A stretch of DNA of 64,000 bases from Mustelus asterias (taxonomy: Eukaryota): NCBI RefSeq assembly GCF_964213995.1, contig NW_027590120.1, forward strand, positions 124,001 through 188,000. The letters run 5' to 3'. Positions within the stretch are counted from its first letter, which is position 1. Each line of letters opens with the position of its first letter. The notes beneath the pieces are model-generated. The model made no database searches. It was not told where the DNA came from and saw nothing but the letters and a program-made list of their open reading frames with translations. Shown one piece after another: positions 1 to 64,000 of the stretch. Both the position numbers and the translations under genes were made by a program.

Positions 1-1075
1 GACACCTGATATCCCAGGGGACCAAAGAAATGCCACTGGACAGCAAATGCCAAGACCAGTAACCGTCCGAGGGGTAAGGAAGGTTTTGGGGTTGTTTAAT
101 TACAGCCGCAACTTTATACCAGAATTCGCAAGGCTAGCCGAACCAATACAAAGGCTAGTAAAAGGGGGGAAACCCGTTCTAGAAGTTATCGAATGGGGAT
201 CAGAACAGGAAAGGGCATAGAGTAAACTAAAAGTAGAACTAATGAAGGCTCCAGGACTTGGACTGCCTGACGCTAGTAAAGATTTTCCTATCTATTGTAA
301 TCACGAAGGGGGGTTTTATTCGGCAGTAGTCACACAGGTCCATGGGGACAAACAGCGACCCGTGTGTTATTATTCCACAGCGGAGGGCCCCGTAGTAACC
401 GGGTTACCCAGATGTATAGCCGCACTCGATTGCGCGGCATGGGCAGTAAAGGTCAGCGAGCCCATCATAATGACGGGGAAGATTGTTTTACACACCAAAC
501 ATACCTTGGTGGAAATGCTGAACACAGGAAAATTGCGGTCTGTCTCAAACATGAGAGGGGCGAAGTGGGAGGCAGTGCTTCTCCCACCCACTAAGTCCAT
601 CACCATTGTACGAGACATGGGAATGAACCCCGCAGAAGGAATGTTAGGTGAAGGGTCTCCCCACTCATGTGGGGACGTAGACGAAGAGGTAGAGGAGAGT
701 AGAATAAAAGATGCGCCCCTGGAGGCACCATATTTGGTCCTGTTTGTGGATGGATCACGGAAATGTGCAGATGTAGGCCCATTACGGTACAGGATTAGAC
801 GATATGTATCAGAGTTAAGCTCCCAATCGAAAGATATGCGGAAAACAGTATGGGACAAACAAATAGTGATAGATGAGCACAATAAACTAGAACAGACCCC
901 GGAGGTACCCCCGGCGGGCAGCAAGGTTATGGTAAAAACACTACCAGGAAAACCTGGATTTGCCCCCAAATGGAAAGGCTCCTATGAGGTCATTATCAGT
1001 GGAGACACCTGTGCCTGCATAGATATGTAAGGTCGGGGTGTCTGGAAGCATTGGACTCAGTTAAAGGAATACACC
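1..1075 (+). pseudogene. pol: ERV pol remnant: RT thumb/connection, tether, first RNase H motif, then an in-frame jump to the integrase C-terminus
   Basis: Frame 2 reads MPRPVTVRGVRKVLGLFNYSRNFIPEFARLAEPIQRLV...WGSEQERA* (stop ~218), then ORF 242-1030 KAPGLGLPD...RPVCYYS...LVLFVDGSR fused to DVGPL...PKWKGSYEV, continuing *GRGVWKHWTQLK. Confidence 0.9.
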
Positions 1076-3683
1076 AATTACCGCAACAAAACAGTTAAAA
1101 GGGGAATAAAGGGTTAAAAGAAAACAAACAGGTTGTAAGTTTCTCTCACTCGAGGGAGGGAGAGAGAGAGAGAGATGTAAGATGTAATTGCGATCGAGAG
1201 CCTCATGTGGTGGAATGGGGTATAGCAGATCAATGCGAGTTTAATAAATTACGTTCCCCAGTAAATTTTACGATAATGCATCGGACAGAGATTTGAGGAA
1301 TGTGGGAATAATAGCATTAGGTTACATCTGAAGAGTCGTAAGGAGAGTTACTGCATCTGCCAGTGTAAAAATAATTATTTTAGGAGGGATATTTAAAAGT
1401 GATAAAATAAATGGATTATTTGGATCAGGCTTTTGTTAAATTTGAAAATGTATTTTTGATAGAACTGAAGTTGAAAAGATAAATAAATTATTCCTGCGTA
1501 TTTGAAATGATGATTAATCACTTGTTTATGTTCCTCTGAGTTATAAGACTTGCAGTAATTTTAAGATTATAGTCAAAATTTAACAGAGAAGGGAGTTACA
1601 TAAGGTAGAATGGGAGTGCGTGTGTCATACTGGGAATTATTATACTGCCATAATGCATTCTAATTAAAATGGGTTACGTGGATCAACCATGAAACTGTAT
1701 TAAAAGACAGACAGGCTAAAAGGGAGTGCCCGCCTATAATACCAAATTGACAAATCAATATAATTAGAGATGAGGGAAATAATTCAGTGGAATAATGAGA
1801 TAATAAAATGCTGGGGAAGTATTTGTTACAAACGGTTAAAGATTAAAGTGATAAGATTTCTTGAATTTACTTCTGTTTTGAGTTGAATTACAGCTTGGAA
1901 GGCAGCAGCATAAAAGCGACTGTTAATCAACGGTCTGTATTCTTAAATGTTTTACTTCCATCCCAGTTTAAGATGTTAAGTCTGAATAAATGTTGGAAGC
2001 TTCCATGTGTGCCTGTGTGTATCTGTGTGTTTAACAACGTGATTGCGTGAATGTTTTGTTGTTGTTCGTTTTAATGTTGAGAAAGGAGTTAAACCTTGGA
2101 AGGACCATGTGCCCTTTCCTTGTCTTGAAGTTGAAATTATAAGAGTGTAGTTGAGAAGTTAAAAAAATCATAAGTAATTTGGTGAAAAATAGAAAAGCAG
2201 GAACAAAAGAATGAGGTGAATATACTGTCTATGAGTCAGTTTAAAGTCTATCAAATCAATGAATCGTAGTTCCGATTATCCCAAGTTACAGCAGGAGATT
2301 AAATCAGTTAAAACCTCAGTTGTGAATACAAATAAAGACGTTGTCCTTGAGTATTTTTAATTTGCATTTGATGCCAACCATTGAACACCATGAATTATTG
2401 GAACTTGTGTTGCCAGTTAGTTACCGATATGAAATTCAAGACTTGTGTGATGTTCCGATAACATGCAACAAATTACATCATTTAAATCATCTCACATTGA
2501 TGATAGTTCTGATAGTGTAACTAGTTAAAATTATATACTGCCATTGGAATTGTTCTATCTATTGTTCAAGGTTTTCCAAATCTAAGAACACTGCAAAGCT
2601 TAGAACCTAGCCAGCTAGGAAGCAAACCAAAACATTTCTAATCAAGTAACTCTTGTTATTGTTACATGTATTGTGCTTGTTATCGTTCTAAAAGTGCAAG
2701 GAATTCTGATCTGGAGCTCAGTTTAAAAATGGAAACAGATTAATTTAAAATTAAATTAAGAGGGTTTTGAGATACCCGATATAATATATATTGTGTATTG
2801 ATAAAAACATAAGTCTGTGAAAAAAAGGCTAGTTATTCCAAACATGTAACCATTCTTTGCCATAATTTGTAATAGCTTGCACAATTAATATGAACATGAC
2901 AGGAAGTGAAACCGGATTACTTAAGAGAGAGAGAAAAAGAGTTGGAGACTGGCTTTGCAGCCAGACTCAAAAATCTTGCAGCATTCGACTGCCCACAACA
3001 AACTGCTTATTCGGTTATCTGTGTTTTTAAAGAGCGGTGTCTGACAGCATAAACTATTGGCATCTATGACCACGAAACACTGGTGTTTACCTTGTGAGAC
3101 AATCTGTCTATAGAAGGATCATTTCTGCTGAAACATTGCACTTTCAAATGTGGACAAACAAATGATCAAATTAGATATAATGTAAAAATACATCATATAA
3201 CGATCAGAGTTGTATGGTATGTGATATAAATGAGAAAAGCGATGCCTTTTGATAGAATGTCCGGCTGCAGCCAGTGCAAAGTGTTGTGTGATTCGCACTA
3301 AGCCAACTGAAGGGTCTGTTTATTTCTTCAGAATAAACTTGACTGATCTGAAGTAAATATGCCTTTCTTTAAGCATTGTTTTCGAAATAACGGTTATTTT
3401 AGAGAAAGGAGAGGGAAAGAGAGCAACCAAAAACCAGTGCTGAGATTAAAAAAAACAAAACATCTGTTTCTAAAGCATAACTAAATTAGATATTATTATT
3501 ACATACAAGCAGTCTCCAGCTACATTAACAACTTGGCCATGAGAAAGTTTGTTTACCTTACATTGTACTTTCAGAGAATGCAGCTAAGTTTCTAAGTTGG
3601 ACTCAGAATTCCAAGCTGCCGAGGCCAAATGAGCTTAAATTAGCTTAAAGCATAGCACAATTAATTACATTGGGCAAAACTAC

Positions 3684-4170
3684 TTTGCACTGGCGAAGGC
3701 CATACAGACATCGGGAAAAAAACGTGGATGAAGGTATTGCCCACCATACTAAATGAGTTTAAGGGTTGCTACAAACCAAACAACCAGATTAACCCCTTAT
3801 GAGCTAATGACAGGACGGACGATGCAATTACCAAAAAGCATCATAACAGGTGGGACCGATGTAGGTCCACTAAAAGATAAAATCAAGAGATATGTTTTGG
3901 AACTAAGCACCCAACTAAAAGGGATGCATAAATCGGTAAAAGACAATCAAGAAATAAGAGATGCAGAGAGAGCTTGACATGCTCCCTGACAGTCCCAACA
4001 GTGGGATGTCCTAGTAAAAATATTACCTAATAAATCAGGGCTTGTACAAAAATGAAATGAGCCGCATGAAGTTATAATTAGTGGAGATATCTGTGCCTGT
4101 GTATACTCAATTGAATATGCTGAAATTAATTGGAAAAATATGTGATATACTCCACTTACAGATATAAGCA
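3684..4170 (+). pseudogene. pol: Second ERV integrase fragment (late core plus C-terminal domain), with stops and frameshifts
   Basis: WMKVLPTIL-MSLRVATNQTTRLTPYELMTGRTM (integrase TPYELM.GR motif), followed by DVGPLKDKIKRYVLELSTQLKGM, paralogous to 770-1030. Confidence 0.85.
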
Positions 4171-4286
4171 AACAAAGTGACCTCCAAGCAAGCTGAACGG
4201 GTTCGCGGATCCGCGGTGTTGTGCGTGGGCGATATAGCCTTTGGACCATTGTATAACGGTCGGGCGGGATATTAGTAAGTGATAAG

Positions 4287-5706
4287 ATGCTTCTCATGCT
4301 GATGCTCACGACCCTGGCCCTGTTAGCCATAGCAGGAGAATATAAATTGAATTATGAGGAGTTAGGGATGAAGCACAGTGATCATCTCTGTTACGATTAC
4401 TCTGTCTATTGTATGAACACCTTTGTGTATATGTCTTATCTGGTACCAGGAGTGCATCACAATCGAATCTGACCAAGTGCTGGGTCTGTTCACACATTCC
4501 CATGCTTGGAGGAAAGGGAGGAATTCCCTTATTTCCTATCCCTTTATCAGCTCTAGAAGTAATTGAATGGGTTTTAAATCAGAATGGAACCCAGAAAGGG
4601 ACAAGGCAACTGACATTTAAAACCCCATCGGGTACCACGATGCAGGGTATCAGCAACAGTGATGTTGTTTCAAGGCTAGGGGGCGGAGGGTGCACTTTAT
4701 CGTCCTTTAAGAAGAATTACCAGCCCGGCTACGACAGATCAGGATCCCCACCCTACTTTGTTGTGAAAAATAAACAGAGGGAAGTTATCTGCCTGACAAG
4801 AAATGGAACCATACCTGTTGGCCGTAGCTACTGTATACAACAGGTTGATATCACTGATGACGCTGAGGCCATGATACAGGTCACAATCCAGTGCCCCATA
4901 GCCGCCATCCCGGTTAGCCTCTCCTCCGCTTATGTAAGCGAGATGACTGCATATAATGGTACCTATTTTGTCTGTGGAAACAATGCCTATCCGTGGCTTC
5001 CCTGGAATTGGACAGGATCGTGTTATTTGGCATATGTGGTGCCTTATATTCACCATTACACTGACTTATGGGACCACCCCGAAATACACCTGCTTAGGGC
5101 TAAGCGAGCCATCAGTGAGACAGAACGATTCTTCATGATAGCCTACCCATTTTTTGGGATGGCAAAGGCAGCACAGGAACTGATACAGATGGCCTTAACC
5201 TAGAGAAAGTTGCAAATAAGACTAAGGATGGGTTCGAGGAGGTGAGGACGGCCATCTCTGAAATGTCAGCAGAGGTCGTAGCTATTCGGACTGTGGCGTT
5301 ACAGAACTGATTGGAACTCGATTATGTGCTAGCCTCCCAAGGAACATGTGCCATAGTTGGCTTCGAATGCTGTACGTATATTCCCGAAGCTTCGGAGAAT
5401 ATAACTCGCTTAGCAGATCACATTAAACAAGTAGCAAAAGCAATACAGGAAGAAGGGAACCAATAGCATGATTATAACCCTCCGGGCTGGCTGGGGCAAT
5501 GGTTCGGGTCGTGGGGTTCATACCTGATGCATGGATTGATTGTATTAATTGTAATTGTAATTACTTGCTGTGTTTGTATGGCATTATTGAACGCCTGTAG
5601 CAAAACAGTAACAGCACGAATTATGACAGTCGCAAGTATACAGGCGAAGGGGGCAGACCTCCCGACGAAGGAGCTAGGCCCATTCCCCGATACAATATGG
5701 TTCTGA
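4287..5706 (+). pseudogene. env: ERV gamma-type envelope glycoprotein, disrupted by frameshifts and stops
   Basis: Signal peptide MLLMLMLTTLALLAIA, CWVC (CXXC), furin site RAKR ~5097-5108, immunosuppressive-domain-like LQN*LELDYVL, CX6CC (CAIVGFECC), TM anchor LIVLIVIVITCCVCMALL, final stop at 5704-5706. Confidence 0.93.
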
Positions 5707-5745
5707 GTTGGTCATACATGCCACGTTTGGACCTGGCATCCGACC

Positions 5746-5757
5746 AGAAGGGGGGAG
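5746..5757 (+). other. Polypurine tract of the ERV
   Basis: AGAAGGGGGGAG just after env and directly before TG. Confidence 0.8.
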
Positions 5758-6428
5758 TGCAGTCGGGAATGGGTTAATGACCCTTGTCACACTAAAGCAG
5801 TAAGACCCGAACTCTGTGATTTTGTTTAGAACACTGCAGAGTCCATGTTTTTGTCAGAGTTCGGTGTTTTTCATGTCTGTGCCAGATAAAAGGAACAGCT
5901 ATTCCCCTGTCTCCATTTGTTATCAAGAAATGCGATTAACCCAGCTCGAAATAAGCTAAACAGTCTCCATTTTTATGTACCTTTGTTTAAAACGATGGAG
6001 TTGGCATGTATGCCTTCTGTCTTTGAATCACCATAGATTCATATATATATATTCATCATACGTTATTCATCTTATCCTGATATAAAGTATTATACAAACC
6101 TGCATGTAGATTAGTTAACTTGTTTGTGCAAAACCTGTGATGTTGTTTCAAGAATATAAATGACGAACAATCATGGCCTTGGAGATCGAACAAACTACGC
6201 AGAGGAAGATACTGCTAAAACAACAAGAATCTCACCATGAACAATGACAGCCATCTCAGGTTTTGCAATGTAATGAGGGCGGGGCCCGGGACATATATAA
6301 ACTCTGTTCTTACTTGTGTTCGATGAGAAGGCTGGGGGTCCACTGTTAGGAACCTCACTTCTCCCACAATTGTGAAAATAAACACTGCATTTTGAACCAC
6401 TAATAGTGTCAGAGGTTTTTTACCTACA
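5758..6428 (+). mobile_element. 3' LTR of the ERV
   Basis: Starts TGCAG after the PPT and ends CTACA (near-inverted termini). Contains a GC box, TATA-like TATATAAA ~6294 and AATAAA ~6377. Confidence 0.75.
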
Positions 6429-7498
6429 ACAGGCTGCAACTTTCAAGGCCACGGAACAGATGATAGAATGTGACATTAGAAGGAGCCACAAGTTCCATTT
6501 CTCTCTGTTGTATCCGGAGCATACATGCTGGGCTGAATGGCCCATTTCTGCACCATTACTTGTCTATTCTTCAATTCATCACCAGAGTTTTGCGCAACCA
6601 AAATGATATGTATACATAATATTGGGTGTAATTCAGGTTAAATAATGTGCTTTTTGTCAGGTTTACAATTAGGCTGGACTGACATTTGATATAACTCCGA
6701 ACAAAAATAATAGAAGGAATTAAATATTACCTGGCTGGGTGAATTGAAAGTGCAAGATATTTCGTGAAGGTAACACATGCAGATCGAAGGAATTGCATCC
6801 ACACAGTCTGAAAGCAGCAATGCATGAATAAGAAGATGCTAAGTTGAGTGAAGGACACAGAACACAGAACACTTATCACCAAAAATACAGGAAATTTTAC
6901 ATGTGTTTCGGAAAGCAGGTTGGCTACATGATTTATCTCCCTCGGATCAATCTCCATAAAATAATATCTGTGAACAATGTAAGAGTAAATGGTTGTCTTA
7001 TCGGATAAAGACCTGTTTCTTGTTGAATAGCCGCAGTGTAATATTTCCTATCATCCTGCTTCTGGCACCTCTATTGTCTCAAGAGGAGGATCAACATTAT
7101 TCACCGAAACTGCGCTAAATTCACTATTACAATTTCATTGAAATTCTAAAATGTCAGATTGACATTATGTGACAGAAATATTCGTAACTGTTTTAATTCA
7201 CTTCAGTTCAGTAACAGAGTGTTAATCAGTTTTCCTATTTTTCACCAAACTGGTGGACCAATGTGTTTGCCTTCAGTCAGATCCTCCATTATGATTGCAA
7301 AGGAATTTCAATAAACATGTATTTTGCAATAAAAGCTTAATTCATCTTGTTTGTTCAGCGATTGTGATTAACGTCAGTGGGAACAAAGTTTTATTATTTC
7401 ACCTGGGACTTTCCTCGCTCTATAAATAGCGAATGTTTCTATTATGTGCAGCGGTGTTAAAAATGAGAGGGGTCTCCAATACGGACAACGATCATTGA

Positions 7499-9196
7499 AT
7501 CTCAGAGTCGGTAAACCATGTTCTGGATTATTCCATTGAGCTTCGTATTTCTTGGGTACTTCACGATATTCAAAGGATTTACTTCTCACTTCTCGCTGCA
7601 GTTGGTGTGACTGGTGAGACTAATTTCATTCTGTTAATTGCCCTTTTCCATGAGACCCAGTTAATAATATTATTATGTGCAAACTTTATGTTCCGTATGT
7701 GCTGATGCAGTGGGAGGATTTCTCTCTCTTCCCAGCAGCCATTCTCCCTACTCTCGCCTGATGGTTGCTCTCTATTTTCCTCTCTTGTCCCCTCCCCGCT
7801 GCCATATACCCCTGTTCTCACTCGCCCCACTCCCTCCCCACCTCCGCCGGCCACTTTCACTATTCCCGCCTTAGTATCTACAGGGTCCTAACCTCAGTAA
7901 AAATATATATATATATAATTTCCAGTTTTGTGATTCACAGCCAATTCCAAATCAACTTATGCAATATCTACAAATGCACGGTCTGCAGCACAGTCACAGC
8001 AAAGTGACCCAGACAGGAACGTTTCGTCGAAACCCATTGGCAGCATTATGTCTCCCAAATACCCATAAGGAGAAGGCAGGTAATTGGAGATCAGATCTAT
8101 TGGTGAATTCTATTTCTTGCTACCTCAGTGCGGTGCTTTCCTACTGTGAACCTAGTCTCAGCAGAACAGGTGAGTCCATGATATTCTGAGCTGGAATTTG
8201 TAAATAATCATGCAGCTGTTCCCCAAGAACCTGACAGACCACTGCTCCTCTTCTCAGTCTGAAATATGAGTTAATTGTCTTTCTCTTCTCTGCAGTGAAC
8301 TTATTGACGATTCTTATCCTGTCTCGAGGAAGGCGTGGATTTTCCAAATGTGTCACACGTTATCTAATTTCCATGTCAGCGATGGATCTAATGGTCGTTA
8401 TCATCGATCTCATATTATCCAAATTCCTGTCAGTTTTAGTAATCAATTTATCTTCATGTATTACATTAAAGTGTGCAATATCCATGCCGTCCTGCTTTAC
8501 GCAGTCACTGATTGTTCTGTCTGGTTCACCGTCACGTTCACTTTTGATCGATATGTGGTCATTACTTGTCAGAAGCTGAAAATAAAATAGTGCACCGACA
8601 AAACGGCAGCTGTTGTTCTCGGAACAGTGAGTGTGCTCTTCAATGTCAGGAACACTTTCTGGTACTTCATATGTGAGGATAGATTCTCGCTTACAAATTC
8701 TTCCTATTTTTGTTCTGTACATTCAGATGTCAGAAATTCACCAATATGGGGAGCAGTTGGAAATCTACATTATATTTTAACACCGTTTGTTCCTTTCTTG
8801 TTGATTCTGCTGCTCAATGTTTTAACCGTTAAACATATTCTAGTGTCGAGCAAAATCCGCAAGAGACTTCGGAGGCCCAAGAGTGGCGAGAGTGCAACAG
8901 ACCCAGAGATAGAGAAGTGAAGGAAATCCATCATCTTACTGTTTGCAATATCTGGAAATTTTATCCTGTTATGGTCAGTGTTCCTGATCAATTCTTTTTG
9001 TGAACGATTGCATAATTTAGGTGTAATCCTTTTCTATATACCCTGGTGTGTCATCGAACTGGGATTTATGCTTCAACTCCTGTGTTGCTGCACCAACACA
9101 TACATTTATGCAGTGACCCAGACACAATTCACAGAGGAGCTGAAGAAGCTCGTGAAATTTCCATTTACTCGGATTGTGAAGATAATTAAAGAGTGA
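7499..9196 (+). pseudogene. Two-exon GPR139-like class A GPCR pseudogene (exon 1 ~7499-7613, exon 2 8296-9196)
   Basis: Exon 1 ...HDIQRIYFSLLAAVGVT G|gt; exon 2 ag|TG NLLTILILSRG..SKCVTRYL..MSAMDL, TDCSVWFTVTFTFDRY, RKSIILLFAISGNF, CTNTYIYAVTQ. Frameshift near 8400-8440, stops at 8588 and 8918, no clear start codon. Confidence 0.85.
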
Positions 9197-9813
9197 ACAG
9201 ACATTCCACAATCACAGCGTTTTTGTCTGGTTTTCTACACAAACCCATATCTCAGTGAAACACACACACAGTGAGATTGCTTGTTGCCTTTCGATTCATG
9301 ATTGAGTGATGAGCAGTAATTAGAGAAATTGTGAAAATGAAACTATTTGGTACCCGATGAAATGTTCCAGATATGAACAAATTAGATGTTCTGATATATC
9401 ATGAGCCGGACATATTGAACTCCAGTGTAGCGTGTCCTCCTCTTAACCTGGGAGGGAGGTTGTTGACTGTAGAATTTTCCTTCAGCTGCAATATACCTCT
9501 ATCCTATGAAAAGAGCCCTGACTGCCTCCCTCAAGCACACCCGATGGGGGAAAGGGCCTGGTTACGATACTCTGCAGTGGCTGCAGATTCGTTGGGCCGA
9601 ATGGCCTTTTCTGCACTGCAGGATTCTATGATTCTATAAAACAAATACGGAGTATAATTGGTTGAAATAATTCGCAGGAAGATAAGAGCGAAGCATTAAT
9701 GACTGAGCAGAAATCATCACTCCCTGAGACATTTGCTGGACGAACGCTTTTTAAGTTTGAAATACAAGATAATTTGAGATATCAGGTTGAAAGTAACGGA
9801 TGTTTTCTTGTAT

Positions 9814-10144
9814 TAGAATCGTAGAAACCCTACAGTGCAGAAAGAGGCCTTTTGGCCCATGGAGTCTGGACCGACCACAATCCCACCCAGGCCCTACCCC
9901 ATATCCACCCACTAATCCCTCTCACCTACGCATTTCAGGACACTAAGGGGCAATTTTAACATGGCCAATCAACCTTAACAGCACATCATTGGACTGTGGG
10001 AGAAAACCAGAGCAACTGGAGGAAACCCACGCAGACACGAGGAGAATCTGCAAATTCCACACAGACAGTGACCCAAGCTCGGATTCGAACCCAGGACCCT
10101 GGAGCTGTAAAGCAGCAGTGCTAATCAATGTGCTACCGTGCTGC
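9814..10144 (-). mobile_element. HE1-type tRNA-derived SINE
   Basis: Minus strand starts GGCAGCACGGTAGCAC, has a B-box GGTTCGAATCC, the central CTGTGTGGA...GGGTTTCCTC domain and a LINE-like tail. Confidence 0.85.
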
Positions 10145-10247
10145 CAGTTAAGTGACATGTGCCCTCAATCTAACCATTGGAACCTGAAGCAACACAATGG
10201 AGTTGAGCATTGCAGTCAGGCCGATTGGCGGCGCACTGTTTTCATGT

Positions 10248-10322
10248 GTTTCTGTAGTATAGTAGTTATCACGTTCGCCTAACACGCGGAAGGTCCCCGT
10301 CTTCGATAACCGCGCAGAAACA
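10248..10322 (+). pseudogene. tRNA-Val(AAC) pseudogene
   Basis: GTTTCTGTAGTATAGTAGTTATCACGTTCGCCTAACACGCGGAAGGTCCCC...CAGAAACA, with D-loop and T-arm mutations. Confidence 0.8.
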
Positions 10323-11347
10323 TTCATTCAGCTTTCACATGCATGGTGAGCGACATCTGTATGATTTCAGCTGGTTGGTGAACATTATCCGAATCTCCAT
10401 GTTAAAGCCACATTATCTTTGCTCTGACCTCGGCTTCAAATGCTTTTGTTAAATCAGAAATGCTGAATTTTATGACGCATTGACATGAAAGAAATGTTCC
10501 TGTTTTGACACCATGCACATATCAGCATCTCGTTCAATCTACAACAGAAATTCATGGGTTTATCGATGCAGGTAACATAGTTAATCACCACCTGAAACAT
10601 GTCTAAATGCAGTGAGTACTCAAAAAGACAGACACAAGTGATACTGCAACAGAATCAGATGAAATGGCGCACACTGTGCAGAACCAGCTTTTTTTCTTAA
10701 TCGTTCTTCATAATAAATAAATAGGTAAACCACTAGGACAGATGAGGAAATCGAGATACAGTCCGGATGTGCGGGACTTTTCTATTGATGGACAGAGATT
10801 AGGCGCCTGAATGTGTCGCACTTATAATAAAAAAGGCTCAAGTATAGCTAATAGATAATTCTTCAATCTCTTCCATTTGAAAATAGTTGACTTTGTTTAA
10901 AAGATGGCTATGGTCAATCTCAAATAAACACCATGGGATCTGTATTGCCTGGTGACTCGATTCTTTTTGTTGGTCAGCTTTGTTTGCAATTGAGTGATAT
11001 TCAATTTCAGAGGTATTAAATTCAAAATCCGGTCATTTGTGTTAAATAATGTATTGGTATTAAAATATTAAAAACGAAACAAATACTGAGTACAATCGGT
11101 TGGCGTTATTCGAAGAAAAATTAGAATGCTGGATTAATGAATGCGCAGAAATAATAGCTCCGTTAGATATTTGCCAAACGATTGCTTTTAAATTTTGAAG
11201 TTCAAGATAAGTTGAGAAATCAGGTTAAAATTAACGGTTTTCTTCTTGAATGAAGTGAGATGGGCTTTCAATCTAACCATTGGAACCTACAGCAACACAG
11301 CACAGTTGAACAGTGCAGACAGGTCGATCTGCTGTAGTATGCTGTCA

Positions 11348-11410
11348 GCTTTTCTCGAGTGTAGTGGTTATCACGTTTGCTTCACACGCGGCCAAAAGCG
11401 GGCAGAAACA
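11348..11410 (+). pseudogene. tRNA-Val(CAC) pseudogene lacking most of the T arm
   Basis: AGTGTAGTGGTTATCACGTTTGCTTCACACGCG...GGGCAGAAACA, with an internal deletion. Confidence 0.7.
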
Positions 11411-12240
11411 CTGTTGGGTCTTTCTCATTAAGAGTGAGCGAAGTCTGCATGATTTAGGTTATTTGTTCAACATGCGAAACCCAATGCCTTCTGCAAAATC
11501 AGAAATGCTGTATTTGATGACACAACAACACAACATGTTCGTATTTTGACACCGTGCACATTTTAGAAACTCCTTCAGTGCACAACATAACTTAATGGGT
11601 TTATAGATGCAGGTAACATAGCTAATTACCATCTGAAACATGTCTAATAGTAGTGCTCATAAAGACAGACAAACGGTTGGTGTAACTGAAACTGAAAGTT
11701 ATACTGTAACTGAACTAGAGGAAATGGCTCACACTGCGCAGAACCATCTTTTAAAAATAGTTTATCATAATATCTCCCTTCATAATAGAGAATTGGGGAA
11801 AACCATTTAGGGAGATGAGGAATTTGAGACTCTGTGTGGATCTGCTGCCACCCCTCCTTCCTGATGCATTCTTTTTTTCTCTGAATGTTCAGTTCACCAG
11901 TTGTTCTGGTACTTTGGTACTCGCTGCCCAGCGAATGGTATAATTCAAACTGGACCTAATATAAAGCAAGATACTGCGGAAACTGGAGGTCTGAAATAAA
12001 AACAGAAAGCGCTGGGTTGCTCCAATAGTACTGGCAGCATCTGTGGAGAGAGAAACAGAGTTAATGTTTCGAGCCCTGTGGACTGATTGCCGGCACGGAC
12101 ACAATGGCCAATGGGCCAAGGTTTTCCGTGCTGAAAAACCTTCTGAACCTATCTCGCAACTGGTCACCAGAATGTAATCCCGCCGTATGCACCATAAACT
12201 AATCACGAAACTTGATTTGGTAAAAAAGGGGACAACTAAA

Positions 12241-12340
12241 GGGCTCGTCCGGGATTTGAAAACCGGGACCTCACACACATCACCACCTCACCACTTGTGG
12301 CACGACGGGGAGGGAAATTATATCCCTAGATCAACGAGCC
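12241..12340 (-). pseudogene. tRNA-Pro pseudogene with a ~28 nt insertion in the anticodon arm
   Basis: Minus strand GGCTCGTTGATCTAGGGATATAATT...GAGGTCCCGGTTTTCAAATCCCGGACGAGCCC; 100 nt versus 72 nt canonical. Confidence 0.8.
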
Positions 12341-13297
12341 TACAAATGCAGAAGCGTAGCCAAAACAAAATTAATTTGCTTTTATCCAAAGCAGCGCAAA
12401 TATCTCTCGCAAAAGTTGAAATTGTTGAAAAAGCTCAACACACAACATTTGTGTATTAATGCTCCTGGAAAATATCCACCCAATATTTCTAACTCGACTA
12501 TTTGGAACCGGGGCGTTTTGTGTATAAAGTACAGATATTAGCCGCGACACTACATGAAGAATGCTGAGAGCCAAGCTGAACGAACGAGGATATCACATTT
12601 TACAGACTCATTGAAATTCAGAACCTTCTAACAGAGGAAGGGGAAATACTCCACAGGGAGACGGAGAAACCGAGTCTCAGTGTGGGTCTGGTGAATCCTT
12701 TACTTTCTTATTCAGTATGGAATTAAGAGGCAGGAAGTGGATGTAGCGCCAGAATGCGAAAGATGCCATCAGACGATTCGAAAGAAGAGCGGGGGAGTTC
12801 TCGCCGCTGTCTATAGCAATATTGTTGACTCTTAAATGCCTCTGAAATTACCTAGTTTAGTGAGGGATGGGTAACTTTACAAATGAAGAAAGATTAGAGC
12901 AGTTGGGGTTGGTTTTTCTTGACGGGAATGTACAGAGCTGACCTGATCGAGGCATTCAAAATCATAAAGTGTTGATGGAGAGGGTCTGTTCACATTGATA
13001 GACGGATTTTGTACCAGAGGGCGCAGATTGAATGTAATTGGCAAAAGAAACATGGAGACACAACGAAAACCGTTTTCATACAGTGACTGAATCAGATCGG
13101 GAATCTGATGTTTGAGAGTATGGTGGAGGCAGGATCAATTGATGCAGGATTATTATCAGAAATGAACAAAAGTGCTGGACTGCGAGGTATAGCGTTATTG
13201 GATTACTTGCTTCTTTAGAGGGCCAGCACATACACTACGGGCCAAATGGCCTTTTTCTCTGTTATTCTCTAAGTATTCCATGACTTCTGGCAGGGCA

Positions 13298-13491
13298 TGA
13301 TGTAGAAATGCCGGTGTTGGACTGGAGTGAACAAGATGAGAAGACACACGACACCAGGTTATAATCCAACAGGTCAATTTGAAATCACAAGCTTTGGGAG
13401 CGCTGCTCTTTCTTCTCCTGACGAACGAGCAGCGCCCCGAAAGCTTGTTATTTCATATCAACCTGTTGGACTATAACCTGGCGTCGTGTGA
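13298..13491. mobile_element. Palindromic Penelope-like terminal-repeat element with a hammerhead ribozyme core
   Basis: Inverted arms ~13344-13408 and ~13425-13490; CTGACGA-stem-GAAA at ~13418-13442. Confidence 0.7.
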
Positions 13492-13848
13492 TCTCTCATG
13501 TTGGCAGGGGAGACAGTGGCATAGTGGTATTATTATTGGGCTGATAATTCCGAGGCCGAGACTATGTTCTCAGGTCGAGTTTCCGTAACGTTGGCCATGA
13601 GACTATTGTCCTAAAGAACACATCTGCTTTGCAAGTGTCCAGTAATGGTAAATCTTCCACCTTTACTCAGTTTGGCCCATTTGTGTCTCCCGGCGCACAT
13701 AACTGCCCTCTGAGTTTGCCTAGAAAGCCAATAAAATCATCCTATTAGAGATTGCCAACAAATGCTGGCCTTGCAAGCGAGGCACACATCCCAGGAAACA
13801 AAGAGCTAAAATTGTCATTTTCACAACATCGGCAATAGAAACGTGTGT

Positions 13849-13862
13849 CCACCAGATGGCAG
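13849..13862 (+). promoter_or_regulatory. Candidate CTCF site
   Basis: CCACCAGATGGCAG matches the CTCF core consensus. Confidence 0.45.
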
Positions 13863-14611
13863 TGAAACCGCGATTGTTGTCACCTTAAGCAAATTATCTC
13901 AATTATCATTGCAATGGACTCAGTCTCTGCTAATCTTGAACTGGACCCAATCTCTGTTTATATGACACTAAATCATTTTTCTGATTATATGAGAAAAATT
14001 TTCAGTTGTTTCAGTACTCTGCAAAATCCTAGTAATTACTATACTGAACGAAGCCTCAGCTGATATGCAACAACCGTGAATTACATCTCGGCTAATATTA
14101 TAAAACTCCATATCTCAATTTTTACTTCACTAGACCCTTTCTCTCCTGATAATGCAACTGAACATGTTACCGTTTGCTTTAGACGAGACTCGGTCTCAGT
14201 TATTACATTGCTAGGACCTGTCACGTATGTACTAACATCGAAAATATCTCAATCACTGTTGTACCAGTCCATGTTCCTGTTTATACCGAACAACAACCTG
14301 TCTCTGTTATTATTGTCCTGTGTCATGTTCTTGCACAGTTGCACTTGTCCATGTCAAAGCTATTTTAATCTAAGACCTTAGTCTGAAATTACCATATCTG
14401 ACTTTGTCTCTATTTATATTGCACAGTTCGTGGAATCAGATAAAACTACATTAAGCCCTGTGGCAGTTTTATGATGCTGGATGACATCACCGTCATTATT
14501 GGGCTGGACCACGCCCCTGTTTGTTTTACACATCTCAGTTATTATTGTACTCGGCACTGCCTACATTTAATTCCTCTTGACTATATCTTTGTTGGTATCA
14601 CACTCGCTCTT

Positions 14612-15237
14612 GTCTTTGATTTGATTTGATTTGATTTATTATTGTCACACGTGTTAACATACAGTGAAAAGTATTGTTTCTTGTGCGCTATACAGACTAA
14701 AACATTACCTTCATAAAGAAGGAAACGAGAGAGTACAGAATGTAGTGTTACAGTCATAGTTAGGGTGTAGAGAAAGGTCAACTTAATGCAAGGTAAGTCC
14801 ATTCAAATGTCTGACAGCAGCAGGGAAGAAGCTGTTCTTGAGTTGGTGCGTGACCACAGACTTTTGTATCTTTTTTCCCGAAGGAAGAAGTTGGGAGAGA
14901 GAATGTCCGGGTTGTGTGGGGTCATTAATTATGCTGGCTGTTTTGCCGAGGCAGCGGGAAGTGTAGACAGAGACAACGGTTGGGAGGCTGGTTTGCGTGA
15001 TGGATTGGGCTACATTCGCGATCTTTTGTAGTTGCTTGCGGTCTTGGGCAGAGCAGGAGCCATACCAAGCTGTGATACAACCAGAAAGAATGTTTTCCAT
15101 GTGACAGTTGTAAAAGCTGCTGAGTGTCATAGCTGACATGCCAAATTTCCTTAGTCTTCTGAGAAAGTAGAGGCGTTGGTGGGCTTTCTTAACTATAATG
15201 TCGGCATGGGGTAATCAGGACAGGTTGCTGGTGATCC
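14612..15237 (-). mobile_element. Rex1/Babar-like LINE, 3' fragment
   Basis: ORF 14783-15139 (FY.C..E.ILSGCITAWYG...KNSFFP.A.R.LN) and a (TCAAA)n tail. Confidence 0.8.
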
Positions 15238-15296
15238 ATCTGGCAGTGTAATAACTGAGACAGAATCTCGCCTGATGCAAACAGTAACATGTTATA

Positions 15297-16575
15297 AATT
15301 GTCCCATTGGTAAGGTGCAGCTTGGGATCATGAAGGGCAGGTCATGTTTGACTAATTTGGTGGAATTCTTTGAGAACATTACATGTGCAGTGGACAAGGG
15401 AAACCTGTGGATGTGGTGTATCTGGATTTCCAGAAGGCATTTGAGGAGATGCCGCCCCAAAGACTGCTACATAAGATAAAGGTGCACGGTGTTACGGGTA
15501 ATGTATTAGCATGGATAGATGATTGGTTAACTAACAAAAAGCAAAGGGCGGGGGTAAATGGGTGTTTTTCTGGTTGGCGATCAGTGACTAGTGGTGTGCC
15601 TCAGGGATCAGTGTTGGGACTGCAATTGTTTATGATTTACATCGATGATTTGAAGTTGGGGACCAAGTATAGTGTGTCAAAATTCGCAGATGACACTAAG
15701 ATGGGTGGAAGAGCAAAGTGTAGAGGACGCTGAAAGTGTAAATGAGTAGGCGAGCGTCTGGCAGATGGAGTACAATGTTGGTAAATGTGAGGTCGTCCAT
15801 TTTGATAGGAATAACAGCAAAATGGACTAGCATTTAAATGGTAAAAAATTGCAACATGCTGCTGTGCAGAGGGACCTGGGTGTCTCAAGGAGTTGGTTTG
15901 CAGGTGCAGCAGGTAATTAAGACGGCAAATTGAATTTGCTAGAGGGATGGGATTTAAAAACAGCGAGGTTATGTTGTAGCTGTGTAAGGTGCTGGTGAGG
16001 CCACACTTGGTGTACTGTGTACAGTTTTGGTCTCCTTACTTGAGAAAGGATATACTGGCACTGGAGGGAGTGAAGAGGAAATTCACTGGTTTGATTCCGG
16101 AGTTGAGAGGGTTGGCTTATGAGGAGAGACTGAATAGACTGGGGCTATACTCATTGGAATTCAGAAGAATGAGGGAAGATCTCATAGAAGCATATAAGAT
16201 TATGAAGGGAACAGATAAGATAGAAGCAGGGAAGTTGCTTCCACTGGCGGGTGAAACTAGAACTCGGAGGCGTAGCCTCAAAATAAGGGGAAGCAGATTT
16301 AGGACTGAGTTGAAGAGAAACTTCTTGACACAAAGTGTTGTGAATCTGTGGAACTGCCCGCCCAGTGAAGCAGCTGAGGCTACCTCATTGAATGTTTTTA
16401 ACGCAAGGATAGATAAAGTTTTGATCAGTAAAGGAATTAAGGGTTATGGTGAGCGGGCGGGTAAGTGGAACTGAGCTCACAAAAACATCAGCCATGATCA
16501 TATTGATTGGCGGAGCAGGTTGGATGGCGCCAGATAGCCTCCTCCTGCTCCTCGTTCGTGTGTTCTTATGTTTTT
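15297..16575 (+). mobile_element. CR1-clade LINE, 5'-truncated and decayed
   Basis: [35 protein letters not shown]; short-repeat tail. Confidence 0.9.
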
Positions 16576-18433
16576 TATGTGCAGTTGCAATATCAGGAGA
16601 GACAGGGTCTTGTGAAGTGACAATTGAGATATGGAGTTTTACAATCGCCAACATTTCTCCAACCACCTGTCCTTGTCCATGTCTCTGTTTATATTACTTT
16701 GGTGCATATCTCAGTTTATATTATACTAGAGCCTGTCTCAGTTGATATTATAGTGGCCATTTTCTCTGTTTATATTACAAAACAATGCACGCTATTATTA
16801 CGCTCGACCCTCTTTCGGCAATTACTGAACTGGACCCAATCTCCCTTCATTTTATTACAGGTGCGGTATCAATAACTGCTGCACGCAGTCCTTTCTCTGT
16901 ATTATTGCACAAAAGCCTGTCCTTCGTTGATATTAAAACTGACTATGATCACTGTATTAGCCATGCTAAATTGCCCCTTACAGTCGAAAGATATGCAGGT
17001 TATTTGTATCGACCATTTTAAATGCACGGGGTTTAAGGGATCGGACAAAGAGGAGGGCCTAAGTGGAATGCAGACGCAGTGGGCCAGATGGCCTCTTTCA
17101 GCACTTTAGGGTTCTATGGATCTATGTCCGTGAAATATCACATCAGTTCTCGCCTTAGATATTTGAGAGCTTACTTACTTGAACTATTCTCTTTTCTAAT
17201 GACCCACTTTGGAAAAAATGATAAAAAAAACAAATTACTGCTGTGCTGGAATCTGAAACAAAAACAGAAAATGCTGGAAAATCTCAGCAGGCCTGGAGAA
17301 AATTATTTTTTCTTTTAGCAATTTCTACTCAATTGTCACAGTGATAACCTTCAAACAATTTCGACCCTCTGTGATTGTATGAAAATGCCATTCAGTTCAT
17401 GTATTTCAATTGAAGATTATTTAACGCTGTAACTATTTACCGATAACCATTCTGTGGTGCACCCTTGTTTATAAAGTGATTTCAGATTGTCTATTTCGTT
17501 CTCAGTGTTGACATATCTGTCTTTAGCGATCAGTTGTAAAATGGATTAAATCACATTTATATTGCACCATGCCTGGAATCAGATAAAACTACATTAAGCC
17601 CTGTGTCAGTTTTATGATGCTGCATGCCATCACCGTCACTATTGGGCTGGACCATGCCCCTGTTTGTTTTACACATTATCTCAATTATTATTGTACTCGG
17701 CACTGCCTACATTTAATTCCTCTTGACTATGTCTTTGTTGATATCACACTAGCTCATGTCTTTGATTTGCTTTGATTTATTATTGTCACATTAACAGACA
17801 GTGAAAAGTATTGTTTCTTGCACGCTATACAGACAGATAATGACGAGCAGATTACTGACAAATGATCATCTAGGCGTTTCACTTACACTTCTGAAATAAC
17901 ACTCAAATGTGTGCTGATTTGTGAAAATTATGGCAAAAATGAACCTGGGCCTATAACTGACAGGAGATAAATACACCTGTAATTCGCAGACTTCATATCC
18001 CTATTGATGAAAAGGATTGAAACATCTGCTGCTCTCCAGAGAATGTTCAATATTTCTGTTTAAGAAGTTAATGTTAAAGTTCATTGATTCGTCACAAGTC
18101 AGGCTCACATTAACACTGCAATGAAGTTGCTGTGAAATTCTCCTGTTCGCTTCAATGCACGTAACCAGCACGTCTTTCAAACTGTGGGAGGAAACCCACG
18201 CAGACACGGGAGATACTTAACCGTTACCTTCACCAATTGCATGATCATCACCCTTAATATATTGGACTGATTCGACGCCCTGTGGATTGTACAGTCGAGA
18301 AAATCTAATATGAAATGAGTCAAGATCAGGTGCATCATAAAGAGAGACCAGGCCTTCTGTAATATACACAGCGGTCGGGGCTGGTGAACATGCACTGCAA
18401 CGGTTTAAGACGGCAACTCGTCACTCATCACAA

Positions 18434-18778
18434 GGGCGGCACGGTAGCACAGTGGTTAGCATTGCTGCTTCACAGCTCCAGGGACCTGGGTTCGATTCCC
18501 GGCTTGGGCCTCTGTCTGTGTGGAGTTTGCACATTCTACTCGTGTCTGTGTGGGTTTCCTCCGGGTGCTCCGGTTTCCTCCCACAGTCCAAAGATGTGCG
18601 GGTTAGGTTGATTGGCCATGCTAAAGTTGTCCCTTAGTGTCCTGAGATGCGTAGGTTAGAGGGATTAGCAGGTAAATATGTAGTGGTATGGGAGTCGTGC
18701 CTGGGTGGGATTGTGGTCGGTGCAGACTCGATGGGCCAAATGGCCTCTTTCTGCACTGTAGGGTTTTTATGACTTCTG
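18434..18778 (+). mobile_element. HE1-type SINE
   Basis: GGGCGGCACGGTAGCACAGTGG (A-box), GGTTCGATTCC (B-box); same body as 9814-10144. Confidence 0.88.
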
Positions 18779-21473
18779 TGACCACTTTCTCTGGGGAAAT
18801 TAGAGATGAGCAACGATGCTGACCATTCCCAGCACCGCCCGCAACCCATAAATGATGAATATAGACAGATATGCCAGCGCAATGATACAATAAACTGCCC
18901 GTGAGAGTAACATAAACAAATATTGGAACAAGAAATACCTGCTCTAACATTAGAATAAACAGTAAAGTTATTTGTGTGATCGTTCCAGAAAAAAAAACAT
19001 TTTGTCTAATTGTAACTGGGAGGAGTCAAATATACCAAACCAGAGATAGATCCTTATTCAGAACTGATTAGGTAACGTTTTGAACAATAATCGTAAAGAA
19101 TTAGAGTATTGGAATTTGAATTACCCGTTTAGCAGAAACTGCGGGCTTGTGGAAATACTGGTGCTTAACATAAGAAAGCAATGATTCTTAGAGCCTTATC
19201 GCAGGTTTCTGAGTCATTGTGAGTGACCCAGGAATTTGTGTGGCAAACACGGAGTGGAAACACGATTTAAAAAACGCAGAAATGACTGACTCCGCCTGAC
19301 AAACGACTGATATTCTCAAGGGGAGGACTATCATGGCAGACTCTAGACATTTTTGATATTTGAGGTGAAAACGGTGAATCTGTCAGAGGAACAGAAAATC
19401 ATATGTTCTCTCTCATTCTTACCATAGTTCGCTACTTACACAGACAGATCAATGTCAGAACCAGCAGCTTGTACAAGCGAGGGTTTAAATATTCAGCTGA
19501 GGACATTTGATGACTCAGAAGTTAAAACATCAAAACCTTATGGGAGCAAAAAATAGTGCAACAAAAATTTAAGGTAATTCTGCTTTTCCGAAACAAGTTC
19601 AATCTCGTGTTACTCTGCTCAAAGCGATGGATTGTAAATAGTAATCAATTTCTGAATGGTCCCTGGCAATTATCCGCATACACACTCAAGTTCCGTCGAA
19701 AGACAGGATTAGCACAATACGTCAGCTGTATAAATATACGATTTTATTCAGTCTCAATAAAGAGCAGGGATAGATAGAGAAAGGATGTTAAAACAATGAA
19801 AGGGAGCAAGCTATCATTTCCCGGCTTCAGAGAACAGAGGGAGCTCAGTGACTGATCCACTGAACATCCGGTTACGTCCTGGAATGGAAGCTCTGAACAG
19901 ATCACAACAGGCTTATTTGTAAATGTCACTACAATGTGATCTGTGTGACTCTGCCCTGACTCTGTAGACAGATATAGGCCGCATTGCCAGATGTTGTCAC
20001 CAGATTGTGGTCCCTGGATTTATTTTCTGCTCAGACGTGAGATGTGCGGTTTGGAACCGGCAGCATAGAAACAGGAAGTTGTATTACCTGAGAATAGAAC
20101 AGGCGGCGTCAGTTTGATGTTATCACCGTGAACAGTCTTCTGGCCTGTGAGGGTGACTTCGCTCTGACAGCATCAAAAGCAACCACAAATATTGCTGCCA
20201 GTCTCAGCATGACATTCACCTCCATTCCCAGTTGAAACAAAAACAGAAATAACAATATTTGGGTGTTAACGCATCAACTGAAAGGACATAATGATTGGGA
20301 GAAAAGAGGGCAAATTCAACCAACGATTTGGCCCACAGAGGTATTCTAAAATAGAAAGTTTTAAGTGTGTTTGGTGTTTTGTGAGAGAAAGCGAGGCGAC
20401 AGATTAAGTGTGTGAAGTAATCTGTTTCTAGCACTGAATTTTCCTCTGATGAGATTTTTGTGATTTATCTTTTCAGGCACAAAGTCTCTTTAGTTGCCTC
20501 CCGCAGCCCAAAGAGGTGCAGCTTAAGTGGATTGGTCATGCTAAATTGCCCCTCAGTGTCTATTTGCAGTGCAACTTTGCACGTTTGTTTTTGTTCCTCA
20601 ATTTCTTTTGAATAAGAGAATATTACGGGAATCACCCGTCTTTCAACAAAATATTACGCACAATACGAGAACAATTAGATATTTTACACAGCACCTCACA
20701 ACTCGACGCATATTCCTCCAACCAAAAATAATTGTCCCTTTCACCCACAGACCCATTTTTTAAAGGTAATATCCATCTATTCACCGAGCTCGCTCTGTCT
20801 CTCTATCAGGGGCTTTTTATCGTAAAGTAAGAACTGACACTGTCTGATTCATTATCGGAGGAGTGAACCTGAGGAATGCTCCAGAATAGAAGGCTATTGA
20901 TGTCAATTGACTGAATATAAACAAGAAAGAGATAGTCTGTTTGGATTTTAATGTTATGATGGGCTGTGGGCAGAAATCAGGAATGTGGCCTTGAGATAGA
21001 GGATGAGCCATGATCATGTTGAATGGAGGCGCTGGCTCGAAGGACCCAGTGGCCCACTCCTGTTCACATTTTATAAGTTCCTATGTTTACCCTGTCTGTC
21101 CCACATGTCTCTCCAGTTCCACAGTTCCTCTGAAATAGTAGAAAGAGCCATTCAGCTATATCAAGCCTGCTGTAGAAAGTCAAACAATAATAAAACCGAC
21201 TAGAGGGCAGGTTTTCATAAAGGTGGTTCACAACCACCTTCTCAAGACGGGCTTTTAATGCTGACTTTGTCAGTGATGTCGAGATCCAGGGAATGAGCAA
21301 AACAGTGCAAAGTACTACAGATTTCGCAAAACGAAAAAACAACAAAAATGCAACTCAGCACGTCAGTCGGCATTTGCAGAGAGAGAGAAGCAGATTCACA
21401 TTTCGGGTTGATGACCGGGTACACAGTCTCACTGATATAATTCTAAAAAGCAGGACAAATTTGTTTGACACTA

Positions 21474-24072
21474 GTTTAAACTAGTATGGCAGGGGGGTGA
21501 GGATCAAAATATTAGGTCTACAGGTGTGGAGGCTGGGGACGAGCTTGGGGCTGGGACAAGGCTGGCAAAGAAGAAGAGCACTCTGGGGGAGGACGACCTC
21601 ACTGGGCCTGGAGGTCTGGAGTGCTTATACTTCAATGCAAGGAGCGTAGCAGGTAAGACAGACGAACTTGGGGCCTTAATGCGCACGAGGAATGTGGATG
21701 TGGTTGCGGTGACAGAGACTTGGTTGAAAGAGGGACAGGACTGGCAGCTGAATATTCCGGGGTACAAGTGTTTTAGGCGAGACAGAGGAGGGGCCAAAAG
21801 AGGTGGGGGAGTAGCGGTATTAGTTGGAGAGCATATTACAGCGGTGCAGAGGGAGGACAATTCAGAGGGGTCGTGTAACGAGTCACTCTGGGTGGAGCTT
21901 AGAAACAGGAAAGGCGCAGTCACTATGTTGGGGGTGTACTACAGGCCCCCCAACAGCCCAAGGGAAGTGGAAGAATGGATATGTCAGGAGATACTGGATA
22001 GTTGCAGGAAAAATAGGGTTGTTGTAGTGGGAGACTTCAATTTCCCTGGTATAGACTGGAAATCGCTGAGGGCAGGGACTCTGGATGGGGAGGAATTTGT
22101 AAAATGTGTACAGGAGGCTTCGTTGGAACAATATGTAGACAGTCCGACTAGAGAGGGGTCTATACTGGACCTGGTACTGGGGAATGAGCCCGGTCAGGTC
22201 TTCAAAGTTTCGGTAGGGGAACATGTGGCAAATAGTGACCACAATTCTGTTAGCTTTAGGATAGTGATGGAAAAGGATGAGTGGTGTCCCAAAGGTAAGG
22301 TGTTGGATTGGGGGAAGGCTAACTTTAGTGGGATCAGGCAGAAATTGGCAGTTCTTGATTGGGAGAGGCTGTTTGAGGGAAAATCCACATCTGGTATGTG
22401 GCAGTCTTTTAAGGAACGGTTGTTAGGGCTACAGGACAAGCATGTGCCTGTAAAAAAGAAGGATAGGAAGGGTAGGATTAGAGAACCGTGGATAACCAGG
22501 GAAATTGAGGGACTGGTCAAAAAGAAAAGAGAGGCGTATGTTAGGTCCAAGCAGCTAAAAACGGAGGGAGCTCTGGAGGAGTACAAAGAAAGTAGGAAAG
22601 TACTCAAACGGGGAATTAGAAGAGCAAAAAGGGGTCACGAAATGTTCTTGGCAGACAGGATTAAGGAGAATCCCAAGGCATTTTATTCATACGTTAGGAA
22701 CAAAAGGGTTGTTAGGGAAAAAATCGGACCTCTCAGGGACAAAAGTGGGGCCTTATGCTTGGAGCCCAAAGAAGTAGGGGAGATCCTAAATAAATACTTT
22801 GCGTCGGTATTCACAAAGGAGAGGGATGTGTTGACTGGGAGTGTCTCGGAGGGGAGTGTTGAACCGTTGGAGAAAATCTCCATTACAAAGGAGGAAGTGT
22901 TAGGTTTGTTAGAGAATATAAAGACTGACAAATCCCCAGGGCCTGATGGAATCTATCCAAGGCTGCTCAGGGAGACGAGAGGTGAAATTGTTGGGCCTCT
23001 GACGCAAATCTTTGTCTCGTCACTGGACGCAGGTGAGGTCCCAGAGGATTGGAGGATAGCTAATGTGATCCCGTTATTTAAGAAGGGTTGGAAGGATAAC
23101 CCGGGTAATTATAGGCCGGTGAGCTTGACGTCCGTGGTGGGGAAGTTGTTGGAGAAGATTCTTAGAGATAGGATGTATGCGCATTTAGAAAGGAATAAAC
23201 TCATTAACGATAGTCAGCATGGTTTTGTGAGAGGGAGGTCATGCCTCACTAACCTGGTGGTGTTTTTTGAAGAAGTGACCAGAATGGTTGACGAAGGAAG
23301 GGCCGTGGATGTTGTCTATATGGACTTTAGTAAAGCGTTTGACAAAGTCCCTCATGGTAGGCTAGTGAAAAAGGTTGGATCTCATGGGATAAAGGGGGAG
23401 GTGGCTAGATGGGTGGAGAACTGGCTTGGTCATAGAAGACAGAGGGTGGTAGTGGAAGGGTCTTTTTCCGGCTGGAGGCCTGTGACTAGTGGTGTTCCGC
23501 AGGGCTCTGTATTGGGACCTCTGCTGTTTGTGATTTATATAAATGATCTGGAAGAAGGAGTAACTGGGGTGATCAGTAAGTTTGCGGTCGATCATCTTGC
23601 TGGTGCCAGTACAGAGCGAAACTGCGGATAGTTGGGAACCTGTCTCGGGGGCAGGGAATTCAGATGGTGTTCGTAAAGCAGAAGTGGAAATGAATAGGTT
23701 TGGGAAGCATTTTCTGACCAGGGCCAGTGTGATCTCCTGGACTCGTTTCGATCGCCTCAGGGGTTCGGAGAGGAATTTCCCAGATTTTTTTTTCCCCATA
23801 TTGGCCCTGGGGTTTTCACTCTGGGTTTTCGCCTCTCCCTGGAGATCACATGGTCTGGAATGGGGGGGTGGGGGTGAGTTAATAGGTTGTGATGAACAAA
23901 GCATCGTAGCTGTGAGGGACAGCTCGGTGGATAGGATATTAGGATGTAGATAGGCTGGAAAATTGGGCGGGGATCCTGGATTCAGGATTCAATCCTGGAC
24001 CGGGTAGCGGCGCGGGCTTGGAGGGCCGAAGGGCCTGTTCCTGTGCTGTATTGTTCTTTGTTCTTTGTTCTT
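21474..24072 (+). mobile_element. Young CR1/HER1-like LINE; ORF2 (APE endonuclease plus RT) open from 21526 but broken at the FADD motif
   Basis: [49 protein letters not shown]; KFA|VDH in place of KFADD; (GTTCTTT)n tail. Confidence 0.92.
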
Positions 24073-24723
24073 GTTCTATTTCCCCAGTATCCTGAACCAA
24101 TATTCATTCTTCAACAAAAATTACAAATTCACTGGTCATTTATCACATCTCGGACTGTGGGAGCTTGCTATATACAAATTAAGTGCTGAATTTTCAAAAT
24201 TACAGTCGTGCGTAAATTCAGCATAAGTACATCGGTGTGCCTTAAGTGCTTTGGGCCGATTTGAGTTCGGGAAAACAAGTTTTATATATGCAAGCTATTT
24301 CCAAATGTTAACATTTAAAAATGCAAGTTTGAAGTATTGAAACCTCTGAGTTTAATGCACTTATTGTCACGCATTCTCTTCATATTTTAATTTACTTCGT
24401 TTTAGTAAATAAAATCGTCAATTAAATTGAAATCTTGTGGGATACCAGATCGTTCAAAAATGCTTTATTGATTGTGACATCAGAGCATTCACAGCTAATT
24501 CTTAATTGGAATGCAGTTTTATTTGAATTAAACAGCATCTGGTGTAATGGATCTTCAAGAAGTTTCCATTCATTTTGAACCAACTGCTAATCTTCTTAAA
24601 ATAAACTGCTATTTTGAGTTGCAAATGATCAATAAGTGACTGCTTATCTGATTTTGCTGCCATGTGAGGTTTTTATGTAAATAAACACAGAAATAGAAAT
24701 CCCCGATTAGAATGTGGGGTGAC

Positions 24724-25355
24724 AAAAACACAACAAAAGTTTCGCCACTAAAACGGCACAGAAATAGAGACAAACAATTAAACGAGAAAAACGTCATTAT
24801 TAGATCTATGTTTAGAATTAGGGAAGATTCTATCTCATCTAGAAGTATAATGACAATTATATTTTGTTTGTGGAGATTTTCTGTGTTTCACCTCTGTGCC
24901 TTTCTCCTGTCTGAAAGCTCTGATGACACATTCAATAAAGCATCTTTGAACAGTCTGGTATCCCACTGGATGTCAACTTAATTGACGATTTTATCTACGT
25001 AAATGAAGCAAATTAAAACACGAGGCAGAGGAGTGACTATAATTGCAGAAAGTTCAGAGCTTTCAAAATATCATTTTCAAGTGTTAACATTTGGAAACAA
25101 ATCAATCAACGGATTCCAGAAGTGATTGTCTTTGGACATTGTTTTCTTCATCAGTTATATGAGAAAAACACAACAAAAATTTCGCCACCAAAATGGCACA
25201 GAAATAGAGAGAAACAATTAAACGAGAAAGACGTCATTATTATATCTATGTTCAGAATTAGGGAAGATTCCCTCTAATCTAGAAATATAATGACACAGCA
25301 ATTTTGTTTGTCGAGATTTCCTGTGTTTCATCTCTCTCTCTGTCTTTCTCCTGTC
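24724..25355 (+). repeat. Direct repeat of ~190 bp (~24724-24915 and ~25164-25355)
   Basis: Both begin AAAAACACAACAAAA.TTTCGCCAC and align through TTTCTCCTGTCTG. Confidence 0.8.
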
Positions 25356-25469
25356 TGGTTCTGTGTCTTGTCTCTCCATGATCGGTCATTATCTTCACTC
25401 TACAATATAAAGTCAATGTCTACCCAATGTATTCTTTCACCTGAGTCATCGGCCTCCAAAAAGATGTAA

Positions 25470-26110
25470 TTTAGTGATTTGGAACCCATAGAGGGAGCAT
25501 TCTTCTCAATGATCTCTTGAGCATTCAATGACCTTGGAGTGTTTGATAAGACGGTAGCTGACATTTCCATTTGTATCTCATCTGGGCAGTAAATAATGAT
25601 GATGACGTTATGTGGCAGTACCGAAGGAACTTACCCTGTATCTAAACCGTGCCGTCGCAACCCTTGGAGTAATTGATCGGGCAGTGTAGGGGAATGTTTA
25701 CTTTCCATCTAACCTTCCCTGCAGCTTCTCTGCGAATATTTGATATAATTGTGTAACGGGAGATTTAATCTGTATTTAATCACTGTTGTACCTGATCTGC
25801 GTTTGTATAGTGGGATAGTGTAGAGGGGGCATTACCCTGTACCTACCATCAGTGCAAACCTGCCTTGAAACTCTCTGAAGGAAGAGTGCAAAGGACGTTT
25901 ACCTAGTCTAGAGCTCCTGGTCTGCATACCTTCACTATGTTTGAGTTTCTTACCAGTCCACGTGCTCCAGATCTGTTTGATGGGACAGTGTAGAGTGAGC
26001 TTCACTTTGTGTATAACCAGTGCTGCACCTGCCCTGGGAGTGTTTAATGTGGCAATGTAGAGGGAGCCTTACATTCTTTACCTAACATCTTGGAACTGTT
26101 TGATCAGGCA
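25470..26110. repeat. Decayed ~65-bp tandem satellite
   Basis: Recurring TTTGATGGGACAGTGTAGAGGGAGCTTTACTCTGTATCTAACC...CCCTGGGAGTG variants. Confidence 0.7.
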
Positions 26111-26944
26111 ATGGGCTCGTGTCTCTATGTTGCATTCGTTTGTGACCCTCTCTCTGCTTACCATACTCTAACTAAACTCCCTGCTGTTTCATATTAAATA
26201 AGGCCCTGTCTCTGTTCATATTGCACTAGGCATTTCCTCTTTCTATTTTCACATCGGCTCTGCCTCTGTTAGTATTGAATTGGACTATACCTACGTTTAA
26301 ACACATTAAAACGTGTTTCAGTTTACATTAAACAAGACGCTGTCTCTGTGTATATTACACCTTACCATGTCTCTGTTCATATTAAACAAGGTCCCTTCTA
26401 CCTCTGTTTTTAGTAAACAATATGCTGACTTTGATTTAATTAAGACCTGTCTCTGTTCGTATTACGTTAGATGCGGTCTCAGTTCTGCGCTCGACCATTT
26501 ATCTGTTTATATTAAATTGGACCTGACCTCAGTTAGTACTGCCCGAGACCATGCGCAATGACGTGGAACGCGACATGGGGTGGAAAAAATGAAGGTAAGG
26601 CAGCAAAACGGAGGGAACATAAGAATATCAAATTCTCGAGAGCAATGATCAGCGCTGTCTAATTAAACGCCATAACGTTTCTTGCAAACATTCTAGATTT
26701 GCCAACTTGCAACCCAAAACACTCTGGCGTTCTTGCAGCTGTTCAAATTGTACAATCAAAATGCTATTGTCGGCGTCTAGTTAAATACAGCAAGGGAATA
26801 AAATAGTGTAACGTAAACAGAGGACAATGACATCAGAAATTGAGATAGCTCCTGCTGTTGCAGCAACATTCTTTCCCTTCACGACGGACACATATTAGCT
26901 GCCTTTTGTAACATCGACAAGATGCACACAGCAACTCGCCGAGG

Positions 26945-28137
26945 TCACAGAAGACAGAGGGTGGTAGTGGAAGAGTCTTTTTCCGGCTGGAGGCCTGTGA
27001 CTAGTGGTGTTCATGATGTGGAGATGCCGGCGTTGGACTGGGGTAAACACAGTAAGAAGTTTAACAACACCAGGTTAAAGTCCAACAGGTTTATTTGGTA
27101 GTAAAAGCCACACAAGCTTTCGGATTTTTTAGTGGTGTTTTTTAGTGATGTTCCGCAGGGCTCTGTATTGGGACCTCTGCTGTTTGTGATTTATATAAAC
27201 GATCTGGAAGAAGGTGTAACTGGGTGATCAGTAAGTTTGCGGACGACACAAAATTGGCAGGACTTGCAGATAGTGAGGAGCATTGTCAGAGGCTACAGAA
27301 GGATATAGATAGGCTGGAAATTTGGGCAAAGAAATGGCAGGTGGAGTTCAATCCTGATCAATGCGAAGTGATGCATTTTGGTAGAAATAATGTAGGGAGG
27401 AGCTATACGATAAATGGCAGAACCATAAAGGTTGTAGATACGCAGAGGGACCTGGATGTGCAAGTCCACAGATACTTGAAGGTGACGTCACAGGTGGAGA
27501 AGGTGGTGAAGAAGGCATATGGCATGCTTGCCTTTATAGGACGGGGCATAGAGTATAAAAGTTGGGGTCTGATGTTGCAGATGTATAGAACGTTGGTTCG
27601 GCCGCATTTGGAATACTGCGTCCAGTTCTGGTCACCACACTACCAGAAGGACGTGGAGGCTTTGGAGAGAGTAGAGAGGAGGTTTACCAGGATGTTGCCT
27701 GGTATGGAGGGGCTTAGTTATGAGGAGAGTTTGGGTAAACTGGGGTTGCTCTCCCTGGAAAGACGGAGGACGAGGGGAGACTTAATAGAGGTGTATAAAA
27801 TTATGAAAGGCATAGATAGGGAGAACGGTGGGAAGCTTTGCCCCAGGTCGGTGGTGACGTTCACGAGGGGTCATAGGTTCAAGGTGAAGGGGGGGAGGTT
27901 TCATACAGATATCAGAAGGACATATTTTACACAGAGGGTGGTGGGGGCCTGGAATGCGCTGCCAGGCAAGGTGGTGGAGGCGGACACACTGGGAACGTTT
28001 AAGACTTATCTAGATAGCCATATGAACGGAGTGGGAATGGAGGGATACAAAAGAATGGTCTAGTTTGGACCAGGGAGCGGCACGGGCTTGGAGGGCCGAA
28101 GGGCCTGTTCCTGTGCTGTATTGTTCTTTGTTCTTTG
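26945..28137 (+). mobile_element. CR1/HER1-like LINE, 5'-truncated, same family as 21474-24072, interrupted by a Penelope-like insert
   Basis: ORF 27224-28063 from FADD to the C-terminus; same 3' tail. Confidence 0.9.
27013..27124 (-). mobile_element. Short Penelope-like terminal fragment inserted in the CR1
   Basis: ATGATGTGGAGATGCCGGCGTTGGACTGGG...AAGCTTTCGGA, flanked by repeated target TAGTGGTGTT (27002 and 27130). Confidence 0.7.
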
Positions 28138-29104
28138 AGACTTCTTCCACAGCACCTTCCATATCCGTGACCTCGAGACTAACAAGGGCAAGCGAAATAG
28201 GGAAAGATACTTCTTTGCATCCTCCATCACAAACAGCCCTATGGAGTAGAACTGCAATTTTGCCCGGGCACCAAGATGCCACAATTGGCCAAATGCTATG
28301 TTGATGTCAAAGGCAGGCAGCCTCACTTCACCTCTTTAATTTAAACATTTCCTTCATATTTGGATTAGAATTAAATGTTTTCTGGAACGGAGTGTTCCTG
28401 GTGGGACCGACGCCGAGCATCGTTGAGCGGATTATTGCTGAGTCAAAGCTACTTGATAGGATGATGCTTCAAACTTCCCATTACGTTGATCAAGCAAGGA
28501 TTGATGGGGCGGTAATTGGCCAGGTTAGATGTGTCCTGCCTTTTGTGACAGGGCATGTCTGACAATTATACACATTGTTGACGAAATGCCAGTATTTTAG
28601 TTGCACTTGAGCAGAATGGTTGGGGCACATCTAATTTCAGAGCACAAATCTTTCTTGGACTGGATTTGTCAGGACTGCAGAGGCAGCTCCTAGTCATAGC
28701 AATGCACTGGTGCAATATTAATTGAAACAGGATACAGTGCAATTTTAACCCCTAGAAACGAGATCTTTTCTACAATAAATACAGATGAATCCCAATATAA
28801 CATAAACAGACACAGTTTGCAGTGCAGCATTAATTGAGGCAATATCTGTTTCATGCAATGTGAACCATCAATATTTCAATTTCATCTGCTGGCCAAACTC
28901 TGCAATTGCAACTACTGTAAAAATGTCGCTGTCAGATATGATTTATGATATTACTGTATTAATAATCCACTTATGCAAATGTAATACCACATCGCTTTCT
29001 GCGGGAGGTGCCAAAATTTAAGGTGCGAATAATTTCAGGTATACATTGCTGAATAATGCAGGTTACGATCAGCACCACAGCAAAGTGCCTCAATTTCTGG
29101 TCAT

Positions 29105-29512
29105 AAAGAACAAAGAACAAAGAACAATACAGCACAGGAACAGGCCCTTCGGCCCTCCAAGCCCGCGCCGCTCCCTGGTCCAAACTAGACCATTCTTTTG
29201 TATCCCTCCATTCCCACTCTGTTCATGTGGCTATCTAGATAAGTCTTAAACGTTCCCAGTGTGTCCGCCTCCACCACCTTGCCAGGCGGCGCATTCCAGG
29301 CCCCCACCACCCTCTGTGTAAAGTACGTCCTTCTGATATCCGTGTTAAACCTCCCCCCCCCCCCCCCACGCCTCACCTTGAACCTATGACCCCTCGTGAA
29401 CGTCACCACCGATCTGGGGCAAAGCTTCCCACCGCTCACCCTATCTATGCCTTTCATAATTTTAGACACCTCTATTAGGTCACCCCTCACCCTCCGTCTT
29501 TACAGTGAGAAC
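29105..29512 (-). mobile_element. CR1/HER1-like LINE 3' fragment, inverted relative to the 26945-28137 copy
   Basis: ORF 29185-29490 is nearly identical to the C-terminus of ORF 27224-28063. Confidence 0.9.
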
Positions 29513-32025
29513 AACATGTATTTTAGTTCAACTTGGTTCAAGGGAGTAATGTTGACCATGCGTTGTTTGGAGACAATGGAAACTTTAATTTCCAGCTCAG
29601 CAAACATGTTGCTTGGAGAACTTGTTGGTTCGTAATTCCACCTGAAAGATAGTTGGGGTCATTGCCTTTCTGTCAACAAGGAATCAAAGCTGTCCCAGAA
29701 TTCAGTGGGAAGTGGAATTAAACCACACCGAGGAAAGTGAGCAGCTACCCAGCAGCCTCTGTGCTTTATTGACAAGTAATCACCCCATCATCACACAGAA
29801 ACTACTGACATACAACTGGAGTGTGTGATGATTTGTTTTGTGACAGACTAAATTAGACTATCTGAACCTAATGGGAAGTTGCAGAATCTTAAAACCCCGA
29901 TTCATTGTTGCACTACTTTGGAAAGTAATTTAACACTTGTAGCTGTCCATTGAATTTCAGTATATTTCTGTTCCCACGTTGTTAAGTTTTGAGCCTGTTG
30001 CCTTCACTAAATTGGGTGATGGTATTTTGAGGGATTTATTGTGCTTGAATAGACCACATGTACAAAATATTGCAATCCTTCATCCTCAACCAAATCCTGT
30101 TCCCTCTTTCTATCTTGGATATGAAGATTCATCATCACCAGAGAAAAGAACCATAAGTACCACAGCAAAACCTTCTCCTCTTACTGAGGTTCAGCTTGTT
30201 AGTTTCCGATAACTTAGTGTGACGTCAGTTCTCCGTTAAGAGGTGTTTTTTTTTAAATCACGATCTCTGCAGCTCACAGGCTTAGGTGATGTCCTTGTGA
30301 GAGGAGCGAACCTGTTGGCAACACAGGTGACAGGGATTCCATTTTAGTTTCAGTTTGTGAAATCGAGTGTTAAAAGCATCATGTTCTTCTCTCTCCCTGT
30401 TTGTTTATTTTGTATTTTGCACATTCTGTAGTTCAGCTGAAAACAAGATACTGCTTTCCTGAAGTCTGCTGTTTTGGGGGTGGGCCAGTATATCTCAGAT
30501 GTCTTGCAAATCCATCTTGTTTGCAAACTGCTCTGAGTCTCAGGAATATTTGGCTGCAGTCTCATAAGGAAAAGAAACGATCCCAGTATCAAGTGAACAT
30601 TCGTCTGTGCTGTGTTAAATCTGTGAAAAGAGCTTTTGTTGTCTATTGGTTTTGATTTTAATTGGAACACAATAGAGATATTCATTAAGAGTTATACATT
30701 ATAGTAGTTGCTTTGTTTCGTGTTTGTAATGGATAAAAGTCCTTGCTAATTTTATTGCCATACATGCTAACTATATTTGTAAATACATTTGTTCGATAGA
30801 AGCTCCATACTGGGTCATTTGGATCATACCTGAAGTGAAACATCTCACGCTTATCCTGGCCAAATTCAAGACACAACACTTATAATTCAGGCGGGTTTCA
30901 GAAAACACTTTGAAGTTTCTAACCTGAACCATGACACGAGGAATGGATTTCACCCAGAAGATCTCGAGAGATTCAAGGTATTAAACTCACATCACTGGAA
31001 AAAACTGAAAACTGCTTCATTCATGTTGTAGTCAAGCACAAGTATGAAACTGCAGAACAACATATCTTTCATGACCATCTATTGGTGCTTCATTCAACCC
31101 ATTCACTGATTCTTCAATCAAAATGTACATACATCCAAGTACCATATATTCCTAAATTAACACAATCCCTTTTTTTGGAAAGGTACTGGCATAATAGTAA
31201 TGTCAGCGTAAAAGTAATCCAGAGGCATCGCCAATGTCATGAGGGCACGGGTTTATATATCACCATGGCAGCTGGTGGTACTTCAATTCAATGAATAAAT
31301 CTGGAATACATACTAATGGTGACCAAGGTATCAGTTGTAATTCATCAGTGAAGGAAATCTGCCATCACTCGCAGGCCTCATCAAGATGCGGCTCCAGACA
31401 GATCGTAACGTGCTTGACTTTTCAATCTCTTCTGACATGGCCAAGCAAGCCAATCAATTCAAAGGAAATTAGGGACAGGCAGCAAATTCTGGTCTTGGCT
31501 GCAACTCCCACGTCCCAGGTAAGAACAAGCAGAAATAAAACATAAACATACATGTTTATGCATTACAAAATATATCCCCTGAGCTATCTCTCAGTGCATC
31601 TATATTTCTTTCTATCCATCCATCGCAATGTCCATGATGTGTTCGATAGATCATCCTTGTTGATAATAAGGTGTTAGAGAAGCTGCATACTTGCCCTTTC
31701 CTGATAGATGAGAACAATAGGTTTTTAACTTTAAAAATTAAATTGTCTTCAGTACTGTTGCTGGGTAGATTAGTTTATAAATAGGTCTCATTGACAATGG
31801 TAATAGATTGAAGTTTGCTTGCAGCCACGCGATCAGTACAGAGGAAACAGATTTTTGAACTCCTGCACAAACACTACCAGATGTTTCCTAAAAATAACAT
31901 CGGGCGTTTGACAGCAGGCTGGATTGTTGCCAAATACTGTGTGGGACAGATTGCCATGAATGTGAGTGGGGAAAATGGGATTCAAACATTTAAGCAATAC
32001 ATTTTTCATTATCGCAGAAAGGCAC

Positions 32026-32243
32026 ATTTTAAATGTCTTCTAAACAAATATTTTCAATGAATATCCTGTTCATTCTGGGATTAACTAGTTCAGAAAATAT
32101 TTTAAATGTCTTCTAAACAAATATTTTCAATGAATATCCTGCTCATTCTGTGATTAACTAGTTCAGAAAATATTTTAAATGTCTTCTAAACAAATATTTT
32201 CAATGAATATCCTGTTCATTCTGTGATTAACTAGTTCAGAAAA
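32026..32243. repeat. Tandem repeat, 3 x 73 bp
   Basis: AAATGTC recurs at 32031, 32104 and 32177 in near-identical units. Confidence 0.92.
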
Positions 32244-32839
32244 CAGCAGAGTGACTAGATGACATTTAATTTGTGTAACTTTCAATTAAATGTCATTCTA
32301 ATGATTAATGTCTGTTTGTCAACAACTTGATGAAATGCGAGAAAGAGATGTTAATGGTCACAATCCGTTAGTGTAATGAGATCGGTGTAATAGCAAAAAA
32401 TGAAAAGAAATAAAATTATAAGAAAATCATAAAATTGCCTTGAACAGCGGGGATTCTTGGAATATTCAGAAAGTTCTGCTCCTCATGTAAACGGCACGTC
32501 ACTTATACCTGATGAGCACCGTGTTCTGTTGTACAGTTTAATCTGATTTCGTTTGTTTAACAGTCGCTCTCACAGATGCCAACGAGTGCAGAAATGATTA
32601 GTTTCTAACTGATTCAGTGGTAGATAAAACCATTCATTCTTGTGATATTGTGTAATGTGCTGCAAAGTCCTGATACCCTGTGTTCCCAAGAACAGTGAAT
32701 GGTCGACAACCGGTGGCCAATAAAATGGGCTGCAATGATGTGTGTGCTGGAAGATACCTCTACTCGTAGCCCTGTCCGTTCTGATTCATTAACTTCTCTC
32801 TAAAGTCGATGCCGATTTTCTGTTTCTCCATTAGCTCAC

Positions 32840-33056
32840 TGCTTAATTATCAGACAAGCGGGTTTCTTTTGCAGCTAATCTTCAGAGGACTGCCTGAGGC
32901 TTACAGTTATTTTGAGGATAGTCAGGAGACATTGTGTAATGTTCTAATTATCAGTGCTTAATTATCAGACAAGCGGGTTTCTTTTGCAGCTAATCTTCAG
33001 AGGACTGCCTGAGGCTTACGGGTATTTTGAGGATAGTCAGGAGACATTGTGTAATG
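32840..33056. repeat. Tandem duplication with a 115 bp period
   Basis: TGCTTAATTATCAGACAAGC...ACATTGTGTAATG at 32840 and 32955. Confidence 0.9.
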
Positions 33057-33469
33057 CGAGGAGTTCGTTCTTATCTCCAAACCCAAATCGCACAGTGATA
33101 GCCATCCACACTGTAAATAGAATCACTTTGTTCATCCCCACATTTAGTTTCAGAAATCGATAACAATTCCCACTGATAAATTATGCTTTATTATTGTCAT
33201 GTGATGGAGACCTGGAATTACCCTCTGAAACTGTAATTTAATCATTTTCAATTTCGTCTTCTGCTGAGAGCCGTGGAAATAAAATAACTATATTTACAAC
33301 GGAATTAGTCTATTTTATGAAGAGATGATGAACTGCAATATCATCATTTCACACAATGAATCCATTCAGCCCAACAAATATCCCGATGCAGATAAAATGT
33401 CAATTTTAATATCAAACTATTGTAAATCTCGGAGTCCATTCTGTTGGGGGTGTGGAAGGTGGGACCTGG

Positions 33470-33545
33470 ATCCAGTCGCCGCCTGCAGCAGGGAATCAAC
33501 AGGCGGCGCCTGGAATGCCGCCCCCTGCTGCCGGGTATTTAAATG
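33470..33545 (+). promoter_or_regulatory. VH promoter: GC-rich motifs plus TATA-like TATTTAAA
   Basis: TATTTAAA at 33536-33543, ~90 nt upstream of the leader ATG; no octamer seen nearby, as expected for shark VH promoters. Confidence 0.6.
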
Positions 33546-33634
33546 CCGCTCACTGGGACCGGAAACCAACAGTCCGGGAGCTGGTTTGTTCACTGAGTTC
33601 CTGACATAACCATTTCCTCCATATGACCAGAAGG

Positions 33635-33680
33635 ATGAGGTCGGCGATTTCTCTCAGTTTGTTGCTGGCTTTCTTATCCA
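33635..33680 (+). CDS. IGHV: IgM VH leader exon
   Basis: MRSAISLSLLLAFLS + A|GTGAGT (phase 1); an in-frame upstream ATG at 33623. Confidence 0.93.
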
Positions 33681-33804
33681 GTGAGTAGTTTTTATTGTCC
33701 AAGACTCTCACTGTTAGCCACTGTTAACCAATCTCTGAAATGTTCCAGATTCAGCAATCATTTCGCCAGGATTAATCTTTGGGGATTTTGATATATTTTT
33801 ACAG

Positions 33805-34106
33805 GAGTCCAGTCGCAGGTTGTGTTGACTCAGCCAGAGGTAGCGACCGGGCGTCCCGGAGGCTCCCTGAGACTGACCTGTAAAACCAGTGGGTTCAATC
33901 TTGACAGCGACTGGATGAACTGGATCCGAAAGATTCCCGGACAGGGGTTGGACTGGCTCCTTGACTACACAAGTTCATCGAGCAACAATTACTCCCCAGG
34001 GATTCAGTATCGATTTACAGCGTCCAAAGACCTTTCAAGTAATACCTTCGCTTTGGACATGACTGGTCTGACGAACGAAGACACCGCCATCTATTACTGT
34101 ACATAT
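33805..34106 (+). CDS. IGHV: IgM VH exon (unrearranged)
   Basis: ag|[13 protein letters not shown]...[11 protein letters not shown]...[13 protein letters not shown]...RFTASKD...[10 protein letters not shown]; both Cys and the Trp are present. Confidence 0.96.
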
Positions 34107-34145
34107 CCCAGCGATAGGGACCAGGGCTGCCCCCGGACAAGAACA
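34107..34145 (+). other. VH 23-RSS with a mutated heptamer
   Basis: CCCAGCG + 23 nt spacer + ACAAGAACA. Confidence 0.85.
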
Positions 34146-34497
34146 GTTCGAGAAGGAATTTAACAACTTCCAACACAACCTGAAATTCAGTACCTCTTGT
34201 ACATGTAATATTAACTGCAATGATCTGAACCAGACAACTAGCTGATTCTTACCAAACTAACACAGCGAAAATGTAACGGTAAAACGTAACAGACAAACAT
34301 AGAAAACGGGGTTGGACTGTGGCTGTGGTTATATTTACTATTGACACTTTCAACACTTCCAGACCTGCAAATAATGCTTATTTTAATATTTCTGACTTTG
34401 TGATCGATAAACTGCTGCCTAACTGATAAATGAGATCAGAAATAACGTTCTATTTGAAGTGAATAGTGAGCGGCAGGACTGAACAGAGAGTGAGTGC

Positions 34498-34576
34498 AGT
34501 TTTTGTGCGGGTGTGTGTCACTGTGATATGTTGGGTCGAACTGGCAGGCACAGCTGTTACCGTCAATACAAAAACC
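34498..34576 (+). other. IGHD: Single DH segment (34526-34548) flanked by 12-RSS on both sides
   Basis: AGTTTTTGT-12-CACTGTG | ATATGTTGGGTCGAACTGGCAGG | CACAGCT-12-ACAAAAACC. Confidence 0.92.
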
Positions 34577-34893
34577 CCTCTCAGCACTTACTGATTGAGG
34601 CTGGATCAGTGTCACTTCTATAATCCAACTATAATTTCAGTATAGTACTCTCGATGATCAGCATTGCCCGAATGGCAAGAATTAAAATGCAAACTCGATG
34701 ATAATTGTTCGATTATCAGTTGTTGTTTTCAATAACATGTTCATGTGTTACTCTGTGAAATATAAATCATTAGGGTCATTTATGAAGAGCGAAAGGCATC
34801 CACAAATACAAATATAATTTTTTGAAGCTTCATTGATTTACTTGCCTTGTGCTTTGTGAATATTTAAAATAATGGTCTATTGTGTTTAGAGCA

Positions 34894-34932
34894 TGTTAAT
34901 GTATGGTGCAGCCCAGAGAATGTAACACAGTG
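34894..34932 (+). other. JH 23-RSS with a degenerate nonamer
   Basis: TGTTAATGT-23-CACAGTG directly before JH. Confidence 0.85.
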
Positions 34933-34979
34933 ACACTTCCCATCCTGGGGACAAGGGACCACGGTGACGGTGACTGCAG
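34933..34979 (+). CDS. IGHJ: JH segment
   Basis: HFPSWGQGTTVTVTA G|GTAAG, containing the WGxG motif. Confidence 0.95.
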
Positions 34980-37900
34980 GTAAGAACCGTGCACTTATTG
35001 AGCAACTGCTTCACTTGAGCCTTTGTTTTATTTTATTTCCTATTTTAGTAATTCATTAACTAATTGAAATGTGGGTTTGGTGGATTTTTTATTGAGATAT
35101 TTTGCAATGGTCCATGTGATTTTGCTGAAAGGGTTGAAAAGTTCTGCTGCTTCTTGACAATAGGTGCTGCTAAGTTATTTAATCTCTGGTTGCTGTGATT
35201 TGGTGTTTATCTGTTGAGGGCATTGTGTGGCTGGGTTACTGTAAATACCGAACTTCTGTTAAACAGTTATGCGTTTCTGCAATGTTTAAGCTCGGTGACA
35301 TCAAATAGCTGCGAGTTGTACCATCTACTGCACAAGTGTTTGAAATGTAACCCAATATTAACAAAATATGTTAAAATTGCTGTATTAATTTAGTGATCAT
35401 GTTCCGTCTGCTCACAAATCTCGTGTTGTTGTGGCATATTTCTGTCCATTTAATTATTAATTGGGTTTGTCATTAACAGATTGGCTGGATTTTATATTGA
35501 GATTCTCTGTCAATTTTACATTTGGTTCTGTTGAAAGTATTTGTGGAATTGAGCTGCTTCTGCATGAAATGGGGTTCAGTCCCTCAGTGATGTGTTTTTT
35601 TGTGGTGAGGTGGTTGTGTGTCTGGGTGACTTTGAATAAGTAAAATGTGTGAAATTATTTGGTGTTTCTGTATTGCTTCTGCATTGTTTACACTCGGTGA
35701 CACTGAGCAGTTACACTCTTTGTGATTGAATACAAACATTCAACACGTTTGAAACTGCTTGACGCATGATTGCAGGCAGAACTCAGGCAAGATTTATTGC
35801 AGTTTTTAAAAAAAATCTCAAATGATAATTCCAGATTAAACTAAGGCACGGTTTACGCCGTTCGTTCAGAACATAGTTTGTCACTGAATTCACAATTTGT
35901 GATACCTGCAATGTTTAATTTCGGTGGCATCTGATGGCTGCAGCTTTTCCCATCGAAATGTTTAAATATGTTTGATGTCTCTTTGAAATATGATCCAATA
36001 TGAATAAAATGTGATAAAGTTTCAATATTAATTTGTTGGACATATTCCACCTCTTCACAATATTATTGTTATCATTCCAGATTGCTGTTTAGTTTAATAA
36101 TTTGGTGACGAGCTCTTCTGCTGGATTCCGTATTGAGATCTTCGTGCGATGTTACATTTATTTCTGTTGAATGGATAATTGAGCTGCTTCTCCATAAAAC
36201 GGGGTTCATTCCCTCGGTGATGTGTTTTAGTATTTTTCTGCTGAGGAGATTGTGTATCTGGGTGACTTAAAATGTTTATAATTTGTGGAATGGTTTGGAG
36301 TTTCGGTATTGCTTCTGCATTGTTTAAACTGGTTGACACTGCGTGGTGCCACGTCTTCTGGTTCAATGCATTTGAAAATACTTTAGCACGATTGTCGGGG
36401 AAAAAACAGGCAGGTTTCGGAAAAAATGAAATAAAGATACACTTTTATAAATGTAAATGATGATTGCAGATTAAAATACAGCATGGCTGAAAAAAAATCA
36501 TTCAGAATATACTTCATTGCTACAATCAATACTTAATTAACAAGTTTGAAGTTTGTAGAGTGAAATTAATATAATTGAAACAATTGCTTCGCGGTAATGT
36601 ACTCCTTATTCACCAAAAATATTTGATGTTGATATCATTAATCCCCTTTCACAACTATGCTGTGCATTGCACACAATTAACATAAACGAGAAAGGTTCTA
36701 GGCTGAAAACATTTTGTGATTATTTCTGAAACTATTTCAATGAGTACAGGCTGATTCTACATCAACGTTTAGTTCAACAAGATATTTTGAAATAATCGTT
36801 TTGCGCTAATTAAGTTTACCGTCACTTAAATAGGAGTTTTACATTGCAGTTTGGTAATGTATGTATCCTGTTATTGCATTTCTTTTCGGTTGCAGGCGCA
36901 GCCAAATTATTGCTTTAAAGTAATATGTAGATAGATAATTAATCACTACTCTAATCTTAAACAGTTTTCTGAGAGCTGAAGTTCGCTAGCATGAAGTAAT
37001 TGTTCATTTGGTTGTTTTTGAATTGTGGTAAGGTGTCGACAGGTGCTAGCCAGACAACGGCAAGTAAATGCTTGAAATTCACACTGATTAGTTTAATTAC
37101 GGAAGTTTTATATTAGTTCTGCTCCTAGCAATAACATTCTGTCTTCCAATACTGCTGCAGACAGAATAAAATGATAGGAAGAACAAATGTCAGCACAGAC
37201 GAATTTACTCAATCTGAAACTTCTGTTTAATTATTATTAAATATTAAACTGAAGAACAAAATCTCGACTTATTTTTCATCATGTCTCAGTCTTGCAGAGG
37301 ATTTGAATAAATTGTCCTCATTGTGTTTTGTACTGTTTTATGTGTAACTTTTTCAATTAAACAATATGATCAACAATTTAATTACAGCAATGATCTGAAT
37401 GATTAAATCAAGGAAGCAATTTTATTGATCACAAACAGCCATGCTTTACAGTATACTTGGGCCTTGAAGTATGCATTTTTAATCAATTTGTGGGTAAATA
37501 GAAGGCTTTTCGTAAAAGACAAAAATCAAATAATAAAATGTGAATAGATGAAGGTAAAATTATTAAAGATGTCTGAACGTTTCCATCCAGTAATTTGATG
37601 TTAATTGTTTAACACTGTTTAAGATTTCGTTGAAACCCAATTACTTAACAACGTTCTATGCAGAAGGGAGTTTTGAATTATTGAGAACTGTTTTTTATTA
37701 TATAAAACAAATCAGCTGACAGGAGAAAGAACTGGCAATTAATAATAAGTTATATATAATATTCGTGCTAATTAATTCAACAAAAATGACCTCCAACAAT
37801 CAAATTTAACGGTTTTAGAGAATATTTAATTGTATGGAAAATGAATTCAGAAAACAATACATTACTCAGCTGTAATCTGCTCTATAAGGTGTTTTGCTTC

Positions 37901-38744
37901 GATTATTTTGTTGATTACAGTTAATTAAGAAATTAGATCGAATCAGGTAATGATTTTCAATTTAAATATTTCCTGGTTTGTTTAATTCTTACTGTAACAC
38001 CATATCTGTTAGGGAAATTAAACTACACTGAATCTGTTAAATTCGATGTGCTCATTTTCAGCGAAATTGCATTTTTCTGCCCAGTTTTCGAGATTTAAAA
38101 GAGACAGGGGAAAATTATTAAAAGCTGACCCACCGGCCCTGGGAATATTGGATTTTACAGTGTAATTCGATTTTACAGTCGCTTGCGAGGCCAAAATTTG
38201 ATATCTTTCGCAAGGGTCAAATTTTGACTTGAAGTATCCTTGAATGACTGCAGTCCATGTGGTGCCAATGTATCTGCTGTGCTGTTGCAGAGGAAGTCCC
38301 AGGACTTTGACCCAGCGACAGTGAAGCAACAGCGATATTGTTTCAAATATAGACTTGCAAAGGATATAGATCGGGTGGTAGTCCACCCCCCCCCCCCCAA
38401 CCAACCTCTCTCTCTCTCTCTCCCTCACACACATACGCACACACAGACATGCACACACCCGAACACACACACACACACCCTCTCACACATGCACACCCTC
38501 TCTTACACAGAGGCTCACTGTCCCATACACGTACACGCTCAGGCTCTCATACATAATCTCTCTTTCTTATCCACACTCACACACATTTATACATGTCTCT
38601 CACACATTCGCCCTCACATACACCCAACACACAATCTCTCTCTATACACACACAGTCATACGCACGCACACTATCTCACACACGTTTTTTCACATTTTTT
38701 CTCTCATTTTTTCTCTCTCATTTTATCACAAACACGCACTCGAC

Positions 38745-39485
38745 GGACATTTCATGCCCTCAGGCCTGTCCATGGCCTGCTGCAATATTCCAGTGAAGCT
38801 CAACACAAACCGGAGGAACAACACCTCATCTTTCGCTTCGGCGCTTTACTGGCTTCCGGCCTCAACATCGAATTCAATGTCAGATGATTAGCTCTACCCC
38901 ACTTGGAACCCCTTGTTTCTTTTTTTTAATGTTCTTTACCTTTGTTTTTCCCCATCTTTCTTTTCTCTCGTTTATTTTCCTTTTTAACATTTTTCTACTT
39001 TCATTTCCGATCTTTTATTTTTCATTGTATTCGTCTTTCTTTATTTTTCTTCCCACTCTACTCTTACCCCCATTTTACTTTTTTCCTTCTTTCCTTACCC
39101 CCCCCCCCTACCCTTTATTCTTTCATTCATCCCTTTTCCTCTTCTTTTCTACTTTTTTCCCACGCTTCTCCCTTTGTCACCCCTCCCCCAACTTCAGGGC
39201 CATCTGTTACATCTCTAGTTTACCCTCTGATTTTGACTTCTCTGCCGTTTGGCCATTCACACATTCTATTCTCTCCATGGACTTCCATCAGCACATCTTA
39301 GCACCTTTCCCTTCGTTCTTGCCTATGACTCATCTTTTATTCCCTCACCCTACAGCATAAATATCTTTCAGTATCTATGCTCTTTAGTTTTGACAAACGG
39401 TCGTCCAGACTCGAAACATCAGCTCTTTTCTCTCCTTACCGATGCTGCCAAACGTACTGAGCTTGTCCAGCATTTTCCCTTTTTA
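38745..39485 (+). mobile_element. Penelope-like element 3' portion (GIY-YIG C-terminus, pyrimidine-rich UTR, decayed hammerhead)
   Basis: EAQHKPEEQHLIFRFGALLASGLNIEF* matches the C-terminus of PLE endonucleases; TGACAAACGGTCGTCCAGACTCGAAAC at ~39390. Confidence 0.7.
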
Positions 39486-40219
39486 TCAGAGGTTCATGTT
39501 CTCTCAAACGTGGCCCTCACGCACACACCAACTATGTTTCATTTGCACGTTCTTTCTCTCTCACTTTTCCCTTCACACACTCTCATACGCACTCAAGTAT
39601 AAAATAACGCTGCAAACACACACATTTTCTCTTTCTCTCTCTCTCTCTCTGAGACACACACACTCACGCACACTGTCTCTCACACACAGAGACACTGCCT
39701 CACACATGGAAAATCTCAGGCTCTCACATGCAAATGTCTCTCACACACTCCCTCTCAGACGAACGACACACAATCTCGGCCACACACACGTCTCTCACTC
39801 TCCTTTCTCACGCAAACACACACCACACACGATCTTTCTTTCATTCTCTCTCTCTCACACACAAACACACGCACGCAAACACACCTACACACACACAAAC
39901 ACACACCCACACTGTCTAACACATATTATCCCCAACACCAGCACTCCACAAGCTATGTCCTCAGCCCCTTACTAAACTTCTTATAGTAAGAAGGTTAAAT
40001 TCCAACAGGTTTATTTGGAATCACGACCTTTCGGAGCTCTGCTCCTTCGTCACGGGAGTCCACTTTGAGCCGACGGCTTGCGGTGCCGATGATAGCAATG
40101 ATGTGTAGATGCCAGCGTTGGACTGGGGTGGGTACAGTAAGAAGTCGCACAACACCAGGTTAAAGTCCAACAGGTTCATTTGGAATCATGAGCTTTCATA
40201 GCGCTGCTCCATTATCTGA

Positions 40220-41148
40220 TCCACCCTCACTGACACACATTGACTCACTTATCCTCACTGACCCAAACTCACCCACACTCACTCATTCACCCTCATTCAC
40301 CCACCCACACTCACGCTCAAACAATCACCCTTACTCGCACACCCTCAGTCACTTACACTCTCTCAAACATCCACACTCACCCCGACTCACTCACATGCTC
40401 TTATGCACCCTCTTTCGCTCACACACTCTCATTCATCCACCTTCATTCACTCATCCCCACTCACCCAGCCTCATTCACCCACACTCACCTTCACCCACCC
40501 TCACCCTGACACACCCATCGGCATTCATCCTCACTCAACCTCACTCACTCACCATCTCTCAGTCACCCACGCTCACTCTTCCTCAATCACTCGCCGTCAC
40601 TGAAACTCAATCACCTTCACTCACACATCCTGATTCACTCACAATCGCTCACCCTCACTCAGTCACTCATTACAATTCACTAAGACTCACTAATTCACTC
40701 TCACTCACTTTCACCACCTCACTCAGTCACCCTGGTTCACTCACCCAACCTCAGTTACTCTCAGTGACACTCACACACTGTCCAACATCATTCACTCATT
40801 CTCACTCACTCACTTTCACACTACCTCACTCACACAGCGTCACTCAGTCGCCCTCACTCACCCTCACTCACTCACGTTCACTCACACTCACTCATATGCA
40901 CTCATCTTCATCCATCCCCATGCACTCACTCACTCATTGAAACTTAGTTGCGTCACTCACCCTCATTCACTCACCTTCACTCACACTCACTCATGTGCAC
41001 TCATCTTCATCATCCCCATGCACTTATTCAGTCACTGAAACTTCTTTGTGTCACTCACTCTCACTCACTCACCATCATTCAATCAGCCTCACTCACTCAC
41101 CCTCATCCCTCACCCAGCATCACTCACTCACACTCTCCCACTCACAGT
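40220..41148. repeat. C/A-rich (CACT/CTCA)n low-complexity tract
   Basis: Continuous CACTCA-like repeats; the ORFs here are compositional artefacts. Confidence 0.85.
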
Positions 41149-41149
41149 C

Positions 41150-41945
41150 GCGAAATCGGCGGCGGTGGGTGGGGAGGGAGGTGGGGAGGTGGTGGGGGGG
41201 GGGGTGGTCTATTCAACAACAGAGAACTGAAGTGAGATCTGCAGACGAGTGATGTCCAAATGCAGGAGAATGCCAAGAGAGAGATGAAGGGAAGCTCAAG
41301 AGCCAGGGAAACTGCACAGAGGCGGGGAAACCACAGGATGCAAGTGGAAATGGCCGACAGCCAGGGAAATTCAGAGACCAGGTTAAAGGATGGACAGCCG
41401 GTGGAACGGGCACAAAGATGAAAGGAAGTACAGAGAGTCGGAGAAAATTACAGAATGCCTTGGAAAAGAGTACAGAACCGGAGGAAAATGCAGGGAGTCG
41501 GGGGGAAAGGGCTGAGAACCATGGGAAAGGGCATACAGCCGGGTGATTGGGAAAAGAGCTGGCGGGAAAGAGCATAGAGCCAGGGGGAATGGCAGGATGC
41601 CGGTGAAAAAAGCAAGGAGTCGGGGGAAAGGGCAAAGAGGCGGGGGAAAGGGCAGAGAGCCGGGGGACAATGGTAGAGAGAGAGTGGAGATACAGGAAGG
41701 AACGTAGCATACAGAAAGTCCAGAAAGAGCAGAGAAAGGGCACAGAGCCTGGGGAAAGTGTAGGGAGAGGGAGTCATGGCAGAGACGCGGGGAAAAGCGA
41801 AGTGGGGGGGCGGGGGTCAAATGTGCAGAGAGCATAGTGAGACGGGTCAAAGCGCAGGGAGCCGGGGAAAAATGTGGAAAGCCGAGGGATCGGGGAAAGA
41901 TCCGGGAAAGAGTAGACAGCTAACTTTCCGTAGGCGAGGGGAAAG
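41150..41945. repeat. G/A-rich degenerate minisatellite
   Basis: Repeated GGCAGAGAGCCGGGG(G)AAAG-like ~20 bp units and long G runs. Confidence 0.75.
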
Positions 41946-42079
41946 GTTGGAATATGGAGTTAACAGCACAATCAGTTCAGCCATGATGTTACTGAATGGA
42001 GGAGAAAGCTCAAGGGGCGGAATGTCCTTCTCATGCTTTGAATGTATGGTCCTAAGATTAGAGAAAATTGTTTAATTAT

Positions 42080-43082
42080 TTTGTTTATTCATTCTTGGGA
42101 TATGGGCTCGCTGGATGGCCAGCCTTTATTGCCCATCCCTGGTTGCCCTCGAGAAGGTGGTGGTGAGCTGCCTTCTTGAATCGCTGCAGTTCATGTTCTG
42201 TGGAATGCCGTTAGGGAGGGAATTCCAGGATTTTGACCCAGCGACTGCGAAGGAACGGCGATATATTTCCAAGTCGGGATGGTGAACGGCTTGGAGGGGA
42301 ACTTGCAGGTGGAGGTGTTCCCATTTATCTGCCGCCGTTGTCCTTTTAGATGCAAGAGTTCTTGAGTGTGGAAGCTGCTGTCTAAGAATCTTTGGTCAAT
42401 TGCTGCAGTGCATCTTGCAGATAGCATACACTGCTGCTACTGAGCGTCGGTGGTGGAGAGATTGGATCTTTGTAGATCCGTGGCAATCAAGCGGGCTGCT
42501 TTGTCCGGGATGGTGTCAAGCTTCCTGAGTGTTGTTGGAGCTGCACCCATCCAGCCAAGTGGGGAGTATTCCATTGCACTTTTGACAAGTACCTTTTAGT
42601 TGATTGATAGGCTTTGGGGAGTCAGGAGTTGAGTTACTCGCCGCGGTATTCCTAGCCTCTGAACTGTTCTCGTAGCCACTGTGTTTATGTGGTGTGCCCA
42701 GTTGAGTTTCTGGTCAATGGTAACCCCAAAAGTGTCGACATTGATTCAGTGATGTTAACACCATCAAAAGTCAAGGGACTGTGTTTAGAGTTTCCCTTAT
42801 TTGTGATTGTCATTGCCTGGCATTTGTGTGGCGCGAATGTTACTTGCCACCTGTCAGACTCAAGCCTGGATATTGTCCAGATCTTGTTGCATTTGAACAT
42901 GGACTGCTTCACCATCTGATGAGTGGCGAATCATTGGTGAATATCCCCACTTCTGACCTTACGACGGAGGGAAGGTCATTGCTGAAGCAGCTGAAGACTG
43001 TTCGGCTTAGGATACTACCCGAAGGCAGAGATGTTCTTGAGCTGAGATGACTGACCCTCCATAACCACAGCCACCTTCCTAT
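42080..43082 (-). mobile_element. Non-LTR retrotransposon 3' fragment (CR1/L2 group)
   Basis: WQVTFAPHKCQAMTI, typical of the region after RT; related tail fragments at ~21090-21290, ~38190-38355 and ~58905. Confidence 0.7.
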
Positions 43083-43338
43083 GGACTATCACTTGCTGAT
43101 TTTGCCGTTCGTCATGCAAGTCGTCTTTGTAGTTCAAGTAGTAATTGCAATTGCTTGAATTAGTATTGACAGTTAGGGCATATGATGATTACATAAATAT
43201 TCATCCTGATGGCATTTTTAAAGCAAAGTCACGAATCATTGTTTTTGGGGCTTTGGGTGTTGTAGGAGGGGGCGTTTGGTGGCAGAGGGATGGAAAGAGG
43301 AGGAGAGGGGCATTAGTGGGCTTGAACACTGGCAATTT

Positions 43339-43718
43339 GGCCGCATGGTGGCACAGTGTTTAGCACTGCTGCCTCTCAGCGCCAGGGACCCAGGCTCGAT
43401 TTCAACCCCAGTCACTGTCTGTGTGGAGTTTGTACATCCTCTCCGTGCCTGCGTGGGTTTCCTTCGGGTGCTCCGGTTTCCTCCCACACTTCAAAGATGT
43501 GCGGGTTACATTGACTGGCCAGGCTAAATTGACCCTAGTGTCAGGGGGATTAGCAGGGTAATATTCGATATGAAATGTGTTTACAGAGAATATTCCACGA
43601 GCTGGCAGGGTTCGCAAGAGCAGTAGCAGGGTTTGGGAATAGGGCCTGGGTGGGATTGTCATTGGTACAGACTAAATGGGCCAAATGGCCTCCTTCTGTA
43701 CTGTAGGGATTCTCTAAT
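43339..43718 (+). mobile_element. HE1-type SINE
   Basis: Same head, body and tail as 18434-18778. Confidence 0.85.
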
Positions 43719-44104
43719 TTCCAAAACTGCAACGACATAAATGTAGAGACAACTTCCTCCTCACCAACTGTTGATGATTGAGAAACAAATGGTCGCAGAG
43801 TTGATGGACTGAATCCGCTGTCTCTTCTCTTTTGATCCAATGCCATGTATGTCATTCAGATAACGTCAAAATGTTTTTTTTCTCCAATGTGACAGAGACG
43901 GAGAAAGAGATGTGAGTTTCTACAGAGGGAAGGAACAGGTGATGGTTTCTAACTAATAGCACAAATAAAATCTCAAATGTGATGTAGGTTTTGTTCGGAA
44001 ATATTAGCATAACCTCACAGTTCTGGTCAAATCCTGAAATGTCTGCTGGCTTAGTAATCGCAAATAACAGAGTCTAACTTGTTATATCGGCCATTCTTTC
44101 CCAG

Positions 44105-44404
44105 CGACACCGTCTCCGCTCGTTCTCCACAACCTGGTCTCCTCCTGTCAGCAACACAACACCGACGGCACCGTCACCTACGGCTGCTTGGCGATGGACT
44201 ACTTCCCAGAAATCACCAGGCTGACCTGGAAGAAAGATGGACAGCCGATCACCACTGGAGTTAAGACTTACCCATCAATGAGAAACACAAAGGGAACCTA
44301 CACCCTAAGCAGCCAATTAACCATCACCGAGTCAGAGGGAGCATGCAGCAACATCAACTGTGAGGTTCGACACAGCGGTTCAGATAAGAGCATTGAAATG
44401 CAAT
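44105..44404 (+). CDS. IGHM: IgM CH1 exon
   Basis: ag|[16 protein letters not shown]...[10 protein letters not shown]...WKKDG...YTLSSQL...[17 protein letters not shown]|GTAAGT. Confidence 0.95.
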
Positions 44405-44611
44405 GTAAGTGTTGTAGAAATTGTACATAACAAAATTCCTTTGATTAACCTGTATGTGACATTTGTTATAACTAATTTATAGAGATCTGCATATTCTTGA
44501 CCCCTGGAATATCCAGGTTTGTGTCCATTGACTGCAAATGAATTGATAATACAGAATGCATTTGATTGATCAACATCTTCTGCTGAAAATGATTAACATG
44601 TGTTTCTGAAG

Positions 44612-44926
44612 GTCCTCGAGATGACATCGCACCAACCGTTATCCTCACCGTGAGTTCCAGTGAAGAAATCACAAGAAGCAAATTTGCAACCGTTATCTGT
44701 TCAATTATCGATTTCTTTCCAAAGTCAATGACGGTGAAGTGGCTGAAGAATGGACAACCCATGGATTCAGGAATTGTCACCTCTCCCGCCTGGAATGCGA
44801 ATGGGAACTTCTCGGCGAGCAGTGGGCTGACAGTCTCCGCTGGAGAATGGTTCAGCAAAGCAGTCTATACCTGCCAGGTCACTCATCAAGGCCTCCTCCA
44901 AAGTCGAAACATCACTGGATCTCTGG
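44612..44926 (+). CDS. IGHM: IgM CH2 exon
   Basis: ag|[15 protein letters not shown]...[10 protein letters not shown]...WLKNG...YTCQVTHQG...GSL G|GTAAG. Confidence 0.95.
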
Positions 44927-45604
44927 GTAAGAGGCACAGACCAATAAAGAAATTGGTTACTCTGCGCTCTGCTTTTAATCAAAACCAAAAATGATTGAAG
45001 TTAGGACATAGCAGGCAACAAATTCTTAGTTATTTCTATGTAGTTTGTGTTTCATTCTAATGTAAGAGCTCCATTTGGATTGCTCACTATTCAGGATTTT
45101 ATCAGAATTGCAAACAATGATTCCCCCAACTTTGATACTTTGATGTCATATAGTGAGAGAGGTGGAATTGATACCAGCTTTATCCTTTGATTTCATTTAT
45201 TAGTGTGACATGCATTAATATGCACAGAAATTCCTGAGGCAGCTGATAATATTTGGACTGATGTCGTTGTCTGGTAACACCTTTAGGGTAATGTGTTGAA
45301 AAGTGCATTCACCCTATTTATAAACCAACGTTCAGGACTGCATTCCTGAGATCAGGAATGATATATTTGTATTGGGAAAGTTGCAATGTCGATTCATTAG
45401 AATGGGAGTGGAGCAGAAATATTTTAACAATGAGAATAGTTTTCCCAGACCAAGCTGGTTTTTCATTGACTATAGAAGATTAAGGGCGATGGTTGGAGTT
45501 TGATATCTCGAAGTTGATTTATTCCATTTAGAGTGTGAGGGCTGAATAATGTTGTCTTGATTCTGAAGATGGAACTTGTGTTGATTTTCATTTTTCCTTT
45601 GCAG

Positions 45605-45913
45605 ATTCTTACCAGAATGCTGATTCCACCTTGACAATACTGCCACCACCAATTGAACAGGTCTTACTGGAGGCTACTGTAACCTTAACCTGTGTCATAT
45701 CTCATGCTCCTTATGGACTCAACGTGTCCTGGAGCCAAGACAAGAAGGCTTTGAAATCAGAAATTGCTGAAAAGCCTGGAGAGGATCCTTACAGCGTCGT
45801 CAGCAACTTAAACATCTCAACACAAGCCTGGCTGAGTGGGACTGTGTTTGACTGCATTGCGAACCATGAGGATCTGCCGACACCTTTAAGAAAATCCGTC
45901 CACAAGGAAGAAG
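45605..45913 (+). CDS. IGHM: IgM CH3 exon
   Basis: ag|[31 protein letters not shown]...[23 protein letters not shown]|GTGAGT. Confidence 0.95.
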
Positions 45914-46129
45914 GTGAGTGGAGGGATTGGAGCGATTAATGAGCCATTGTGTCTATTTACATGATATGTGTAAAGTCAATATGTATTATTCCATGTTCTT
46001 TTGGCCTCCCCTGATTGGTAATTCCATTAACTAAACACTCTGGTCGTGCGGACTTTTTTAAATGGGGAAATTGATAAGTTGATGAATGAACAATGAATTG
46101 AAGGTGGTGAGATTGGCTTAGATTGAGTA

Positions 46130-47730
46130 AGAGCATGGGCAGTAAGTTATAGTCATTCGACCCTTTGAGTATGCTCTGGCATTCAGTGAGATCATGACAC
46201 ATCCGATAGGGTAACGTTGCACCACTTTCCCGCCCCAACTCCATATTTGTTGATTCCCTTATTGATTACAAATTTGTCTACGAACATACTTAATGACCCA
46301 GCGTCTAGAGACCACTGTAGTAAATAATTTAACAGATTCACTACCCTCTGAGAGGAAATTCCTCCTTATCCCTGTCCTAAATGGCCCAGTCCCTTACTCA
46401 GATATTATACCTTGTAGTCCGAGACTCTTCCACAAAAGGGGAGAAAAGAAATTTCTCAGCATCTACCCTGTCCCGACACCTGAGCATGATATATAGCTCA
46501 ATAAGGTTGCCTCACATTCATCTAATCTCCAGTGAGTTACATGGCAGACCTCCTCAACCATTCCTCGAAGGAACATGCATCAAATCGCATTTGTCCGGAT
46601 AAAATTCCATCTGACATTTCCCCTCCCAAATTGTCAGTCTACCTATATCCTGCTGTATTATTTGACAATCCTCATCACTATCCGCAGTTCCAGCAATCTT
46701 AGTATCATCCGCACATTTTCTAATGATGCCAGCTGCATGTTATTGAAGTAATGTATATAAGATATATATATATTTATATATATTACAAACAACAGAGGTT
46801 TCAGCATTGATCCGTGTGGAACACCACCAGTTATGGACCGCCATTCAGAAAAAAGAAACATCCTTCCACCGCTACGGTCTTCTATGGCCAAGCTAGTTCT
46901 GACTTCATCCAGCGAGTTCACCCTTGATGCCATGTTATTGAACCTTTTGCACCAGCCTGCCATGCGGGATCTTTTTAAATGCTTTACTAAATTCCATGTA
47001 GACAACATTCACGGCCTTTCCCTCGTCAATCATTTCTGTCATTTCCTTATTTATTGGGATCAAAACTCTTCACCATTTGAAGATTGTGCCAGGTTGCATC
47101 GTTTATCCTTTTTTCCCTATTGTTATATTCCATTCCTTTTAAAATGATGCCCAACATTCCATTTGTATTTCTCATTACCTGTTGAACTTGCACGCTAGTT
47201 TTTGTGATATATGCACGATGATCCCCAAATCGCATGTTGCTGCAGCTTTATGCTGTTTTTGTCCATTTAAATAATATTCAACCCCTTTACTCTTCCCAAC
47301 AATGTGCATAAATTCACATTGTCCTGCATTATATTCCACCTGCCAAGTTTTTGTTCACTTGCTTAACCTGCTCATATTCCTCTGCAGATTTTTTGCAAAA
47401 TTCTCATCACTTGCCTTCCCACCTATTTTGTTCGATCCGCAAACCTAACTATTGTACATTCAACTATCTTGTTTACCTCATTTCCATATATCATCAATAA
47501 TGCTGATCCCAGCAGCGGTTCTAGTGGCACTCTACTAGTTACAGTTTGCCATCTTGTAAATGCTCCCCGGATCCAAATTTTCTGGCTTCTTTTAGTTAGC
47601 CCATTCTCTGTCCATGATGATATAATACCGCCAACACTATGGCCTCTTTTCTTATTAAGTAGCCTTTTGTGCATTTCCCTATTGAATGCTTTTTGGAAAT
47701 CCAAGTGCATTGCATTTATTGGTTTCCCCT
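46130..47730 (-). mobile_element. Cluster of old CR1 fragments in the CH3-CH4 intron
   Basis: Minus-strand remnants [30 protein letters not shown]. Confidence 0.75.
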
Positions 47731-47954
47731 GTACCTCTGGGGGTAAGATAGGAAGGGCCTGGTGCAGAATTGAAATCCAGAACAGTAGGGAGCAAAGAAA
47801 AGCATATCAATCTCTGCTCCGAACTGGGAAACCGGGCAGATCACAAAGATGAACATTTAAACCCATACATCCAAAACATTCCCCTCGCCTCTGGTCTACC
47901 GTTTAATTGTATCTGGAACTCTCCACTTTATTGACATTTATTATATATTTTCAG

Positions 47955-48349
47955 CAGATCCAAATCCGCGGGAACCGTCCGTTTCTGTCCTCATGCCCTC
48001 CGCAGAAGAAGTCTCCGCTCAAAAAATAGTCTCCCTCTCCTGCTTAGTGAGAGGTTTCTCCCCCCGAGAGATCTTCGTCAAGTGGACCTTCAAAGACAAG
48101 CCGGTGAACCCCGGGAACTACAGTAACACGAAGGTGATGGCGGAGAACGGCAATAGCTCCTTCTTCATGTACAGTCTGTTATCCATTGCAGCGTTGGAGT
48201 GGGCCAGCGGCGCTTCTTACTCCTGTGTGGTGGGACATGAAGCCATCCCCTTGAAGATCATCAACAGAACGGTTGATAAATCCAGCGGTAAACCCAGTTT
48301 TGTGAACATTTCTCTTGCACTGATGGACACCGTTAATTCCTGTCATTGA
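47955..48349 (+). CDS. IGHM: IgM CH4 exon with secretory tailpiece (internal donor at 48287/48288 for the membrane form)
   Basis: [12 protein letters not shown]...[10 protein letters not shown]...[24 protein letters not shown]|GTAAA; tail [19 protein letters not shown] with NIS sequon and penultimate Cys. Confidence 0.96.
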
Positions 48350-48376
48350 GAATCACTCGGTTACATTCAGAACTTC

Positions 48377-48391
48377 AATAAAAGTAATAAA
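48377..48391 (+). terminator. Secretory poly(A) signals
   Basis: Two AATAAA, at 48377 and 48386. Confidence 0.8.
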
Positions 48392-48620
48392 AGCTTTTTT
48401 CTCCAACGATGAATGAAATACCCGATCGCTTAGTTGATTGTTTTCCTGTTTTACTTACGTTAGATATCTTTGGTTTGGGTCTCATATTTACAGGTCTCGC
48501 TCCCAATTCTTGGTAACCAGCGATCCCCGTTCAGATACACACTATCGAAACTGAGGTGGAGGTCCATTAACTCACGCACCGAACCCCACTTGCCTCAATT
48601 AAAAGACGAGGAATGCGATT

Positions 48621-48949
48621 ATAGAGAATCATAGAATCTTGTCGTGCAGAAGGAGGCCGTTCGGCCCATCGAGTCTGCACAGACCACAATTCCACCCAGA
48701 CCCAATCCCCTTCATCCCATGCATTTACCCTAGCTAGTCCCCCTGACACTAAGGGGCAATTTAGCATCGCCAATCCACCTAGCCTGCATATCTTTGGACT
48801 GTGGAAGGAAATCAGAGCACCTGGAGGAAACGCACGCAGACACGGGGAAACCTGCAGAACCCACACACACAGTGACCCAAACCGGTAATCGAACCCACGT
48901 CCCTGGCGCTGTGAAGCAGCAGTGTTAATCACTGTGCCACCGTGGAGCC
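48621..48949 (-). mobile_element. HE1-type SINE
   Basis: Reverse complement of the family at 18434. Confidence 0.85.
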
Positions 48950-49121
48950 ACAAACGTAACCCACTGTGGCTCCAGTTCCTCTGCGGATAGATCCAAAAGG
49001 GTAATTACCGGCGAAACAGAGCAAACTATGAGCTCACTATTTCCCTCTCCTCAGACAGTGCATTCGGAAGGGCATTTCCGATAAGAACTCAGTTGCCATC
49101 AGTAGAAATTGACTTTTATTT

Positions 49122-50502
49122 CCGGGATTTTAGAGTCCATTATTAAAGATGAGATCGCAGAGTATTTGGAAGTGCATGACAACGTAGGACTGAGTCAGCA
49201 CGGCTTTGTCAAGGGGAAGTCATGTCTGTCAAATCTGCTGGAGTACTTTGAGGATGTAACAAGGACGTTAGATAAAGGAGAACAAGTATATGTGATTTGT
49301 TTAGATTTCCAGAAGGTCTTTGACATGGTGCTGCATAGGAGACTGTTAAAGAAGTTAATTGCCCATGGTGTTAAGGGTAAGATCCTGGCATGGATAGAGG
49401 ATTGGTTGACTGGCAGAAGGCAGAGAGTTGGGGGTAAAGGGGTCTTTTTCAGGATGTCAACCGGTGACTAGTGGTGTGCCTCACGGGTCGGTGCTGGGAC
49501 CACAACATTTCACAATATACATTAACGATTTGGAAGAAGGAACTGAAGGCACTGTTGCTCAGTTTGCAGATGATACGAAGATATATAGAGGGACAGGTAG
49601 TATTGAGGAAGCAGGGGGGCTGGAGAAGGACTCGGACAGGTTAGGAGAGTGGGAAAAGAAGTGGCAGATGGAATACAATGTGGAAAAGTGTGAGGTTATG
49701 TATTTTGAAAGGAGGAATGGAGGCATACACTACTTTCTAAATCGGAAAATGCTTAGGAAATCAGAAACACAAAGGGACTTGGGTGTCATTTTTCAACATT
49801 CTTGTGAGGTTGATGTGCAGCTTCAGTCGGCAATTAGGAAGGCAAATGCAATGTTAGCATTCATGTCGAGAGGGCCAGAATACAAGAACAGGGATGTATT
49901 TCTGAGGCTGCATAATGCTCTGGTCAGACATCATTTGGAGTATTTTGAGCCGTTTTGGGCCTCATATCTAAGGAAGGATGTGCTGACCTTGAAAAGGGTC
50001 CAGAGGAGGTACACAAAATTATCCCTGGAATGGAGAGCGTGTCGTATGAGGAACGGTTGAGGACTCTAGGTTAATACTTGTTGGAGCTCAGAAGAGTGAG
50101 GGGGGATCTTATTGAAACTTACAGGATACTGCGAGGCCTGGATAGAGTGTTTGTGTGAGGATGTTTCCACTCGTAGGAAAAACTAGAACCAGATGGCTAA
50201 ACCTCAGGCTAAAGGGACGATCCTTTAAAACAGAGAACCATAGAACCATAGATGAGGACTAATTTATTCAGCCAGAGAGTGGTGAATCTATGGAACTCTT
50301 TGCCGCAGAAGGCTGTGGAGGCCAGGTCATTGAGTGTCTTTAAGACATAAATAGATAGTTTCTTGATTAATAAGGGGGCCAGGGGTTATGGGGAAAAGAC
50401 AAGAGAATGGGGATGAGAAAACGATCAGCCATGATTGAATGGCTGAGCAGACTCGATGGGCCGAGTGGCCTAATTCTGCTCCTAGGTCTTATGGTCTTAT
50501 GG
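49122..50502 (+). mobile_element. CR1-clade LINE, 5'-truncated
   Basis: QHGF, LDFQKVFD, GVPHGSVLGP, FADD; (GGTCTTAT)n tail. Confidence 0.9.
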
Positions 50503-50859
50503 ACCTCTGGATTATTGGCCGCAGAGTTTAAACTTCCATTTTGTGAAACATTTCATAAAATATATATTTATCCAAAACTTAAAAATGTTTCAACACTCTT
50601 GCTCCTGTTAGTCATATGCTGGGATTGATTTCTCACAACCCAAATTTAAGCCAACGATTGAATTCTCTCCGGTTTTTACAGTTTTCTCCATGAGTATTCT
50701 GAGACGCATCAATGAATTATTGCATTCACTCATCTGATGTCACCTTGCCGCTCACATAAAAGACATTAGCCACAAACATTGGAAATATTATCCATAATTT
50801 TTATTGTCCGGGTCAGGCTTGATTAATGGTTACCCGTGAAACTTGGAACAGCAATAAGA

Positions 50860-51960
50860 AAACACACAAAACTGACACCATTACAAATATGCGCATCGGC
50901 TCGCACGTCCACACACATATACACATCGACACACATACACACACACAACACAACACACATAAACACAAAGGCACAAATACATACACAAATACACATGCTC
51001 GCACATATTCACACAAATACACAAATACTCATGCAAATACACACATTGACACAAACACGAGCATTCACACACCCAATCATATACGCACATGTATACAATT
51101 TCAGAGAGGCACACACAAATACACGAACACATACGTGCATACACACAAATAAAAAACACTTTTACACACCAAACGTACACGCAACACAAACATTAATGAA
51201 CACACTTACAGAGAAACAAACATGCTCACACTAATTGTCATGCACAAACACATACACAGGCAAACACAAAAACACATGCCCACAAAAACACGCATGCACA
51301 AAAAAAACAGGCACAATACATAGGCACACCTACATTCACACGCACTCTGAATGCACACAACTACACACACACACATTCATGCACACATTCACACACACAT
51401 ACAGAAATGCACACATAGACATATACATGCGCAAACAAATATAAAACATACACACAAACACTCAAACAAGCACATGCGCATATTAATACACACACACACA
51501 CCAGTACATGCATACATACACATACATGCACATACACACACACACAAAAGCATGCACACATATACATAGATACGAACAGACAAACACACATACAGGCACA
51601 TACACAAGCGCACAAATAAATTCATATGTAAGGGCACACGTTCACAATGGCAGAAACATAGACATATAGACACGCAATGTCATACACATTAACACACATA
51701 CATGGACACATACAATAGCACATTATCAGACAACACACGGGCACAGAAACACACAGATGAATAGACAGAAAAACATACACACGCACACATGCAGATGCAA
51801 TCATTTACATCCTCAAACAGAACAGAACACTATCACACACATTAGTACGCATGGAGACTTAAACATCCATCAGCACAAAGTTATAAAGAACTATCAAAAT
51901 TTAAATCCATACACGAACACATTAACAGATAGTCACACGGAAACAGACAAAGAGACACAA
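50860..51960. repeat. (CA)n-like low-complexity tract
   Basis: Degenerate CA/CATA repeats. Confidence 0.85.
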
Positions 51961-52025
51961 AGAAAACAAGACGAATATTAATAGCCTGATGGATAGGTAG
52001 AACACAAAAAAGAAGGATCAAGGCA

Positions 52026-64000: not shown

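Follow-up and report, generated by a model that had tools for sequence, protein, structure and literature searches.

The IgM heavy-chain cluster in the window, by which we mean the whole 64,000-nucleotide stretch analyzed here, carries a single D segment that most likely arose when D1 and D2 were fused by an old RAG-mediated join in a germ cell, and its V is now predicted to join to D weakly or not at all. The anatomy of the cluster, the homology of its flanks, its copy number, a joint in a second species and the open exons are observed directly; the involvement of RAG, the order in which the events took place and the loss of cleavage we infer.

The window holds one cluster with the make-up of elasmobranch IgM, comprising one leader and V, a D region with a single D, a J, four C-mu exons with a secretory tail and a transmembrane (TM) exon, and its reading frame is open in all exons. 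The leader exon (MTRRMRSAISLSLLLAFLS, 33623-33680, plus strand), with a GT donor at 33681, is followed on the same strand by the open VH exon (33805-34106), whose coding end lies 6 nt past the Cys codon. In all 35 other split V segments compared this end lies 9 nt past the cysteine, so that the window V end is 3 nt shorter. The adjoining V 23-RSS (34107-34145, plus strand) has the nonamer of its paralogues and the heptamer CCCAGCG, where these have CACAGCG. JH (HFPSWGQGTTVTVTA, 34933-34979, plus strand) ends at a GT donor and is preceded by a 23-RSS on the minus strand (34894-34932), which retains CAC and differs from the nearest paralogues at 8 of 39 positions, two of them in its degenerate nonamer. 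Further downstream on the plus strand lie the open interiors of the C-mu 1 (44107-44403, codon-aligned), C-mu 2 (44614-44922) and C-mu 3 exons (45607-45912, 77% identical to Triakis scyllium IgM), C-mu 4 with the secretory tail and stop codon (47960-48349) and an open first transmembrane exon (56037-56162). C-mu 3 starts with SYQNADS (45607-45625) and lacks the near-start cysteine found in the paralogues inspected. Protein searches returned no close orthologue of the cluster (best identities 73% for V and 77% for C3), a PDB search matched generic VH domains only, and the YVGSNW frame of D was absent from all seven database proteins inspected. One database entry, P0038, named as an Aeromonas veronii protein and encoded on a 742-nt contig, shares 74% identity with C-mu 3 of sharks and probably represents host contamination.

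Between V and J, an RSS scan found one D (ATATGTTGGGTCGAACTGGCAGG, 23 nt, 34526-34548) with a 12-RSS on either side, on the minus strand up to 34525 and on the plus strand from 34549, and no further D signal, in agreement with the initial annotation. None of the three forward frames of D (ICWVELA, YVGSNWQ and MLGRTGR) contains a stop codon, also as claimed, and its distances from the end of V (34106) and the start of J (34933) are 419 nt and 384 nt, where about 420 and 385 nt had been given. Instead of a D1 with 12/22 signals and a D2 with 12/12 signals, the cluster has one 12/12 D, which the initial annotation had proposed to be the composite left by a D1-D2 join.

This proposal is supported by the homology of the flanks. 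A genome search with the window cluster yielded at least 73 matches; our cluster counts are lower bounds, because the best 40 of 208 and the best 40 of 234 candidates were scored in the genome DNA searches. Two-D paralogues align to the window query as two pieces, with the break at D. In five of five two-D paralogues tested, the 100 nt upstream of D have 78-80 matches to the sequence upstream of D1 against 48-55 to that upstream of D2, and the 100 nt downstream of D have 66-76 matches to the sequence downstream of D2 against 46-56 to that downstream of D1. The homology hence switches from V-D1 to D2-J sequence within D, where the breakpoint had been expected. The signals follow the same pattern: the 5' 12-RSS of D (34498-34525, minus strand) is of D1 type and identical in all 28 positions to those of L005, L047 and L049, and the 3' 12-RSS (34549-34576, plus strand) is of D2 type, with two differences in 28 to the nearest paralogues. 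The 300-314-nt D1-D2 interval of five two-D paralogues gave no BLAST hit in the window. Simple loss of D1, which would have left this interval as the 5' flank of D, is refuted by the flank matches together with the origin of the two signals. What is gone are the two inner signals and the DNA between them, with breakpoints at the coding ends, as in a germline join.

These comparisons also bear on whether the cluster might be a primitive one that never had two Ds. In each of the four trees that we computed, the window lineage branches deeply, as such a cluster would, yet its 5' side is specific to D1 and its 3' side to D2, the D contains the end of D1 and the body of D2, and a D2 signal lies 390-410 nt downstream at 37 of the 47 D1-signal matches in the genome. 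We regard a primitive origin as very unlikely and largely refuted.

D is composed of 11 nt from D1 (34526-34536), two junction bases (CG, 34537-34538) and 10 nt from D2 (34539-34548), all read on the plus strand. From left to right it shows the start of D1 (ATA), three altered bases, the untrimmed 3' end of D1 (TGGGT), CG, and a stretch identical in 8 of 10 positions to the last 10 nt of a paralogous D2; the commonest D1 among the paralogues is ATACAGCAGTGGGT and the D2 type is ATAACTGG..GG. A D1-like left and a D2-like right half had already been noticed in the initial annotation, which placed four junctional bases (TCGA) between them. The junction comprises only CG, since the outer T and A belong to D1 and D2. 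No P bases are seen. As CG has the length of the first two bases of D2, either D2 was trimmed by 2 nt and CG was added as N bases, or the joint was flush and these two bases were substituted later. With a D1 of 11 nt, a flush joint between D1 and D2 would be exactly as long as D, and the composite pattern (3 nt of the D1 start, 5 nt of the D1 3' end and a right-anchored 8/10 match to D2) was reached by 1 of 200,000 shuffles, using measures chosen post hoc, after inspection of the sequence.

The nearest paralogues are 75-81% identical to the window cluster in the intervals and no close two-D parent is left, so that the pre-join D1 and D2 have to be deduced from diverged relatives; relative to these, the D1 half requires a loss of 3 nt and about three substitutions. 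Since D1 and D2 share the 5' heptamer and the following ATA in the paralogues, a deletion without RAG is conceivable. The similar 5' signals of D1 and D2 would then have undergone slippage or unequal crossover, with the D1 flank and D2 retained, and the D would have been lengthened later by insertion or mutation. The left half of D can indeed also be aligned to the D2 5' spacer (8/10 in a pairwise alignment), and the short single Ds of L006 and of L031/L040 are readable in this way. Such a scenario, however, needs a second event that supplies the 3' end of D1 directly in front of a D2 lacking two bases, and it has to account for the rarity of the composite among the shuffles and for the length of a flush joint. 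The 3-nt loss in the D1 half and the missing close parent leave it a small probability, and we consider it unlikely.

A join by RAG is suggested by the position of the breakpoints, both of which are within 0-2 nt of the heptamer borders, and by the two inner signals that were removed, which form a 22/12 pair in the paralogues. In this most likely course of events, RAG would have paired the 3' 22-RSS of D1 with the 5' 12-RSS of D2, about 390 nt would have been excised, and the coding ends would have been joined with D1 untrimmed and D2 trimmed by 0-2 nt. From then on the cluster would have needed two joins rather than three. The fused cluster would have evolved along a long branch of its own, maintained by purifying selection, and been duplicated later, and in a second species V would have been joined to the fused D, likely via the ATAT common to the end of V and the start of D.

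The 23-mer of D occurs in exactly four copies in the genome, all in split V-DD-J clusters, and a search of the assembly for a joined copy with this 23-mer at up to two mismatches gave four matches, all split. The copies form two types, 1-2% apart, which differ by 44 substitutions over about 4.4 kb and are 98% identical in the sequence downstream of this stretch; two of the four sit on a 20-Mb contig, and those on C88 and C143 are so similar that they may not represent separate loci. The CDR3-coding ends of the cluster (34101-34106, 34526-34548 and 34933-34945) are all shorter and more altered than the signals next to them, and the substitutions are often adjacent, while the D is identical in all four copies. 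A fifth copy of the C region (G000:C971:118953-131072) is on a contig that stops before D and V. In a DNA run from another sample of the same species, possibly of the same animal, 33822-34490 is covered without differences.

Three other species sequenced in a single study, here organisms B, C and D, have orthologous pieces of the cluster in their DNA runs. Organism B has one contig in which V (5 differences in 259) is joined to the same D with its 3' flank (34526-34656, 1 difference in 131); organism C has a piece covering 34556-34824 (5 differences in 269) and organism D one covering 33828-34042 (4 differences in 215). The D1-D2 fusion is older than the split of the species, and the window D is germline and inherited, not specific to lymphocytes. 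The initial annotation had kept open a somatic origin, and V-DD-J is a documented intermediate in nurse shark thymocytes, according to the available part of PMC2435157. The assembly moreover includes singleton joints, among them joined TCR-type V-D copies on small contigs. A lymphocyte intermediate caught in the assembly is nevertheless excluded for the window D, because the four copies belong to two diverged types, the 20-Mb contig carries two of these copies, and the identical D is present in organism B; this cross-species contig refutes it, and we assign it a negligible probability.

The joint in organism B, known from match coordinates and not from the letters of the contig, leads from 34102 to 34526, with four letters that fit either side; it keeps one copy of ATAT and places V in frame with YVGSNWQ. 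In the window, ATAT is a direct repeat on the plus strand, with the left copy (34103-34106) flush with the V heptamer and the right copy (34526-34529), the first four bases of D, flush with the D heptamer. The last six bases of V are also the reverse complement of the first six of D. Compared to the uninterrupted form in organism B, a 4-bp duplication of ATAT thus borders an RSS-bounded insert, and a microhomology join predicts the same picture.

The repeat could alternatively record a re-splitting, in which a germline VDD join was reopened by its own signal-bounded V-D interval, duplicating ATAT, either through RAG transposition or through repair of a RAG break templated on the joined copy. 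The published signature of re-splitting by transposition is a duplication of 3-5 bp at an RSS-bounded insert (PMC2193153 and the available part of PMC2193156); Lee et al. 2000 looked for it in shark NS4 light chains and found none (PMC2193153). The window fits this signature in that ATAT is flush with both heptamers, V ends 3 nt earlier than all 35 others, an uninterrupted form exists in organism B, and split V/D1 pairs show no overlap in 27 of 28 cases and 2 nt in one, these pairs representing only seven distinct ones. Against a re-splitting, the right border still shows the native ATA start of D1 in its native orientation, the V-D interval has the same age as the lineage (branch length 0.21) and is without a close donor, and joined copies number zero in the assembly. 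The organism B copy differs at only 6 of 390 bases (98.5% identity) and may therefore be a recent join, and V ends in AT in two paralogues, which places ATAT only a few mutations away. That the V-D interval was recently imported from another cluster can be dismissed, since its best non-self identity is 77%. As a microhomology join in the lineage of organism B explains the same data by common events, we take ATAT as likely microhomology and regard re-splitting as improbable. Were it true, RAG would here have re-created a split antigen-receptor gene in nature, as sought by Lee et al. 2000. The flush repeat makes an old question, the re-insertion of RAG-excised DNA in germ cells, testable at one locus.

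In midpoint-rooted trees, the window lineage forms a deep, long branch without a close two-D sister in all four data sets (0.11 changes per column in the leader-intron, 0.21 in the V-D interval, 0.18 in the D-J interval and 0.24 in V; identical rows were merged, and the leader tree was computed without L040, L045 and L046 and the V tree without L040). Against the paralogues, dN/dS is about 0.3-0.85 depending on exon and pair, and below 1 in every row listed, and V has no indels in 291 nt compared to 2-7 per non-coding interval. Judged by these substitution patterns, the lineage appears to have been under purifying selection for most of its history.

The present state of the cluster may be different. 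The initial annotation had described a tetrapod-like V23-12D12-23J arrangement, and this layout holds, but the V heptamer has lost its CAC and is predicted to be cut poorly. It reads CCCAGCG in all four copies, so that one of the four heptamers of the cluster starts with CCC. In mammalian assays, cleavage is almost completely lost when any of the first three bases of the heptamer is altered, as stated in the available parts of PMC2875030 and PMC9723617. Together with the diverged J signal and a stop codon replacing the W of JH in one of the four copies (L004), this heptamer leads us to predict that V-to-D joining is weak or lost. Between the two copy types, both of which have CCC, dN/dS is 0.29-0.43 on 15-16 changes, a deviation that is weakly significant at best (P 0.01-0.05 without correction, or 0.05-0.18 when the synonymous share is set higher). 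Such values would fit awkwardly with a dead cluster and could be explained by use of the C region through inter-cluster switching, or by rare joins via ATAT. Switching between shark Ig clusters is mentioned in the available part of PMC5192425. For 33600-35000, no RNA data set was listed as containing the sequence, a result that has no bearing on expression.

A germline join of the two Ds alone, with V and J still separate, had been expected to be an unusual fossil. The join is supported, but the event is recurrent and not singular, given other single-D types in this genome and the type III cluster of IgNAR. Besides the 37 matches with two-D spacing, the 47 D1-signal matches include four without a D2 signal and six with a single D, namely the four window-type copies, L005 and L006; L031 and L040 make up another single-D type, in which the spacer is 11 nt long. 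The genome contains three single-D types other than that of the window. Single-D clusters also occur in ratfish. The same assembly has VD1-D2-J, V-D1-D2J and VDD-J joins, although singletons among these may be somatic.

Other loci of the genome show rearrangements of their own. L005, L049 and L044 belong to one family, with two Ds in L049, a single D in L005 and a V joined to the L005-type D in L044; the L044-type junction is also found in the run of organism B. The single D of L005 is a trimmed D1 placed directly on the 3' RSS of D2 and is possibly a hybrid joint. In L015, which has two Ds, the coding sequence of D2 repeats the first 11 nt of D1, which suggests conversion by, or recombination with, an L005-like cluster. 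L018/L083, on the minus strand of a 966-kb contig (G000:C138, about 217,300-218,700), is an inter-locus joint between Ig and TCR, either germline or somatic. Here a multicopy TCR-type D-J unit, with a 23-RSS and a J (KLIFGNGTRLIVEP) that we take to be delta-like, provides the D to which an IgM leader-V-23RSS...12RSS-D1 has been joined. The joint has an overlap of 1 nt and no added bases; reading the AC in L018 as P bases was rejected, as these bases belong to the foreign D, which occurs natively with its own 12-RSS at L084, L087 and L088. In L085 and L086, on small contigs, TCR-type V segments are joined to the same D with differing junctions, and the assembly may thus include somatic or recent germline rearrangements.

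On the preferred reading, that of an old germ-cell join by RAG, the window D would be a cross-species fossil of germ-line D-to-D joining. The V-DD-J form in the window and the VDD-J form in organism B would then show the same gene in two states, whose order can be read from a tree. Understood in this way, the window adds incrementally to a phenomenon that has been known since 1988. In horn shark and little skate, IgM clusters are partly germline-joined, as VDD-J, VD1-D2J, VD-J, VD-DJ and VDJ (PMC2193153 and the available part of PMC5192425). The window resembles them in its cluster organization and in a joint ascribed to RAG in germ cells, whereas the forms listed in these sources involve V or J and do not include V-DD-J. 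In the literature searched, which took in PMC2191167 by its abstract and had Kokubu 1988 and Hsu 2016 outside its coverage, we found no germline IgM V-DD-J.

The closest germline parallel is nurse shark IgNAR type III, for which the accessible part of PMC4622739 describes a fusion of D1 and D2. As there, D1 and D2 of the window are fused in the germline, V and J remain separate and one rearrangement fewer is needed. In contrast, IgNAR has three Ds, of which two D units remain, whereas IgM is left here with one 12/12 D. V-DD-J itself is a somatic intermediate of nurse shark IgM, specific to individual cells and not amplified from erythrocytes, as far as the available part of PMC2435157 describes it. 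The window has the same configuration, and the intermediate indicates that D1 and D2 can join first; yet the window form is multicopy, diverged and common to two species, in contrast to the cell-specific one. The spacer arrangement round its single D is also that of tetrapod IgH (V23-12D12-23J, according to the same part of PMC2435157), and a single event would suffice to turn the two-D layout of sharks into this tetrapod layout with one 12/12 D. Unlike the tetrapod translocon, however, the window has one cluster of V, D, J and C, its D arose by fusion, and its V heptamer lacks CAC.
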